DNA from: an uncultured Gammaproteobacteria bacterium
GTDB taxonomy: Bacteria > Pseudomonadota > Gammaproteobacteria > GCA-001735895
Length of the DNA stretch: 64,000 nt
Assembly: GCA_947259485.1 (NCBI GenBank)
Contig: CAMYLU010000002.1
Location: forward strand, 71,841-135,840
Direction of reading: 5' to 3'
The translations under genes were made by a program, and so were the position numbers. The notes beneath the pieces are model-generated. The model did no database searches and was not told the origin of the DNA. It worked only from the letters and a program-made list of their open reading frames with translations. This document shows, one piece after another, positions 1-64,000 of the stretch (positions within the stretch are counted from its first letter, which is position 1; every line of letters starts with the position of its first letter).

Positions 1-761
1 ACAAGACATTTAGTATTCCGCACGGAGGTGGGGGTCCCGGCGTCGGTCCTATTGGTGTCAGGGAACATTTGAAACCATTCCTGCCATCCACCAGCCAGAA
101 CCACAACGGTGGTATAAACAAGGTCTCTGCTGCCCCGTTTGGCAGCGCCGGTATCCTGCCAATCAGCTGGGCATACATCTCGCTGCTCGGACGTGACGGC
201 TTACCCAAGGCAACCGCAACCGCAATTTTAAACGCGAACTATATTGCGAAGCGCTTAAACGACCATTTTCCGATACTCTACACTGGGCCCAATGGACTCG
301 TTGCACACGAATGTATTATCGATACTCGCGTGGTCAAGGATAGCGGAATCACCGTGGATGATATCGCCAAGCGCCTGATCGACTATGGTTTTCACGCCCC
401 GACCATGTCATTCCCGGTCCCCGGCACCTTGATGATCGAGCCGACCGAGTCGGAATCCAAGGAGGAAATCGATCGCTTTTGCGAGGCGATGATCTCGATT
501 CGAAATGAAATTCGTGAAATCCAGGATGGCAGCATGGATGCCGAAGACAATCCTCTGAAAAATGCACCGCACACGGTTGATATGGTTTGTGCAGACGAGT
601 GGACTCACGCTTATAGCCGCGAACAGGCGGCTTACCCGCTGGCTTCGCTGCGTGCCTACAAGTACTGGTCGCCCGTGGGCCGGGTGGATAATGTTTTTGG
701 TGACACGCACCTGATCTGCTCCTGCCCACCGCTGTCGGCTTACGCCGACGACGAAGCGTAA
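1..761 (+). CDS. gcvP: Glycine dehydrogenase (decarboxylating), glycine cleavage P protein, C-terminal fragment. The gene begins upstream of the window.
   Basis: The open frame runs from the window edge. The translation matches the conserved C-terminal region of GcvP/GcvPB (e.g. '...HECIIDTR...[25 protein letters not shown]...'). Confidence 0.85.
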
Positions 762-858
762 CCAGGCAACAGCGCGGCGTTTCCGGCAAGCATACTGGTG
801 CATTTAATGCCCTGCTCTGGCGTTATACTCCGGCCTTGCACTGAGATAGGATTGCCCC

Positions 859-2238
859 ATGGCGATTAGCGTTTTTGATCTGTTTTCAATTGGTATAGGG
901 CCGTCAAGCTCGCACACGGTCGGGCCGATGCGTGCCGCGCAAAAATTTGTCGAGGGCCTCAAGCAGGATAATTTGCTGGGCGAGGTGACGAAGGTTAAAG
1001 CCGACCTGTATGGCTCGCTTGGTGCTACCGGGAAGGGGCACGGCAGTGACAAGGCGGTGATGTTGGGTCTCGAGGGTGAGCTGCCTGAATCGGTCGATAC
1101 CGGCAGCGTCGAATCGCGGCTGGAGTCAATCCGCACAAGCGGGCAATTGAACCTGTTCGGCGAGCACCCGGTCAAGTTCGACGAGAAAAAACAGCTGGTC
1201 ATGCATCGTCGCGAAACCCTGCCGTTCCACTCCAACGGCATGACTTTTAGCGCCTTCAATGCAAAGGATGAGGAGCTGCGAAGCTCCACTTTCTACTCGG
1301 TTGGCGGCGGTTTCATCGTAGACGAAAGCGCACAGGGCAGCGATCGCATCGTCGAGGACGACACTAAACAGCCTTATCCGTTTTTAAGCGCGGTCGACCT
1401 GCTGATTCATTGCGCCAACCACGATATGTCGATCAGCGACGTGATGATGGAAAACGAAAAAGCCTGGCGTAGCGAGGAAGAAATTCGCCACGGGCTGCTC
1501 GAGATCTGGAAAGTAATGCGCAGTTGCGTCAACAATGGTTGTCGTAACGAGGGCATTTTACCGGGCGGCATGAAGGTCAAGCGACGCGCTGCAGATTTGC
1601 ATCGCAAATTGAGAGGACAACCCGGCATTACCTATAAAGATCCCCTGGTGACGCTCGATTGGGTCAATCTATGGGCGCTTGCAGTAAACGAAGAAAACGC
1701 GGCCGGTGGGCGCGTGGTGACCGCACCAACCAACGGTGCCGCGGGGATCATTCCAGCGGTCATGCACTACTACCAGCACTTTTACCCGGCGGCCGAAGAA
1801 GATGGTATCGTACGTTTTTTACTGACCGCGGGTGCGATCGGCATTTTGTACAAGGAAAATGCGTCCATTTCGGGTGCCGAGGTCGGCTGCCAGGGTGAGG
1901 TCGGCAGTGCCTGCTCGATGGCGGCGGGGGCATTGACCGAGGTCCTCGGCGGCACCCCGGAACAGGTTGAAAACGCGGCCGAGATCGGCATGGAACATAA
2001 CCTGGGATTGACCTGCGATCCGGTGGGCGGGCTGGTACAGGTGCCCTGCATCGAACGTAATGCAATGGCATCGGTCAAGGCGATTAATGCCGCACGTATC
2101 TCGATGCGCGGCGACGGCCAGCATTTCGTATCGCTCGACAAGGTCATCAAAACCATGCGTGAAACCGGTGCCGATATGAAAACCAAGTACAAGGAAACCG
2201 CGCGCGGCGGTCTCGCAGTGAATATCATCGAATGTTGA
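859..2238 (+). CDS. sdaA: L-serine dehydratase, single-chain Fe-S type.
   Basis: 459 aa. N-terminus '[24 protein letters not shown]' and overall length are typical of SdaA/SdaB. Confidence 0.9.
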
Positions 2239-3311
2239 GCGATCTGGAAACCTGGATGGCACCTTATCTCGAGGTGTTTGGCGATCATCCCTGGCTCAAG
2301 GCCGTGACAGTTGTCTTTGTCTTTCTCATTCTTGCCTGGATTTTCGACCATGTGATTATCGCCACGCTTAAACGACTTTCGGCGCGCACCCGTTTTACGC
2401 TTTATGACCAAATAATCAATAACTTGCACAAACCGATCCATGTCAGCGTGATACTGATCGGTTTGGCTCTTGCGGTCAACCTGCTGGCGCTCGAGGCTCC
2501 GTTGGCGGCCATCATTTATTCCAGCATTAAAACCATCGCATTTATCATCTGGAGCGTGTTTCTGATCCGGGTGGTGCGATCCACATTGCGAGCTGTCGCG
2601 GCCAGCGAAAAACGCGTCTCGATTTTGCATTCCCAAACCCTGCCGCTGTTTGAAAATATCGCCCTGATCATCATCGTCGTGCTTGCGGTGTATGTCATAT
2701 TCTCGGCCTGGAACATCGACATGACCGCGTGGCTGGCATCGGCCGGCATCGTCGGCATCGCCGTTGGTTTCGCCGCCAAGGACACCCTCGCCAACCTGTT
2801 TTCAGGGGTATTTATCATGGCTGACGCGCCTTACAAAATTGGCGATTTCGTGGTTCTGGAGACCGGCGAGCGAGGTGAGATTACCCATATCGGAATTCGC
2901 AGCACGCGCATGAGAACCCGCGACGATATCGAAATTACGGTGCCTAATTCGGTCATGGGCAATACCATGATTATCAACGAATCCGGCGGTCCCCATGAGA
3001 AATATCGAATCCGGGTCGCGGTCGGTGTTGCCTACGGATCCGATATCGACAAGGTGCGCGACATCCTGATGGACATTGCACTGAGCGACGAGGGGGTCTG
3101 TGAGGACCCGGAACCCAGGGTTCGATTCCGCGCTTTCGGCCCTTCCAGCCTCGATTTCGAGTTACTCTGCTGGATCGAGCAACCGGTATTGCGCGGCCGC
3201 GTACTCGACATCTTAAACAGTAAGGTTTACAAGCGCTTTATCGAAGAAAAGATCGAGATTCCCTACTCCAAGCACGACCTGTACATCAAGCAAATGCCGT
3301 CAGAGGAATAA
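2232..3311 (+). CDS. Small-conductance mechanosensitive channel (MscS family).
   Basis: N-terminal transmembrane helices followed by the MscS beta-domain region ('...[17 protein letters not shown]...[18 protein letters not shown]...'). The start may be the internal Met at 2256. Confidence 0.8.
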
Positions 3312-3314
3312 CCG

Positions 3315-3515
3315 TCACCCCGACCCGCCGCTGATCAACTTAGACAGAATAAGCAAAAGACCCAGCACGATAAAGGCCGCGGCGATCACCGCCAGGCGGG
3401 CTACCGGTTCGGAAAATGCAATACGAGCGAGTACCGGGTTCTCGAGCCGGTCCTTTAGCCAGAACAGGCCGAGTATCGTCGATAACAGGGCAACGCCGGC
3501 CAGCAAAAAGTACAT
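3315..3515 (-). CDS. Small hypothetical membrane protein, 66 aa with two predicted TM helices.
   Basis: ORF lies between convergent gene ends. It is hydrophobic and there is no homology I can recall. Confidence 0.3.
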   Translation of the reverse strand: MYFLLAGVALLSTILGLFWLKDRLENPVLARIAFSEPVARLAVIAAAFIVLGLLLILSKLISGGSG

Positions 3516-3555
3516 CGTCAGCCAGGCTCCAGAAATCCGGATTTAAACGCCGGAT

Positions 3556-4908
3556 TTACTCTCCAAACACATCGACAACGGCATTGCGTACGCCGGCCAC
3601 CAGCTCATCGAGGGTGGCTTCGTCGGTGGTCAGCGGTGGCGCGATGCAGACCACTTCGCTGCGCATACGCGTAAACACGCCGTGATTGATCATTGCCCCG
3701 GTCATCTTCGGGCCGACGCCCCACTCGGGCGGATACCATGATTTGTTCGCCTTGTCTTCGACCAGTTCGACAGCACACATCATGCCCTTACCGCGCACAT
3801 TACCGACATGCGGATGTCCATCCAGCTCGTCGTGTAACTTCTCCAGCAAATACTCGCCTTTGCTGGCCGCCTGCCCTGGCAGGTCATGTTTTTCAATAAA
3901 GTCGAGTGTTGCCAGCCCGACTGCACAGGTAGTTGGATGGCCGCTGTAGGTATAGGCGTGCATCCACGGCTTGTCGCTACTGCGAATAGTTTCGGCAATT
4001 TCATCACTGATACCGATGCCGCCGAGCGGTAAATAGCCGGAGGTAATCGATTTGGCGAACTGTACCAGGTCGGGTTGCACGCCCCAGTGGTCAAGCGCGA
4101 ACATCTTTCCGGTTCGTCCAAAGGCGGTTATGACTTCATCGGCGACGAAAAGCACTTCGTACTTATCGCAAATTTCTCGAATGCGCGGAAAATAGTCGTC
4201 CGGCGGCACGATAACGCCACCGGCACCCTGCACCGGTTCGGCAATAAACATTGCCACGGTTTCAGGTCCCTGCGCGAGGATTTCCTTTTCCAATTCATTG
4301 GCCGCGGCGATTCCCAGCGAAGAACCGTCTTCCGGCACTGGGTAATGATAGGGATCGGGCGCCGGAATATGGCTGAAACCCGGAATCCGGGGCTCGAAAG
4401 AGGGCCAATAACCGGCTATCCCGGTGGCGCACATCGCCGCGAAGGTTACCCCGTGATAACCCCAGATTCGACTGATTACCTTGGTCTTTTCCGGTTTGCC
4501 TTTGGCCTTCCAGTAATATCGCGCAAGCTTGAAATTACTATCGGTGGATTCCCCACCGCCGGAGGTGAAATAGAAATTATTGATTTGCGGATAACACATG
4601 GCAGCAAGCCGGTCGGCAAGTTCGATCGCGGGAGGATTTGAACTACCGTTGTAGCTTGAGCAAAATGCCATCTCCCGCATCTGCTGCGATGCAGCGTCCG
4701 CCAGTTCCTCGCGGCCGTGGCCGCAGCTAACATTCCACAGGCAGGACAGGCCGTCGATGAAACGATTGCCGTCAGCATCGATCAGGTGAGACCCCTCGGC
4801 CTTCACCCAAACCCGTCCACCGGCATGCGCAGGGTTGTGATGCAGCGGATGAATCATATGCTCCTGATCTTTTTCGATAAAGGCACTATTACTGAGTGGG
4901 GCATTCAT
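3556..4908 (-). CDS. Class III (omega) aminotransferase, PLP-dependent.
   Basis: 450 aa. Motifs '...LFVADEVITAFGRTGKMFA...QPDLVQFAKSITSGYLPLGG' are diagnostic of aminotransferase class III. Confidence 0.85.
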   Translation of the reverse strand: MNAPLSNSAFIEKDQEHMIHPLHHNPAHAGGRVWVKAEGSHLIDADGNRFIDGLSCLWNVSCGHGREELADAASQQMREMAFCSSYNGSSNPPAIELADRLAAMCYPQINNFYFTSGGGESTDSNFKLARYYWKAKGKPEKTKVISRIWGYHGVTFAAMCATGIAGYWPSFEPRIPGFSHIPAPDPYHYPVPEDGSSLGIAAANELEKEILAQGPETVAMFIAEPVQGAGGVIVPPDDYFPRIREICDKYEVLFVADEVITAFGRTGKMFALDHWGVQPDLVQFAKSITSGYLPLGGIGISDEIAETIRSSDKPWMHAYTYSGHPTTCAVGLATLDFIEKHDLPGQAASKGEYLLEKLHDELDGHPHVGNVRGKGMMCAVELVEDKANKSWYPPEWGVGPKMTGAMINHGVFTRMRSEVVCIAPPLTTDEATLDELVAGVRNAVVDVFGE

Positions 4909-5167
4909 AGGATTAGTCTCTTTGCGGAATTAAACTCGACGACGCCCTGGGGACGCAACGAGAACTGTATTATAGGGGTTCGCCAGATTGATGGAACCCG
5001 CTTTGAAGGATTACTACAAGAAATTTTAGCGAGATATACCGACAGCCCACACCGCGACGATTTTTTCTCCTGGATTACCGTTAATCGTGGAACACTTTGC
5101 TGGACACGATACTGTCGCACATCCTGCTACCACGGACCTGGCAATGAAGTACCGGGAACACCCAGGC

Positions 5168-5560
5168 CTAATGTTTAACCGCTTCGTCAGCCTGCCCCGT
5201 ATTGTGCGAGCATTGTACCACCAGCCCGGCCATGGCCTGACTTTCTCCCAGGTATTGGGATATCTCGATGTTAACCTGAGGATTACCCGCCCTGGCACAC
5301 TCAATTTCTTTCGGAATATCTTCCGCAACGTGCCTGCCCGCGGCAAGAAAATAAGGCATTGCGACGATCGTGTCCGCTCCCAGCTCAACGCAGCGTTCGA
5401 CACCCTGGTGGATATCGGGCTCGGCAAACTCGAGAAAAGCCGGAACTACCGCACCATATTCGCTGTCTTCAAGTTTCGAGATTTGCTCGGCAAGTCGGCT
5501 CACCTCGTCATTTGCGGCCTGCTTACGACTGCCGTGTGCGATTAACATTAAAACTTTCAT
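5168..5560 (-). CDS. CbiX/SirB-like chelatase-domain protein.
   Basis: 130 aa. 'MKVLMLIAHGSR...' followed by a conserved acidic or His pattern resembles the short CbiX family. Confidence 0.65.
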   Translation of the reverse strand: MKVLMLIAHGSRKQAANDEVSRLAEQISKLEDSEYGAVVPAFLEFAEPDIHQGVERCVELGADTIVAMPYFLAAGRHVAEDIPKEIECARAGNPQVNIEISQYLGESQAMAGLVVQCSHNTGQADEAVKH

Positions 5561-5958
5561 GATTCAGGTCCCGTGTAACATGCGTATTTCCAGGTTTGCG
5601 CCGAAAAAGACTTTCCCGCTTTCGAGCTTATCTCACCCGGGGGAACCAGGTCCATGACTCGATACCAGGCTTTTGTACCGCCATATTATACGTCCAGGCG
5701 GCAGATTTGGATTTTTCCGTCGGACCGATTTCAAGGATTGCCCTGGCCGAACATAGCAAGCCTGCCCGTAAATCAACGCGTTCAGATCCCAGGTTTTGTG
5801 CTTCAGAATCGGGTAACAAGAAGTTGGAAAGTGTTACCCGGCTTTCGTCTTGTCGCTTGAACCCTGCCCTGTATCTATTTACAGTGAGCGGAATATGGCA
5901 AGCCTGGCTGGCATGACAAAACATCAACAGGCATACGAAACGGTGTTTTTATAACCCA

Positions 5959-6564
5959 TTGAACCAACCAATGAAACCACTAAAAGCGCTGTTGTCGGAA
6001 GTTGCCAGTTGTCGGATATGCGAACCGGGTTTACCCCTCGGAGCGAAGCCGGTACTGCAGTGCTCGACATCTGCCAAAGTCCTGATCGCCGGACAGGCAC
6101 CCGGCAGTAAAGTACATGCCAGCGGTATTCCCTTCGACGATCCAAGTGGAGATCGACTGCGTGACTGGATGGGGATCAGCCGCAAAACTTTCTATAATGC
6201 TGCCAAGATTGCCATTCTACCGATGGGGTTTTGCTATCCCGGTACCGGTAAATCAGGCGACCTGCCACCGCGTCTCGAATGCGCGCCCCAATGGCGTACA
6301 TCACTGCTTGCCCAAATGAAACAAATCGAACTGACACTGGTCATGGGGCAATACGCGCAACAGTACCACTTCGACCCGGGTTCGAGTTCGCTAACCGAAC
6401 TGGTGAAGTCCTGGCAGGATTACTGGCCCGCCATGATACCCCTACCGCACCCGAGCCCGAGGAACAATCGCTGGCTTAAAACGAATCCCTGGTTCGAAAC
6501 CGAGGTCCTGCCGGAATTGAAAACCCGGATAAAACAAGTGTTGAAAGGCCAAATCGATGAGTGA
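5959..6564 (+). CDS. Uracil-DNA glycosylase superfamily protein.
   Basis: 'CRICEPG...LIAGQAPG...' is a UDG family 4/5-like motif. Length is about 200 aa. The start could be the Met at 5971. Confidence 0.65.
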   Translation: MNQPMKPLKALLSEVASCRICEPGLPLGAKPVLQCSTSAKVLIAGQAPGSKVHASGIPFDDPSGDRLRDWMGISRKTFYNAAKIAILPMGFCYPGTGKSGDLPPRLECAPQWRTSLLAQMKQIELTLVMGQYAQQYHFDPGSSSLTELVKSWQDYWPAMIPLPHPSPRNNRWLKTNPWFETEVLPELKTRIKQVLKGQIDE

Positions 6565-7960
6565 TGAAATTCGCAAGCGCATGTTTCGTGAAATGGAACA
6601 GAAAACCATCTTTGACGAGGCCCGCGATGCCGCCTACAACTATGCCGACCAGGCCCTGCAGCGCAACGTCTTTCCAACCCCGGAGGCAATCGAGAATCTG
6701 GCTCGCTTTGATCAGCCACTTCCCGACGATCCAGGTGATGCGCACCAAATCCTGGACCAACTCAATGCCTTCGGATCACCCGCCACCGTGGCCCAGATCG
6801 GCGGGCGTTACTTCGGCCTGGTTAACGGCGGCATAATACCAGCGACACTCGCGGTGCGTTGGCTGACGGATTTCTGGGATCAGAATACACCGCTGTACCT
6901 GTCATCGCCGGTTGCATCGCGATTGGAAGAAATCACCGAAGCCTGGCTGCGGGAACTTTTCGACTTACCAGAATCGACTGTTGCCGGTTATGTGAGCGGT
7001 TCGTCGATGTCGATTTTTTGTGGCTTGGCGGCGGCCAGGCAGAGGAATTTTGAACACCTGGGCTGGGATATAAACCGCAAGGGTTTTGCTGATGCGCCGC
7101 GATTACGTGTCATCACCGGCCAACAGGCCCACGGCACCGTATCGAAAGCAATAGCGCTGCTTGGCTTCGGTATCGACAATGTCGAATGGGTCAATACCGA
7201 CGACCAGGGCAGAATAGCTAGCGACGCCGTTCCCGAACTTGATCAATCGACCATCCTGGTCTTACAGGCCGGTAACGTGAACTCAGGTGCTTTCGATGAT
7301 TTTTCGACCCTGTGCGCTAAAGCCCGGCAGGCCGGGGCCTGGGTACATGTGGACGGCGCATTCGGCCTGTGGGCGGCGGCCAGCCAACAACTGAAACACC
7401 TGACCGCGGGCATTGAACTCGCAGACTCGTGGTCGTTCGACGGCCACAAAACCCTGAACACACCTTACGATAGCGGCGTCATCATGTGTCGCGACCGCGA
7501 TGCCCTGGTAAACGCGTTACACGCTTCGGGTGCTTATATCGTCTACAGCGACAACCGCGATGGTATGTTGCATACACCGGAAATGTCTCGCCGTGCAAGG
7601 GTTTGCGAACTTTGGGCAGCGCTGAAATATCTGGGCAGGTCCGGTATCGACGAGCTGGTATCTGGATTTCACTTGCGCGCTCGACAATTCGCCCGGGAAC
7701 TGGAACAACAAGGCTTTGAAATTCTCAATGATGTCGTCTTCAACCAGGTACTGGTGGCTTGCGGGAGTGATACCTTAACGACTGAAACGATACACAATAT
7801 TCAACAATCCGGTGAATGCTGGGTCGGTGGCACCCAGTGGCAGCAACGTAGCGTCATTCGCGTCAGTGTTTGCTCCTGGGCGACCACGCCGGAAGATGTT
7901 TCGCGCTCGGTAAGGGCTTTCGTAGAAGCACGCGAGCAGGCACGCAGCACCTCGGTATGA
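6557..7960 (+). CDS. PLP-dependent group II amino-acid decarboxylase family protein.
   Basis: 'HVDGAFGLWAAAS' and 'SWSFDGHKTLNTPYDSG', the Lys-PLP motif of group II decarboxylases. 467 aa. Confidence 0.75.
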   Translation: MSDEIRKRMFREMEQKTIFDEARDAAYNYADQALQRNVFPTPEAIENLARFDQPLPDDPGDAHQILDQLNAFGSPATVAQIGGRYFGLVNGGIIPATLAVRWLTDFWDQNTPLYLSSPVASRLEEITEAWLRELFDLPESTVAGYVSGSSMSIFCGLAAARQRNFEHLGWDINRKGFADAPRLRVITGQQAHGTVSKAIALLGFGIDNVEWVNTDDQGRIASDAVPELDQSTILVLQAGNVNSGAFDDFSTLCAKARQAGAWVHVDGAFGLWAAASQQLKHLTAGIELADSWSFDGHKTLNTPYDSGVIMCRDRDALVNALHASGAYIVYSDNRDGMLHTPEMSRRARVCELWAALKYLGRSGIDELVSGFHLRARQFARELEQQGFEILNDVVFNQVLVACGSDTLTTETIHNIQQSGECWVGGTQWQQRSVIRVSVCSWATTPEDVSRSVRAFVEAREQARSTSV

Positions 7961-8580
7961 GCCCGGATAGCTTTATTTTACTGGTAGTCGCCTGTCTCGC
8001 GGTAAACCTGACGCCCGGACCCTCGGTACTGTTGGTGACATCGTTGAGTGCAGCGCGTGGGTTTAGGGCGGGCGTGTTTGCGGTTCTCGGAATGACAGCT
8101 GGTGCTTTCGTTCACGTGGTACTGGCCGCGAGTGGTGTTGCCGCTGCGCTTGCAACGGCACCGCTTGCTTTCACCATAGTCCAATACCTGGGCGCGGCCT
8201 ACCTGATTTATCTTGGCATCGACCTGTTCCGGGGCAAACGAGAAATCGCGAAAACAGCTTTTTACCAGGACGGCGTAAACAGCTGGCAATACTTTCGCCG
8301 CGGCCTACTGGTCGATGCGCTCAACCCCAAGATAGCACTCTTCTTTCTCGCTTTTATCCCGCAATTTTTAACTTCGGTGGAAAACCCGGGATTCCTCATA
8401 TCGCTTGCGCTGGGCTCGGTATTCCTGGTCACCGGTGCCGTCGTTAATGGATCGCTTGCCTGGCTGGTTGCCGCCGGGACTACCCGTGCGCAGGGCAGAT
8501 CCCAGGAATGGCTGCAGCGCTGGATACCGGGCAGCGTTTTAATCTTCCTGGGTTTGCGCCTGCTGTGGCAGGAAAATTAG
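7957..8580 (+). CDS. LysE/RhtB family amino-acid exporter.
   Basis: Start corrected to the internal Met 'MSPDSFILLVVACLAVNLTPGPSVLLV', which overlaps the upstream stop as ATGA. Six-TM topology typical of LysE. Confidence 0.8.
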   Translation: MSPDSFILLVVACLAVNLTPGPSVLLVTSLSAARGFRAGVFAVLGMTAGAFVHVVLAASGVAAALATAPLAFTIVQYLGAAYLIYLGIDLFRGKREIAKTAFYQDGVNSWQYFRRGLLVDALNPKIALFFLAFIPQFLTSVENPGFLISLALGSVFLVTGAVVNGSLAWLVAAGTTRAQGRSQEWLQRWIPGSVLIFLGLRLLWQEN

Positions 8581-8721
8581 TGCTCTTTCAATATTATAAT
8601 TGCGGATTCAGCGTCCCTGTGCTGTTCCGCAGCAAGGCGCAGTGCGAAGCGCAAGGGCCATTCCCTTGCCGTGAACGTTGACAAGCTTACTGAACTCGCA
8701 ATTATAATGTTGAAAGAGCAC
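8580..8721. repeat. 25-bp near-perfect inverted repeat, 'gtgctctttcaatattataattgcg' and its reverse complement, flanking a 92-bp GC-rich spacer. Occupies the whole gap between two convergent genes.
   Basis: Read directly. The arms are 8580-8604 and 8697-8721, with 1 mismatch in 25. Confidence 0.6.
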
Positions 8722-9083
8722 TAGTTACGCCCCGGGATATCGACGATAAATTCCTCGCTGCTGTAACCATGCTTCGAATCCCGGGCCCGTATTTTAACCT
8801 TGTTAATACCCTGCGGAATCAGAACCCCTGACAGCGACCGGGTAAAAGGTTGTTCATTATCGTGCGGGTGATGCAGTACCCGGGATTTCAAAACCTTATC
8901 CTCCAGGGTAACCACATCCCATTGATTGGCATAATGATTCCAACCCTGGTCCGCATGCTCGAGCGTTACCGTAAAAGTACAGCTACCGGGGCATTCCACG
9001 CTGACTTCGAGAATGCTGACCTGGCCGGCATGGCTACTCGAAGACAGCAACAAGAATCCCGCAATTAATTTCTTCATCGGCAT
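8721..9083 (-). CDS. Hypothetical secreted protein, 120 aa.
   Basis: N-terminal signal peptide 'MPMKKLIAGFLLLSSSSHAG'. No family recognised. Confidence 0.5.
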   Translation of the reverse strand: MPMKKLIAGFLLLSSSSHAGQVSILEVSVECPGSCTFTVTLEHADQGWNHYANQWDVVTLEDKVLKSRVLHHPHDNEQPFTRSLSGVLIPQGINKVKIRARDSKHGYSSEEFIVDIPGRN

Positions 9084-9092
9084 GTTCCTCCA

Positions 9093-9398
9093 TCACTCAC
9101 AGGCGTGACCGCAGTTCCAGCAAATTCGAAACGTCGCATCATTTTTCTCTCCGCATTTACTACAAAACCAGGCGTCTGTTTCAGCACCTGCAAGAATATC
9201 TTTCACAATAGCCTGTGCCTGGGACAGTTTTGATTCGTCCTCAATCCACAGCTCGGGCCAGGTATCGAAAGTGGGCAGATCTCCTGCACCACCCGCGGCA
9301 AACTCGTTGACCACGACCGTTTCGATGCCCTCCCCCTGCAACACGTTTTTCATATTGAACACGATCATGCGATTTTCATGCGTGTAAACTTTTTTCAT
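9093..9398 (-). CDS. DUF2007-like protein with a C-terminal zinc ribbon.
   Basis: 101 aa with C-terminal 'CSKCG...CWNCGH' (CxxC-x15-CxxC). The start overlaps the djlA stop. Confidence 0.5.
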   Translation of the reverse strand: MKKVYTHENRMIVFNMKNVLQGEGIETVVVNEFAAGGAGDLPTFDTWPELWIEDESKLSQAQAIVKDILAGAETDAWFCSKCGEKNDATFRICWNCGHACE

Positions 9399-10180
9399 GA
9401 ATTGCGGGTTTTTCGTACCAGATCGTAAGCAGCCTTGATCTGCTGGGTTTTCTCGGTCGCGTCCTGGATCATTTGCTCGGGCAAGCCTTTCGCCACCAGT
9501 TTATCCGGATGGTGTTGCGACATTAAACGACGATAACTCTTCTTCAGTTCGGCATCGCTCACGCTGTCGTTGACTCCGAGCAGTCGATAGGCATCCTTTA
9601 GCGATGTCCTGGCTGTCGCCGGATCATAATCACTGCGCCCGAAACCGGCCCGTAACATTTCCTCCAGGCGATCCAGCTGCGCGGCAGGGATCCCAAGATG
9701 CTCGCAGATTCCGATCAGCGCCTCTTTCTCCGCGGGATGCATAACGCCATCGGCATAAGCCGCCTGAAGCTGGATTTCGAGAAACATCTGGATCAGCGTT
9801 GTGCGTCGATGCGTCTCGCGCCGGAACTGCTCCATGACTTCATCGATGGGAAAGTCGCTGGCCTTACCTTCACTGAACAGTTTCTTTGCCGAACTGCGCA
9901 TTTCAGCACTGAGACCGAGGCGATCCATGACTGCCTCGGCGAGGTCTATTTCATCGCGCGTGACCTTCCCATCCACCTTGGCGATGTAACCCATTACCGA
10001 GAAAGTAGCGGTGAAGAATGCCGCCTGGGTGCGCTCCTGATCGGCACCCACTTCGCCTGCGCCAAGCCCGGTCATGCCGCGATCGAAGCTATGGCCAAAG
10101 GCGATACCCATCAGGGCTCCGAGCGGCCCGCCTATCATGAATCCGAATGCGCCTCCGAGCGCTTTACCCCACCAGGCCAT
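9395..10180 (-). CDS. djlA: Co-chaperone DjlA (DnaJ-like membrane protein).
   Basis: N-terminal Gly-rich TM helix, central TerB-like region and C-terminal J domain '...DAYRLLGVNDSVSDAELKKSYRRLMSQHHPDK'. Confidence 0.8.
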   Translation of the reverse strand: MAWWGKALGGAFGFMIGGPLGALMGIAFGHSFDRGMTGLGAGEVGADQERTQAAFFTATFSVMGYIAKVDGKVTRDEIDLAEAVMDRLGLSAEMRSSAKKLFSEGKASDFPIDEVMEQFRRETHRRTTLIQMFLEIQLQAAYADGVMHPAEKEALIGICEHLGIPAAQLDRLEEMLRAGFGRSDYDPATARTSLKDAYRLLGVNDSVSDAELKKSYRRLMSQHHPDKLVAKGLPEQMIQDATEKTQQIKAAYDLVRKTRNS

Positions 10181-10182
10181 GC

Positions 10183-11037
10183 TTAGCTCTCCTGATTTTC
10201 CGTTTTACGCAGTAGCAAAAGGCGATAGACCTTGAAACGTGCAAAACTTTTGCCGTTGCGTTCACCACTAAGATACTTGCGATTTATTTTTCTAATCTTC
10301 TTCTGGTACTTCCATCGCAGCAGCTTGTTCAACCAGGGATGGTTGCTACCGAAGGCATAACCCACTAACTTGAAGGTTGGCAGCAACAGTTCGCGGCCCA
10401 TTTGATCGACTATATCCAGGTTGGGTGCAGTTTCACGGGTTATATCCTTATCCTCCAGCACCTCCAGTCCCGATTTTTCCAACGCCATCATAAACTTGTC
10501 GATCGGATGCCCGCCACCGATCACCGACCTGCCAGCGGCATTGGTCTTGAAAAAATCACAGATCAGTATGTAGCCACCAGGATTTAAACGTTGCTGGGCA
10601 TCTTCGAGCACCGTGTCGAGCGTAATGTACTGAAAGCTTTCACTGAACATCACCAGGTCAAATTTTTCATCAGCTTTGAAAGAGACCTCTTCAAAACGAC
10701 CCTTATGGATTTTAAAATCCTCGCCTGCCTGCTGCCGCGCGGCTTCCGACAACAGCGGACTCGGCGAAACTCCTTCTACCTGGTAACCACGTGCTAGCAG
10801 TTCCGTGGCAACGCCACCCGCACCACAACCGACGTCGAGAACCCGTTTAACACCCTGCGGAATATGGCTGAGCAGAAAGTCAGAATAGCGTTTCTGCGCC
10901 TCCGGCAAATTCTGGATACAGACTTCGAGATCATCCTGCCACAGGCCGTAATGCAAATCGCGGCTGCCGAGAAAAAAATGAAACAGGTTTAACCCAGCGA
11001 CCAGTCCAACTTCTTTCGAATCTACTTTTGAGGTCAT
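10183..11037 (-). CDS. Class I SAM-dependent methyltransferase.
   Basis: Motif I 'VLDVGCGAGGV'. Start placed at Met 'MTSKVDSK' (11037), not the longer track ORF that overlaps prmB. Confidence 0.7.
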   Translation of the reverse strand: MTSKVDSKEVGLVAGLNLFHFFLGSRDLHYGLWQDDLEVCIQNLPEAQKRYSDFLLSHIPQGVKRVLDVGCGAGGVATELLARGYQVEGVSPSPLLSEAARQQAGEDFKIHKGRFEEVSFKADEKFDLVMFSESFQYITLDTVLEDAQQRLNPGGYILICDFFKTNAAGRSVIGGGHPIDKFMMALEKSGLEVLEDKDITRETAPNLDIVDQMGRELLLPTFKLVGYAFGSNHPWLNKLLRWKYQKKIRKINRKYLSGERNGKSFARFKVYRLLLLRKTENQES

Positions 11038-11051
11038 ATTGATTGCCCGGG

Positions 11052-11978
11052 CTAGCTGGCGATGGCGACAATTGCCGGCTGTTGCTGCTTCAGGTCTTCC
11101 GACTGAATACAACATACCCCGCCACCGCCAAATTCAAACTCGACCCAGGTCATCGGCAAAAAGTCGTACTTGCACTCCATCGCTGGCTGGGAATTTCCAA
11201 CTTCGATAAAGATCACGCCGTGCTCGCTTAAATATTCACCGACCCGCGCAAGAATGCGATCGACCATCAGCAATCCGTCGTCACCGGCGCGTAAACCTAT
11301 CTCTGGTTCGTAGCGGTACTCATCGCTCAAGCTCTCCATTTCTCCTGCATCAACATAGGGTGGGTTGCAGACGATCACATCAAACTGTTGCTGCGGAATC
11401 GCGTCAAAAAGGTCAGATTCATAGAGTGTTACAGCGTCGCTCAAATCGTGCAATTCGAGGTTCATCCTGGCGACTTCGAGCGCATCGCGCGAAACATCAG
11501 AAGCACAAACCTCGGCCCCGGGAAACTGGTATTTCGAGGCAATCGCGATACAGCCGCTGCCGCTGCAAAGATCAAGAATGCGCTCTACCCTGCCGCTATC
11601 CACCCAGGGCTCGAATCCATTGGAGATAAGTTCTGCGATCGGGGAGCGAGGCACCAGCACACGCTCATCCACGTAAAACTTGAGCCCGCAGAACCAGGAT
11701 TCCCGTGTGATATAGGCTGCCGGCTGACGCGACTTAGCCCGCAGTTGCAGGGTATCGATTACCTGTTCGCGCTCGGGCAGCGTCAGCACCGTGTCAAGAT
11801 AATCATCGGGCCAGTCATAAGGCAGGGACAGTGCATGCAGGACAAGATACCTGGCTTCGTCGAAAGCGCTGACAAATCCGTGACCAAAAGTTAATTCGTG
11901 CCGCAGGAACTCGCTACTTCCCCAGCGAATGAAATCTCGAATCGTGGTCAGGACCTGCAATTTTTCCGGAATCGACAC
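11052..11978 (-). CDS. prmB: Ribosomal protein L3 glutamine N5-methyltransferase.
   Basis: 308 aa. 'NPPY' motif ('VIVCNPPYVDAGEM') and SAM motif 'ILDLCSGSGCIAI'. Confidence 0.8.
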   Translation of the reverse strand: MSIPEKLQVLTTIRDFIRWGSSEFLRHELTFGHGFVSAFDEARYLVLHALSLPYDWPDDYLDTVLTLPEREQVIDTLQLRAKSRQPAAYITRESWFCGLKFYVDERVLVPRSPIAELISNGFEPWVDSGRVERILDLCSGSGCIAIASKYQFPGAEVCASDVSRDALEVARMNLELHDLSDAVTLYESDLFDAIPQQQFDVIVCNPPYVDAGEMESLSDEYRYEPEIGLRAGDDGLLMVDRILARVGEYLSEHGVIFIEVGNSQPAMECKYDFLPMTWVEFEFGGGGVCCIQSEDLKQQQPAIVAIAS

Positions 11979-12033
11979 GTTGTGTTTACTAGCAGTTGAA
12001 ATATAATGCCGCGGATTTTACACCATAACGACG

Positions 12034-12654
12034 ATGAATAAATCGAGTATCGCAATCGTAGCCTTGCTAGCCCTGATCGGAGGATTTTCGATTTCCTGGG
12101 TTATTAGCAGCAACAAACCGATCGAGCTGGAAGCCGGCCTCTGGTTTGGTGAGCAGGCACGTGCCTTGCCAGAATTTGAGCTCGTTGATCACAACGGACA
12201 GGTTTTAAACAGAACCAGCTTAACTGGTAAATGGAGCCTGATGTTTTTTGGTTACACCCATTGCCCCGATATCTGTCCTGCCAGCCTGCAAACCATGAGC
12301 GACATGGTCCAGGCGATTGAAGACCCCGATGTCGCCGCTGCGCTGCGAGTTTATTTCATATCGGTGGACCCGGATCGCGATAATGCCGAGGTCCTTGCCA
12401 GCTACGTCACTTATTTCAATCCCGACTTCACAGGTGCCACCGCGATAATGGAAAAACTGGACCCGCTGACTCGTTCACTCGGCATCGCGCATGATATTCG
12501 TAACAAGGTCGAAGGTAATCCGGGCTACGACGTCGACCATAGTTCGGCAATTGTTCTTATCAACCCGAATGCTGAATTTGCAGGCTTGTTTGGCGCACCG
12601 CATGACGCGCTGGCAATGGCACGCGACCTGACACGAATCGTTGAATATAACTAA
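12034..12654 (+). CDS. SCO1/SenC family copper chaperone (thioredoxin-like).
   Basis: Signal-anchor N-terminus. 'FGYTHCPDICP' is the CxxxCP motif. Confidence 0.85.
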   Translation: MNKSSIAIVALLALIGGFSISWVISSNKPIELEAGLWFGEQARALPEFELVDHNGQVLNRTSLTGKWSLMFFGYTHCPDICPASLQTMSDMVQAIEDPDVAAALRVYFISVDPDRDNAEVLASYVTYFNPDFTGATAIMEKLDPLTRSLGIAHDIRNKVEGNPGYDVDHSSAIVLINPNAEFAGLFGAPHDALAMARDLTRIVEYN

Positions 12655-12663
12655 TCCCATTCA

Positions 12664-13080
12664 ATGATAACCTCCCGCTTGTCACTGGTTCTGTTGCTGA
12701 TATTTTCGCCGATTGCGTTGGCCGAACTCGAGTTTCGCGATCCCTGGATTAAAAACCTGCCAGCGTCGGTTCCGGTTCGTGCAGGTTATATGACCATCCT
12801 TAATCCGCTATCGGAAGCAGTCAGTATCGTATCGCTGCGCAGCAAAGCGTTTACCAGCATTGAAATTCATCAGACCATCGAACAGGATGGCATGATGCAC
12901 ATGGAACAGGTGACCAGCTTAAAAATCGAATCCAATTCAAGCGTGCAACTCGCACCGGGTGGACTACATTTAATGATGATGAATCCGAGCGAGCCGACAC
13001 AACCGGGCGATCTGCTCGAGATTGTAATCGTGCTGGATGACGGTTCTGAACAAAGAGTCGAAATGCAGGTGATAAGATAG
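12664..13080 (+). CDS. Periplasmic copper chaperone PCu(A)C (DUF461).
   Basis: Signal peptide. 'MMHMEQV' and a 'HLMMMNP' Met/His-rich Cu(I) motif. Confidence 0.75.
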   Translation: MITSRLSLVLLLIFSPIALAELEFRDPWIKNLPASVPVRAGYMTILNPLSEAVSIVSLRSKAFTSIEIHQTIEQDGMMHMEQVTSLKIESNSSVQLAPGGLHLMMMNPSEPTQPGDLLEIVIVLDDGSEQRVEMQVIR

Positions 13081-13082
13081 CG

Positions 13083-13946
13083 ATGGCCGAGTTAAATAAA
13101 AAACAGAAGTTTCTAAAGGCGCTGTTCTACGTCATGCCGCACCATGCGGTATCACGTGTGGTTTACTTTTTCACACGACTGCAGGGTCCGCAAGTGGCGC
13201 CGATGATCAGCTGGTTCATAAACAAATATGGCGTCAATATGGACGAAGCAGAAGAGCCTGAAGTCGGTTACTACCAGACATTCAACGAGTTTTTTATCCG
13301 ACCCTTAAAATCCGGCATTCGACCTATTGCACCCGGTGAAAATACGCTCGCCTGCCCCTGTGATGGTACGGTATCGCAAGCGGGACCGATTCGTGCGGGC
13401 GCCATCATGCAGGCCAAGGGTCGTGGTTACAGCGCGCTCGAACTGCTAGGTGGTGACAAGACCATGGCGGCCGAGTTTGCCGATGGAAACTTCGCAACCA
13501 TTTACCTTGCGCCTTACAATTACCACCGCGTACATATGCCGATTGACGCCAATATGAATCGAATAATTCATGTTCCCGGTCGTTTGTTCAGCGTGGCGCA
13601 GTGGACCGTCGAAGAAATTCCGCGCCTGTTCGCGCGTAACGAGCGACTGGCCTGCTACTTTGAAACCGCGGCTGGCCCCTTGGTGATGGTATTGGTAGGG
13701 GCAATCAATGTTGCCGCGATCGAAACCGTCTGGAGCGGCCTGGTGACGCCTCCACATGGCAAGAAAATCAGCGAGTTTGACTATAGTCATACGCGCAAGG
13801 AAATATCCAAGGGAGCCGAGATGGGTCGCTTCAACATGGGCTCAACCGTGATTCTGCTGACCGGAAAAAATGTCGAATGGTCACCTAGTATCAAGCCGGG
13901 CCAAATCCTCAAGATGGGTCAGCCCATCGGCCAATTCCCAACCTGA
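13083..13946 (+). CDS. psd: Phosphatidylserine decarboxylase proenzyme.
   Basis: 287 aa. Conserved 'FNMGSTVILL' contains the GST self-cleavage site. Confidence 0.9.
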   Translation: MAELNKKQKFLKALFYVMPHHAVSRVVYFFTRLQGPQVAPMISWFINKYGVNMDEAEEPEVGYYQTFNEFFIRPLKSGIRPIAPGENTLACPCDGTVSQAGPIRAGAIMQAKGRGYSALELLGGDKTMAAEFADGNFATIYLAPYNYHRVHMPIDANMNRIIHVPGRLFSVAQWTVEEIPRLFARNERLACYFETAAGPLVMVLVGAINVAAIETVWSGLVTPPHGKKISEFDYSHTRKEISKGAEMGRFNMGSTVILLTGKNVEWSPSIKPGQILKMGQPIGQFPT

Positions 13947-14009
13947 CACGTCAATCCCGGTTCCCTCCCAGCGCTCCTATTGTAATCCAGTTGTCGGCAC
14001 GAGCAGCGG

Positions 14010-14060
14010 GATCATTTTGCGGGATCGCCGTAAATACATCCCCATGCCTGCGCCGTTGGC
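14010..14060. repeat. Partial, degenerate copy of repeat module A.
   Basis: 'ttttgcgggatcgccgtaaatacatcc' matches the module A core plus part of one arm. It sits between convergent psd and epmA. Confidence 0.45.
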
Positions 14061-14064
14061 AGGT

Positions 14065-14997
14065 TTAGTCGGTAAAGGTCAGGACCTGGTCGATGGAATC
14101 GAGTTCGAGTAACACCATCAGTAATCGATCGAGGCCGAGCGCGACCCCGGCGCAATCCTCCAGTCCTGATTCAAGTGCAGCCAGCAGGCGTTCATCGATC
14201 GCGTACTGCGGCAGTCCTTTTTGCGCGCGCGCTGCATTGTCCTGTTCAAAACGCGCACGTTGTTCATCGGCATCGGTGAGTTCGGAGAAACCGTTGGCGA
14301 GTTCGATGCCATCGAAAAACAGCTCGAAGCGCTCGGCTAGGTTGTTGTCATCCTCCCTGACACGTGCCAATGCGGCCTGAGATAGCGGGTAATCGTAAAC
14401 AAACTGGTAGCCTTGCATGGTCGGGGCAATAACCACTCCCAGTAAAAGGTCGAGACACTGGTCAAAATCCAATTGCGCAACGTTGGTGCCCGGAACCGAC
14501 TTATTACAATGACCCCTGAGTTGTTCCAGCGTGACCTCGTCAACACCGAGGTCCATTACCTGCCTGAATAAATCCTTGTAGGTAATCCGGGTAAAGCTGC
14601 ATTGATGCAGGCTCAACGTGGTAATCAACAATTCCATCTCGTCCATGAGCTGGTGGTAGTCATATCCAGCCCGGTACCACTCCAGCAAACTGAACTCGTG
14701 GTGATGCAGGCGCCCTGCTTCGCCCTGTCGGAAGGCATGGGTTATCTGGAAGATCGAGCCACAGCCTGCAGCCAAAAGGCGTTTCATTGCAAATTCGGGG
14801 GAAGGCTGCAGATAAAATGGAATTTCGAATCCAGGCACTTCAATTGTAGAGACCTGTACATCGGTGTTGGTAGTCGAGGCCAACACGGGAGTTTCGACTT
14901 CGAGGCAACCACGAGTGTTGAAAAAAGAGCGGATCTGACGATAAATCCTTGCTCTTTCGCGAATGACCTGCAGACTTGCAGATGGCTGCCAATTCAT
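14065..14997 (-). CDS. epmA: Elongation factor P-(R)-beta-lysine ligase (class II LysRS paralogue).
   Basis: 310 aa. Class II aaRS motifs without an anticodon-binding domain. Lies immediately downstream of efp. Confidence 0.85.
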   Translation of the reverse strand: MNWQPSASLQVIRERARIYRQIRSFFNTRGCLEVETPVLASTTNTDVQVSTIEVPGFEIPFYLQPSPEFAMKRLLAAGCGSIFQITHAFRQGEAGRLHHHEFSLLEWYRAGYDYHQLMDEMELLITTLSLHQCSFTRITYKDLFRQVMDLGVDEVTLEQLRGHCNKSVPGTNVAQLDFDQCLDLLLGVVIAPTMQGYQFVYDYPLSQAALARVREDDNNLAERFELFFDGIELANGFSELTDADEQRARFEQDNAARAQKGLPQYAIDERLLAALESGLEDCAGVALGLDRLLMVLLELDSIDQVLTFTD

Positions 14998-15016
14998 CAG
15001 GAAAATAGATTTCCAG

Positions 15017-15616
15017 CTACTTCTTTACCCGCGACATGTACTCGCCAGAACGCGTATCAACCTTTACCAGTTCGCCGATCTCAAGGAACAAAGGTACCTT
15101 GACCACGGCACCGGTTTCCAGGGTAGCCGGCTTGGTACCTCCCTGGGCAGTATCACCTTTCAAGCCAGGATCCGTGTCGGAGATTTCAAGTTCAACAAAA
15201 TTAGGCGGTGTAACCCCGATCGGACTGCCGTTGTAAAGCGTCACCTCACAATTATCCTGTGCTTTAAGCCATTGCCGGGCGTCACCAACGGCATTGGCAT
15301 CAGCGGCCTGTTGTTCGTAGGATTGTGGGTCCATGAAATGCCAGAACTCGCCGTCGTTGTAGAGGTATTGCATTTCGGTGTCGACGACATCGGCTGCGTC
15401 GACCGAATCACCCGACTTAAAGGTTTTATCCAGCACCCGCCCCGATTTGAGGTTGCGGATTTTGACCCGGTTGAAGGCCTGCCCTTTTCCCGGCTTGACG
15501 AATTCATTTTCGATAATTGCGCAGGGATCACCGTCCAGCATTATCTTCAATCCGCTGCGAAATTCATTAGTGCTGTAGCTTGCCATTTCCGTCCCGATCG
15601 AAAAAACGCCAATCAT
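15017..15616 (-). CDS. efp: Elongation factor P.
   Basis: 199 aa. '...[26 protein letters not shown]...' includes the conserved modification-site lysine loop. Confidence 0.9.
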
Positions 15617-15695
15617 ACCGGAATCTATGTTTGATTCGTAGTTATCGTCTATTATTGATGACTAGCACAATAGTTTTATATCACCGCCGAAGTAT

Positions 15696-17780
15696 ATGGA
15701 AAACGAAGAAAAACTGATTCGCCTGCTGATCGTCGACGAGGGGTTTCACAAAGCCGAACAAATAACCAGCTCATTGCGTGCTACCGGCATGCATGTACGT
15801 GCTGAGTTTGCCGAAAACAGCGAAGATATGTGCGATATCCTGGAAAATAAAGTCCTCGATCTGGTGCTGTTTTCAGTCGATCTGCCAGGGTTTACGCTGA
15901 GCCAGGGCCAGCACCTGATCCGTGAGTGCGGACGTCACGTGGCACTAATCGCAATGGCTAAAAAAGTCGACACAGACGTAATCGTTAGCGCGATCGACGA
16001 AGGCGCACAGGATGTTGTCGCCAGCGTTAGCCTTGAACACCTGATCCAGGTAATTAAACGCGAAGCTTATAATATCACTATCTGGCGACGCGCGATGCGG
16101 CTTGAACTTGAATTCCAGGAAAGCGAGAAACGATGTCAAAACCTGCTGGCACATTCAAAGGACGCGGTTGCCTATGTTCACGAAGGCATGCATATTTTTG
16201 CCAACCAGGTTTACATGGAACTGTTCGGTAATGCAGATTTCGATGAACTCGAGGGCACTCCGATAATTGACATGGTTGACGCCTCGCAACAGAGTCAACT
16301 GAAAACCTTTCTTCGTGAACTCAGTAAAAACGAAAACGCCAGCAACGAACTCGAGTTACAACTGATTCACAGCAGTGGCGAGCGCATATCGGCAACGCTT
16401 GAATTTTCTCGAGCCAGTTATGACGGCGAACCCTGTACCCAGATTTTAATTCGTTCAAGCGCAGATACTTCGGAGCTGGAGGAACAGATAAACTACCTGC
16501 ACCAGCACGACCTGATATCCGGATTGTATAACCGCCAGTTTTTCATGGACGAGCTAAAAACCTCGATCACGCAAGCGGTCAATGGCAAACATCAGTCGGC
16601 ACTTGTTCATATCGCCATTGACAATTTCCAGTCGATTCGCGACAGGGTTGGAATTTCCGGTTGCGATACATTAATTAACGATATCGCCAAAATACTGACC
16701 GAAAACACTGCCGAAGAAGATATTATTGCTCGCTTCGGCGCCTATTCCTATACCTGCCTGAGTAAAATCAAGAGCAGGAAACTGGTTGAGGAAATGGCTG
16801 TCAAAATACCCAAACTGGTTGAAGATCATATATCGGAGATCGGGAATCAGTCGATAAGCACTACTTGCAGTACATCGGTCGTATTTATCGATGAAAATTC
16901 ACCTGACAGTGCAAACGAAATCATCGCCCGTGCCGAGAAAACCTGCGAGGAAATCCAGACTCTCGGCGGCAATCAATCAAAGACCTATATTCCGAAAGCG
17001 GGTGAAATGACCCAGGATGAAGAAGACGGAATTACCGCAAGCCTGATCAAGGATGCGCTAAACCATAACCGTATCAGTGGATTGTACCAGCCTATCGTAG
17101 GGGTCAAGGCACAGGACGGGGAACGATACGTTTCGAGCCTGCAAATCGAGTCAGAAGATGGGCGAATACTTTACGAGCACGAATTCCAGGATGCCGCGGA
17201 ACGCACCGGCACAGCGAAAATGCTCGATCGCTGGAAAATACTGCACGCAATTAAAAAGGTTTCTGATACCGGTCAACGAGGCCGCAAAATCGAATTCTTC
17301 GTGCCCTTAAGTGCCGACTCGATCCAGGACGCCGGTCTTGCGGTCTGGATATCCGAAAATCTTACCAAGGCTAAAGTTAGCGGCGAGCAACTGGTTTTCA
17401 TGATCAATGAAGCGGAGGCGCTAAATCAGCTGAAAGGTGCTAAAACCCTTGCCAAGGGCCTGCAACAGATTCACTGCAAATTCGCGATCGACGAATTTGG
17501 CACCGGGCTGAATCCATTCCAGCTGGTTAAGCACGTCAACGCAAACTACGTGCGCGTCAACCACGCCTACATGGATAACCTGGCGCAAAATGAAGAGAAC
17601 CAGGACAGTATCCGCGAACTTGCCTACCAGGCCGGAGACTTGGAAATTAATACGATAACACCGGCGGTAACCGACGCCGCAGTATTAAGCGTCCTGTGGA
17701 CATTGAATGTCGACTTCGTCCAGGGTGAATTTCTGCAGCCACCGAGCAAGGAATTAAACTACGATTTCAGCTCCATGTAG
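15696..17780 (+). CDS. FimX-like c-di-GMP signalling protein with REC, PAS, degenerate GGDEF and EAL-like domains.
   Basis: 694 aa. N-terminal receiver-like 'LLIVDEG'. GGDEF domain entry 'LISGLYNRQFF' but the GG(D/E)EF position reads 'RFGAYSY'. C-terminal 'YQPIVGV' EAL-type region with a divergent catalytic motif. Confidence 0.7.
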   Translation: MENEEKLIRLLIVDEGFHKAEQITSSLRATGMHVRAEFAENSEDMCDILENKVLDLVLFSVDLPGFTLSQGQHLIRECGRHVALIAMAKKVDTDVIVSAIDEGAQDVVASVSLEHLIQVIKREAYNITIWRRAMRLELEFQESEKRCQNLLAHSKDAVAYVHEGMHIFANQVYMELFGNADFDELEGTPIIDMVDASQQSQLKTFLRELSKNENASNELELQLIHSSGERISATLEFSRASYDGEPCTQILIRSSADTSELEEQINYLHQHDLISGLYNRQFFMDELKTSITQAVNGKHQSALVHIAIDNFQSIRDRVGISGCDTLINDIAKILTENTAEEDIIARFGAYSYTCLSKIKSRKLVEEMAVKIPKLVEDHISEIGNQSISTTCSTSVVFIDENSPDSANEIIARAEKTCEEIQTLGGNQSKTYIPKAGEMTQDEEDGITASLIKDALNHNRISGLYQPIVGVKAQDGERYVSSLQIESEDGRILYEHEFQDAAERTGTAKMLDRWKILHAIKKVSDTGQRGRKIEFFVPLSADSIQDAGLAVWISENLTKAKVSGEQLVFMINEAEALNQLKGAKTLAKGLQQIHCKFAIDEFGTGLNPFQLVKHVNANYVRVNHAYMDNLAQNEENQDSIRELAYQAGDLEINTITPAVTDAAVLSVLWTLNVDFVQGEFLQPPSKELNYDFSSM

Positions 17781-17867
17781 GCTCGACCTAATATGTGACC
17801 CGACTCTGCCGTAACAGGTCATAATGTCATGTAATCCATTCCTTCTTCTGACCTGATCGGAGTCGTC

Positions 17868-18461
17868 ATGAGCAAGCTCGAAAAGATAATCACCGAAATC
17901 AAGCAGCTGGAGCAGGAGCTTTTACAGGAACTGCAAATAAAGCAGGACGAGTACCTTTATATTATCGATGGCAAACGGGTCAAGTTCGAAGCAGAAACCC
18001 GACGTTATCATCGGACACTTGCTACTAAAATACACACCTATTTTGCGAACGCATCAATAACTAACATATTAACTCTGCCAATCATCTGGTTTTGCCTGGT
18101 TCCTGCGCTTTTTTTAGATATCGTTGTGTCCTTTTATCACTCAATTTGTTTCAGGATATATGGCATTCCCAGAGTCAGGCGCAGCGACTATATCGTCATC
18201 GACCACCAAAACCTCGAGTATCTGAACTGGATCGAAAAAGTGAACTGCGTTTTCTGCAGTTACTTTAACGGGCTGATTGCCTGGGTCCAGGAAATTGCGG
18301 CCAGAACCGAGCAATACTGGTGCCCAATCAAGCATGCAAGAAAGTTATCCACGATCCACAGCCGCTATCACAAATTCCTGGCCTATGGCGACAGTGAGAA
18401 TTATCAAAAAACACTTCAGCAGGTACGCAGGGATTTTGAAGATATAAAACACAGTGCCTGA
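17868..18461 (+). CDS. Hypothetical membrane-anchored protein with Cys-rich C-terminal region.
   Basis: 197 aa. N-terminal coiled coil, one TM segment, then 'CVFCSY...WCPIKH'. No family recognised. Confidence 0.5.
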   Translation: MSKLEKIITEIKQLEQELLQELQIKQDEYLYIIDGKRVKFEAETRRYHRTLATKIHTYFANASITNILTLPIIWFCLVPALFLDIVVSFYHSICFRIYGIPRVRRSDYIVIDHQNLEYLNWIEKVNCVFCSYFNGLIAWVQEIAARTEQYWCPIKHARKLSTIHSRYHKFLAYGDSENYQKTLQQVRRDFEDIKHSA

Positions 18462-18492
18462 ATTGAAAAGCACGATGGATCAAAACCTCGTG

Positions 18493-22646
<4,154 letters not shown>

Positions 22647-22673
22647 TTAAATCGCTCGCGCTGCTTCAAATCC

Positions 22674-22704
22674 TTGAAATTCATTACCTTCGGCCTGATA
22701 TAAT
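22674..22704 (+). promoter_or_regulatory. Candidate sigma70 promoter for the thioredoxin gene: 'ttgaaa', then a 19-nt spacer, then 'tataat'.
   Basis: Read from sequence. The spacer is slightly long. Confidence 0.3.
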
Positions 22705-22730
22705 GCGCATCTTTTTTCAGGTTCTCTATT

Positions 22731-23594
22731 ATGAGCGAGTCACCTTATATTCACAATGTCAGTATGCAGAATTTCCAGAATCTGGTGCTGGAAAATTCGA
22801 TTAATAAGCCTGTTTTGGTGGATTTCTGGGCAGACTGGTGTCAACCCTGCCAAACCATCATGCCGATGCTTGCCAAGCTCACGGAAGAATACGACGGTAA
22901 GTTCGAGCTGGCCAAGGTAAATGCCGACCAGGAACAGGAACTGGCCGCGCATTTCGGCATTAAGAGCCTGCCCACGATGAAGTTGTTTTACCAGGGACAA
23001 ATCGTCGATGAACGCATGGGTGCGGTACCCGAATCGGATGTCCGTGCAATGATCGACAAGCATATCGTGTCGGAATCTGACCAACTGGTGCAGGCTGCCA
23101 TGATGGCCTACCAGCAGGGCCATACCAAAGAAGCCCTCGAAGTGCTGAATAACGCTCTCGCCAAAGATCCGGACAATGCCGAACTGAAGGTCACGATCGC
23201 TCAAATAGTTTACGGCGAAGGCGATGGTGAAAGCGCCTTAGCGTTACTGGATAGCCTCGATAGCGAGGGCAATAATCTGGACGCAGCAATCAAGCTGCGC
23301 GCCGAAATCAAGCTGGCGGAACAGCTTGCCGATTTACCGGACCTCGACGATATCGAGCAACGACTGTCCCAGAATCCCAACGATCTCGCTGCCCTGTTGC
23401 AGAAAAGCCGGCATTTAACCGTCCAGGAAGATTACGACAATGCTATGGAATGCCTGCTGACGGTTATGCGCACCGATCGCAGCTACGAAGATGACGCCGG
23501 CCGCACCAGTCTACTCGAATTATTTGATCTGCTCGGCGGTGAACACCCCAGCGTACAAAAATACCGCCGCAAACTCTTCACCCTGCTCCACTAA
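22731..23594 (+). CDS. Thioredoxin-domain plus TPR co-chaperone (YbbN/CnoX-like).
   Basis: N-terminal Trx fold with an intact 'WCQPC'. C-terminal TPR-like helical repeats. Confidence 0.8.
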   Translation: MSESPYIHNVSMQNFQNLVLENSINKPVLVDFWADWCQPCQTIMPMLAKLTEEYDGKFELAKVNADQEQELAAHFGIKSLPTMKLFYQGQIVDERMGAVPESDVRAMIDKHIVSESDQLVQAAMMAYQQGHTKEALEVLNNALAKDPDNAELKVTIAQIVYGEGDGESALALLDSLDSEGNNLDAAIKLRAEIKLAEQLADLPDLDDIEQRLSQNPNDLAALLQKSRHLTVQEDYDNAMECLLTVMRTDRSYEDDAGRTSLLELFDLLGGEHPSVQKYRRKLFTLLH

Positions 23595-23712
23595 TTCGTA
23601 TCAACCAGGACTACAGCAGTCTAAATCTGGTAAACGGCGCAGCCATCCGCACGTCTTCGAGAAAATCGCGTACTACTTTTTACGACCGCGGCATCGATCC
23701 GTCAGTTAGCTC

Positions 23713-23824
23713 GGGTAATAGCCGCAAAAGACGCTCCCAACCGGCGCAAGCGCCGGTTGGTCCATCCATGGAATCGCTTGGAGCTCGGCATCCATGCCTC
23801 GCTACACTTTTGCGGTAATTCCCC
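23713..23824. repeat. Repeat module B, copy 1. Conserved core includes the 24-bp palindrome 'ccaaccggcgcaagcgccggttgg', nested in an imperfect 18-bp inverted repeat.
   Basis: Reverse-complement match to 30845-30973 over about 65 bp. Confidence 0.6.
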
Positions 23825-23890
23825 AAACTAACTGACTATCAAGTTGCATCCTTTCAACCGTGACGGCTGGCAATCGATGAGGCGTGGGCG

Positions 23891-23981
23891 TCGGAATCTA
23901 TTTGCGGGACGCTGCGCGACAGGGACGTCGCGCGCGAGCCTACATGGATGTATTTACGGCGATCCCGCAAATAGATTCCGA
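23891..23981. repeat. Repeat module A, copy 1. A 52-bp conserved core nested in a perfect 19-bp inverted repeat 'tcggaatctatttgcggga'.
   Basis: Core matches the reverse complement of 30696-30747 with 2 mismatches. The flanking arms have entirely different sequence but are still a perfect palindrome. Confidence 0.6.
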
Positions 23982-24007
23982 CGACCGCGCCGCTCACGAA
24001 TATTTGG

Positions 24008-24925
24008 TTAGCCGCGGGGGTGGTGCTGGGCGTGGATCGACTGCAGGCGGGCCTGGGCGATGTGGGTGTAGATTTGCGTGGTTGAAAGACTGCTGTGGCC
24101 GAGCAGCATTTGTACGGTGCGTAGATCTGCACCATGATTTAGCAAGTGCGTGGCAAAAGCATGACGCAACGAATGTGGCGAGAATACCGTTTTCACACCG
24201 GCCTTGAGCAGGTATTTCTTGATATTCTGCCAAAGCGCCTGGCGCGTTATCGCGGTACCGCGACTCGATAAAAAAAGTGCGTCATTGGGCACTTTCTCGC
24301 GTTGTAAACCGGGGCGTGATTGCTTCACATACTTTGCCAACCAGTGCAATGCCTCTTCACCGACAGGAATAACACGTTCCTTACTGCCTTTGCCGATGAG
24401 CCGCACCAGGCCGAGGTTGGTGTTGACCTGGTTCATCTGCAAACCCACCAATTCACTGACGCGTAATCCGGAACTGTACATGAGTTCTAGCATGCAACGA
24501 TCTCGCATGCCAAAGTCAGTTTCCAGGTCGGGAGCCGACAACAACTTTTCGATATCGCTCTCGGTGAGCGACTGCGGCAGGGTGCGATGAATCCTGGGCG
24601 CGCTAATCAATGCAGTGGGATTGTCCTGGCGCTTACCGAGCTTGATTAAATGTCGATAGTACTGCTTCAGGGTGGACAATAAACGAGCATTAGAGCGTGC
24701 TGACGCACCACCATCAAACCGTTCGGCTAAAAAATCCTGGATACTGGACTGGTCGGCGCTAACCAGCTTTTGATTTCGCAGTCCCAACCAACGTGAGAAC
24801 TGGCGCAAATCCTGCTGGTAAGCACGTAAGGTTAGATCCGCCAAACCCTTTTGCGACCACAGGCTGTCGATATAACGGTCGATTTCCGGATCGTCGGGTT
24901 GAGGCGGCGATTTTTTCACAGGCAA
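24008..24925 (-). CDS. xerD: Site-specific tyrosine recombinase XerD.
   Basis: C-terminus '[38 protein letters not shown]...HHPRG' matches XerD. Confidence 0.85.
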   Translation of the reverse strand: [305 protein letters not shown]

Positions 24926-24978
24926 AAAAAAGGCACAGCAAGCTGTGCCTTTCGATCAGTCACTAACATGAAAATCCG

Positions 24979-25464
24979 TTACTTTTTCTTCCTGGGTTTT
25001 GCCGACCTGGCAGCAGCCGAGTTAGCTTTCCTGTCCCATCCACTAACAAAGCGTGCAATAGCTGCACCCCGTTTTGCGGATAGTTTACCCAGTGCATCCG
25101 CGCGTCTATTGGCGGCACGAACTTCATTTTTCAACCCAGCAACCTGCTTTTGCAATGCTTTTACCTTGGCATTAGCAGCTGAACTGGCTGAAGACTTCTT
25201 TTTAGCTGCGGGCCGTTTCCTGGCTGCTGGCCTGGCCGCTTTCTTTTTGACCGCGGGCCGAGTTGCTTTTCTCTTGGCTGCCGGTCGGGTTGCTTTTTTC
25301 TTGGCCGCAACTTTTCTTTTAGCTGCGGGTCTTTTCGCTACTTTTCTTTTAGCCGCGGGTCTTTTAGCTACTTTCTTTTTTACTGCAGGCTTGCGAGCCT
25401 TTTTCCTTACTGCGGGTTTTCTAGCTTTTGGTTTCGGCTTTGCTGCTTTCTTTGCTGTCGCCAT
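24979..25464 (-). CDS. Lys/Ala-rich histone H1-like (AlgP/Hc1-type) DNA-binding protein.
   Basis: 161 aa. N-terminal two-thirds consists of KRPAAKRKVA-type repeats. C-terminal helical region follows. Confidence 0.7.
   Translation of the reverse strand: MATAKKAAKPKPKARKPAVRKKARKPAVKKKVAKRPAAKRKVAKRPAAKRKVAAKKKATRPAAKRKATRPAVKKKAARPAARKRPAAKKKSSASSAANAKVKALQKQVAGLKNEVRAANRRADALGKLSAKRGAAIARFVSGWDRKANSAAARSAKPRKKK
25195..25445. repeat. Imperfect tandem DNA repeats (27-30 bp units) encoding the KPAA-type protein repeats.
   Basis: For example 'acttttcttttagc(t/c)gcgggtctttt(c/a)gct' occurs twice. Confidence 0.55.
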
Positions 25465-25678
25465 CGTCCAATCTCCTCACGTTAACTTACGAATGTGAAT
25501 ATAAAAAGCATTAACAATTATACCAGAGTAAGTCTGCAATAAATTGAGAACGCTACGCACTGAGTTACGTCGTGTATTATAGTTGCGTTGATAAAAAATT
25601 GTACGCATTTTTAAAATAATTTTTGCACAAAATAATTTTATAAAAAACTAGTATACAGATTAAAAAATCATCTCAATT

Positions 25679-26122
25679 ATGACTACAAGTTATTACCGTG
25701 ACTGTCCCTCGGCAAGTTTGATCAAACAGTTCGCTGCCATGTTGTATGACAGCTTGTTAATTTTTGCGGTGCTTTTTTTTGCGGCTGCAATCGCGTTGAT
25801 CTTCAACCAGGGTGGAGCGATCGAATCAAACCCGCTGTTCAATCTTTACCTGCTGTTTATTTTGTTTTCTTTTTACGCGTGGTTCTGGCACAAGTCGGGG
25901 CAAACCCTCGGCATGCGGGTGTGGAAAATTCGTATTGTCTCAGAGTTTGGCGGCAACCCCGGTTGGGGTACTAGCTACCTTCGCCTTGTGTTTGCTTTAC
26001 TTTCGATACTTTGTCTGGGCCTTGGGTATTTCTGGCGGCTTTTCAAGCCATATACCTGGCACGACAAACTCAGTCAGACCAGGGTTATCGACGTTTCAAG
26101 CCTGGTTTCGCTTGAAAAATAG
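25679..26122 (+). CDS. RDD family membrane protein.
   Basis: Three TM helices. 'HKSGQTLGMRVWKIRIV' is the RDD signature region. Confidence 0.7.
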   Translation: MTTSYYRDCPSASLIKQFAAMLYDSLLIFAVLFFAAAIALIFNQGGAIESNPLFNLYLLFILFSFYAWFWHKSGQTLGMRVWKIRIVSEFGGNPGWGTSYLRLVFALLSILCLGLGYFWRLFKPYTWHDKLSQTRVIDVSSLVSLEK

Positions 26123-27202
26123 TTCGCCGCCAGGCCCTTGAGACTGTTTTCTTGCCAACATGTAGAGTGCAAGTCCCAGAAATGTCATGATAGGTAACAG
26201 GGCAATTACCAGTGCATTGACTTCGAACTGAGTTCCCAGTTGTATCACGAGGCGGTCTACCACCACAAAGGCCAGGCCCAACAATATCCCGGTCAGCAGG
26301 CGCTGACCCGAACTGCCCTGTCGTTGAGAACCGAGCACAAACGGAAATGCCAGCAGGCACATTACAATAATGCTCAATGGTGCGAACAGCTTTTGCCAGA
26401 ATATCAGGCGCTCGACCGCATCATCCAGTTTACTTTCTTCAAGGAAGTTAAGATAGGCGCGTAAATCACTGGTAGACATCTGCCTGGGTTCTATCATCAG
26501 TACTTCGAGCAATTGGAGCGACAGGTTACCTTCATATAATATTTGATCGTAGCTAACCGTCTCCATTTTCCTGTCGCTGATTACTGATTTGTTGACCTGC
26601 TGTAACTCCCAGCCCTGCTCTAACGGAATAGCTCGCTCGGCTTTTAAAACAGAGTGTAATTTCCCCTGCTTATCCAGTTCATATATTTCGATATCGCGTG
26701 CGACTCCGTTTGGTAGAAGTTGATCAATATGCAATATTCTTGATTCGTCCTTTGTCCACAGCCCCTCGCGGACAATTAGTGCCGATGTTTCTTCCTGCGC
26801 GAGACTCTTAACGTTGCGTGCGTAAGTTTCACTGTCCGGTACCACCCAGTCAGCGAGTAGAAAATTAAGTACAGCTATTATCGCTGCTGCCTGAATAACC
26901 GGACTGACTAATTTTGCCAGGGAAACCCCGGAAGCCTGCATAGCGATGATCTCGCTATTACTGGCCAGAGCACCCAAACCCAGTATGCTACCCAGCAGGA
27001 CAGCCAACGGCATAAATTCAACTACTTTCCCAGGTACGCTCAAAACCACAAATTTAATTATTTGCAGGATGTCGTACTGCCCCTCGCCAAGATCATCAAG
27101 CTGGCCGACAAAAAGGAAAATCAGGCCGAGACCAACTAACGCCAGCAATGCAGTAAAGGTACCCAGATGAATCGTGCGAATAATATATCGACTAATTATC
27201 AT
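26096..27202 (-). CDS. lptG: LPS export ABC permease LptG.
   Basis: YjgP/YjgQ family, 368 aa. Follows lptF with a 4-nt overlap. Confidence 0.85.
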   Translation of the reverse strand: MIISRYIIRTIHLGTFTALLALVGLGLIFLFVGQLDDLGEGQYDILQIIKFVVLSVPGKVVEFMPLAVLLGSILGLGALASNSEIIAMQASGVSLAKLVSPVIQAAAIIAVLNFLLADWVVPDSETYARNVKSLAQEETSALIVREGLWTKDESRILHIDQLLPNGVARDIEIYELDKQGKLHSVLKAERAIPLEQGWELQQVNKSVISDRKMETVSYDQILYEGNLSLQLLEVLMIEPRQMSTSDLRAYLNFLEESKLDDAVERLIFWQKLFAPLSIIVMCLLAFPFVLGSQRQGSSGQRLLTGILLGLAFVVVDRLVIQLGTQFEVNALVIALLPIMTFLGLALYMLARKQSQGPGGELFFKRNQA

Positions 27203-28296
27203 GATGCAGAACCGGGCCTGAAAAACATCACGCCCTTGTTACGTCGAAACAGTAGTACACAGGTAAAAGCGATAAACAATAGATGTACCCACCAAAAATT
27301 GACAATCATGGGTATCGTTCCTGCTTCCAATTGAGCACGGGTTACCACGATCAAATTGAGATAAGCGATGTAAACCAGAAGCGCAATTCCTACTTTTCCA
27401 AAGCGCCCTTGACGAGGAGCAATATACGATAGCGGCACTGCAAGCAATGCCAGAACTGTGAGTAAAACTGGAATAGTAATCCGCCATTGCAGCTCAACCC
27501 GGTCTCTGATCCGTTTGGACGTCCAGAGCTCCGCTACCGTTTTTTCGATACTGCGAACACGGGAGTCTGTTGCCTTGTTTTGCTTCTTGACTAGTATCCC
27601 GTGCCGGTCATAGTCGATAATCTTGAAGTTCTTTTGTCCGGCCACGCCTTCGACTCGCTGGCCGGGCCCTACAACCAGAAATAAATCACCACTCTGTTCA
27701 TCCAGCTGTTGACGACCAGATTTCGCAGTCTCCAGGATCATCGCATCCCGATCAGTCTGGCCGATTATTACATCCTGCAATTCAAGTTTGTCGGCACTTA
27801 ACGTTTCCATAAAAAAAACCGTGTCGCCAGCTTCGCTCTGGTTAAATTGTCCTGGCTTTATTTGATGAAACTCGTGCTGGTTATTTTCCTGGTCAATAAT
27901 CGCCCGTGCGTTACTCTGCATTTTTGCATTGAGTGACAGGCTGGCATAGCTGGTGAGCAAGAGCAACGGCAGCAGTACAATGGCGACGGCCTTATAAAAA
28001 TCACGATACCCAATACCACAGGCGTTCATTACCACTATTTCGTGATCTTTATACATGCGGCCAAAGGTAAAAATAGTACCCAGAAAAAAACTGATCGGCA
28101 GCAACAAGACCAACATGTTGACCGACTGGCTCAACATGACTGGCCACAGTGCCTGTCGGGGGATATCACCGTCGGCAATATCAGCCAATACCCTGCCCAG
28201 GGCATTACTCATCAGAATAATATATAAAACCAGCATCGTGGCGGCGCTGGTTTTAATAATTTCCCGCGACAGGTATGTGGTTATGATGTTATTCAT
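27199..28296 (-). CDS. lptF: LPS export ABC permease LptF.
   Basis: YjgP/YjgQ family, 365 aa. Divergent from pepA as in E. coli. Confidence 0.85.
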   Translation of the reverse strand: MNNIITTYLSREIIKTSAATMLVLYIILMSNALGRVLADIADGDIPRQALWPVMLSQSVNMLVLLLPISFFLGTIFTFGRMYKDHEIVVMNACGIGYRDFYKAVAIVLLPLLLLTSYASLSLNAKMQSNARAIIDQENNQHEFHQIKPGQFNQSEAGDTVFFMETLSADKLELQDVIIGQTDRDAMILETAKSGRQQLDEQSGDLFLVVGPGQRVEGVAGQKNFKIIDYDRHGILVKKQNKATDSRVRSIEKTVAELWTSKRIRDRVELQWRITIPVLLTVLALLAVPLSYIAPRQGRFGKVGIALLVYIAYLNLIVVTRAQLEAGTIPMIVNFWWVHLLFIAFTCVLLFRRNKGVMFFRPGSAS

Positions 28297-28454
28297 TGCT
28301 GAATAGAGATCCGATTCATTAAACCTGTATCAGTCTGAATGCCGGTTACTTAAACCAGGCTGAATAATTGCAGGGTTTTTATATATACGACTGGTTTTTT
28401 TTAGCACTTCACGTATCTTATCGCGTAATTAAAGCTACCAACACCTGGAAAGTC

Positions 28455-29942
28455 ATGGAATTCGGTCTTAAACACAATGCACCTGAAAATGCGCGCAGCG
28501 CCTGTCAAATTATAACTGTTTCCCAGGCGCGAAAACTATCCCGCAGCGGCCAGCGAGTCGACAAGGCCAGCAAGGGATTCCTGACTTCGATCACCAGGCG
28601 TGGCGACATGGAAGGAAAGCTGGGACAAACGCTGCTGCTGCCCGACGTTTCCGGAATTTCAGCTCAACGCGTTTTATTGGTTGGCTGTGGCAAGGAAAGC
28701 GACATGAATGAGCGCAACTTTACCAGGTTGATCAGCTCGATCGTGAGTGCGCTATCCGCTTGCGGCGCCCGTGATGCGGAATTCTATCCCGGGGACATTG
28801 GCTTAAAGGGACGCGACCTGGCCTGGAAAATCCGCCAGGCGACGTTGCTTATGAACAATAGCGAGTACCAATTCGATCAGCTAAAAAGCGGCAAGACCTC
28901 GACAAGCAAGGGTTTGCGCAGGCTAAACCACAATCTGCCGAGGAGTGATGCAAGCAAGGCAAAGCAGGCGATCAGCGAAGCGCAGGCGATCAGCGCGGGC
29001 ATGAGTATCGCCCGGGACCTCGGCAATCTGCCGGCAAACATCTGCACTCCAACCTACATAGCCAGGCAGGCCAGGCTGGTAGCCAAGGGAGAGAAACGGC
29101 TGCGTGTCAATGTGCTTGACGAGGCTGCCATGAAGCGGCTGAAAATGGGATCATTGCTCTCGGTGAGTGCCGGTAGCCGACAGCCGGCCAAATTGATTTG
29201 CATGGAATACCGTGGTGCCGCAGCCAAACAACAGCCGATAGCACTGGTGGGTAAAGGCGTTACTTTCGATACCGGCGGGATATCGCTAAAGCCCGGCGCC
29301 GCGATGGATGAAATGAAATTTGATATGTGCGGTGCGGCATCGGTAGTCGGGACTCTAAAGGCCGTCACACAAATGCAGTTGCCGATAAACGTGGTCGGAA
29401 TTATTCCGGCCACCGAAAACATGCCCGATGGTCTCGCCACCAAGCCGGGTGATATCGTCACCAGCATGTCAGGACAAACCATCGAGATTCTCAATACCGA
29501 TGCCGAGGGTCGCCTGATTCTTTGTGATGCCCTGACCTACGCAGCCAAATTTAAGCCCCGTTGTGTTATCGATATTGCTACTTTAACCGGTGCCGCGATA
29601 ATTGCCCTCGGCAAGGTTCCTTCGGCGGTGCTCGGTAATAATCGCTCATTAATCGACGGCCTGATAAAGAGCGGACAACAAATTGAAGATAAAATCTGGG
29701 AGCTGCCGCTGTGGGACGAATACCAGGACCAGCTCAAAAGTAATTTTGCCGATATGGCCAATATCGGCGGTCGCGATGCCGGCACCATAACCGCGGCCTG
29801 TTTCCTGTCACGTTTTACCCGGGATTACAAATGGGCGCACCTGGATATCGCGGGGACCGCGTGGAAATCGGGAGAAGATAAAGGTGCTACCGGTCGTCCT
29901 GTTCCGCTGCTCACCCAGTACATACTCAACCAGGTCAAGTAA
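28455..29942 (+). CDS. pepA: Leucyl aminopeptidase (cytosol aminopeptidase A).
   Basis: Start corrected to 'MEFGLKHNAPE'. 'NTDAEGRL' active-site motif and 'VGKGVTFDTGGISLKP'. Confidence 0.9.
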   Translation: MEFGLKHNAPENARSACQIITVSQARKLSRSGQRVDKASKGFLTSITRRGDMEGKLGQTLLLPDVSGISAQRVLLVGCGKESDMNERNFTRLISSIVSALSACGARDAEFYPGDIGLKGRDLAWKIRQATLLMNNSEYQFDQLKSGKTSTSKGLRRLNHNLPRSDASKAKQAISEAQAISAGMSIARDLGNLPANICTPTYIARQARLVAKGEKRLRVNVLDEAAMKRLKMGSLLSVSAGSRQPAKLICMEYRGAAAKQQPIALVGKGVTFDTGGISLKPGAAMDEMKFDMCGAASVVGTLKAVTQMQLPINVVGIIPATENMPDGLATKPGDIVTSMSGQTIEILNTDAEGRLILCDALTYAAKFKPRCVIDIATLTGAAIIALGKVPSAVLGNNRSLIDGLIKSGQQIEDKIWELPLWDEYQDQLKSNFADMANIGGRDAGTITAACFLSRFTRDYKWAHLDIAGTAWKSGEDKGATGRPVPLLTQYILNQVK

Positions 29943-30355
29943 TGACGCGGATTGATTTCTACCAGTTAAACCCCGGGCGCAGTCGCTACGACCAGGTGGT
30001 TTGCCAGTTGTGCCAGAAGGCTTATGAAAACAAGCAGCTCACCCTGTTACTGACGCAAAGCCAGCAGCAAAGCGAGCATCTCGATAAAAGACTCTGGACT
30101 TACTCTGACGAAACTTTTCTACCTCACGATAGAGAGGAAACAGATGGTCTCGTAACCCCTATTCTGATCCATGACAATCCCGATCCGGGTGGCGATCGTC
30201 AACTGCTTATCAATTTATCCGCCTCGGTACCGGCCTACTTCGCTCAATTTGAGCGCGTCATTGAACTGGTGACCGAGGAAAACAAGACGCAGGCGCGTTT
30301 ACACTACAGTTACTACAAGGAGCGTGGTTATCCACTTAACCACATCAACCTATGA
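29942..30355 (+). CDS. holC: DNA polymerase III chi subunit.
   Basis: 137 aa. 'RIDFYQL...' and conserved position between pepA and valS. Confidence 0.8.
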   Translation: MTRIDFYQLNPGRSRYDQVVCQLCQKAYENKQLTLLLTQSQQQSEHLDKRLWTYSDETFLPHDREETDGLVTPILIHDNPDPGGDRQLLINLSASVPAYFAQFERVIELVTEENKTQARLHYSYYKERGYPLNHINL

Positions 30356-30636
30356 GCGATCAAAAAGACATTCCGGTTCTAACCGACATGATTGAAAAGG
30401 GTATCGAGATCAAGATGTCGGATCTGGGCCTCGACGAAAGCCCGGATGGCGGAACTGCAGAACCATTCATTGTAAATTCCGAAACCGATATCGCCGCTTC
30501 TGAAGCGGAGGCCATGGACCCGTTCGAAGATAACCCGGCACTCGAAAAAGCCATCCGTCGAATTCTCGATGAACATACGGAACTCGCCTGGCAGGAAATC
30601 AAGCTCGTAATCCGACGCCACCTCGACAAACTCTGA
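30352..30636 (+). CDS. Hypothetical acidic protein, 94 aa.
   Basis: The ORF start overlaps the holC stop, which suggests coupling. No family recognised. Confidence 0.5.
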   Translation: MSDQKDIPVLTDMIEKGIEIKMSDLGLDESPDGGTAEPFIVNSETDIAASEAEAMDPFEDNPALEKAIRRILDEHTELAWQEIKLVIRRHLDKL

Positions 30637-30676
30637 GACTCCTCCCTCAATAAAGTCCCAGTAAGGGCATGCCGAT

Positions 30677-30765
30677 CAGGATGTCTTTTCAGAAACGCCG
30701 TAAATACGTCCATGTAGGCTCGCGCGCGACATCCCTGTCGCGCAGCGTTCTGAAAAGACATCCTG
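30677..30765. repeat. Repeat module A, copy 2. Same 52-bp core in inverted orientation, nested in a different perfect 18-bp inverted repeat 'caggatgtcttttcagaa'.
   Basis: See copy 1. Confidence 0.6.
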
Positions 30766-30844
30766 ACCGCCACGCCCGTTAAGGTATTCGTTACTTTCAG
30801 GAAGTAATCCTCAAAAGTTAAGTTGACAAGCAATTATTAAAGAA

Positions 30845-30973
30845 GCTGCTTTGGGGGAAAGACTGCAAAAGTGTAGCGAGGCAGGACGCCGAGCTCCAAG
30901 CGATTCCATGGATGGACCAAACGGCGCTTGCGCCGTTTGAGAGCGCCTTTTGCAGACTTTCCCCCAAAGCAGC
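30845..30973. repeat. Repeat module B, copy 2. Core palindrome 'caaacggcgcaagcgccgtttg', nested in a perfect 27-bp inverted repeat 'gctgctttgggggaaagactgcaaaag'.
   Basis: See copy 1. The central palindrome carries a compensatory a/c and t/g change relative to copy 1. Confidence 0.6.
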
Positions 30974-31012
30974 GTGGTAATAGAAACAGTGCATTTTTGA
31001 AGGGGGGCACGG

Positions 31013-31018
31013 TATAAT
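31013..31018 (+). promoter_or_regulatory. Candidate -10 hexamer 'tataat' for valS, 30 bp upstream of the start. No convincing -35.
   Basis: Read from sequence. Confidence 0.3.
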
Positions 31019-31047
31019 CGCGCCCTTTGATTTGCGCCACCGAGTTG

Positions 31048-33816
31048 ATGGAAAAAACCTACGACCCACATTCAATAGAAGAAACCTGGTACCAACGTTG
31101 GGAAGATAAGGGTTACTTCGCTGCCGACGGAGACGGTGATCCCTACTGCATCGTGATCCCGCCACCCAACGTGACTGGCAGTCTACATATGGGTCACGCC
31201 TTCCAGGACACGATCATGGATACGCTGATCCGCTATCACCGCATGAAGGGCAACAATACCCTGTGGCAACCGGGTACGGATCACGCCGGTATCGCGACGC
31301 AAATGGTGGTCGAACGGCAATTGGTGCAAGAAGGCAAGACCCGGCATGACCTGGGTCGTGACGCGTTCACTGATCGCGTGTGGAAATGGAAAGCGGAATC
31401 CGGCGGCACAATTACGCGCCAGTTGCGACGCATGGGTGCGTCACCCGACTGGGCACGCGAACGTTTCACCATGGATGAAGGACTGTCGGCCGCGGTGCAA
31501 AAAGTTTTTATCGAGCTTTACGAGGATGACCTGATTTATAGGGGTAAGCGACTGGTAAACTGGGATCCGGTACTGCATACCGCCATCTCTGATATCGAAG
31601 TCATCAACGAGGAAGAGAAAGGGTTTCTGTATCATGTCCGCTACCCGCTGGTCGACGGACCCATCAACGGTGTCACCCATCTTGAAATCGCGACCACGAG
31701 ACCCGAGACCATTCTTGCCGATGGCGCACTCGCGGTCAGCGCTGATGACGAGCGTTACCAGGATTTTGTGGGTCAAAAAGTACAGGTACCGATGACTACC
31801 CGAATCATCCCGATCATCATTGACGACTATGTGGATCCGGAGTTTGGCACCGGTTGCGTCAAGATTACGCCAGCGCATGACTTCAACGATTACGAGGTAG
31901 GCCAACGCCACGAGATGGAGGTGATCAACCTGTTCACCATCGACGCAATCATGAACGAAAACGCGCCATCGGCTTACCAGGGAATGGATCGCTTCAAGGC
32001 CCGCGACAAGATCGTAAAGGACCTCGAAAAAGCAGGACTGATGGTCAAAATTGAAGACCACGTCTACAAACGCCCATACGGTGATCGATCCGGTGTCGTC
32101 ATCGAACCCTACCTGACTGACCAATGGTTCGTGCGCGCTGCACCGCTGGCAAAACCGTCTATTGAAGCCGTCAAGGACGGGCGTATTCGATTCATTCCGG
32201 AGAACTGGAGCAAGACCTATTACAACTGGATGGAAGACATCCAGGACTGGTGCATCTCGCGCCAGATCTGGTGGGGCCACCGAATTCCCGCGTGGTACGA
32301 TAACTACGGCAACGTCTATGTCGCCACCGACATCGATGAGGTCCGCCACAAGTACGAGCTCGCCGACGATATCGAACTCACCCAGGACGAGGACGTTCTC
32401 GATACCTGGTTTTCATCGGCACTATGGCCGTTCAGCACGCTTGGCTGGCCCGATCGTGATGACCCGGCGTTAAAAACCTTTTACCCGACCAGCGTACTCG
32501 TTACCGGGTTCGACATCATCTTTTTCTGGGTCGCACGCATGATCATGTTCGGTCTCAAGTTTATGGATGAAGTGCCCTTTAGAGAAATTTACATGCACGG
32601 CCTGGTACGCGACGCCGAGGGCAACAAGATGTCAAAGTCCAAGGGTAATGTGCTCGATCCGCTGGACCTGATCGACGGCATTACGCTCGAAGACCTGTTG
32701 GCGAAGCGCACTACCGGGCTGATGCAACCCGAAATGGCACCGCGCATCGAAAAGGCCACTCGCAAACATTTTCCTGACGGCATTCCGGCCTATGGCACCG
32801 ATGCGCTGCGTTTTACCTTTACTGCGCTGGCTTCAACCGGGCGCGATATCCGTTTCGACCTGGGGCGCATTGAGGGATACCGTAATTTTTGTAACAAGCT
32901 ATGGAACGCAACACGCTACGTGCTGCAGAATACAGAAGGCGAGGACTGCACCGCGGGCACTCCAACACTGGCAGATCGATGGATCATCGCCCGCCTGCAG
33001 CAGGTCAGCGAGGGTATTGGCAAACACGTAGAAAATTATCGTTTCGATCACGTCGCGCGTGATTTGTATGAATTTGTCTGGAATGACTATTGCGACTGGT
33101 ACATCGAGCTATCCAAGCCGGTGCTCTATTCCGAGGATTACCCGGTCGGCGCAAAGAAAGCCGCGCGCCACACGCTGGTTACGGTGCTCGAAGCCATATT
33201 GCGCCTGTTACACCCGGTCATGCCCTACATCACCGAAGAACTGTGGCAACGTGTCGCACCGCTCGCATGGATTGAGGGTGAAACGATAATGCGCCGACCC
33301 TACCCCGAGGCCGACCCGGCACTAATTGATGAAGTGGCGCTGGCTGAACTGGAATGGGTAAAAACTTTTGTCATGGGCGTACGCCAGATTCGCTCCGAGA
33401 TGGATATAAAACCGGGCAAGCTGTTGCCGGTAATCTGTCACAATGGCGATCAACATGATCGACAAAGCATCGAAGCCAATCGTTCACTGCTGATGTCGTT
33501 GGCAAAGCTGGAATCCATTGACTGGCTGGAGCAGGATGCCCAGGCCCCGGAATCCGCCATTTCGCTGGTGGGAGAAATGCAACTATTGATTCCGCTCGCC
33601 GGACTGATCGATAAAAACTCCGAACTCCAGCGTTTACAACGGAATATTGAAAAACTGGAGCAGGATGCACAGCGTATCAACGCGAAGCTGGCGAACGAAA
33701 ATTTTGTCTCACGTGCCCCGGAAGACGTGGTCAACAAGGAAAAGAGTAAACTCGCAGATACCGAGTCGGCGCTTGGGAGCTTGCGCGCACAGGCGCAAAG
33801 GATAGCGGCAATATAA
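31048..33816 (+). CDS. valS: Valyl-tRNA synthetase.
   Basis: Start corrected to '[12 protein letters not shown]'. '[14 protein letters not shown]' is the HIGH motif and 'KMSKSKGN' is KMSKS. C-terminal coiled coil. Confidence 0.95.
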
Positions 33817-33898
33817 TCACCGCAGGTATTGTGAACTTTTTTATCGGCTACGGTTCAAACCAGCTACAAAGGTAAATAAAATTCTGGGGAATCGACAA

Positions 33899-34360
33899 AT
33901 GGGGTTAATTGAAAAGTTAAGTATGCCGATGCAAACGATCAACGGTTTATTGTCGAAGCTGCAATCGCCGTTCCTGTTGTTTGTCAGACTGTATGTCGCA
34001 TGGGTCTTTTTGAAGTCCGGTATGCACAAGATCGGTGACTGGGAAACCACCCTGGTGCTGTTCGAATACGAATACCAGGTACCGCTGCTGAATTTCGAAC
34101 TCGCCGCTTACCTTGCGACTTTCGGAGAGCTGGTTTTCCCGATCTTTTTAATCGCCGGTCTCGGCACTCGGCTTACCGCCATCGCAATATCGTTTATTAA
34201 TATCATCGCGGTGGTTTCCTACTATGCAACCCTGGCCAAGGGAGCCGGCCTGGTATGGCATTACCTGTATGGCACCATGTTACTGGTCAGTATTCTTTAC
34301 GGTGGTGGACTGTTCTCGATCGACCATTGGTTCAAGTCAAAGTTTGGCAATGATGATTAG
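33899..34360 (+). CDS. DoxX family membrane protein.
   Basis: 153 aa with four TM helices and a DoxX-like pattern. Confidence 0.65.
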   Translation: MGLIEKLSMPMQTINGLLSKLQSPFLLFVRLYVAWVFLKSGMHKIGDWETTLVLFEYEYQVPLLNFELAAYLATFGELVFPIFLIAGLGTRLTAIAISFINIIAVVSYYATLAKGAGLVWHYLYGTMLLVSILYGGGLFSIDHWFKSKFGNDD

Positions 34361-34412
34361 TTGCCGAGCGGCTGGCATTCCGGAAAATTCAATCGGCAAA
34401 CACTAGTAGGCG

Positions 34413-35096
34413 TTAGACGACCAGGTATGGTTTTAAGCGTCTGAGTACGGTTGGGTAGGCGGCATACCATTGCTGATAGCTTCTATTCCAGACCCGCATG
34501 AGTTTTTTACGCGCCAGTATGCGGCTATAGCTAACCAGCGGAATAAACTGGTTATGGCCGATTCCGTCTATTACCACCAGGCGAAACTCATCGAAGCCGA
34601 GGCGTTGAACCAGTATATTCGTTGGATTCAGATCGTAACAGGTAACCCAATGGTCATAGAGGCACTGCTTTAAGGCTTCTATCTCTTCAATGGCCCAGCT
34701 ATTAAAGCGTTTATCATTTTGTGCAAGATAATAGTCCAGCGATTTAGATATCCGTTTATCGTCGTCCTGCACCATTTCAAAGATCGCACCTTTACCCAGG
34801 CTGGTATCAACCAGTCCATGAAATGCGGCGATATGCTCCATATAGATTCCGCGTCGTTGCAGTTTCGAATAATAATTTACGCGACGCCTGAAATAACGCG
34901 GATGGTGTTCCGCACGCAAAATCTTGATGCAATAATACGCTTTGGCTGGATGTCGGAAGCATTTGAAGTAGGCGCCTTCGGCCACCAGTAACCGCGCAGA
35001 CAGCGGAACCGTATCGCTTCCAGGGAAAGCGTTATCGGAAAGGAGCATGTGGTTCGTCCCTGAACCCATCTCCTGGCAAGAGGAATTGCCGTTCAA
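34413..35096 (-). CDS. YrbL-family (PhoP-regulon kinase-fold) protein.
   Basis: 227 aa. Resemblance to PF10707 '...HGLVDT.LG......DLNPTNILVQ...VVIDGIG' (kinase-like HxD/N catalytic loop and a DxG). Confidence 0.5.
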   Translation of the reverse strand: MNGNSSCQEMGSGTNHMLLSDNAFPGSDTVPLSARLLVAEGAYFKCFRHPAKAYYCIKILRAEHHPRYFRRRVNYYSKLQRRGIYMEHIAAFHGLVDTSLGKGAIFEMVQDDDKRISKSLDYYLAQNDKRFNSWAIEEIEALKQCLYDHWVTCYDLNPTNILVQRLGFDEFRLVVIDGIGHNQFIPLVSYSRILARKKLMRVWNRSYQQWYAAYPTVLRRLKPYLVV

Positions 35097-36241
35097 TCTG
35101 CCTGGCGTCGCAGAAATGCAGGAATTTCAAGGTATTCCATGCTTTCCTTGTCTTCCGGCATCTCGACACTATCACCCACTATTTTCTTGCGAATTGCTGT
35201 GGGTCGTTCCAGTTTCTTGTAATCGACCTCGCCGTTGCTTTCCGGCTGAATCGCGGGAACCGGGATATCGGCTAGAACCTTGTCCTCACCGAGTCCGGTC
35301 GCGACCATGGTGACTCGCAGTTCACCGTCTTTCATATTGGAATCGATCACGGTGCCGACCACGACGTTTGCGTCGGCCGATGCCAGTTCTGTTATCGCGG
35401 TACCGACATCATCGAGTTCGCCAATCGCAAGATCCAGCCCTGCAGTGACATTGACCAGGATCCCCTGCGCGCCGGAGATATTGATATCCTCGAGCAGTGG
35501 TGACGAGATAGCCGCCATGGCTGCTTCCTTGGCACGATTATCACCTGTCGCGGCTCCCGTGCCCATCATTGCCATACCCATTTCCGACATGACTGTACGC
35601 ACATCCGCAAAGTCGACGTTGATCAAACCCGGGCAGGTTATCAACTCGGCAATACCCTGCACGGCACCTCGTAACACGTCGTTCGCTTTGCCGAACACTT
35701 CCAGCAACGAGGTCTGCTTACCCAGTACAGGCATTAGCTTGTCATTCGGGATCGTAATCAGCGAATCGACCACGATGGAAAGTTCCTTGATCCCGACATC
35801 AGCCTGGGACATCCGCTTGGTACGTTCAAATCCGAATGGCTTGGTTACCACGGCAACCGTCAGGATACCCATTTCCTTGGCAATCTGGGCGATAACAGGC
35901 GCTGCCCCGGTGCCCGTGCCACCACCCATGCCGGCGGTAACAAAGAGCATATTCGAACCCTCAATCATTTCCTGGATACGCTCTCGATCTTCCAGCGCAG
36001 CCTGCCTGCCGATACCGGGGTCTGCCCCGGCGCCGAGTCCCTTGGTAATGCTGGCGCCAATTTGCATCGACGATCGCACATCCATCTTCTTGAGTGCCTG
36101 TACATCGGTGTTAACGCACATGTATTCGACGCCTTCGATACCCGCCGAAACCATGTGCTGGACGGCGTTGCCACCGCCTCCACCGACACCTATGACCTTG
36201 ATAATCGGGTCTTTGGAGTGTGAATCCATCAGTTCAAACAT
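35093..36241 (-). CDS. ftsZ: Cell division GTPase FtsZ.
   Basis: 'GVGGGGGNAV' tubulin signature, 382 aa. Confidence 0.95.
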   Translation of the reverse strand: MFELMDSHSKDPIIKVIGVGGGGGNAVQHMVSAGIEGVEYMCVNTDVQALKKMDVRSSMQIGASITKGLGAGADPGIGRQAALEDRERIQEMIEGSNMLFVTAGMGGGTGTGAAPVIAQIAKEMGILTVAVVTKPFGFERTKRMSQADVGIKELSIVVDSLITIPNDKLMPVLGKQTSLLEVFGKANDVLRGAVQGIAELITCPGLINVDFADVRTVMSEMGMAMMGTGAATGDNRAKEAAMAAISSPLLEDINISGAQGILVNVTAGLDLAIGELDDVGTAITELASADANVVVGTVIDSNMKDGELRVTMVATGLGEDKVLADIPVPAIQPESNGEVDYKKLERPTAIRKKIVGDSVEMPEDKESMEYLEIPAFLRRQAD

Positions 36242-36263
36242 GTTTTTGTCCTCTTGCTTTAAT

Positions 36264-37505
36264 TTAAAAATTACCCTGAAACCAGCTTTTCATTCTCGCC
36301 AAAACACCGGCTTCGTTGTGATCGTCCAGTTGATAACCGGACAAGCCGGATTGCTGCCTGTTTCCAAATAGCAACAATCCAACACCTGTCGCATGAATCG
36401 GGTTGCGTACCACGTCGACCAATCCCGACACATACTGTGGATAGCCCAGTCGAACCGGCATATGGAAAATCTCTTCCGCCAGTTCAATTGCACCCTCCAT
36501 TTTCGAACTGCCGCCGGTCAACACGACCCCGGCGGCACATATCTCTTCGAACCCGCTGCGGCGTAATTCCGCCTGCACCAGGCTTAATAGTTCCTCGTAA
36601 CGCGGCTCCACCACCTCGGCCAGGGTTTGCCGGGCCAGGCGTCGGGGTTCGCGATCGCCAACGCTGGGAACCTCGATGGTTTCGGTGTCCGCCGCCAGTT
36701 GACGCAAGGCGCAGGCATACTTGACCTTCAGGTCGTTGGCATACTGGGTCGGTGTACGCAGGGCCACCGCAATATCGTTGGTTACCTGGTCGCCGGCGAT
36801 CGGGATGACCGCGGTGTGACGAATCGCACCGTCTGAAAACACCGCTATATCAGTGGTTCCGCCACCAATATCGACCAGGCATACGCCCAGTTCCTTTTCG
36901 TCGTCGGTCAGTACCGAGCTGGCCGAGGCGAGCTGCTCCAGGATCACATCGTCGACCTCGAGGCCGCATCGGCGCACACACTTGATAATATTTTGTGCCG
37001 CACTGACAGCGCCGGTGACCAGGTGCACCTTGGCCTCGAGCCGTACCCCGGACATACTGATCGGATCGCGAATTCCCTCGGAATTGTCGATTACAAATTC
37101 CTGCGGCAATACGTGCAGAATTCGTTGATCGGCCGGGATTGCAACCGCCTTGGCAGCGTCGATAACACGAGCGACATCTGCCGGGGTAACTTCTTTTTCC
37201 TTGATCGCAACGATGCCATGCGAATTGATACTGCGAACATGACTGCCGGCAATACCCGCATAGACGGAGCGGATCTGACAACCAGCCATTAATTCCGCTT
37301 CCTCCACCGCGCGTTGAATCGATTGCACGGTTGATTCGATATTGACCACTACACCTTTCTTTAAACCACGCGAGGGTTGGGTACCGATTCCGATGATGTC
37401 GATATCGCCCTCGACCGTAACTTCGCCAACGATCGCAACCACCTTGGAGGTTCCGATATCAAGCCCTACGATCAGGTTTCCCGATGTCTTTTTAGACATT
37501 TCCAT
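36264..37505 (-). CDS. ftsA: Cell division protein FtsA.
   Basis: Actin-fold protein. 'LIVGLDIGTSKV'. Confidence 0.9.
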   Translation of the reverse strand: MEMSKKTSGNLIVGLDIGTSKVVAIVGEVTVEGDIDIIGIGTQPSRGLKKGVVVNIESTVQSIQRAVEEAELMAGCQIRSVYAGIAGSHVRSINSHGIVAIKEKEVTPADVARVIDAAKAVAIPADQRILHVLPQEFVIDNSEGIRDPISMSGVRLEAKVHLVTGAVSAAQNIIKCVRRCGLEVDDVILEQLASASSVLTDDEKELGVCLVDIGGGTTDIAVFSDGAIRHTAVIPIAGDQVTNDIAVALRTPTQYANDLKVKYACALRQLAADTETIEVPSVGDREPRRLARQTLAEVVEPRYEELLSLVQAELRRSGFEEICAAGVVLTGGSSKMEGAIELAEEIFHMPVRLGYPQYVSGLVDVVRNPIHATGVGLLLFGNRQQSGLSGYQLDDHNEAGVLARMKSWFQGNF

Positions 37506-38289
37506 TACTCCAGATTGATACTATGTCGCTGCCCTGCAGGGCTTCCTTTTTCCAGGCCACAGCGAAACCATTGCTGTAACGTAAATCCAGTCGCTGGATC
37601 TGCCCACGTCGGGGCAGAATCTGCTGCATGTAAATGCTCACCAGGCGATCGATCTTATGATCGATATCTTTCCGCCCCAGCTTGATTTTCAGACCATTGA
37701 TCAATTCAACGTCGAGGGCGCCACGGCTATCTACCTGCAAGGCCATCAAGCGTTCATCGACAGCATTGAATCGGGCTTGCAGGCGATAAAACTGTTGCAA
37801 TGCCCAGGCCGGCGGATGGTTAGCCGCATGGACGATGGGCAGGTGACTGAAAGCCCCTGTATCCGCCCGGTAAACACTGGCCGAATCACTCAGCAGGTGT
37901 TGCTCATCCCAGCGAGCCACCGGTTTTTTCTCTTCGATCGCGATCCTCAGTTTGTCCGGCCAAATCCTGCGCACCGAGACCAACTGTGTCCATGAATCGT
38001 CATGCAGGGTTTGCTGCAGATGGTGAATATCAAATGAAAAGAATCCCTGGCCAAGATACTGTTGCAGCGTCGATTCAACCTCCTGTTGATCGAGGTTTTT
38101 AAAGCTTCCGGAAAGCTGAATCGTTCGAATTGGAAGTATCTGTTCTAACTGGCTGAGATAGAAACCACCAAGGCCTAGCGGCAATAGCAGAAATACCCAG
38201 TTGTAAGATTTGCGCCAGCGAAATGATTTTGACGCCGATGCCGACGTATTGCGTTTCGCCTGTTTACTCTGCTTGCGGACCTTAGCCAT
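37492..38289 (-). CDS. ftsQ: Cell division protein FtsQ.
   Basis: N-terminal TM anchor followed by a POTRA domain. Confidence 0.85.
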   Translation of the reverse strand: MAKVRKQSKQAKRNTSASASKSFRWRKSYNWVFLLLPLGLGGFYLSQLEQILPIRTIQLSGSFKNLDQQEVESTLQQYLGQGFFSFDIHHLQQTLHDDSWTQLVSVRRIWPDKLRIAIEEKKPVARWDEQHLLSDSASVYRADTGAFSHLPIVHAANHPPAWALQQFYRLQARFNAVDERLMALQVDSRGALDVELINGLKIKLGRKDIDHKIDRLVSIYMQQILPRRGQIQRLDLRYSNGFAVAWKKEALQGSDIVSIWSNGNV

Positions 38290-39241
38290 CGTGATCGTCT
38301 CCTGTCAGCGTTGCTTCGAGGATCTTTACCACCAGTTCAGGCATTTCCAGACCGGCTGCCCTGCCCGCCATCGGTATCAGGCTGTGATCAGTCATTCCCG
38401 GTACCGTATTAACCTCTATCACCCAGGGTCGTTGCTGCTGATCCAGCATCAGGTCCACCCTGCCCCAGCCACCGACTCCGGTGGCGCGGATTGTTTCGAG
38501 CACTATTTCGTTAATCGCAGCGACGCTGTCATCGCCGAGTCCACTGGGACAGGTATAAACGGTGTCATCCGCTAAATACTTGGCCTCGTAGTCGTAAAAC
38601 TCTCGTGGCGTTTCCAGCTTGATCAGCGGTAAAACTTCATCACCGATAAATCCGGCGGTATATTCGATACCGTCGATGAATTGCTCGGCGAAAACTGCGC
38701 CAAAGCGTCGTGCGGATTCCCAGGCCGGAAACAACTCGTTTTCATGGTGCACCGGGGTCATGCCGATGCTTGACCCTTCCAGCACAGGTTTGACAAACAC
38801 CGGTAGGCCCAGGTCGCGAAGCAAGCGCTCACAATCGGCTTCATTGCGCAGCTCGATGAAATCTGGAGTTGGAATACCGCTACAGCGAATTACCTTTTTT
38901 GTCAGCACCTTGTCCATGGTTAACGCGGCTGCAGATACGCCGCTTCCGGTGCTGGGTATACCGAGAAAATCGAGAACTGCTCGAATGGTGCCATCCTCAC
39001 CACCACGACCATGCAATACGTTAAAAACACGATCAACCTCGAGCTCGGCAAGCTGGTGGAAAGCATGCGCCTCTAAATCAACTGATATGGCATCGACGCC
39101 GGCGGCAAGCAAGGCCTGGTAAACCGCGTTACCACTATTGAGCGAAACCTCGCGCTCTGCAGATTGCCCGCCCATTAGAACTGCCACCCTACCGCATTTT
39201 GCGGCTGTATCAGGCGACGGCTTTTGCAGCACAATGCTCAC
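38282..39241 (-). CDS. ddl: D-alanine--D-alanine ligase.
   Basis: ATP-grasp fold, 319 aa. Confidence 0.9.
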   Translation of the reverse strand: MSIVLQKPSPDTAAKCGRVAVLMGGQSAEREVSLNSGNAVYQALLAAGVDAISVDLEAHAFHQLAELEVDRVFNVLHGRGGEDGTIRAVLDFLGIPSTGSGVSAAALTMDKVLTKKVIRCSGIPTPDFIELRNEADCERLLRDLGLPVFVKPVLEGSSIGMTPVHHENELFPAWESARRFGAVFAEQFIDGIEYTAGFIGDEVLPLIKLETPREFYDYEAKYLADDTVYTCPSGLGDDSVAAINEIVLETIRATGVGGWGRVDLMLDQQQRPWVIEVNTVPGMTDHSLIPMAGRAAGLEMPELVVKILEATLTGDDHDG

Positions 39242-40131
39242 AGGGTTTCCCCCACGATGCGAACTTCGGCTTCGAGACTGACGCCAAATTGCGACGCAAT
39301 CGTGTCACGAATATGCCCGATCAGTGCCTCGACATCGCTGGCCGTCGTATCGCTGTTGCTGATAATAAAGTTGGCGTGCTTTTCCGAGACGCAGGCGCTA
39401 CCCAGGCAATATCCCTTTAGGCCCGCTGCCTCGATTAGCTGAGCGGCGTGCTTTCCCTCAGGATTCTTGAAAACCGAGCCACAGGAAGGCAGGCCTATGG
39501 GTTGCGTGGCATTGCGCTGCTGCAATAAATGGCGAATATTGGAAGGTACACCTGGCGCTCGAGCTGCCAGACGAAACCTAGCCGCGGCAAACCATTCCTG
39601 TTGCGGCAAGCCGACGTGCCGATAGTCTACTTCAAATTCAGCAGGACTCCGTTCGACCAGGTTTCCTGCTCGATCAATCATCACCACCTGCTCTACCATG
39701 GACCAGGTTTCGCCACCGAACGCGCCCGCGTTCATCGCCAGGGCGCCACCGATGGTACCGGGAATTCCGGCGAAAAAATCAGCGCCATCGAACCCCTGTT
39801 TCTGGCAGAACTTGGCGAGTTTGGCGCAGCTGATTCCGCTTTCCACATAAAGCAGTCCATCTGGCTGCAGGCGGATTTCTTTCAGAGAATTGAGCGGTGC
39901 AATCACCTGCCCACGAAAACCGCCATCGCGCACCAACAGGTTACTGCCAAGACCGATCCAGAGAATATCGATGTCCGGCTCAAGGCCAGCCAGAAAATAC
40001 TGCAGATCGACCAAATCGGCAGGAATATAATAACGATCCGCAGGTCCGCCCAGGCGCCAACTGGTGTGCTTTGACATGGGTTCGTCCAACATCAACTTAC
40101 CTTTGATTGAACGATTGCTGGCCACGTTCAT
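39238..40131 (-). CDS. murB: UDP-N-acetylenolpyruvoylglucosamine reductase.
   Basis: FAD-binding 'GGPADRY...IGLGSNLLV'. 297 aa. Confidence 0.85.
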   Translation of the reverse strand: MNVASNRSIKGKLMLDEPMSKHTSWRLGGPADRYYIPADLVDLQYFLAGLEPDIDILWIGLGSNLLVRDGGFRGQVIAPLNSLKEIRLQPDGLLYVESGISCAKLAKFCQKQGFDGADFFAGIPGTIGGALAMNAGAFGGETWSMVEQVVMIDRAGNLVERSPAEFEVDYRHVGLPQQEWFAAARFRLAARAPGVPSNIRHLLQQRNATQPIGLPSCGSVFKNPEGKHAAQLIEAAGLKGYCLGSACVSEKHANFIISNSDTTASDVEALIGHIRDTIASQFGVSLEAEVRIVGETL

Positions 40132-41555
40132 TTCCCCTTTCCTGCTGGCTGATGCTGTGCCAGAAACTCCGCCGACCAGGCCCCGATACTCCCGGCACCC
40201 AGAGTCAGGAAAATATCTTCATCCTGTAAAACCTTGTCGACGACTTCGTCGAGGCCTTCTAGCTCTTCTACAAACACCGGATCGACCTTGCCACGGTTTC
40301 GAATTGAACGCGCCAGCGCGCGCGAGTCGGCATCCTTGATATGGGCCTCACCCGCGGGATAAACCTCGAGCAATATCAATTGATCAACGTCGGCCAACAC
40401 CTGGGTGAAGTCTTCGAACAGATCACGCGTACGGGTAAACCGATGTGGCTGAAATAAAACGGTGAGTCTTTTCTCCGGCCAGGCAGCGCGAATCCCGGCC
40501 AGGGTTGCGGCAATTTCATTGGGATGATGCCCATAATCATCAATATGCATAATCCTGCCATTGGCAACTTGCAGGTTTTCGCTAATCTGGCAGCGCCGAC
40601 CTATTCCGGAGAAGTCGGCCAGTGCCTCGACGATCGCCGCCGGCGAGACTCCCAGCTCCCAGGCAATACTGATTGCAGCGGTGGCGTTGAGCACGTTGTG
40701 TTTACCCGTCAGGTTGAGTTCGATATTCAGCAACTCCGGCTCATCGGGTAGTCTGACGCTGAAGCAGGTCCTGGCACCTTTGGCGACAATATCGGTAATA
40801 TGGACATCGGCATCTTCGGACTCACCGTAGGTCAGAACAGGGCGCGCAATGTCGGCCATTATTTCGCGCACTACCGGATCATCAAGACACAGCACGGCAA
40901 GTCCATAAAACGGCAAGTGATGCAGAAACTCGATAAAGGCCTGCTTGAGTCGCTCGAAATCACCTTCATAAGTAGAAAGATGATCATTATCGATATTGGT
41001 AATAATCGACATCATCGGCTGCAGGTAGAGAAACGAGGCATCGCTTTCATCCGCCTCGGCAACCAGGTAATCGCTCAGACCGAGCCGGGCATGGCTGCCA
41101 GAACTGATCAGTTTGCCACCTATCACGTAGGTCGGATCGATATCGCCGCTGGCGAGCACGCTTGCTACCAGGCTGGTGGTGGTGGTTTTTCCATGGGTGC
41201 CTGCCACCGCGATACCGCGCCGGAAGCGCATCAACTCGGCCAGCATTTCGGCACGCCTGACTACCGGGATACGCCTTTCGCGTGCGGCCTCGATTTCCGG
41301 ATTGTCTTCATCAATCGCGCTAGAAACCACCACGACATGGGCTTCAGCGACGTTTTCGCTGTTATGCCCGATAGTGATATCGATACCGAGGTCACGCAAA
41401 TGCCTGACCATCGCGTTGTCGGCGATATCCGAACCACTGATGTGATAATTCAGGTTGTGAAATACCTCGGCAATGCCACTCATTCCGGCACCACCGATAC
41501 CAATGAAATGAATGTTGCGAATACGTCGCATGAAGTGCTTTGAACTCACTGTCAC
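40128..41555 (-). CDS. murC: UDP-N-acetylmuramate--L-alanine ligase.
   Basis: 'HFIGIGGAGMSGIA' and 'VAGTHGKTTTTS'. Confidence 0.9.
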   Translation of the reverse strand: MTVSSKHFMRRIRNIHFIGIGGAGMSGIAEVFHNLNYHISGSDIADNAMVRHLRDLGIDITIGHNSENVAEAHVVVVSSAIDEDNPEIEAARERRIPVVRRAEMLAELMRFRRGIAVAGTHGKTTTTSLVASVLASGDIDPTYVIGGKLISSGSHARLGLSDYLVAEADESDASFLYLQPMMSIITNIDNDHLSTYEGDFERLKQAFIEFLHHLPFYGLAVLCLDDPVVREIMADIARPVLTYGESEDADVHITDIVAKGARTCFSVRLPDEPELLNIELNLTGKHNVLNATAAISIAWELGVSPAAIVEALADFSGIGRRCQISENLQVANGRIMHIDDYGHHPNEIAATLAGIRAAWPEKRLTVLFQPHRFTRTRDLFEDFTQVLADVDQLILLEVYPAGEAHIKDADSRALARSIRNRGKVDPVFVEELEGLDEVVDKVLQDEDIFLTLGAGSIGAWSAEFLAQHQPAGKGK

Positions 41556-42646
41556 GATATCGCTCCCGCCAGTATCCCCGCAGCCAGGCGATCGGTAGCA
41601 TCGGCCTTGAACTGGGCACGGGCATTGATCGCCATCTCCACCAGTGCGAGTCGATTCTGCTGAAAGAACTGCAACTTGAGCGCCAGGTTTTCTGCTCCTA
41701 AATCCGCTTCCTCGAGAATTTGCGCGGCTCCGTTTTGTTCCAGGAAAAGCGCGTTGTGGTACTGGTGGTTATCGACCGCATAAGGGAACGGAATCAACAG
41801 GGATGCCAAACCGACCGCGGTTAATTCTGCTATGGTGAGGGCTCCGGCCCGACACACCACCAGGTCAGCCCAACTGTAGGCCTGCTGCATATCTTCGATA
41901 AAACTGATTATTTCAGCATCGACACCGGCATCGGCATAGTTTTGCCGGCAACTTTGTAAATGTTTGTCACCAGATTGATGTTTGACCTGCGGACGCTGGT
42001 CACGATCGAGGCAGGCAATCGCCTGCGGCAGGATGCGGTTCAATGCGACTGCGCCCAGGCTACCGCCGATGACCAGCAACTGCATGGGCGTGTCGATTCT
42101 CGACTGCAAACGTGCACCCGGTTCCTCCAGCTCGGCAAGGCCGGAGCGCACCGGGTTACCGATACACTCGCAGCGCGGAACCGAGCCGGCAACATTCGGA
42201 AAAGCGGCGTAGTTACGAGTCGCAAAACGGCTCAGAATCCGATTGGTTAATCCGACAATCGAATTCTGTTCATGCAGGAACAGCGGAATATCAAGAAACC
42301 ATGCCATCAAACCACCCGGCCCGGAAACGAATCCACCCATACCCAGCACTGCCTTTGGTCGAATACGGCGCAATAGACGCAACGCCTGCCAGCAGGCACG
42401 CAACAATCGAAAAGGCGCCATGATGAGCGTCATCACTCCCTTGCCACGCAATCCCTGCACGTTCAGCCACTCAATCGCGAAATCTGCGGCTGGCACGACC
42501 TGCGCCTCGATGCCGGAGCGGGTACCCAGCCAGATAATACTTTCTCCGCGTTGGCGTAGATTTTCAGCGACCGCGAGCGCCGGGAAAACATGACCCCCGG
42601 TACCACCCGCCATGACCAGGATCGGTTTTTGCAAACCCTGGTTCAT
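41552..42646 (-). CDS. murG: MurG glycosyltransferase (undecaprenyl-PP-MurNAc-pentapeptide GlcNAc transferase).
   Basis: Start set at 'MNQGLQKPILVMAGGTGGHVFP'. The longer track ORF overlaps ftsW. Confidence 0.9.
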   Translation of the reverse strand: MNQGLQKPILVMAGGTGGHVFPALAVAENLRQRGESIIWLGTRSGIEAQVVPAADFAIEWLNVQGLRGKGVMTLIMAPFRLLRACWQALRLLRRIRPKAVLGMGGFVSGPGGLMAWFLDIPLFLHEQNSIVGLTNRILSRFATRNYAAFPNVAGSVPRCECIGNPVRSGLAELEEPGARLQSRIDTPMQLLVIGGSLGAVALNRILPQAIACLDRDQRPQVKHQSGDKHLQSCRQNYADAGVDAEIISFIEDMQQAYSWADLVVCRAGALTIAELTAVGLASLLIPFPYAVDNHQYHNALFLEQNGAAQILEEADLGAENLALKLQFFQQNRLALVEMAINARAQFKADATDRLAAGILAGAIS

Positions 42647-43842
42647 GGGCGGTCCATTGCTCGCCGACGCAGCTTCTTGCCACCGTCGCCAACCCGGCAT
42701 TCATAGTAGACACGTAACACCAGTCCGACCGCAAACGACATGCTCAGAATGGAGTTACCGCCGTAACTGATAAAAGGTAAGGTTAATCCCTTGGTCGGCA
42801 AGGCTCCCATATTGACACCGATATTTATTGCCGCCTGCAGCGTGATCAGCAGCCCAACCCCGTAGGCCAGGTAGGCGCCAAATGCCTTATCTTTATGCAA
42901 CGCCATTTTAGCAATCGAAAAACAACGCAGGGCGAGCAGGGCAAACAAGCTGATTAAAAAGACCTGCCCGACAACGCCGAATTCTTCGGCAAAAATTGCA
43001 AACATAAAATCGGTATGCGCCTCGGGCAGGTAAAACAGCTTCTGGATACTGCCGCCGAGACCCGTTCCGAACCAGCCCCCGCTGCCGATGGCGATTAGAG
43101 ATTGAGTCAATTGAAACCCGCTGTTGAAGGGGTCGGCCCAGGGATCGATAAACGATGTGATACGTGCGAGCCGATAGGGCGAGGAAACCGCCAGCAGACC
43201 CATGATACAAAGCGTACCAATGACGAACAGGATGAATTGAAAAAATCTCACCCCCCCGAGAAACATCAATCCGAGTCCGGTCATCAGCAGCACCGCGGCT
43301 GCGCCAAAATCGGGCTCCAATACCAGTAAACCACTGGCCACCGCGAGAATCAGCATCGGCTTGATAAATCCCATGGTATTGGTCTGCACTTCTTCGCTGC
43401 GCCGAACCAGGTAACCGCTGAGGTAAATAATGAGAAACAGCTTGGCGACTTCCGAGACCTGGAAGGTAAACACACCAAAATTGAGCCAGCGTGTACTGCC
43501 ATTAACGGTATGGCCGACTCCGGGAATCAATACGCAGGCAAGCAGGACGATCGAACCCAGCATCAGAATCATGCCATTTTTCTTCCATACTTCTAGCGGG
43601 ATTTTGCAGGCAAACCACATCAGGGCGACGCTCAACAAAATTCGTAAGAACTGGCGCTTGGCAAAATAGAATGGATCGTGGTTTTGCTGATCGGCAATAC
43701 CTATCGATGCCGAAGCCACCATCACCAGGCCGATACTGATCAGCGTCACGTAAAGCAAAATCGTGACACGATCATATTCCGGTGCCAGATCAAACCCGGG
43801 TTTTACAACTGCGTTGTTGCTTCTGATTGCCTGACTAGTCAT
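42643..43842 (-). CDS. ftsW: Peptidoglycan glycosyltransferase FtsW (SEDS family).
   Basis: 10-TM SEDS protein, 399 aa. Confidence 0.9.
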   Translation of the reverse strand: MTSQAIRSNNAVVKPGFDLAPEYDRVTILLYVTLISIGLVMVASASIGIADQQNHDPFYFAKRQFLRILLSVALMWFACKIPLEVWKKNGMILMLGSIVLLACVLIPGVGHTVNGSTRWLNFGVFTFQVSEVAKLFLIIYLSGYLVRRSEEVQTNTMGFIKPMLILAVASGLLVLEPDFGAAAVLLMTGLGLMFLGGVRFFQFILFVIGTLCIMGLLAVSSPYRLARITSFIDPWADPFNSGFQLTQSLIAIGSGGWFGTGLGGSIQKLFYLPEAHTDFMFAIFAEEFGVVGQVFLISLFALLALRCFSIAKMALHKDKAFGAYLAYGVGLLITLQAAINIGVNMGALPTKGLTLPFISYGGNSILSMSFAVGLVLRVYYECRVGDGGKKLRRRAMDRP

Positions 43843-45178
43843 CGCTCAACTCCTTTACACGTTGCATGAAATCGTCGCCGCGAGCTTCAAATTTCGGGTA
43901 CATGTCAAAGCTTGCACAGGCCGGTGCCAACAGCACACAGTCGCCGCTGCTGGCAACCTCGTGAGCACGCTGCACGGCTTCCTGCATGGTGCGAACCCGC
44001 TCGATTCGGGTCGCATCCTGCCAGGCGAGTTGCAGTCGGGACGCATCCTCGCCAAGCAATAATGCCAATTTGACTTTTTGTTTTATCGTCTCGGACATGA
44101 GCGCCATATCGGCACCCTTCGACTGGCCACCGGCGATCAATATAACCGGGCGTTCGCGTCCCTCGATCGAGGCCTGGGCAGCGCCAATATTGGTTGCCTT
44201 GGAATCATTGATCCATTCGACGCCATCGATTTCAGCAACCCACTGACCGCGATGGGGAATGCCGGCAAACTCTTCCATTGCGGAAACTATGGCCTTCCTG
44301 GATACGCCAACGCTGTGCGCGATCGCCATCGCTGCCAGGCAGTTAGCCCAGTTATGGCGCCCGCTCAGCTTGATATCGTTAACCTCTATCCAGCACTCAT
44401 CACCATGTGCCAGCCAGAGTCCATTTTTCTCGAGCAACCTGAAATCAGCATCCGAGTCAGAATTCAGGCTGAAACTGATATCCCCGGCATCGTGGCGGGT
44501 TACTTCATCGTCAAGATTGCTGACACAGACACTGGCGTTATCATAAATTCTTAACTTGGTCTGGATATACTCGGCGTATCCCGCGTAACGATCGAGATGG
44601 TCTTCACAGAGATTAAGCAGGGCGGCAACCCGGGGTTGCAGCGAAGTTGTCGTTTCGAGTTGGTAGCTCGACAGCTCCAGCACGTAGAAATCAGGATTCT
44701 GTTCAAGCAAATCGAGCGCAGCGGTACCGATGTTGCCACCGACCGCAACCGTCTTATCGTCGCGCCTGATCATTTCGCCGACCAGGGTCGTAACCGTGCT
44801 CTTGCCATTGGACCCGGTGATCGCGATAACAGGCTTATCTACTAAACCCGCGAACAATTCAATATCGCCGATCACGACCTTGCCCAGATCAAGGGCCTGC
44901 TGGATTGCGTCCTGCCGAATCGATATCCCGGGACTGACCACTAACGCATCGGCCCATCCGATTAAATCGATATCGAGCGGCTGGGCTCTAAATTCAATTT
45001 CGCCGAACTCGGCACTGAGTTTACCCAGAAAAGGCGGCAGTTCACGCGTATCCTGCATCCTGCATCGATACCCATGCGCAAGCAAATAGCGCGCAACCGA
45101 GTACCCGGTTACGCCGAGTCCGACTACCAGGTAGTTGATATCTTGCAACGCTGTTTTTTGTTGGTTCACGTTTAACAT
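43835..45178 (-). CDS. murD: UDP-N-acetylmuramoylalanine--D-glutamate ligase.
   Basis: Start set at 'MLNVNQQ...VVGLGVTGYS', which overlaps the mraY stop. Mur ligase motifs. Confidence 0.9.
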   Translation of the reverse strand: MLNVNQQKTALQDINYLVVGLGVTGYSVARYLLAHGYRCRMQDTRELPPFLGKLSAEFGEIEFRAQPLDIDLIGWADALVVSPGISIRQDAIQQALDLGKVVIGDIELFAGLVDKPVIAITGSNGKSTVTTLVGEMIRRDDKTVAVGGNIGTAALDLLEQNPDFYVLELSSYQLETTTSLQPRVAALLNLCEDHLDRYAGYAEYIQTKLRIYDNASVCVSNLDDEVTRHDAGDISFSLNSDSDADFRLLEKNGLWLAHGDECWIEVNDIKLSGRHNWANCLAAMAIAHSVGVSRKAIVSAMEEFAGIPHRGQWVAEIDGVEWINDSKATNIGAAQASIEGRERPVILIAGGQSKGADMALMSETIKQKVKLALLLGEDASRLQLAWQDATRIERVRTMQEAVQRAHEVASSGDCVLLAPACASFDMYPKFEARGDDFMQRVKELSDD

Positions 45179-46260
45179 TACCGGATCTTTAAACTCGCCA
45201 GGCCAATCAGCACCAACACCACGGTAATAATCCAGAAACGCACGATAATGCGTGGCTCCGGCCAACCCTTGAGTTCGTAATGATGATGCAATGGCGCCAT
45301 ACGAAATATTCGACGCCCGGTTAATTTGAATGATGCGACTTGCAGCATCACTGAAACCGTCTCCACGACGAAAATGCCGCCCATGATAAAAAGCACGAGT
45401 TCCTGGCGCACGATTACCGCCAGTGTGCCCAGCGCGGCCCCTAGCGCGAGCGCGCCGACATCGCCCATGAAGACCTGGGCCGGGTAAGTATTAAACCAGA
45501 GGAATCCCAGCCCGGCCCCGACCAGTGCGCCACAAAAAACGACCATTTCCCCGACCCCCGGTACATAGGGAATGCCAAGATAATTGGAAAAGTTAAAGTT
45601 CCCCGTGAGGTAGGCAAAAACACCGAGGGCGCCTCCAACCAGCACGGTTGGCAGTATCGCAAGACCATCGAGTCCATCAGTCAGGTTGACCGCGTTACTG
45701 CTGCCAACGATCACAAAATAAGCCAGCACCACGTATAACCAGCCCAGATCAATCAGAATATTCTTGATAAAGGGGACGATCAATTGCGTCTCGATGGGAA
45801 ACTGCGCGGTATGAAACAGCGCTAACGCGGCGCTCAGTCCGATTACCGATTGCCAGAGAATTTTAACTCTTGCCGACAAACCCCTGGAGTTGCCATACGC
45901 GATCTTTTTGTAATCATCGATCCAGCCAATTGCACCAAAGCCAATCGTGACAAACAGGATTATCCATACGAAACGCGAAGACAAATCACTCCACAACACG
46001 GTGCTGGTTACTATCGCAACCAGGATTAGCGCACCGCCCATGGTAGGCGTACCCGCCTTGGACAGGTGGCTCTCGGGGCCGTCGTCACGCACACTCTGTC
46101 CTATCCTGGAGTTGCTCAGGTAACTGATCATTGCCGGCCCGACAATCAGGGAAATCACCAGCGCGGTGAGCACACCCAGAATGGTGCGCATCGTCAAGTA
46201 CTGGAATACATTGAATCCGCTGTGAAACTGCGTGAGGTAGTCCGACAGGCTATACAGCAT
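45178..46260 (-). CDS. mraY: Phospho-N-acetylmuramoyl-pentapeptide transferase.
   Basis: 360 aa, polytopic membrane protein, conserved. Confidence 0.95.
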
Positions 46261-47620
46261 TGACGTCGCCCCCGTTCATGGACTGACCCAGCATGGTTAT
46301 CAGTCGCTCCATTCCGGCGGCGCGCGAACCCTTGACCAGCAGGTTCACGCCCTGATGTATTTGCGACAGGATGGTTTCCGCCATTTCATCAATGCGCTCA
46401 CAGCAATAGCCACCATTACCAAACTCTTCACTGGCGATGCAGCTCATTTCGCCAACGCCAAAAAGTTTTTCTACGCCATTGCTGCGCGCAATCTGCGCGG
46501 CTTCGCGATGCAATGTCTCTGCTGCCGCGCCCAGTTCCCCCATGTCGCCAAGCGCCAACCAGGCAGAACCCTGTAATGAACACAGCACCTTGATACCCGC
46601 TTCCAGCGAATCGGGATTCGCATTGTAACTATCGTCTATCAGCCGGCTACCGCAGGGACCGGGTAACATTTGCAACCGGCCTTTCACCCCGGAAAATCCA
46701 GCCAGGCTATCTACCGACGTAGCAAAATCCCTGCCACAGAGAATCGCCAGCGATACCGCCGCTAGCGCGTTGCGAACATTATGTTCACCGATGACCGCAA
46801 GCTCGCACCCACGGGTTTCATGCTGATAAGAAAATACAATTTTCAGGGCTTCTGTTTCAACCGACCAGGTGGCGCTGACATCGGCTTCATTTTGCAGGCC
46901 GCAACTAAGTCGCGTCTGCGCAGCACAAAGGTCTTGCCAGTAATGGCTGGCCACTTCATCGGCATTAAACAACGCCTTCTGCTGATCGGAGCAATAAGCG
47001 TAGAGTTCTCCCTTGGCCTCGACTACGCCCTGCACATCGCCAAACCCTGACAGGTGTGCAGCTGCTACATTATTGACGTAGACGATATCGGGTTCGGCAA
47101 TTTCGGCAAGATTTGCAATTTCGCCGCGATGGTTAGCACCCATCTCGATAATGGCAAAATCGTGATCCTGTTCAAGTTCGAACAACGTCAGCGGGACACC
47201 GATGTCATTATTGAAATTTCCGCGAGTGGCAAGTGTCGAGGCCTGTCTCGATAAAATCTGGTACAGCATTTCCTTGACGGTGGTTTTACCGTTGCTGCCG
47301 GTAAGCGCAACCATGCAGGGATTGCATTGTCGACGCCAGTAATTTGCCAACCGCGCCATCGCCTGCTTGCAATCGGTTACTTCGATCTGTGCAATATCAC
47401 ACTGCTGTCGTTGTTCGACCAATGCTACAACTGCACCACTCTGATAGGCCTGGTCAACAAAGCTATGGCCATCGAAATTACTACCCTTAATGGCAACAAA
47501 CAGTTTCCCGTCACAGGATTTGCGACTGTCGATCGTGACTCCGGAAAAAGTTATATCCGGCAGCCCCTCGGCACCGACCCCGAGGTTTTCAGCCAAAGCC
47601 GCTAAAGACATGCTAATCAT
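46250..47620 (-). CDS. murF: UDP-MurNAc-tripeptide--D-Ala-D-Ala ligase.
   Basis: '[13 protein letters not shown]'. Confidence 0.9.
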
Positions 47621-49136
47621 GACTCACCTGCAGAATTCGGCTAACTACATGACGATCGCTAAACGGACGGCGTTCGTTACCGACTATTTGCTCCTGTTCG
47701 TGCCCCTTGCCAGCAATTACCACGAGATCTTCGGCAGCCGCCTGCGACAGGGCATATTCGATAGCCGCCTGGCGATTATGCACAACGCAGGCCTGCCCGG
47801 GCCGTTTCATACCGGCCAGAATTTCACTGACGATTTTTTCAGGTGATTCGTTACGCGGGTTATCATCGGTAACAATCACACGGTCGGCGAGTTCTTCCAC
47901 GGCACGTCCCATGCCGCTACGCTTGCCCTGGTCACGATCGCCACCGCATCCAAATACACACCAGAGTAATCCGCCGGTATGTTCTCGACAGGCACCGAGG
48001 CAGGCGCGCAAGGCTTGCTCGGTATGGGCAAAATCGATCACCGCTGCAGCGCCAGCAGGCTTGCCAGAGAATTTCTCCATGCGACCGGGAATCGGCTTTA
48101 AGTCTTTAATCGCGAGCTCGAGTTGATTGTAATCGAGACCCAGTGCCACCAGCGTGGCTATACAGGCAAGCGTATTTTCGACATTGAAATGCCCCAGTAA
48201 AGCAGTGACTGCTGTCACTTCTCCCAACGGGGTCGAAGCGCGGATATTCTGTCCGTTTGCACTCAATTCGCTGGCAATTAATTTTATCTCGGCTTCGCAC
48301 TCGCCCCCGGATTCGACCGAGTAACGTAGCAATGATTTTTGTTCAACCGACTCGCTTATCTGCTGTCCGAAACTATCGTCAACATTGACCACACGCCCGG
48401 AAAGCTGGAAGTCATGAAACAGTCGCGCCTTGGCAGCCGCGTACCTGCCCTGGTCACCGTGATAATCGAGATGATCTCTTCCCAGGTTGGTTAGCACGGC
48501 TATATCAAAATCGCACCCGTTGACGCGGTACTGCTCCAGTGCGTGCGAAGACACTTCCATGACCACGTATTCGCAGCGTTGCAACTGGAACTGGTGCAGG
48601 CGTGACTGCAGGCTTACTGCGTCTGGTGTGGTCAATGAGTCTGGCGTCAGGCTATTTCCTATGCCGTAACCGAGAGTACCAATACTGGCGCATGACTTAC
48701 CGATTCGGGTCAAGGCCTGGGTAACGAGATGGGTGACACTTGACTTTCCATCGGTGCCGGTAATTCCAATGATAGTCATTGCCTGTCCCGGGTCACCGAA
48801 GAAACGACTAACGATATGGCCGTTGGCACGTTCCAGCTGATCAACGCCAATCCAGTGGGTTTCGACCTGCTTGCTCAATAGTGGAATTCGTTGCAGGCTG
48901 TAATCGTCTGATGCGTCATAAATCACCGCCACTGCACCGGCCTTAACCGCATCTATGGCGTAATCTATTCCATTGGACTTGATACCCGGCAAGGCAATGA
49001 ATGCTGAATTCACAGTTACATTGGCGCTGTTGCTGACGATATCGCTAATCTGGATCGACGGCACAGTATCCTGAAGTGCAAAACCTGATAACAGTTCCGA
49101 CAATGCCATTCCCGGAATATTGGTATTTGCCATCAT
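47613..49136 (-). CDS. murE: UDP-MurNAc-L-Ala-D-Glu--2,6-diaminopimelate ligase.
   Basis: 'GITGTDGKSSVTH' and a DNPR motif ('DDNPRNE'). Confidence 0.9.
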   Translation of the reverse strand: MMANTNIPGMALSELLSGFALQDTVPSIQISDIVSNSANVTVNSAFIALPGIKSNGIDYAIDAVKAGAVAVIYDASDDYSLQRIPLLSKQVETHWIGVDQLERANGHIVSRFFGDPGQAMTIIGITGTDGKSSVTHLVTQALTRIGKSCASIGTLGYGIGNSLTPDSLTTPDAVSLQSRLHQFQLQRCEYVVMEVSSHALEQYRVNGCDFDIAVLTNLGRDHLDYHGDQGRYAAAKARLFHDFQLSGRVVNVDDSFGQQISESVEQKSLLRYSVESGGECEAEIKLIASELSANGQNIRASTPLGEVTAVTALLGHFNVENTLACIATLVALGLDYNQLELAIKDLKPIPGRMEKFSGKPAGAAAVIDFAHTEQALRACLGACREHTGGLLWCVFGCGGDRDQGKRSGMGRAVEELADRVIVTDDNPRNESPEKIVSEILAGMKRPGQACVVHNRQAAIEYALSQAAAEDLVVIAGKGHEQEQIVGNERRPFSDRHVVSRILQVSHD

Positions 49137-50869
49137 GCCCCCTGTCCCTTGCTGCGTGCCAGCGTCGGCAAATCGTCGGGTGGAATATCGAGAATACGCA
49201 GGGCATTTGACATCACTTCCTGGAATACAGGAGCTGCAACCAGGCCACCGTAATATCCGTTTTGCGTAGGCTCGTCGATCATGATCGCCATCACCAGGCG
49301 CGGATTGCTGGCTGGCGCGATACCCGCAAACACGGCAACATAATCGTCTTCCTGGTAGCCACCGGCTATGCTTTTTTTGGCGGTCCCGGTCTTGCCAGCA
49401 ATCTGGTAACCGTCGACTGCGGCCGCCTGCGCAGTGCCTTTGGGTCCAACCACCTCGGTCAGCATCTTCATCATTTGCTGCGCGGTCGAGGCTTTCATGA
49501 CATGTCGCGAGATCTCATTCATCGGCCTGCGAACCGGTTCCTTGCGAATCAGGCTGAGATCGACCAATCGTCCCCGGTTCGCAATCACCGCATAGGCGCG
49601 CGCGAGCTGGGTGATCGATAACGACATTCCGTATCCGAATCCCATGGTAGCGTGATCCAGCGACTGCCACTGGCTGTAGTGACGGAAATATCCGGACGAT
49701 TCTCCCGGAAAAGACACACCGGATAACTCGCCAAACCCGTAAGATTTAAAACTCTCCCATAGCTGCTTTTTTTCCAACGACATGGCAATGCGCGATGCGC
49801 CAACGTTACTCGATTTGCTCAGGATTTCGGAGAGGTCGAGTACGCCGTAGTTGCGAATGTCTTTAACCGGATGTCCGCTGACCATCATGTAGCCTGGTGA
49901 GGTATCAATATTGCTGCCACGGTGGTAATGACCGCGATCAATCGCAGCCGCCAGGGTAAAGGGTTTAATCGCGGAACCTGGTTCAAACACATCGGTGAGA
50001 GCCCGGTTACGCAGTTTCAGGGTAGCCGTCGTCCTGCGTCGATTCGGGTTATAAGACGGCTGGTTTACGATTGCCAGAATTTCGCCGTTGCGAGCGTCCA
50101 GCAATACTGCTGAACCTGCCTTGGCGGCGTGATACTGGATCGCTCGTGCGAGGCTACGATAAGCGATGTACTGCAAGCGCATATCGATACTGGTATAGAT
50201 ATCGTTGCCCGATTCGGCCGGCTTGACCTGCGCCAGTTCCTCAACAACTTCGCCACGACGGTTGCGGATAACCCGACGCACACCCGGCTCAGCACGCAAC
50301 CAGTCCTGGTAGGACAGTTCAAGTCCTTCCTGGCCCTTGTCATCAATATCGGTAAATCCCACGAGGTGCGATACCACCTCTCCGGCAGGATAGTAGCGAT
50401 GATACTCGCGCTGCAGGTACACGCCCTCTATTCCCGCTGCGAGAGCGCGTGCAAATTCTGGCTCAAGCTGGCGCTTCAGGTAAACAAACTCACGATCCGC
50501 GCGTTGCTTTAGCATGGATACCGTATCGCGGTAATCGAGTTTCAGCTTACCCGCTACCTGTTTCAGGGCTGCGAGGTTTCCGAGAATTTCATCCGGATTG
50601 ACCCAAACCGAATCGACCGGTGTACTAATTGCCAAAGGTGTACCAAAACGATCCAGGATAGCGCCTCGATAGGCCGGGGTTTCGATGGTACGGATTTGTC
50701 GCTGCACTCCCTGGTCAGTCAAAAAGTCCTGCTCAACGACCTGTAGATACAAAGCCCGTGTGATCAAACCGACGAGCAATGAAATCAATACCAGCAGTAC
50801 AAAGCTATGACGCATACCCAGGAAAACCGCCCCGCCGTCACCCTTGTTAACGCGGTCGCTACGTTTCAT
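49133..50869 (-). CDS. ftsI: Peptidoglycan D,D-transpeptidase FtsI (PBP3).
   Basis: N-terminal anchor, SxxK 'GSAIKPF', SxN and KTG 'KTGTA' motifs. Confidence 0.9.
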   Translation of the reverse strand: MKRSDRVNKGDGGAVFLGMRHSFVLLVLISLLVGLITRALYLQVVEQDFLTDQGVQRQIRTIETPAYRGAILDRFGTPLAISTPVDSVWVNPDEILGNLAALKQVAGKLKLDYRDTVSMLKQRADREFVYLKRQLEPEFARALAAGIEGVYLQREYHRYYPAGEVVSHLVGFTDIDDKGQEGLELSYQDWLRAEPGVRRVIRNRRGEVVEELAQVKPAESGNDIYTSIDMRLQYIAYRSLARAIQYHAAKAGSAVLLDARNGEILAIVNQPSYNPNRRRTTATLKLRNRALTDVFEPGSAIKPFTLAAAIDRGHYHRGSNIDTSPGYMMVSGHPVKDIRNYGVLDLSEILSKSSNVGASRIAMSLEKKQLWESFKSYGFGELSGVSFPGESSGYFRHYSQWQSLDHATMGFGYGMSLSITQLARAYAVIANRGRLVDLSLIRKEPVRRPMNEISRHVMKASTAQQMMKMLTEVVGPKGTAQAAAVDGYQIAGKTGTAKKSIAGGYQEDDYVAVFAGIAPASNPRLVMAIMIDEPTQNGYYGGLVAAPVFQEVMSNALRILDIPPDDLPTLARSKGQGA

Positions 50870-51126
50870 TGCAAACGCACCAGTTCGACGTTTTCGGGTA
50901 AGCGCATTTTTAAGTCTTTGCGCGCCCTGGATTCAACATTGCTATGCGTCGCCAGGGTCGTGTTTTGCAACTGCAAACGCCCCCACTCGATAACCTGTTG
51001 GTCCTGTTGTTTCTGGATGTTACGTAAATCGGCGAATAGAACGCGGCTTTGATGCTTCACGTATACCACGGTCAGTGCACTGCCGAGAACCAGTGTTAGC
51101 AGCAGCGAAAACCAGGCTCTGTTCAT
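50866..51126 (-). CDS. ftsL: Cell division protein FtsL.
   Basis: 86 aa bitopic protein located between rsmH and ftsI. Confidence 0.8.
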   Translation of the reverse strand: MNRAWFSLLLTLVLGSALTVVYVKHQSRVLFADLRNIQKQQDQQVIEWGRLQLQNTTLATHSNVESRARKDLKMRLPENVELVRLQ

Positions 51127-52061
51127 CAGGCCGCTCGCTCTGCTATGCGCAGTACCGCACTACGGGCACGTGGATTTAAGGCCAGCTCCCCGGCTCCTGC
51201 CTTGATGCCTTTGGTTTTTAACTTGAGACGGATGTTGGATGGAATTTCGCTATCGCGCAGTGGCAGGCCACGGGGGATTTTGCTGCGAGTACTCTGTGAT
51301 TTAAAAAATCGTTTTACCAGGCGATCTTCGAGTGAGTGGAAACTGATGATCAACAGGCGCCCACCGATTTTCAATACATCCAGCACCGATTCAAGCAGGC
51401 GCTGGATCTGTTCGAGCTCCTGGTTGATATGAATCCTGACGGCCTGGAAGCTGCGGGTTGCCGGGTGCCGATTATTTTTGGGGCGCGGCACTATTTCACT
51501 GATTATCGCGGCCAGGGTTGCGGTATCCTCGATTTTGCGGGACTGGCGCACTTCGACAATCTTTTTTGCGATCCTGCGTGAATGACGTTCCTCGCCGTAT
51601 TCCCACAGCACCCTCGCGATCTCCGCTTCATCAGCCTGCGCGAGCCAATCTGCCGCCGACTCGCCCTGGCCGGGATTCATACGCATATCGAGGGGTCCAT
51701 TATGCTGAAAACTGAAACCGCGCCCGGCATCGTCGAGTTGAGGTGAGGAAACACCAAGGTCGAGCAGGATCCCGTCGATTTGCTCCAGCAGATCGAGTTC
51801 ATCAATCCGGCTGCGCATGTTGGCGTAGTCATCGTGGATTATGGTAACCCGGCAGTCGGAGCCAATTGTCTCATGGGCATCTGCAATTGCCTGCGGGTCC
51901 CGATCCATAACAATCAGGCGGCCGTGCTCGCCAAGCTCAGCCAGGATCGAATGCGCATGCCCGCCTCGACCATAGGTACCGTCGACATAACGACCATCCG
52001 GCTTGATTTCGATTGCTGCCATGACCTCGGCGTGCAGCACCGGTGCATGGTGCTGATTCAC
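51126..52061 (-). CDS. rsmH: 16S rRNA m4C1402 methyltransferase.
   Basis: 'HAPVL...DGTYGRGGH'. Confidence 0.9.
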   Translation of the reverse strand: MNQHHAPVLHAEVMAAIEIKPDGRYVDGTYGRGGHAHSILAELGEHGRLIVMDRDPQAIADAHETIGSDCRVTIIHDDYANMRSRIDELDLLEQIDGILLDLGVSSPQLDDAGRGFSFQHNGPLDMRMNPGQGESAADWLAQADEAEIARVLWEYGEERHSRRIAKKIVEVRQSRKIEDTATLAAIISEIVPRPKNNRHPATRSFQAVRIHINQELEQIQRLLESVLDVLKIGGRLLIISFHSLEDRLVKRFFKSQSTRSKIPRGLPLRDSEIPSNIRLKLKTKGIKAGAGELALNPRARSAVLRIAERAA

Positions 52062-52516
52062 AACGTCAATTCCGCCAGCGCCGCTGGCATATCATCGCCG
52101 GTACCATCGCCCAACCAGGACTCCATACGCTCGGCCCAGAGTGCTTCATCCCAAAGCTCGAACTTCTTGCCCTGCCCGATGAGCACCACCTTTTTGCCGA
52201 GCTGGGCGTATTCTCGCAACGGGTTAGACAGCAGCATTCGACCACTGGTATCGACCTCGACCTCGGTAGCATGACCGATCAACAAACGCTGAATACGACG
52301 GGTGGTGGGATTGAAGCTTGGCAGGGCTTCGATTTTTTCTTCGATCAATTCCCATTCGGGAAGCGGGTAAATCAACAGGCAGGGTTGATCGGTATCAATA
52401 GTAACGATCAGCTGGCTTTGACAGATTTCGAGCAGCCGTTCGCGGTAACGCGCGGGTAGAACAATTCTGCCCTTCGCATCCAAAGATAAATTGGAAACCC
52501 CTCGAAATTTATGCAC
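52058..52516 (-). CDS. mraZ: Transcriptional regulator MraZ.
   Basis: Two SpoVT/AbrB-like halves. I place the start at GTG (52516) giving about 152 aa, because the longer ATG-initiated frame would run through the putative MraZ operator. Confidence 0.8.
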   Translation of the reverse strand: MHKFRGVSNLSLDAKGRIVLPARYRERLLEICQSQLIVTIDTDQPCLLIYPLPEWELIEEKIEALPSFNPTTRRIQRLLIGHATEVEVDTSGRMLLSNPLREYAQLGKKVVLIGQGKKFELWDEALWAERMESWLGDGTGDDMPAALAELTL

Positions 52517-52530
52517 GCTTAACCCGTTGT

Positions 52531-52560
52531 TATGACACTTTGTGCCACTTTTTCCCACTT
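52531..52560 (-). promoter_or_regulatory. Candidate MraZ operator: three direct repeats 'GTGGG / GTGGC / GTGTC' at 10-bp spacing, just upstream of the mraZ start.
   Basis: Minus strand reads 'aaGTGGGaaaaaGTGGCacaaaGTGTCat'. This resembles the TGGGN x3 operator described for E. coli mraZ. Confidence 0.4.
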
Positions 52561-52761
52561 AGGGACACAATATGGCTTATTTTGACCACAAGTCAAGTAA
52601 ATTTGGGCTTCAAATACTGGTTTTTTCTCAATGGCGTCAATAACTTAGCCTATTAACTTAAAGCTCAGGAAATAATAAGCAGCCAAAACCGATACTTAGA
52701 TCTAATAGTTAAAGTGAAATATTAAGTTGAGGCGGATTTTGTGCAGTTTTACACAATTTTC

Positions 52762-52802
52762 AGGGTTTCAAAACAAAGGGGCGCAATGGGATGCGCCCCC
52801 TC
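52762..52802 (-). terminator. Rho-independent terminator of rnpB. GC stem 'gggggcgca/ugcgcccc' followed by a U-rich tract.
   Basis: Minus strand 'gagggggcgcaucccauugcgccccuuuguuuug'. Confidence 0.55.
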
Positions 52803-52805
52803 AAA

Positions 52806-53148
<343 letters not shown>

Positions 53149-53155
53149 GGCGACA

Positions 53156-53164
53156 ATTTTACCA
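53156..53164 (-). promoter_or_regulatory. Extended -10 element 'TGGTAAAAT' about 7 nt upstream of the rnpB 5' end.
   Basis: Read from sequence on the minus strand. Confidence 0.35.
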
Positions 53165-53322
53165 TGCTAACAACAGGACGCCACCCGCATGACACTCAAA
53201 AAACAAGTATTGCGTTGTTGCGACAGGTCGGACCACCGCGAAAACCCGCTACCGGGATGAACAAAAATCCGCTCAGGGATACATTGTCAGGGGTTCTGTT
53301 CCAGGCGATAGTGCACCGAAGT

Positions 53323-53634
53323 TCACTTGCTCCACTGGTCGCGGTGCATACTGAGCTGTTTTAGTAAGGTAAACTTTTCCTCCTTGGCTAAAAATGGCCG
53401 GATCGCATTTAACAACTCCTGCCGTTCACTGGATTGAAACCAGCGGTTCCAGGCCGCTTCGTCAGTCCATCGCGTTATCACCACGTATCGATTGGGACGA
53501 TGTATTTCAACCGATGACTCTCCCGATACATATCCCTCGGCATTGGCCATTACACCCAGCAGGTTTGCAATCGCAGCTTCGTAAAATTCTTCGAGACCTT
53601 CCGCTATTTCGCGTTCGATGATTACCCTGATCAT
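53323..53634 (-). CDS. ABM (antibiotic biosynthesis monooxygenase-like) domain protein.
   Basis: 103 aa. 'RYVVITRWTDEAAWNRWFQSSERQEL' is an ABM-like pattern. Confidence 0.45.
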   Translation of the reverse strand: MIRVIIEREIAEGLEEFYEAAIANLLGVMANAEGYVSGESSVEIHRPNRYVVITRWTDEAAWNRWFQSSERQELLNAIRPFLAKEEKFTLLKQLSMHRDQWSK

Positions 53635-53743
53635 TAATATTCACCTGGTTTATGACCGCTTTCCGGCCGCTGACATGTGTTAAAACAGATCAGCAGGATA
53701 TACAATCGCGCCTATAACACAATAATTTCTCGGAGGAATCCAG

Positions 53744-55561
53744 ATGGCCTGGCAACAAAACATTTTGCGCGTAAACCTGAGCAAAGGCAGCTGCGACTTT
53801 GAACCCCTGAATATGGACTGGGCTAATGCCTATCTGGGTTCACGAGGACTCGGTAGCAAGTATCTTTACGAAGAGATGGATCCGGCGGTAGATGCCCTGT
53901 CGACGGAGAATAAAATCATCTTTGCCACCGGCCCGTTGACCGGAACCATGGCCTCGACCAGCGGCCGCTACACGGTAGTCACCAAGGGCGCGCTAACCGG
54001 CGCCATTGCCTGCTCCAACTCGGGCGGAAAATTCGGCGGGGAGCTGAAAAACGCGGGTTACGATATGCTAATCATCGAAGGTAAATCCGACAAACCAGTC
54101 TACCTGCATATCGAAGACGACAAGGTCGAAATCTGCGACGCCGGCGACATCTGGGGCAAGACCGTATGGGAGACCGAGGATATCCTCGCGGCGAAGTACG
54201 GCGATCCGCTAATGCGCTTTGCCGGCATTGGACAGGCCGGGGAAACCCGGTGCCGTTACGCCTGCGTGGTCAATGACAAGCATCGCGCCGCGGGACGTTC
54301 CGGTGTGGGCGCGGTAATGGGCTCCAAGAACCTCAAAACCATCGCGGTGCGCGGTACTGTCGGTACACCTGCGGCCAGCAAAGAGGTTTACCACAAGATC
54401 AACGAAATCAACGCACGCATGAACGACCGCGAGGGCATGGCGCGTGACGGCACGCTGGCGATGATGGATGTGACCAACGGCTTCGGCAGCTTGCCGACGC
54501 GCAACAATCGCAGCGTGCGCTTCGAGGGCGCCAACAAACTCAATCCCGAGGCCATGCATACACCCAACCCTGACGGTCACACCAATATCGTTACCAACGG
54601 CGCCTGCTTCGGCTGCACCATCGGCTGCGGGCGCATCTGCAAGATCGATCCGAACCACTGGTCAGTCAAGGACCGCCCCGAATACCAGGGCGCCTCCGGC
54701 GGCCTCGAATACGAAACCGCCTATGCGCTTGGCGCGGCCTGTGGCGTAGACGATATTGACGCGGCAACTTTCGCTGGCTTCATCTGTAACGAATACGGCA
54801 TGGATCCGATCTCGCTCGGTGGCTCAATTGCCGCCGCAATGGAGCTGTTCGACATCGGCGCTATCGATGAAAGCACCACCGGCGGTATCAAGCTCGAATT
54901 CGGCAATGCCGAGGCTCTGTGCCAGATTTCGGAGCTCGCCGGCAAGGGCGAAGGATTTGGCGCCGATATCGCGATGGGCTCGAAACGCCTGTGCGAGAAA
55001 TACGGCCATCCGGATTTGTCGATGACGGTCAAGGGCCAGGAATTCGCTGCCTACGATGGCCGCTCCATGCAGGGCATGGGATTGGCTTATGCAACCAGTA
55101 ACCGCGGTGCCTGTCACCTGCGCGCCGATCCGTACGAACATGATTTTGACACCACCGAAATCGCAGGCAAAGCGCAGGTCGTTGCCGAGAGCCAGCGCCT
55201 GGTTGCATTCATGGATTCCAGTGGTCTGTGCCTGTTCCCGGCCGGTTGCGGCTGGGGCACCGAAGACTACTGTGAACTGGTCGACCTGGTCTGTGAGGGC
55301 GACTGGAATACCGAGGCACGGATGGTTGAAACCGGTGAACGCATCTGGAACCTGGAAAAGCTGTTCAACCTGAAGGCTGGCCTGGGTAAGAAAGACGATA
55401 CCCTGCCCAAACGCATCCTCGAGGAACCGGCCGATGTCGGCACCGGCAAGGGCCTGGTATGCAGGCTCGATGAAATGCTACCCGAGTACTATGCTATCAA
55501 TGGCTGGGACGCGGAAGGCGTGCCCACCAGGGATACGCTGAATCGTCTCGGTATCGATTGA
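53744..55561 (+). CDS. Aldehyde:ferredoxin oxidoreductase family (tungsten/molybdenum-pterin, AOR).
   Basis: 605 aa. AOR N-domain 'ILRVNLSKG...ANAYLGSRGLGSKYL...GPLTG...SGRYTVVTKGALTG'. Cys-rich [4Fe-4S] region 'CFGCTIGCGRIC'. Confidence 0.85.
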   Translation: MAWQQNILRVNLSKGSCDFEPLNMDWANAYLGSRGLGSKYLYEEMDPAVDALSTENKIIFATGPLTGTMASTSGRYTVVTKGALTGAIACSNSGGKFGGELKNAGYDMLIIEGKSDKPVYLHIEDDKVEICDAGDIWGKTVWETEDILAAKYGDPLMRFAGIGQAGETRCRYACVVNDKHRAAGRSGVGAVMGSKNLKTIAVRGTVGTPAASKEVYHKINEINARMNDREGMARDGTLAMMDVTNGFGSLPTRNNRSVRFEGANKLNPEAMHTPNPDGHTNIVTNGACFGCTIGCGRICKIDPNHWSVKDRPEYQGASGGLEYETAYALGAACGVDDIDAATFAGFICNEYGMDPISLGGSIAAAMELFDIGAIDESTTGGIKLEFGNAEALCQISELAGKGEGFGADIAMGSKRLCEKYGHPDLSMTVKGQEFAAYDGRSMQGMGLAYATSNRGACHLRADPYEHDFDTTEIAGKAQVVAESQRLVAFMDSSGLCLFPAGCGWGTEDYCELVDLVCEGDWNTEARMVETGERIWNLEKLFNLKAGLGKKDDTLPKRILEEPADVGTGKGLVCRLDEMLPEYYAINGWDAEGVPTRDTLNRLGID

Positions 55562-55582
55562 CAATGCTTACCTGATTGCCGT

Positions 55583-55837
55583 GTGATGGATATATCGGTC
55601 ACCCTGTTCGGCGGGCTACGACACTACCTGCCCGCCGGCAGCTCCTTCAACAAGTGCAAGATCGACGTCGACGAGGGCAGCAGCCTTGCAGCACTGTTGC
55701 AGAAAATTCCGGTTCCGCCCGATAAACCTTACATGGTCATTCTGAATGACGAAAAGGTCGCCAGCGATCAATTCGACGAAATCAATATTCAGGCAGATGA
55801 CGAGGTAGTGCTGCTTCCGCCGATCAAGGGCGGCTGA
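55583..55837 (+). CDS. MoaD/ThiS-family ubiquitin-like small protein with C-terminal Gly-Gly.
   Basis: 84 aa ending '...VVLLPPIKGG'. Lies 22 bp downstream of the AOR gene. Confidence 0.65.
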   Translation: MMDISVTLFGGLRHYLPAGSSFNKCKIDVDEGSSLAALLQKIPVPPDKPYMVILNDEKVASDQFDEINIQADDEVVLLPPIKGG

Positions 55838-55843
55838 AGCCTG

Positions 55844-57337
55844 TCAGGCGGCGCATTCGTCGGTACTTTTGACCTTACCCTCTGCGTCGAGCGTTTCAAG
55901 TTTGACGCCAAATCCCCACAACCGGCGCAAATGCTTCAACACTTCCTCGCGGTTTTTAGCCAGCGGAATATCTTTGTGCGGCACGTGTCGCAGGGTAAGC
56001 GTGCGATCGCCCCGGGTGTCGACATTATAAACCTGGATATTGGGCTCGTTCATGCTGAGGTTATACTGATTGGACAATGCCTGGCGTATATACTGGTAAC
56101 CCGCATCATTGTGAATCGAGGTCACCTCGAGTTCGGTGAGCTGCTCGTCGTCGAGAATTGAAAACAGCTTGAACTCGCGGATCAGCCGCGGCGACAGGAA
56201 TTGTGAAACAAAGCTTTCGTCCTTGAAGTTACGCATTGCAAAATCAAGTGTTTCCTGCCAGTTCGAACCCGCGATATCGGGAAACCAGGTACGGTCTTCC
56301 TCGTCCGGATCAACACAAATTCGCTTGATATCGGTCATCATTGCGTAACCCAGCGCATAGGGATTGATTCCACTAAAATGTTGGCTGTCAAACTCCGGTT
56401 GTGCGACGACGTTGGTATGGCTTTGCAGAAATTCGAGTATAAACCCTTCGGTAACCCTGCCCCGATCGTACAGGGCATTCATAATGTGATAATGCCAGAA
56501 GCAGGCCCAACCCTCGTTCATCACCTGGGTTTGACGTTGCGGGTAAAAATACTGGCCGATCTTGCGCACGATGCGCACCACTTCGCGCTGCCAGGGTTCT
56601 AGCAGGGGTGCGTTCTTCTCGATAAAGTAAAGGATATTTTCCTGCGGTTCCTGCGGGAAATTAGGCTGCGTCGTATCTTCTTCCGCAGCCTCCTTTTGCG
56701 GTACTGTTTTGAGCCAGAGGTCGTTGACCTGTGACTGCAGGTAGGCTTCACGTTCCTTGAGCCGTTCCTTTTCTTCGCGCATTGATACCGGGTTGGGTCG
56801 CTTGTAACGATCGACGCCATGATTCTGTAGCGCATGGCAGGAATCAAGCAGGTTCTCAACCTCATCGATACCGTAACGCTCTTCGCAGTCGCTGATATAG
56901 CGCTTGGCAAAAACCAGGTAATCGATGATTGCCTCGGCATCGGTCCATGCCTGGAACAGGTAGTTGCCCTTGAAAAATGAATTGTGGCCGAAACAGGCAT
57001 GTGCAATCACCAATGCCTGCATCATCATGGTATTTTCTTCCATCAAATAAGCGATGCAGGGATTTGAATTAATTACGATTTCGTAGGCCAAACCCATATG
57101 CCCGCGGCGGTACTGTTGTTCGTTACGAATAAAATGCTTGCCGAACGACCAGTGGCTATAGCCGATCGGCATACCGATACTGGCGTAGGCATCCAGCATC
57201 TGTTCGGCGGTAATCAACTCGATCTGGTTAGGATAGGTATCGAGTTTGAATTCTTCGGCGATATCGGCAATCTCGGCGTGGTATTCTTCGATCAATTCGA
57301 AGGTCCATTCGGCTCCGGTCGAGATCGGTTCGCTCAT
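55844..57337 (-). CDS. SpoVR/YcgB family protein.
   Basis: 497 aa. Conserved SpoVR N-terminal region. Start overlaps the yeaH stop as ATGA. Confidence 0.85.
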
Positions 57338-58596
57338 TGGGTTTGCTTCCTGAAAAATTCACGAAATACCGGGTAAATATCTTCATACTGCCGAATATGT
57401 TGCATGGCAAAATTATCATTGCTCTCCAGCAGGCGGGAATAGTGATCCCATAAACCCTGGTGATCTCGCTTGGTAATTTCAACATAAGCGTAATAGCGCA
57501 ACTGGGGTAACAATTGCTTGGCCAGGATCTGTTCGCAAACCGGGGAGTCATCGTTCCAGTTATCACCATCAGAAGCCTGCGCGGCGTAAATGTTCCAGTC
57601 GGTCGGCGGATAACGCTGGGCGATAATATCGCGAGTCATTTCCAACGCGCTCGACACGATCGTACCGCCGGTCTCACGCGAGTAGAAAAATTCTTCTTCG
57701 TCGACCTCCTTGGCCTGGGTGTGATGACGAATATAAACCACGTCAACGTCGCGATAGCTACGAGTCAGGAAAAGATAAAGCAGGATATAAAAGCGCTTGG
57801 CGATATCCTTGGTTTCCTGGTCCATGGACCCCGACACATCCATCAGGCAAAACATCACGGCCTGGGAAGTAGGTTCCGGGCGCTGAACAAAATTATTGAA
57901 GCGCAAATCGAAAGTGTCGATGAAGGGAATTCTGCGAATACGCCCGCGTAAAACTTCTATTTCTTCCTGCAGTGCAAGGCGTTTAGCTTCGTCACCACCG
58001 ACTTCCTGCTCGAGGACCTCCAATTCCGCTTCGAGCTCGTGCAGAACTCGCCTCGGCTCTGCTCCCATGGCAACGCGCCTGGACAATGCCGAGCGCAGGG
58101 AGCGCACGATATTGATGTTTGTAGGTACACCGTCATTGGTGAAACCGGCGCGCACGGTTTTACTCTTGGTCATCTTGCGCAACTGGTTCTTTTTGAGGTT
58201 GGGCAGCTCGAGATCGTCAAACAGCATATCGAGGTACTCATCCTTCGAGATTTCAAAGGCAAATTCGTCCTCGCCTTCACCGCTATCACTCGCGCGTCGA
58301 CCCTTTTCCTGACCCTGGTTAAGCGGGCGTTTGATCTTGTCGCCCTGCGCGAATTCCTTGTTACCGGGATAAACCCCTTCGCGAACACCACCCTTATCGT
58401 TACGGAAGGTGGGCTCGGAAATATCACGAGTTGGAATCGACACGCTTTCGCCGCCGTCGATATTGGTGATTGAACGCTCCGAGATCTGTTCCGAAATCGC
58501 TTTTTTAATCTGCTTTTTATAACGCCTTAAAAATCGCTGCCGGTTTACCGTGCTCTTGTTCTTTGCGTTCGGCCGTCTGTCAATGAGTTGCGCCAT
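57334..58596 (-). CDS. yeaH: YeaH (DUF444, vWA-containing) protein.
   Basis: Start set at 'MAQLIDRR'. vWA-like '[12 protein letters not shown]'. Confidence 0.8.
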
Positions 58597-58625
58597 GTCA
58601 GTCTTCTCGGAATCGGACCCATTGC

Positions 58626-60548
58626 TTAAGAAGATTTTCGGACGCGCAGATACCATTCACATAACAGGCGTACCTGTTTCTCGGTATAACCTTTCTCGAC
58701 CATACGCGAAACAAAGTTGGCATGCTTCTTTTCGTCTTCCTCGGAAGCTTTTGCGCTGAAAGAAATGACCGGTAATAACTCCTCGGTGTTGGAAAACATT
58801 TTCTTTTCGATCACGGTGCGTAATTTTTCATAGCTCACCCATTCCGGATTATTACCGTCGTTCTGGGCACGAGCACGTAATACGAAATTAACCACTTCGT
58901 TACGAAAATCCTTGGGATTGGAAATGCCCGCAGGCTTTTCAATTTTTTCAAGCTCCTCATTGAGTGAGGCGCGCCCAAAATTTTCGCCGGTTTCCGGATC
59001 ACGGTATTCCTGGTCCTGGATCCAGAAATCAGCATAGGTGACATAACGGTCGAAAATGTTCTGACCATATTCCGAGTATGACTCGAGGTAAGAAGTCTGG
59101 ATTTCCTTGCCGATAAACTCGACGTAGTTGGGCACCAGGAAGGCCTTGATATGCTCCAGGTAACGATCGTGTAAATCCTGGGGAAATTGTTCGCGCGCTA
59201 TTTGTTGCTCGAGTACATAGAGCAGGTGCACCGGGTTTGCGGCGACCTCGGTCTGGTCAAAATTAAATACGCGTGACAGGATCTTGAATGCAAAACGCGT
59301 AGACAAACCTCTCATGCCCTCGTCAACACCGGCATAATCACGATATTCCTGGTAAGACTTCGCCTTCGGATCTGTATCTTTGAGGCTTTCCCCGTCATAG
59401 ACACGCATCTTCGAGTACATACTCGAGTTTTCCGGTGCCACCAGGCGCGACAAAACGCTGAACTGCGCCAGCATTTCGAGGGTGCTCGGCGCGCAAGAAG
59501 CTTCCGAGAGTGAGCTATTGTGCAGCAACTTGTCGTAAATCCTGATTTCTTCGGAAACGCGCAGGCAATAGGGAACCTTGACGATGTAGACCCGGTCGAG
59601 AAACGCCTCGTTGTTCTTGTTATTACGAAATGCCTGCCATTCCGATTCATTCGAATGTGCCAGGATGGTGCCTTCAAACGGTAACGCGGAAAGTCCCTCG
59701 GTGCCGTTGTAATTACCTTCCTGGGTGGCGGTCAGCAATGGATGCAACACCTTGATCGGTGCCTTGAACATTTCGACAAATTCCATCAAACCCTGGTTGG
59801 CCCGACATAGAGCCCCCGAGTAACTATAGGCATCGGCATCGTTTTGCGCGAAATGCTCGAGCATGCGGATATCGACCTTACCAACCAGCGCGGAAATATC
59901 CTGGTTGTTTTCGTCACCGGGCTCGGTTTTTGCAATGGCGATCTGGTTGAGGATCGAAGGCTGCATCTTGACCACCTTGAATTGACTGATATCACCACCG
60001 TATTCAATGAGGCGCTTGGCGGCCCAGGGCGACATAATCTTGTTCAGGTGGCGCTTGGAAATACCGAAATCCTGTTCCAGGATTGCGGCATCCTCATTCA
60101 CGTCAAACAATCCCAGCGGGGACTCGAATACCGGGGAATCCTTGATCGCGTAGATCGGCATTTTCTCCATTAAAATCTTGAGACGATCAGCGAGTGACGA
60201 CTTGCCACCTCCGACCGGGCCCAGCAGATAGAGAATCTGTTTCTTTTCCTCTAACCCCTGTGCGGCGTGCTTGAAATAAGAAACGATTTGTTCAATCGCC
60301 TCTTCCATACCATAAAATTCGGAAAAAGCCGGATATCGTGCGATCAGTTTATTGGAAAAAATGCGGCTGAGCCGGGAATCCTGCGAGGTATCGACCAGTT
60401 CGGGTTCACCAATTGCGGCCAGCATGCGTTCTGCCGCGGTCGCGTAAACCAGGGGGTCTTTTTTACAGAGTTCGAGGTATTCCTGCAGCGAATATTCTTC
60501 CTGCTGGTGGTGGTCGAATCGTTCACGATAACTTTCGAAAATGCTCAT
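58626..60548 (-). CDS. yeaG: PrkA/YeaG serine protein kinase with AAA+ ATPase domain.
   Basis: 640 aa. Walker A '[12 protein letters not shown]'. Conserved PrkA C-domain. Confidence 0.9.
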
Positions 60549-60928
60549 TGGGGCTACCTATTCCAAGTTCGGATCAGGAACGGCACCCAGCGAATCCCTT
60601 CATATGACCAGGCGCCGCCTGATGAATTTAATTCTGACTCTTTGTGTGGTTATGTTTACTAAGCATAGTAAAGTTTTAGACGATGACCTGTGAATTTCGT
60701 TCGCAAAATAAATTTATTTCCATATAAATTATTTCACTATTCGGGAAACGCCATGATCGCTGAATCATCACCACCATTCAATACCACTATGTGCCGCCTT
60801 GCAAGAAACTTACCAAGTTGGTGCATGCCGCCCGCCATGGAATGCAATTTGCGCCGGGAGAAGAGGTCTGCAAAAGTTTCTCGAATACTTTTTGCCTTGA
60901 ATATCAAGCTCTTAGGAAATAACGGCGG

Positions 60929-61786
60929 CTAGTTTTTTGTTTTTGGCTCAGCCACGTCTCGCAGTTGCAGCGCTTGTTGATAAAGCTCATTCTTCTTCTT
61001 CCCCGTCAAACGCATGGCAATTTTTACCGCAATTTTGACGGATACTTCCTCCAGCAGAACCTTGAGTATTTCAACGTCGTCCGTGTTCAGTTGTTTACTC
61101 GCTGGATCGGCTGAATTGTCGATCAGTACCACGAATTCACCCTTGCTTAAAACGCTATCATCTTGCAACCGCGTCAACAGTTCCGCGGCGCTACCACGCA
61201 TGAAATTTTCATGTAACTTGGTGAGTTCCTTGGCTACCACACACTGTTTTTGCGGAAACACCTCTACCAGTTGCTGTATCAGGCGCTCGATACGATGGCT
61301 CGACTCAAACAGGACAAGGGTCACGGGTATTTCGCGCAAAGCTTGCAGTTGCTGACCACGTTCCCTGGTACGCGAAGACAGGAAACCGCAAAAATAAAAA
61401 TTTTCCGTCGGCAACCCGGCAGCACTCAGGGCCGCAATTGCACTATTAGCCCCTGGTATGGGTGAAACCCGTATACCTGCCTGCTGGGCGGCAACTACCA
61501 GCCTGTATCCCGGATCCGAAATCAGCGGTGTTCCCGCATCCGAAATCAGTGCAACATTACTGCCGGCCGTCAATTTTTCGAGCAACACCTCGCTACGGGC
61601 ATTTTCATTATGTTCATGGCAGGAAATCATCGGGGTTTCAATTTCGAGATGATTCAACAGGTATTTACTGTGGCGGGTATCCTCGGCGGCAATCAAATCA
61701 ACCGCGTTGAGTGTTGCGATTGCACGCAGACTGATATCATCCAGGTTTCCAATCGGGGTTGCGACAATATAGAGTACGCCGGTCAT
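60929..61786 (-). CDS. rsmI: 16S rRNA 2'-O-methyltransferase (C1402).
   Basis: 'MTGVLYIVATPIGNLDDIS' tetrapyrrole-methylase fold, 285 aa. Confidence 0.85.
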   Translation of the reverse strand: MTGVLYIVATPIGNLDDISLRAIATLNAVDLIAAEDTRHSKYLLNHLEIETPMISCHEHNENARSEVLLEKLTAGSNVALISDAGTPLISDPGYRLVVAAQQAGIRVSPIPGANSAIAALSAAGLPTENFYFCGFLSSRTRERGQQLQALREIPVTLVLFESSHRIERLIQQLVEVFPQKQCVVAKELTKLHENFMRGSAAELLTRLQDDSVLSKGEFVVLIDNSADPASKQLNTDDVEILKVLLEEVSVKIAVKIAMRLTGKKKNELYQQALQLRDVAEPKTKN

Positions 61787-61861
61787 GCAAAAAGAGTGTA
61801 CACTATTCGCCTGTTACGAAAATCGCCAGACCTCCGTTTCCATTCTAAGTTGATCCATCTA

Positions 61862-63796
61862 ATGAAACCGACCCGTTCAATCCTGTTTCTGCTGGCACTG
61901 ATCCTGGGACTTGCCGCCTGTGAATCAGGTCGTCAATTCGGTTCGGATGGCAGCGGCACGACATCACCGGGAGATCCGGATGCTGCGAGCGAGATTCTGA
62001 CGCCAACCGAAGAGGATATCATCACTGCTTTTCAATACGAGGTTGATAAGCAGTGGCTGGAAGCCTCGGTGTTGTATGACAAGCTTGCACAATCCGCCAC
62101 TCAACCGGAACGCTCCTCATACCTGCTCAAGGTAGCCCTGATGTATTTCGAAGGAGGGTTCTACGAAGAAATTGACCCTTATTTCGATCAACTGGGTGAA
62201 CAGGACATCATAGAGCTGGACCTGAATTACCGCGAGACGATCCGGGCGGGAGGTTACCTGGGAGAAGGCAAGATTTACCAGAGTCTGGCGGCGCTGCCAG
62301 AGATCGAAGAGATCATTGATTATCGTTACAAGGCCCTCGCACTCAGGATTCGCTCGCGCGGGGTACTTGCGATCGGCAAACCCCTGGAAAGCGCCAAATT
62401 ACGCATGCAAATCAGCCAGTTTTTGCAAACACCGCAGGAAATTGAAGAAAATCATGACTTTATCTGGGATGCGCTCAACCGCATTTCCGAGCCTGCAATG
62501 ATCCGGGCGCTTGCCGAACAAATCACTTACGAGGTGCGCGGTTGGCTGGAATTAAACCTGATAGCGCGCCGATCGAATATGCTCCCCGTAAAAATGGAGC
62601 CCTGGATCGACCAATGGTACCAGCTTTATGGCGATCACTCCGCAGCGCCGAGATACGCCATCAGCCTGCTCGAAGAAAGCAAGCGTATTTATATTAATCC
62701 AACGCGTATCGCGCTGATGTTGCCTTTTTCCGGGCGTCTCGAAAAGGTTGCAGAGGCGATCCAGAATGGTTTTCTGTACGCTTATTACCAGGACCCCGAG
62801 CAGATTGCCGACCTTGAGATTATCAATGCCAGTAACAACCCCGCGGAATTTAACCTGCAATACGAGCAGGCAATTCAGGACGGTGCTGATTTTATAGTTG
62901 GCCCGATAGCCAAGGACCTGATTGACCTGCTGCAACAACGTGAACAACTCGAAGTTCCGACCCTGACTTTGAATTACGGCAATGATCAGAGTGAAACCCG
63001 GTTAAATCTTTACCAGTTCGGTTTGCGTCCGGAAGACGAAGCTGTGCAGATTGCGGATTACGCATTAGCCCAGGGCAGGCATCACGCACTTGTGCTGGTG
63101 CCCGACACCGAGTGGGGCTATCGACTCCAGCGTGCGTTCAGTCACCGCTTCGAGTCGCTAGGTGGCCACGTCGTCGACAGCAGCAGTTACCCGGCGAAAA
63201 AGAACGATTATTCAACGGAAATCAAGAACCTGCTCAACCTGACCACCAGCAACCATCGTAAAAGCATTTTGCAGCAGGTGATCAAGGAACAGGTCAAATT
63301 CGATGCGCGCCGCCGCCAGGACGTCGACATGATATTTATCGCCGGCAACTCGAGACAGGCCAGGCTGATCAAACCGCAGCTCAAGTTCCACCATGCGCAG
63401 GATTTACCCGTATATTCGACATCGCATATTTCTGCCAGCAACAGCAATCCCGACGATGATCGCGACCTGGATGAAATTCTTTTTGTCGACATCCCGTGGA
63501 TGCTGGACAACCACTCCAATCGCGACCATCAGCAAATCAGTCGTCTCTGGCCAGATGAGAGCCAGCGTTTCAGCCGCCTGTTTGCACTCGGGATCGATGC
63601 TTATCGAATGATTCCTTCGCTGCGCCGACTGATGATTAATCCCGAGGAATCGCTACCGCATAACACCGGTAAATTATCAGTTGATAAAAACGGCCGGGTG
63701 AAACGATCGCTGATGATGGCAACTTATGAAAAAGGTCGAGCCAAGCTACTGGAAGTTCCAGACACCCAGAACCTGGCTCCGGGACTACCTCCGTAA
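61862..63796 (+). CDS. lpoA: Penicillin-binding protein activator LpoA (LppC family lipoprotein).
   Basis: Start set at the lipoprotein signal 'MKPTRSILFLLALILGLAAC'. TPR N-domain plus periplasmic-binding-like C-domain. Divergent from rsmI and followed by yraN, as in E. coli. Confidence 0.8.
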   Translation: MKPTRSILFLLALILGLAACESGRQFGSDGSGTTSPGDPDAASEILTPTEEDIITAFQYEVDKQWLEASVLYDKLAQSATQPERSSYLLKVALMYFEGGFYEEIDPYFDQLGEQDIIELDLNYRETIRAGGYLGEGKIYQSLAALPEIEEIIDYRYKALALRIRSRGVLAIGKPLESAKLRMQISQFLQTPQEIEENHDFIWDALNRISEPAMIRALAEQITYEVRGWLELNLIARRSNMLPVKMEPWIDQWYQLYGDHSAAPRYAISLLEESKRIYINPTRIALMLPFSGRLEKVAEAIQNGFLYAYYQDPEQIADLEIINASNNPAEFNLQYEQAIQDGADFIVGPIAKDLIDLLQQREQLEVPTLTLNYGNDQSETRLNLYQFGLRPEDEAVQIADYALAQGRHHALVLVPDTEWGYRLQRAFSHRFESLGGHVVDSSSYPAKKNDYSTEIKNLLNLTTSNHRKSILQQVIKEQVKFDARRRQDVDMIFIAGNSRQARLIKPQLKFHHAQDLPVYSTSHISASNSNPDDDRDLDEILFVDIPWMLDNHSNRDHQQISRLWPDESQRFSRLFALGIDAYRMIPSLRRLMINPEESLPHNTGKLSVDKNGRVKRSLMMATYEKGRAKLLEVPDTQNLAPGLPP

Positions 63797-63800
63797 TTCG

Positions 63801-64000
63801 ATGAACCTTAATCTTCGCAAAGGATTGCGTTTTGAAGATCGGGCCAGGGACTACCTGTTGGAGCGCGGCCTGTTGTTGATACAATCGAATTACCGCTGCC
63901 GCTTTGGCGAAATCGATTTGATCATGCTTGATCGAGATACCGTCTGTTTTATCGAGGTGAAATTTCGCAGGTCGTTAGCCTTTGGCGGTGCCGCGGTTGC
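63801..64000 (+). CDS. yraN: UPF0102 protein YraN. Partial; continues beyond the window.
   Basis: 'MNLNLRKGLRFEDRARDYLLERGLLLIQSNYRCRFGEIDLIMLDRD..FIEVKFRR' is the YraN endonuclease-like signature. Confidence 0.6.
   Translation, partial: MNLNLRKGLRFEDRARDYLLERGLLLIQSNYRCRFGEIDLIMLDRDTVCFIEVKFRRSLAFGGAAV

Follow-up and report, generated by a model that had tools for sequence, protein, structure and literature searches.

The window, by which we mean the whole stretch of 64,000 nucleotides that was analyzed, carries two long hairpins at each of two loci (23701-23991 and 30665-30973), and from one locus to the other the cores of these hairpins are near-identical while the arms are different but complementary. 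Locus 1 occupies the gap of the convergent genes trx-TPR and xerD, and locus 2 lies after the holC operon, upstream of a conserved valS promoter block. The 6.7-kb gene block between the loci (xerD, a lysine-rich ORF, an RDD protein, lptG, lptF, pepA, holC, and a 94-aa ORF) is a typical gammaproteobacterial housekeeping set and not cargo, and it is flanked by parE/trx-TPR and valS. A reading of the loci as integron, attC, or recombinase sites, prompted by the neighboring XerD, was dropped because the intervening 6.7 kb is this xerD-lptG-lptF-pepA-holC block. The 64-kb window contains no csrA. Elsewhere in the window, an ordinary bacterial RNase P RNA of class A (333 bits) lies at 52806-53149 on the minus strand, and an ORF at 24979-25464 (minus strand), which has no Pfam match, contains four imperfect 30-nt direct repeats at 25189-25365; read on the minus strand, these encode a K/R/A-rich decapeptide repeat (KRPAAKRKVA-like) that recalls histone-like or AlgP-type proteins. 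The parts of the two loci, together with the relic of a third, are as follows.

13995-14054: relic of a third locus (60 nt), an antisense-A outer arm and cgccgtaaataca fused to the sense-A 3' outer arm catccccatgcctgcgcc
23701-23836, minus strand: module B copy 1 (arms 23701-23730 and 23807-23836; core 23731-23806); the core has three minus-strand hairpins, GGCAUGGAUGCC, UCCAUGGAUGGA, and a 24-nt GC-rich hairpin at 23737-23760
23837-23880: spacer of locus 1 (44 nt), separating the 5' ends of B (minus) and A (plus)
23881-23991, plus strand: module A copy 1 (arms 23881-23909 and 23963-23991)
23914-23933, plus strand: hairpin 1 of module A copy 1, loop AGGGAC
23934-23938, plus strand: linker GCGAG of module A copy 1
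23939-23959, plus strand: conserved 21-mer of module A copy 1, with hairpin 2 (UACAUGGAUGUA)
30665-30777, minus strand: module A copy 2 (arms 30665-30694 and 30748-30777; core 30696-30747)
30778-30844: spacer of locus 2 (67 nt), holding a small palindrome, ttactttcaggaagtaa, at 30791-30807
30845-30973, plus strand: module B copy 2 (arms 30845-30871 and 30947-30973, 26/27 paired; core 30872-30946)

A sequence-only reading of this DNA had placed core A at 23910-23961 and, as its reverse complement, at 30696-30747, and both the positions and the sequences were as described, with 50 of 52 bases the same. Core B likewise occurs in two copies, and each core pattern has exactly two matches in the window, compared with none expected from 100 shuffles. 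The perfect inverted repeats that had been reported around core A are present (19 bp, 23891-23909 with 23963-23981; 18 bp, 30677-30694 with 30748-30765), but they are only the inner portions of the real stems, which an inverted-repeat search extended to about 29-30 bp for A and to 27-30 bp for B; a few positions in them are mismatched or form G·U pairs. Contrary to the earlier view, the two A copies have related arms: aligned in register, they share the base at 10 of 17 inner positions, and the remaining seven carry compensating changes in the opposite arm. For B copy 2, the arm described as 27 bp perfect contains one A·A mismatch, a position at which the orthologues in two related loci (L125 and L126) are perfect. 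The compensatory change noted in the inner palindrome of B is real, the fifth pair being C-G, A-U, or G-C in three copies.

All four hairpins of the window are predicted to be very stable, with folding energies of -75 to -77 kcal/mol and z scores of -7.9 to -11.6. Module A copy 1 gave -76.0 kcal/mol (z -8.8) on the plus strand versus -71.1 on the minus strand, and module B copy 1 gave -75.5 kcal/mol on the minus strand versus -65.8 on the plus strand; the corresponding values were -76.7 kcal/mol (z -11.6) for A copy 2 and -74.8 kcal/mol (z -7.9) for B copy 2. Promoter and terminator scans of both loci returned nothing above the shuffle expectation and no U-tract, and no sigma-70-like promoter was predicted in the 44-nt spacer at 23837-23880. 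The small palindrome in the spacer of locus 2 forms a short hairpin with CAGGAA in its loop; it is kept in L125 and L126 and reads attactttcagg in L124.

The 21-mer of core A, CCTACATGGAYGTATTTACGG, was found at 119 or more loci across the Gammaproteobacteria in a one-genome-per-species collection. Among the matches listed, the carriers include Yersinia, Stenotrophomonas, Marinobacter, Methylotuvimicrobium, Idiomarina, Haliea, Cellvibrio, Chromatiaceae, and many MAGs, and the 21-mer is invariant from Enterobacterales to Xanthomonadales. The members share a common plan, in which a variable long arm is followed by a CGU junction, hairpin 1, a CGAG linker, the 21-mer, a second CGU, and the complementary arm. 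In hairpin 1 the stem varies across the family and the loop reads C-A-N-GGA-U-G. A covariance model built from family members (R1) returned 144 matches, with the Yersinia copies at about 75 bits. A few copies carry unexpected taxon labels (Nocardiopsis yanglingensis, L022; a Lentisphaeria MAG, L108; and two Klebsiella pneumoniae MAGs, L035 and L115); since the L022 copy has the Stenotrophomonas arm sequence, contaminated assemblies or misbinning seem likelier than genuine hosts. BLAST searches with module A gave no match in 5,426 Escherichia coli genomes, and among plasmids only two Yersinia plasmids were matched, so the plasmid matches provide no bridge to the TwoAYGGAY elements of Pseudomonas.

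Pairing statistics were obtained from 57 nonredundant copies, with G·U and A·C scored equally. In these copies the basal stem measures 28 bp at the median, and 92% of its pairs are Watson-Crick, although its arms share just 34% identity from copy to copy. There are 70 G·U pairs but only 4 A·C pairs (p about 1e-16), and 9 against 2 in the B arms, which indicates that one specific strand is the folded form. In a model-based alignment of the 144 matches, 91% of cells were paired compared with 57% after shuffling and about 41% when the partners were slid, and 1561 cells carried a double change compared with 492 expected. Covariation was seen in all 27 pairs (27/27) of the basal stem and hairpin 1, and hairpin 2 showed a few compensations. 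The fold is therefore real and strand-specific, and the proposal that a conserved core within private complementary stems is the covariation signature of a selected structure is borne out over more than 140 family members. Single-stranded DNA also tolerates G·T wobbles, and the strand asymmetry alone is thus no proof of an RNA.

Model R1 also clarified the relation of the two modules. It scored A copy 1 at 89.9 bits on the plus strand versus 22 on the minus strand, and A copy 2 at 90.6 bits on the minus strand versus 18.3 on the plus strand; it detected B as well, copy 1 at 16.8 bits (minus) and copy 2 at 10.8 bits (plus). B shares with A the GU junction, the CAUGGAUG hairpin, a CCAAGC linker, and the GCGU 3' junction, and has 41 nt where A has 19. 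In a permissive Rfam scan, RF01731 matched the plus strand of A copy 1, the minus strand of A copy 2, and in each case the opposite strand of the adjacent B, and each module folds better on the strand of its RF01731 match. Judged by these shared elements, B is homologous to A, though diverged from it, and lies on the other strand; the two are not the independent modules they had been taken for. Each locus is thus a divergent doublet, with B (minus) and then A (plus) or the mirror image. Across the family, 17 neighboring pairs within 500 bp are divergent, five convergent, and two tandem. At L089 (391-996, a Thalassolituus MAG), five elements with gaps of 31 and 42 nt alternate strictly in orientation and form an array, not a doublet. 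A small hairpin, GGTCCGACGCATCGG (CCGA, a 4-nt loop, and TCGG), is a recurrent insertion at varied positions in A- and B-type elements of different genomes (L127, about 3860-3880; L124, about 3850-3870; L046, about 5790-5810; L122, about 3300-3320).

The turnover of the elements was followed at the orthologous site of locus 2 in 80 holC loci from sediment metagenomes, with HolC identities of 99-64%. The spacer between the 94-aa ORF and valS measures 50-62 nt when it is empty and 390-405 nt when it holds the doublet, with intermediates present; among relatives, the holC-valS site may be empty, may hold the doublet in one or the other orientation, or may keep only decayed remains. L125 is colinear with the window and 97.5% identical to it. 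In L124 the flanks are 92-98% identical, and the doublet is inverted with just 71% identity. Only the outer arms of B are left in L127, and a fragment is kept in L138. At the site of the relic at 13995-14054, a sediment MAG that is 92% identical (L088, JARFPR01) has an intact A'/B/A cluster (4289-4663). The B-spacer-A unit was also found complete in several genomes, at 70-80% identity. No convincing target-site duplication was found, the empty sites coming from relatives too distant for junction alignment. The only candidate, the hexamer ATCGAT, occurs just left of B (23693-23698) and again left of A (23874-23879), bracketing B and the spacer; it could reflect a target duplication made when B inserted beside a resident A, or simple coincidence.

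Between orthologues, the spacer has diverged by 11-17%, the A arms by 5-18%, and the cores by 1-6%. The changes in the A arms are always compensated; in L125, for example, GGATG has become GTAAA and CATCC has become TTTAC. The idea that the arms evolve faster than neutral sequence was rejected, as their divergence is about that of the spacer. Resident cores evolve about three times more slowly than the adjacent spacer, which points to selection after insertion. A block reading agaaacagtgca...ggTATAAT (window 30982-31018, with TATAAT at 31013-31018) is conserved at every orthologous locus, whether filled or empty, and probably serves as the promoter of valS; since it lies downstream of the insertion in all of them, the doublet is outside the valS transcript. 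The start of valS is probably the ATG at 31048 (MEKTYDPH...) and not the TTG at 31027.

The hairpin loops of the element are candidate binding sites for CsrA. The CsrA consensus obtained by SELEX is RUACARGGAUGU, in which ACA and GGA are invariant and GGA is presented in a hairpin loop. The two A loops, CGACAGGGAYGU and CUACAUGGAYGU (ACAGGGAUGU and UACAUGGAUGU), fit this consensus and keep both ACA and GGA, and their GGA motifs start 23 nt apart. We take the A loops to fit the RsmE consensus, (A/U)CANGGANG(U/A), as well, and the gap of 20 nt between the GGA loops presumably falls within the bridging range of a CsrA dimer. In hairpin 2 the loop is AUGGAU or AUGGAC, while in hairpin 1 of the window copies it is AGGGAC or AGGGAU and so not AYGGAY; across the family hairpin 1 reads CAUGGAUG, CAGGGAUG, or CAAGGAUG, and the real motif is therefore ANGGAY. 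CsrA binding was proposed for TwoAYGGAY RNAs in 2014. Binding of CsrA by the elements of the window is plausible from these motif matches. With rough gene calls based on ORFs only, singleton elements were oriented without bias with respect to the upstream gene (27 versus 26), so read-through need not yield the sense strand, and with the same calls the downstream gene tended to converge on the element (34 versus 19).

Each locus is a divergent doublet of a repeat whose Yersinia members are the mobile YPAL/RU-2 elements, with a strand-specific clamp fold of the TwoAYGGAY type, and we consider it somewhat probable that these doublets have a docking function for CsrA/RsmA. The action as an RNA through CsrA is the best-supported reading of the conserved loops, the support coming from motif matches and from the literature on relatives. 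A basal clamp stem of about 30 bp, constrained in its pairing but not in its sequence, encloses two hairpins (A) or three (B), and we hypothesize that it lets the core fold independently in any context. The loops of the A and B hairpins read (A/U)CANGGANG(U/A). The element would be transcribed as part of neighboring transcripts, and the two GGA loops, about 20 nt apart, would dock a CsrA/RsmA dimer, so that the regulator may be titrated or brought to the host transcript. Because the two units lie on opposite strands, a transcript entering from whichever direction would, we infer, contain one sense copy. At the DNA level, the unit that is copied would be the whole hairpin and, in the clade of the window, the whole B-spacer-A. 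As copies age, their arms would drift with compensation and their cores would stay fixed until the interiors are finally deleted; the arms differ between the window copies because these are old and only pairing is constrained. Read in this way, repeats with private stems belong to a known family of mobile hairpins whose copies have aged, and no new category is needed.

The elements could alternatively be selfish DNA palindromes of the REP or REPIN type, in which the core hairpins are the single-stranded DNA site of a transposase (RAYT or IS200/IS605-like) and have no RNA or host function. The family is multicopy and intergenic, its inverted doublets resemble REPINs, its sites are present, absent, or decayed with mobility documented in Yersinia, and the lack of orientation bias relative to genes and the tolerance of single-stranded hairpins for G·T wobbles also fit this explanation; a preprint also reports REP arrays beside TwoAYGGAY in Pseudomonas. 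REPs, however, have conserved stems and are species-specific, whereas here the stems are free and the 21-mer keeps its sequence across orders among the matches listed. Together with the match of both loops to the CsrA consensus and the slow evolution of the resident cores, this makes a purely selfish palindrome unlikely in our view.

The long stem by itself could also act at transcript 3' ends, as a barrier to exonucleases, an mRNA stabilizer, or a terminator or insulator between operons, with the GGA loops being incidental. The positions of both loci, one in the convergent trx-TPR/xerD gap and the other between the holC operon and the valS promoter block, would suit such a role, as would the tendency of the downstream gene to converge on the element and the reported influence of YPAL on the stability of upstream transcripts. 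The absence of a U-tract and of any terminator call at the two loci argues against it, and it leaves unexplained why the loops and the 21-mer are near-invariant across orders and why the strands are asymmetric within doublets. We regard a function of the stem alone as quite unlikely.

The arms also bear on the suggestion of the sequence-only reading that a small element inserts into palindromes that already exist; in this explanation a small conserved core would enter unrelated palindromes, for instance terminator loops, and take its private stem from the target. The arms do differ between copies within one genome, but nonorthologous arms of the same clade align in register over about 30 bp, with conserved and covarying positions interspersed and with conservation ending abruptly past position 30 or so; close paralogues at different loci share their inner arms, the arms travel with the core in Yersinia and Stenotrophomonas, and no palindrome was seen at the empty orthologous sites. 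Homology of the arms in register means that the core did not enter palindromes already in place, and we give this explanation almost no weight. The mobile, clamp-folded doublet with putative CsrA/RsmA docking remains the reading that we favor, and the broader guess of a structured RNA or a REP-like repeat had been a fair one.

Among known elements, the Yersinia palindromic sequences YPAL/RU-2 (De Gregorio et al. 2006; Delihas 2007) are the closest in sequence, with 27 consecutive bases of core A (CGAGCCTACATGGATGTATTTACGGCG) equal to the printed RU-2 sequence (27/27 nt), and the Yersinia members of our family, recovered both by the 21-mer and by model R1, are YPAL/RU-2. Like the elements of the window, YPAL are multicopy, intergenic, long stem-loops with filled and empty sites. 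They are reported to have been recently mobile, with target duplications of 3-26 bp and a preference for sites at or beside dyad symmetry, to be cotranscribed with upstream genes, and to influence the stability of the upstream transcripts. Unlike the window copies, the approximately 60 copies in Y. pestis share one sequence of 167-168 bp, arms included, whereas here each nonorthologous copy has covarying arms of its own, A and B form a doublet, and a unit spans about 110-135 nt. The arms of the window elements cannot be aligned to the 168-bp YPAL consensus. The family had been called the opposite of a MITE, yet its Yersinia members are a classic MITE-like repeat.

The Rfam family Ysr224 (RF02770, Yersinia sRNA 224) covers the same Yersinia repeat but is modeled on the strand opposite to the one backed by the G·U pairs and the GGA loops. 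At L064 it scores 127.8 bits at 5022-5128 on the plus strand, compared with an element on the minus strand at 5052-5145; in the window it reaches 21-26 bits against a threshold of 70, antisense to the supported fold, and there are weak antisense matches elsewhere in the family. Ysr224 is the only annotation based on expression, and its strand is the opposite of that of the supported fold; the Rfam model may have been built antisense, or the L064 copy may be read through in antisense.

The TwoAYGGAY motif (RF01731; Weinberg 2010) is the best Rfam match on the correct strand. Its matches in the window (33.8 bits for A copy 2 and 26 bits for B copy 1, both minus) and elsewhere on the sense strand (36.2 bits at L088 and 28.6 bits at L038) lie below the gathering threshold of 43 bits. 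The Rfam and Infernal searches that the sequence-only reading had pointed to thus connected the window with TwoAYGGAY and, antisense, with Ysr224, although both matches were below threshold; at the gathering threshold, the window yielded only RNase P, and 18 related loci yielded no TwoAYGGAY calls. The likeness lies in a long and poorly conserved basal stem shared by two hairpins whose loops read A-N-GGA-Y, in the gammaproteobacterial range, in the variable copy number, and in the divergent doublets. The September 2026 Minerva preprint, which extends the motif, describes TwoAYGGAY in Pseudomonadota with elongated basal stems, extreme variation in copy number, 68% divergent doublets, an expansion termed mobile-element-like, and in Pseudomonas adjacent REP arrays, and makes no mention of YPAL, MITEs, Yersinia, or Ysr224. 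The count of 17 divergent pairs in the family, against five convergent and two tandem, agrees with the 68% reported, and both loci of the window are divergent. The extended model includes additional hairpins, a 3' pseudoknot, and 5' GMTBT repeats. In the elements described here, by contrast, hairpin 2 is short and is followed by a UUUACGG tail, the predicted fold of A shows none of the three extra hairpins described for Pseudomonas, the pseudoknot described there appears to be missing as well, and B carries a third, GC-rich hairpin.

Our analysis connects YPAL/RU-2, Ysr224, and the TwoAYGGAY-type fold, which had each been named on their own, and determines by statistics which strand is the functional one. 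It also shows that purifying selection maintains the cores of resident copies as their stems drift with compensation, and it sharpens the hypothesis of 2014 that such elements may be RNAs that bind CsrA/RsmA. As a tentative and more speculative proposal, the YPAL/RU-2 MITEs, Ysr224, and TwoAYGGAY might form one superfamily: a mobile element that carries as cargo a docking module for CsrA/RsmA, able to fold by itself and insulated by its clamp, and that lands in the 3' regions of arbitrary operons as doublets that can be read either way, rewiring or buffering the Csr regulon across the Gammaproteobacteria. If so, these sequences would be a transposable cis-regulatory RNA and not junk repeats.

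Two further classes are alike in parts. REP, BIME, and REPIN elements, which are linked to RAYT, are also short intergenic palindromic repeats that often form inverted doublets and vary in copy number, but REPs measure 20-40 nt, combine a conserved stem with a GTAG/CGTC tag at the end, and are specific to lineages, whereas the units here span 110-135 nt, with free stems (34% identical), no common tag, and loops conserved across orders. CsrB, CsrC, and RsmX/Y/Z likewise present ANGGA motifs in hairpin loops, with more than one site per molecule; they are, however, single-copy, promoter-driven sRNAs controlled by GacA/UvrY and carrying 5-22 sites, while the elements of the window are dispersed repeats with two to three sites each and no recognizable promoter. 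Taken together, these comparisons suggest that RF01731 under-calls the gammaproteobacterial members and that the Ysr224 model may sit on the wrong strand, and they identify the elements of the window not as a new kind of element but as a new member of the known YPAL/RU-2 family with a TwoAYGGAY-type fold.

What the first reader, a model, noticed from the sequence alone, without database searches (positions are those of the whole stretch)
30677..30973. Second locus of the A+B mosaic, whole unit inverted, inside the valS leader and promoter region.
At 23713-23981 the order is B then A. Here it is A (30677-30765) then B (30845-30973), all reverse-complemented, so the about 300-bp composite is present as an inverted duplicate with a different 70-80-bp spacer between modules. 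Both A copies lie within about 40 bp of the stop codon of a co-oriented upstream gene (xerD, and the 30352-30636 ORF), as a terminator or 3'-stabiliser would. Here module B ends only 40 bp before the valS -10 'tataat'. Its 27-bp perfect stem would be an RNase III-grade duplex if transcribed.
Basis: seen in the sequence. Interest (0 to 1): 0.55.

Follow-up and report, generated by a model that had tools for sequence, protein, structure and literature searches.

The report
Divergent pair of GGA-loop hairpin repeats
The segment between holC and valS is not a valS-specific control element: it is one of many copies of two related hairpin repeats of an already described, widespread gammaproteobacterial family whose function is still unknown.

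Summary
Window 30665-30977 and 23700-23994 are inverted copies of the same two modules. A is about 110 nt and B about 138 nt.

Each module is a long hairpin. Its basal stem differs between copies but stays paired. Its core is conserved and carries two small hairpins with GGA loops (CANGGAYG).

Module A shares an exact 25-nt core with the Yersinia YPAL/RU-2 repeat (Rfam Ysr224). It occurs in at least 119 places across Gammaproteobacteria. Module B occurs in at least 120 metagenome stretches. Both have the TwoAYGGAY architecture but score below Rfam's cut-off.

A and B always sit head-to-head, on opposite strands. This matches a September 2026 preprint on TwoAYGGAY doublets.

Covariation is strong. 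G·U pairs outnumber A·C pairs 35:1 (A) and 68:14 (B) on the GGA strand, so a single-stranded form of that strand is under selection.

The copies have no conserved promoter and no U-tail. They lie near gene 3' ends.

Relatives carry the pair at the same two sites, in either orientation and with different stems. A more distant relative has an empty 71-bp spacer with the valS promoter intact.

Verdict: a new member of a known kind. The terminator and valS-leader readings are not supported. CsrA binding is plausible but untested.

The parts
30665..30777 (-). Module A, copy 2. It has a 30-bp basal stem, hairpin 1 (GCGCGACA-GGGA-UGUCGCGC) and hairpin 2 (CCUACAUGGACGUA...). The GGA loops are on the minus strand.
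   Evidence: CM R1 hit 30667-30775(-), 98.6 bits, E 4e-29. RNA fold is -76.7 kcal/mol on the minus strand against -62.9 on the plus strand. Rfam TwoAYGGAY scores 33.8 bits (cut-off 43) on the minus strand; Ysr224 scores 26 bits on the plus strand.
30778..30840 (.). Spacer between the two 5' ends of the divergent pair. It is A+T-rich, not conserved between copies, and contains a small palindrome, GTTACTTTCAGGAAGTAATC.
   Evidence: No sigma-70-like site was found. In many other copies the spacer is only 6-10 nt.
30841..30977 (+). Module B, copy 2. It has a 26/27-bp basal stem, two GGA hairpins (GGCAGGACGCC, CCAUGGAUGG) and a third G+C-rich hairpin (AAACGGCGC-UUGC-GCGCCGUUU). The GGA loops are on the plus strand.
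   Evidence: CM R2 hit, 144.4 bits, E 3e-33. Fold. Stem arms (I9).
23700..23837 (-). Module B, copy 1. The GGA loops are on the minus strand.
   Evidence: CM R2, 134.8 bits. Rfam TwoAYGGAY scores 26 bits on the minus strand. Fold is -65.3 kcal/mol on the minus strand against -56.0 on the plus strand.
23878..23994 (+). Module A, copy 1. The GGA loops are on the plus strand. It ends about 13-17 nt from the xerD stop codon.
   Evidence: CM R1 hit 23882-23990(+), 98.9 bits. Fold is -76.0 kcal/mol on the plus strand against -71.1 on the minus strand.
23640..23700 (.). Possible decayed remnant of a second, inverted A copy (left arm only) to the left of B copy 1. This is a weak call.
   Evidence: Judged by eye against the intact A(-) at the same position in L191 and L138 and the better-preserved remnant in L230 and L206. 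The CM does not detect it.
13995..14062 (.). Truncated A remnant. The left part of an A(-) copy is joined to the right end of an A(+) copy, and everything between them is deleted.
   Evidence: (I3). The orthologous sites in L056 (A- B- A+) and L156 (B- A+) are full.
30981..31047 (+). Context only, not part of the element: the conserved valS promoter/leader block, with TATAAT at 31013-31018 and ATG at 31048.
   Evidence: It is 100% identical in L160. The part from the -10 box into the leader is kept in L253/L254, where the ORF94-valS spacer is only 71 bp and has no repeat; the part upstream of the -10 is not.

Best explanation
Window 30665-30977 is a head-to-head (divergent) pair of two structured intergenic repeats, as is its inverted twin at 23700-23994. 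Both repeats belong to the class known as TwoAYGGAY RNA (Rfam RF01731) and, in Yersinia, as the YPAL/RU-2 miniature insertion sequence (Rfam Ysr224).

Each module is a long hairpin. Its stem drifts in sequence but stays paired. It is capped by a conserved core that presents two GGA loops (CANGGAYG).

The modules are non-autonomous, multi-copy elements. They settle in spacers at gene 3' ends, are gained, lost, rearranged and exchanged between lineages, and carry no promoter or terminator of their own.

Shown here: their family relationships, structure, copy number, pairing rule, location, turnover, and the fact that selection acts on a single-stranded form of the GGA-loop strand.

Inferred: that this form is RNA made by read-through from neighbouring genes; that the two GGA loops bind a CsrA/RsmA-type protein, so each copy is a small decoy or a protein-loaded roadblock; and that the long stem protects or processes neighbouring transcripts. 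The element is not a dedicated regulator of valS.
For: Identity:
- The exact 25-mer CGAGCCTACATGGAYGTATTTACGG of module A is in the published Y. pestis RU-2/YPAL sequence (PMC2759123 Table 1b).
- The same 25-mer is in at least 119 stretches from Yersinia, Stenotrophomonas, Marinobacter, Methylomicrobium, Haliea, Chromatiaceae and others.
- The Yersinia copies are called Ysr224 by Rfam at 127 bits.
- Module B's 26-mer is in at least 120 metagenome stretches.
- The B model hits both A copies on the GGA strand at about 46 bits.

Structure:
- For A, 22 of 29 pairs show compensatory changes. One pair in hairpin 1 reads AU 22, GC 19, CG 10, with 2 of 53 unpaired.
- For B, 98.6% of cells are paired and 28 of 47 pairs have double changes. 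That is 391 double-change cells against 84 in shuffles. Controls with partners slid by 1-3 columns pair at only 36-45%.

Strand:
- The GGA strand folds better in 81 of 88 A copies and 100 of 116 B copies.
- At variable pairs, G.U against A.C is 68:14 for B and 35:1 for A in the window's clade.

Pairing rule: every detected A-B or B-partner pair is divergent, 23 of 23 by BLAST and 25 of 25 by CM. This agrees with the 68% divergent doublets reported for Pseudomonas TwoAYGGAY (bioRxiv 10.64898/2026.09.22.753630).

No own signals: flanks have about 0 information content, and the scans found no promoter or terminator.

Location: gene 3' ends.

Turnover:
- An empty 71-bp site in L253/L254. Type-C elements occupy the same spacer in L252.
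- Full, partial and deleted states at the site near 14000.
- Cassette identity disagrees with flank identity. Against L160 the cassette is 70% identical and inverted while the flanks are 97-98%. Against L220 the cassette is 95% and the flanks 87-88%.

CsrA idea: published for TwoAYGGAY (PMC4333381). The loops here read ACAGGGAUGU and ACAUGGAYGU, which I recall as close to the CsrA SELEX consensus RUACARGGAUGU. The two GGA are about 22-26 nt apart, within the range I recall for a CsrA dimer bridging two sites.

Expression of the Yersinia relative: Ysr224 is listed as a temperature-responsive sRNA (PMC9029176).
Against: - Neither module reaches Rfam's curated cut-offs. TwoAYGGAY scores 33.8 and 26 bits against 43. 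Ysr224 scores 26 and 21 bits against 70.
- There is no transcript evidence for this organism.
- The GGA strand is not preferentially co-oriented with the nearest upstream gene. B singles are 26 sense to 62 antisense, and A singles 24 to 31. In a divergent pair each module is antisense to the gene next to it. Sense RNA therefore has to come from the far side or from unknown promoters.
- In many pairs the two hairpins are only 6-10 nt apart, which leaves no room for internal promoters.
- The G.U excess would also be expected if the selected form were single-stranded DNA.
- No csrA gene lies in the window, and CsrA binding is untested.
- The mechanism of spread is unknown.
Confidence: 0.55

Rival explanations
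1. Purely DNA-level selfish palindromic element. The conserved core and the strand-specific hairpin are recognised as single-stranded DNA by a transposase of the REP/RAYT or IS200/IS605 type, or are copied by template switching at palindromes. Any RNA effects are by-products.
For: - Multi-copy with patchy distribution, and filled, empty and deleted sites.
- Strict head-to-head pairing, with hairpins often abutting, recalls REP doublets and BIMEs.
- Orientation is not tied to the direction of neighbouring transcription.
- The complementary strand of A reads GTAG followed by a G+C-rich hairpin, and the sense strand often has CGTC just 5' of hairpin 1. These are the tags of the REP super-families described in PMC3733652.
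- The review reports that YPAL makes target duplications of 3-26 bp at dyad-symmetric targets.
- Inverted duplications such as B(-) A(+) B(+) in L245 and A(-) B(-) A(+) in L056 fit palindrome-driven rearrangement.
- G.T wobbles are also tolerated in DNA hairpins.
Against: - No transposase or RAYT gene was linked to the elements. This was not searched systematically.
- The conserved part is central, not terminal, unlike MITEs.
- Two invariant U.G pairs and loops that match a known RNA-binding-protein motif are easier to explain at the RNA level.
- The Yersinia relative is detected as RNA.
Confidence: 0.25
2. Local cis-regulator. The hairpins terminate or stabilise the pepA-holC-ORF94 transcript and shape the valS promoter or leader, with RNase III cutting the long stem.
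For: - A begins 29 nt after the ORF94 stop and B ends 40 nt before the valS -10 box.
- The stems are 26-30 bp long.
- The family prefers gene 3' ends.
- The review reports YPAL as co-transcribed with upstream genes and possibly affecting their mRNA stability.
Against: - No U-tract.
- The same modules sit at hundreds of unrelated loci.
- At this very spacer, relatives carry the pair in the opposite order and orientation, carry other element types, or carry nothing, while the valS promoter block stays constant.
- The strand read from ORF94 into A is the strand that folds worse.
Confidence: 0.1
3. Two independent small-RNA genes, each a CsrB/RsmZ-like sponge with its own promoter in the spacer, transcribed outwards from the centre of the pair.
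For: The divergent arrangement puts both 5' ends at the spacer. The spacer here is A+T-rich. Each module has two GGA loops on its own sense strand.
Against: - No conserved -35/-10 signal upstream and no terminator downstream in 113 B and 80 A copies.
- Spacers are not conserved between copies.
- Spacers are only 6-10 nt in many pairs.
- The promoter scan found nothing.
Confidence: 0.07

Closest known systems
YPAL / RU-2 miniature insertion sequence of Yersinia (De Gregorio et al. 2006, known to me only through the reviews; Delihas 2007, PMC2759123; review PMC2229807), which Rfam lists as Ysr224 (RF02770)
   Same: It shares the exact central 25-mer CGAGCCTACATGGAYGTATTTACGG. A covarying GGA-loop hairpin sits just upstream of that core. 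The whole element is a long hairpin. It is multi-copy, intergenic, close to stop codons, and shows filled and empty sites among relatives.
   Different: The outer arms are unrelated in sequence, and the element here is about 110 nt rather than 167-168 bp. Rfam's Ysr224 model scores only 21-26 bits against a cut-off of 70. Ysr224 is annotated on the strand opposite the GGA loops. Here A is partnered with a second module, B.
TwoAYGGAY RNA (Rfam RF01731; Weinberg et al. 2010, PMC2864571) and its extended Pseudomonadota form (bioRxiv 10.64898/2026.09.22.753630)
   Same: Two adjacent hairpins with A-Y/R-GGA-Y loops sit on a common, elongated basal stem. Genomes hold many copies. Copies are frequently divergent doublets 150-250 bp apart. 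Some variants have extra hairpins. A CsrA/Rsm link has been proposed.
   Different: Scores are below the gathering score: 33.8 bits for A and 26 bits for B, against 43. No upstream GMTBT repeat array and no downstream REP array were seen here, although I did not test for the GMTBT repeats explicitly. Loop 1 of A is AGGGAU, so R rather than Y. One loop of B copy 2 is degenerate (CAGGAC). The preprint's extended model was not available to test.
REP / BIME / REPIN elements mobilised by RAYT transposases (E. coli, Pseudomonas; Di Nocera et al. 2013, PMC3733652)
   Same: They are short palindromic extragenic repeats at gene 3' ends, used in alternating or inverted orientation as doublets and mosaics. 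GTAG-like and CGTC-like motifs sit next to a G+C-rich hairpin. A strand-specific hairpin is plausible.
   Different: The modules here are 3-5 times longer and have a multi-hairpin core. The two partners, A and B, are not copies of each other. No RAYT gene was linked.
CsrB/CsrC/RsmX/Y/Z sponge RNAs
   Same: GGA motifs are presented in the loops of short hairpins (CANGGANG).
   Different: Those are single-copy genes with their own regulated promoter and terminator and 5 to about 20 sites. Here there are two sites per module, no promoter or terminator, and many copies.
Correia/NEMIS and ERIC elements (MITEs that fold into long RNA hairpins)
   Same: They are small non-coding repeats co-transcribed with neighbours. 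Their long stems are cut by RNase III or change mRNA stability (background in PMC3733652).
   Different: Those have conserved terminal inverted repeats and TA target duplications. Here the ends vary and the centre is conserved.

Membership tests
TwoAYGGAY RNA (RF01731) | Two consecutive hairpins emerging from one basal stem | tested here: met
   MFE folds of all four window copies. Consensus structures with covariation for 53 A and 70 B homologues.
TwoAYGGAY RNA (RF01731) | AYGGAY in both terminal loops | tested here: inconclusive
   A has AGGGAU (R instead of Y) and AUGGAC/U. B copy 1 has AUGGAU twice. B copy 2 has CAGGAC and AUGGAU. Family-wide the loop is CA-N-GGA-Y-G.
TwoAYGGAY RNA (RF01731) | Score at or above Rfam's gathering score (43 bits) | tested here: not met
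   33.8 bits (A, 30658-30784 minus strand) and 26.0 bits (B, 23694-23843 minus strand). No hit at gathering level in the window or in 18 related loci.
TwoAYGGAY RNA, extended Pseudomonadota form (2026 preprint) | Multi-copy, elongated basal stem, enriched as divergent doublets | tested here: met
   At least 119 and at least 120 stretches. Stems of 26-30 bp. 23 of 23 and 25 of 25 pairs are divergent.
TwoAYGGAY RNA, extended Pseudomonadota form (2026 preprint) | Match to the preprint's extended covariance model; upstream GMTBT(T) repeat array | not testable with these tools
   The model is not available here. Position-wise information content of the 70 nt upstream of 113 B and 80 A copies was about 0. 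That test would not detect short repeats at variable offsets.
YPAL / RU-2 (Rfam Ysr224, RF02770) | Shared central core sequence | tested here: met
   The exact 25-mer is present in the published RU-2 sequence and in both window A copies.
YPAL / RU-2 (Rfam Ysr224, RF02770) | Full-length similarity (167-168 bp unit; Rfam cut-off 70 bits) | tested here: not met
   26 and 21 bits. The arms are unrelated to the Yersinia arms.
YPAL / RU-2 (Rfam Ysr224, RF02770) | Intergenic, close to stop codons, with filled and empty sites among relatives | tested here: met
   (location). (empty 71-bp site in L253/L254). (full and deleted states at the site near 14000).
YPAL / RU-2 (Rfam Ysr224, RF02770) | Target-site duplications of 3-26 bp | tested here: inconclusive
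   The only empty site is too diverged from the filled ones to align the junctions.
REP / REPIN (RAYT-mobilised) | 20-40-bp palindrome with a GTAG or CGTC tag, and a cognate RAYT gene in the genome | not tested
   GTAG (complementary strand) and CGTC-like motifs flank hairpin 1 of A. No whole genome was available in which to look for a RAYT gene.
Intrinsic terminator | G+C-rich hairpin followed directly by a U-run | tested here: not met
   The one terminator-like site reported at each locus (about one is expected by chance) does not correspond to a module hairpin with a U-run. No T enrichment downstream of 113 B or 80 A copies.
CsrB/RsmZ-type sponge sRNA gene | Own promoter and terminator around an array of GGA hairpins | tested here: not met
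   The GGA hairpins are present, but there is no conserved promoter or terminator, and spacers of 6-10 nt in many pairs.
Classical MITE | Conserved terminal inverted repeats matching a parent IS, with a fixed target duplication | tested here: not met
   The ends (basal stems) vary between copies and the centre is conserved.

The most novel reading that the evidence does not exclude
The A/B pairs could be units of a genome-wide, copy-number-tunable network of CsrA/RsmA decoys that spreads like a mobile element. Each pair would deliver one GGA-loop RNA from each strand, whichever way it is transcribed. Old inverted 'alleles' of the pair would be kept and exchanged between species at the same sites. 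Under this reading YPAL (a 'MITE'), Ysr224 (an 'sRNA') and TwoAYGGAY (a 'structured RNA') are one superfamily across Gammaproteobacteria, with a conserved protein partner that recognises the invariant 25-nt core.
Probability: 0.2. Interest if true: 0.75.

Novelty: new member of a known kind. Interest (0 to 1): 0.42.

Why it matters
Taken alone, the finding is an ordinary copy of a dispersed repeat and says little about valS. Its value is comparative, in three ways.

1. It links three literatures that appear not to cite one another: the YPAL/RU-2 insertion sequences of Yersinia, the Rfam sRNA Ysr224, and the TwoAYGGAY RNA motif. The September 2026 preprint does not mention YPAL or Yersinia.

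2. It shows that the basal stems covary and that G·U pairs are strongly one-sided. Selection therefore acts on one single strand, and on opposite strands for the two partners of a pair.

3. It shows that the pair is always head-to-head and sits at gene 3' ends. At two orthologous sites it exists as old inverted variants whose relationships disagree with those of the flanking genes.

These are concrete constraints on any model of what this abundant and still unexplained element class does.

Tried and rejected
- Rfam at gathering level found only RNase P in the window. It found no TwoAYGGAY in 18 related loci.
- Promoter and terminator scans at both loci found nothing usable.
- I looked for a conserved promoter or U-tail by aligning flanks at the hairpin base in 113 B and 80 A copies. 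There was none.
- I considered that a conserved core had inserted into pre-existing, locus-specific palindromes. I rejected this because related stems recur at different loci, and a stem-only remnant (L206) is better read as a deletion.
- I considered one inversion between the two inverted loci 7 kb apart. I rejected it because the 7 kb between them is collinear in the relative whose pairs are flipped.
- I considered a recent in-place flip of the cassette. I rejected it because the flipped cassettes are only 70-84% identical while the flanks are 97-100%.
- I suspected that the lower identity between the two loci marked a recombination tract bounded by the pairs. The tract is confined to lptF/lptG (about 25800-28300) and is unrelated.
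- An exact look-up of the 94-aa ORF found nothing.
- Plasmids, E. coli genomes and viral contigs gave almost nothing: 2 Yersinia plasmids, 0 E. coli hits and 4 viral contigs.
- There is no csrA in the window.
- The De Gregorio 2006 paper could not be opened. I used two reviews instead.
Full report
**What is in the sequence**

The repeat finder gives 101 nt at 81% complementarity for module A (23881-23981 against 30676-30776). It gives 81 nt at 88% plus 33 nt at 88% for module B. A direct alignment shows that the cores are nearly identical while the outer parts and the spacer differ.

Each module is itself a long hairpin:
- A has stems of 29-30 nt at 90-93% complementarity (I7, I8).
- B at 30845-30871 / 30947-30973 has 27 nt with one mismatch (I9).

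Folding z-scores against shuffles are -6 to -11.

- a thioredoxin-TPR gene (22731-23594, +)
- xerD-like (24008-24925, -)
- lptG/lptF
- pepA
- holC (29942-30355)
- a conserved 94-aa ORF (30352-30636) with 322 homologues
- valS

The valS ORF listed from TTG 31027 most likely starts at ATG 31048 (MEKTYDP...).

**What the modules are**

Rfam in E-value mode gave two leads for A:
- TwoAYGGAY (RF01731): 33.8 bits against a cut-off of 43, on the minus strand at the second locus.
- Ysr224 (RF02770): 26 bits against a cut-off of 70, on the plus strand, with a striking run of identical bases.

B at the first locus scored 26 bits with TwoAYGGAY.

These came from Yersinia pestis and Y. similis (many copies each), Stenotrophomonas, Marinobacter, Methylomicrobium and Methylotuvimicrobium, Klebsiella MAGs, Haliea, Chromatiaceae and others.

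Listed in register, all copies share one plan: a variable 5' arm, then ACCGU or ACGCU, then a hairpin whose stem differs from copy to copy and whose loop reads CA-N-GGA-Y-G, then the invariant CGAGCCUACAUGGAYGUAUUUACGG, then the variable 3' arm.

The published 168-nt RU-2 (= YPAL) repeat of Y. pestis contains that same 25-mer (PMC2759123, Table 1b). Module A is therefore a distant relative of the Yersinia palindromic sequence, a miniature insertion element described in 2006. Rfam lists the same element as the sRNA Ysr224 at 127 bits in the Yersinia loci.

According to the review PMC2229807, YPAL elements:
- make target duplications of 3-26 bp
- insert at or next to dyad symmetries
- differ in presence among Yersinia strains

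**Module B**

B has the same plan plus a third G+C-rich hairpin. Among the genome loci it occurs only in the window's own clade of uncultured Gammaproteobacteria, always next to A.

I built covariance models from 53 A and 70 B homologues. They score the four window copies at 98.6-144.4 bits and find no further full copy in the window. The B model also hits both A copies, on the GGA strand, at about 46 bits. A and B are therefore two branches of one architectural family.

**Structure is under selection, on one strand**

For A, 22 of 29 consensus pairs show compensatory changes. One pair in hairpin 1, for example, reads AU 22, GC 19 and CG 10, with 2 of 53 unpaired.

For B:
- 98.6% of cells are paired, against 85.5% in shuffles.
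- 28 of 47 pairs have double changes.
- There are 391 double-change cells against 84 in shuffles.
- Controls with every partner slid by 1-3 columns pair at only 36-45%.
- Two U.G pairs next to the junction are invariant.

The strand that carries the GGA loops folds better in 81 of 88 A copies and 100 of 116 B copies.

The cleanest test compares G.U pairs with A.C pairs. An A.C pair is what a G.U pair on the other strand looks like. At variable pairs the counts are 68 to 14 for B (p = 1e-9) and 35 to 1 for A in the window's clade (p = 1e-9). A double-stranded palindrome gives no reason for such asymmetry, so a single-stranded form of the GGA strand is what selection sees.

In a pair, this preferred strand is the opposite one for the two partners.

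**The pairing rule**

At the second locus A is on the minus strand and B on the plus strand. At the first locus B is minus and A is plus. Both are head-to-head.

Every other pair found is also head-to-head: 23 of 23 by BLAST and 25 of 25 by the B model on 100 metagenome loci. Some of the latter are the same site sampled twice. In many of these pairs the two hairpin bases are only 6-10 nt apart.

A third subfamily, here called type C, pairs in the same way.

This is the arrangement reported in September 2026 for TwoAYGGAY elements of Pseudomonas. That preprint reports median copy numbers of 11-23 per genome among the species groups outside the P. aeruginosa group, up to 202 in one strain, 68% divergent doublets and a median spacing of 249 bp. 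It proposes Csr/Rsm sponging and a mobile-element-like mode of spread. It does not mention YPAL or Yersinia.

**No signals of their own; location**

I aligned the flanks of 113 B and 80 A copies at the hairpin base. They carry about 0 bits of information per position, so there is no -35/-10 signal and no U-run. The simple scans at both window loci agree.

Of 83 classifiable B copies, 52 lie between convergent genes, 30 between co-directional genes and 1 between divergent genes. For A, 3 of 65 lie between divergent genes. The median distance from hairpin to the nearest stop codon is 45-80 nt.

Orientation is not what a simple 3'-UTR model predicts. The GGA strand is antisense to the nearest upstream gene in 62 of 88 B 'singles' (p = 2e-4) and in 31 of 55 A singles. 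Some of these 'singles' may have partners that went undetected.

**History of the two window loci**

Metagenome contigs orthologous to the window cover a range of distances. One contig (L191 + L160) is collinear with window 19291-39561 at 97-99% identity outside a diverged lptF/lptG tract.

In that contig both pairs are present at the same sites but in the opposite order and orientation, and with different stems. At the holC-valS spacer the flanks are identical up to the ORF94 stop codon and again from 30981, while the 344-bp cassette between them is only 70% identical and inverted. At the xerD site the cassette is 84% identical and inverted.

A relative whose flanks are only 87-88% identical (L220) has the window's orientation, with 95% cassette identity.

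Across relatives both orientations occur at both sites:
- xerD site (locus 1): L230, L184 and L206 match the window. L191, L138 and L213 are flipped.
- holC-valS site (locus 2): L220 matches the window. L160, L193, L206 and L244-L251 are flipped.

These are therefore old variants that have been exchanged between lineages, not a recent flip.

Partial states are common:
- B(-) A(+) B(+) in L245
- A(-) B(-) A(+) in L056
- a B reduced to its outer stem in L206
- the window's own remnant at 13995-14062, where two inverted A copies have been fused by a deletion

A series of ORF94 homologues dates the occupancy. The pair is present at 94%, 76% and 73% amino-acid identity. At 62%, two type-C elements fill a 971-bp spacer instead. 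At 57% (L253/L254) the spacer is 71 bp and has no element, but the part of the block from the -10 box into the leader, GGCAAGGTATAATCGCGCCCTTT, is intact.

The pair is thus an insertion upstream of the valS promoter, old within this clade and not part of the promoter or leader.

**How it most likely works**

Shown: family relationships, fold, strand-specific selection, pairing rule, absence of own signals, preference for gene 3' ends, and turnover.

Inferred:
- The selected single strand is RNA made by read-through. Between convergent genes both strands are transcribed, and a head-to-head pair offers one sense module to each direction.
- The loops bind CsrA/RsmA. They read ACAGGGAUGU and ACAUGGAYGU and lie about 22-26 nt apart. 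This idea is already published for TwoAYGGAY (PMC4333381). My comparison with the SELEX consensus and with dimer spacing rests on memory.
- The 26-30-bp stems could block exonucleases or be cut by RNase III, as argued for the Yersinia and Neisseria repeats.

The main rival is a purely DNA-level element whose GGA-strand hairpin is recognised as single-stranded DNA by a REP/RAYT-like or IS200-like enzyme, or which spreads by template switching at palindromes. The orientation data and the abutting pairs fit that rival at least as well. I could not test for a cognate transposase.

**Comparison and verdict**

The finding is a new member of a known kind: YPAL/RU-2 = Ysr224, and the TwoAYGGAY class with its divergent doublets. 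Formal Rfam membership fails on score for both families, so I file it as 'same architecture, distant relative' and not as a curated member.

It is wrong on three: the element is not a terminator, it is not inside the valS leader or promoter, and it is not a recent insertion.

Noticed in passing
window 13995-14062: A truncated A element. The left part of an inverted A copy is fused to the right end of a direct A copy (junction ...ACATCC|CCATGCC...). Close relatives have a full B-A pair (L156) or an A-B-A triplet (L056) at the same site.
   Followed up: yes
L206, L138, L160, L230, L213, L027, L129, L131, L155, L156 and others (for example L138:3025): A 15-17-nt mini-hairpin, GGTCCGAYRYNTCGG, is optionally inserted just 3' of a GGA hairpin in A, B and type-C elements. 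It occurs 43 times in 1.93 Mb. All 22 occurrences within or next to A or B are on the GGA strand. The examples seen outside them lie in other GGA-hairpin elements. It looks like a modular extra hairpin or a nested micro-repeat.
   Followed up: partly
L128:~1100-1215, L134:~2020-2100, L252:1859-1975 and 2249-2369: A third subfamily ('type C', ...GAGACUCGACAUGGAUGUCGAG... / GGCCGCAGGGAUGCGGCC...) with the same plan. It also pairs head-to-head, with B or with itself. In L252 it occupies the same ORF94-valS spacer that holds A+B in the window.
   Followed up: partly
window ~25800-28300 (lptG/lptF, 26096-28296): Against the otherwise 97-99% identical contig Ga0265303_10000620, this tract is only 77-89% identical, and one 500-bp window has no BLAST match. 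It is probably an exchanged allele of the LPS-export permease genes and is unrelated to the repeats.
   Followed up: partly
window 25189-25365: Four copies of a 30-nt direct repeat (CGCAACTTTTCTTTTAGCTGCGGGTCTTTT, 67-100% identical) lie inside overlapping ORFs 24979-25464(-) and 24851-25498(+). The 161-aa minus-strand ORF has no Pfam match.
   Followed up: no
window 8575-8611 / 8690-8726: Another inverted repeat: 37-nt arms, 89% complementary, 78 nt apart, A+T-rich (AATTAGTGCTCTTTCAATATTATAATTGCGGATTCAG). It is unrelated in sequence to A or B.
   Followed up: no
window 52806-53149 (-): Bacterial RNase P RNA class A, 333 bits. It is the only Rfam hit at gathering level in the window.
   Followed up: no
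L013 (Nocardiopsis yanglingensis scaffold18), L070/L090 (Lentisphaeria MAG): Module-A copies in non-gammaproteobacterial assemblies. The Nocardiopsis copy is almost identical to the Stenotrophomonas copies, which suggests contamination of the assembly rather than transfer.
   Followed up: no
L039:5022-5128 and L008:7888-7994 (Yersinia): Rfam's Ysr224 model is oriented on the strand opposite the GGA loops, which is the strand that folds worse in the family at large. The annotated sRNA strand may reflect local read-through at the copy where it was first seen.
   Followed up: partly
window 30360-30833 (-), 30811-31071 (-), 30818-31165 (-): Mechanical ORFs of 86-157 aa run through the repeats on the minus strand. 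They overlap the conserved ORF94 and the hairpins and are almost certainly not genes.
   Followed up: no
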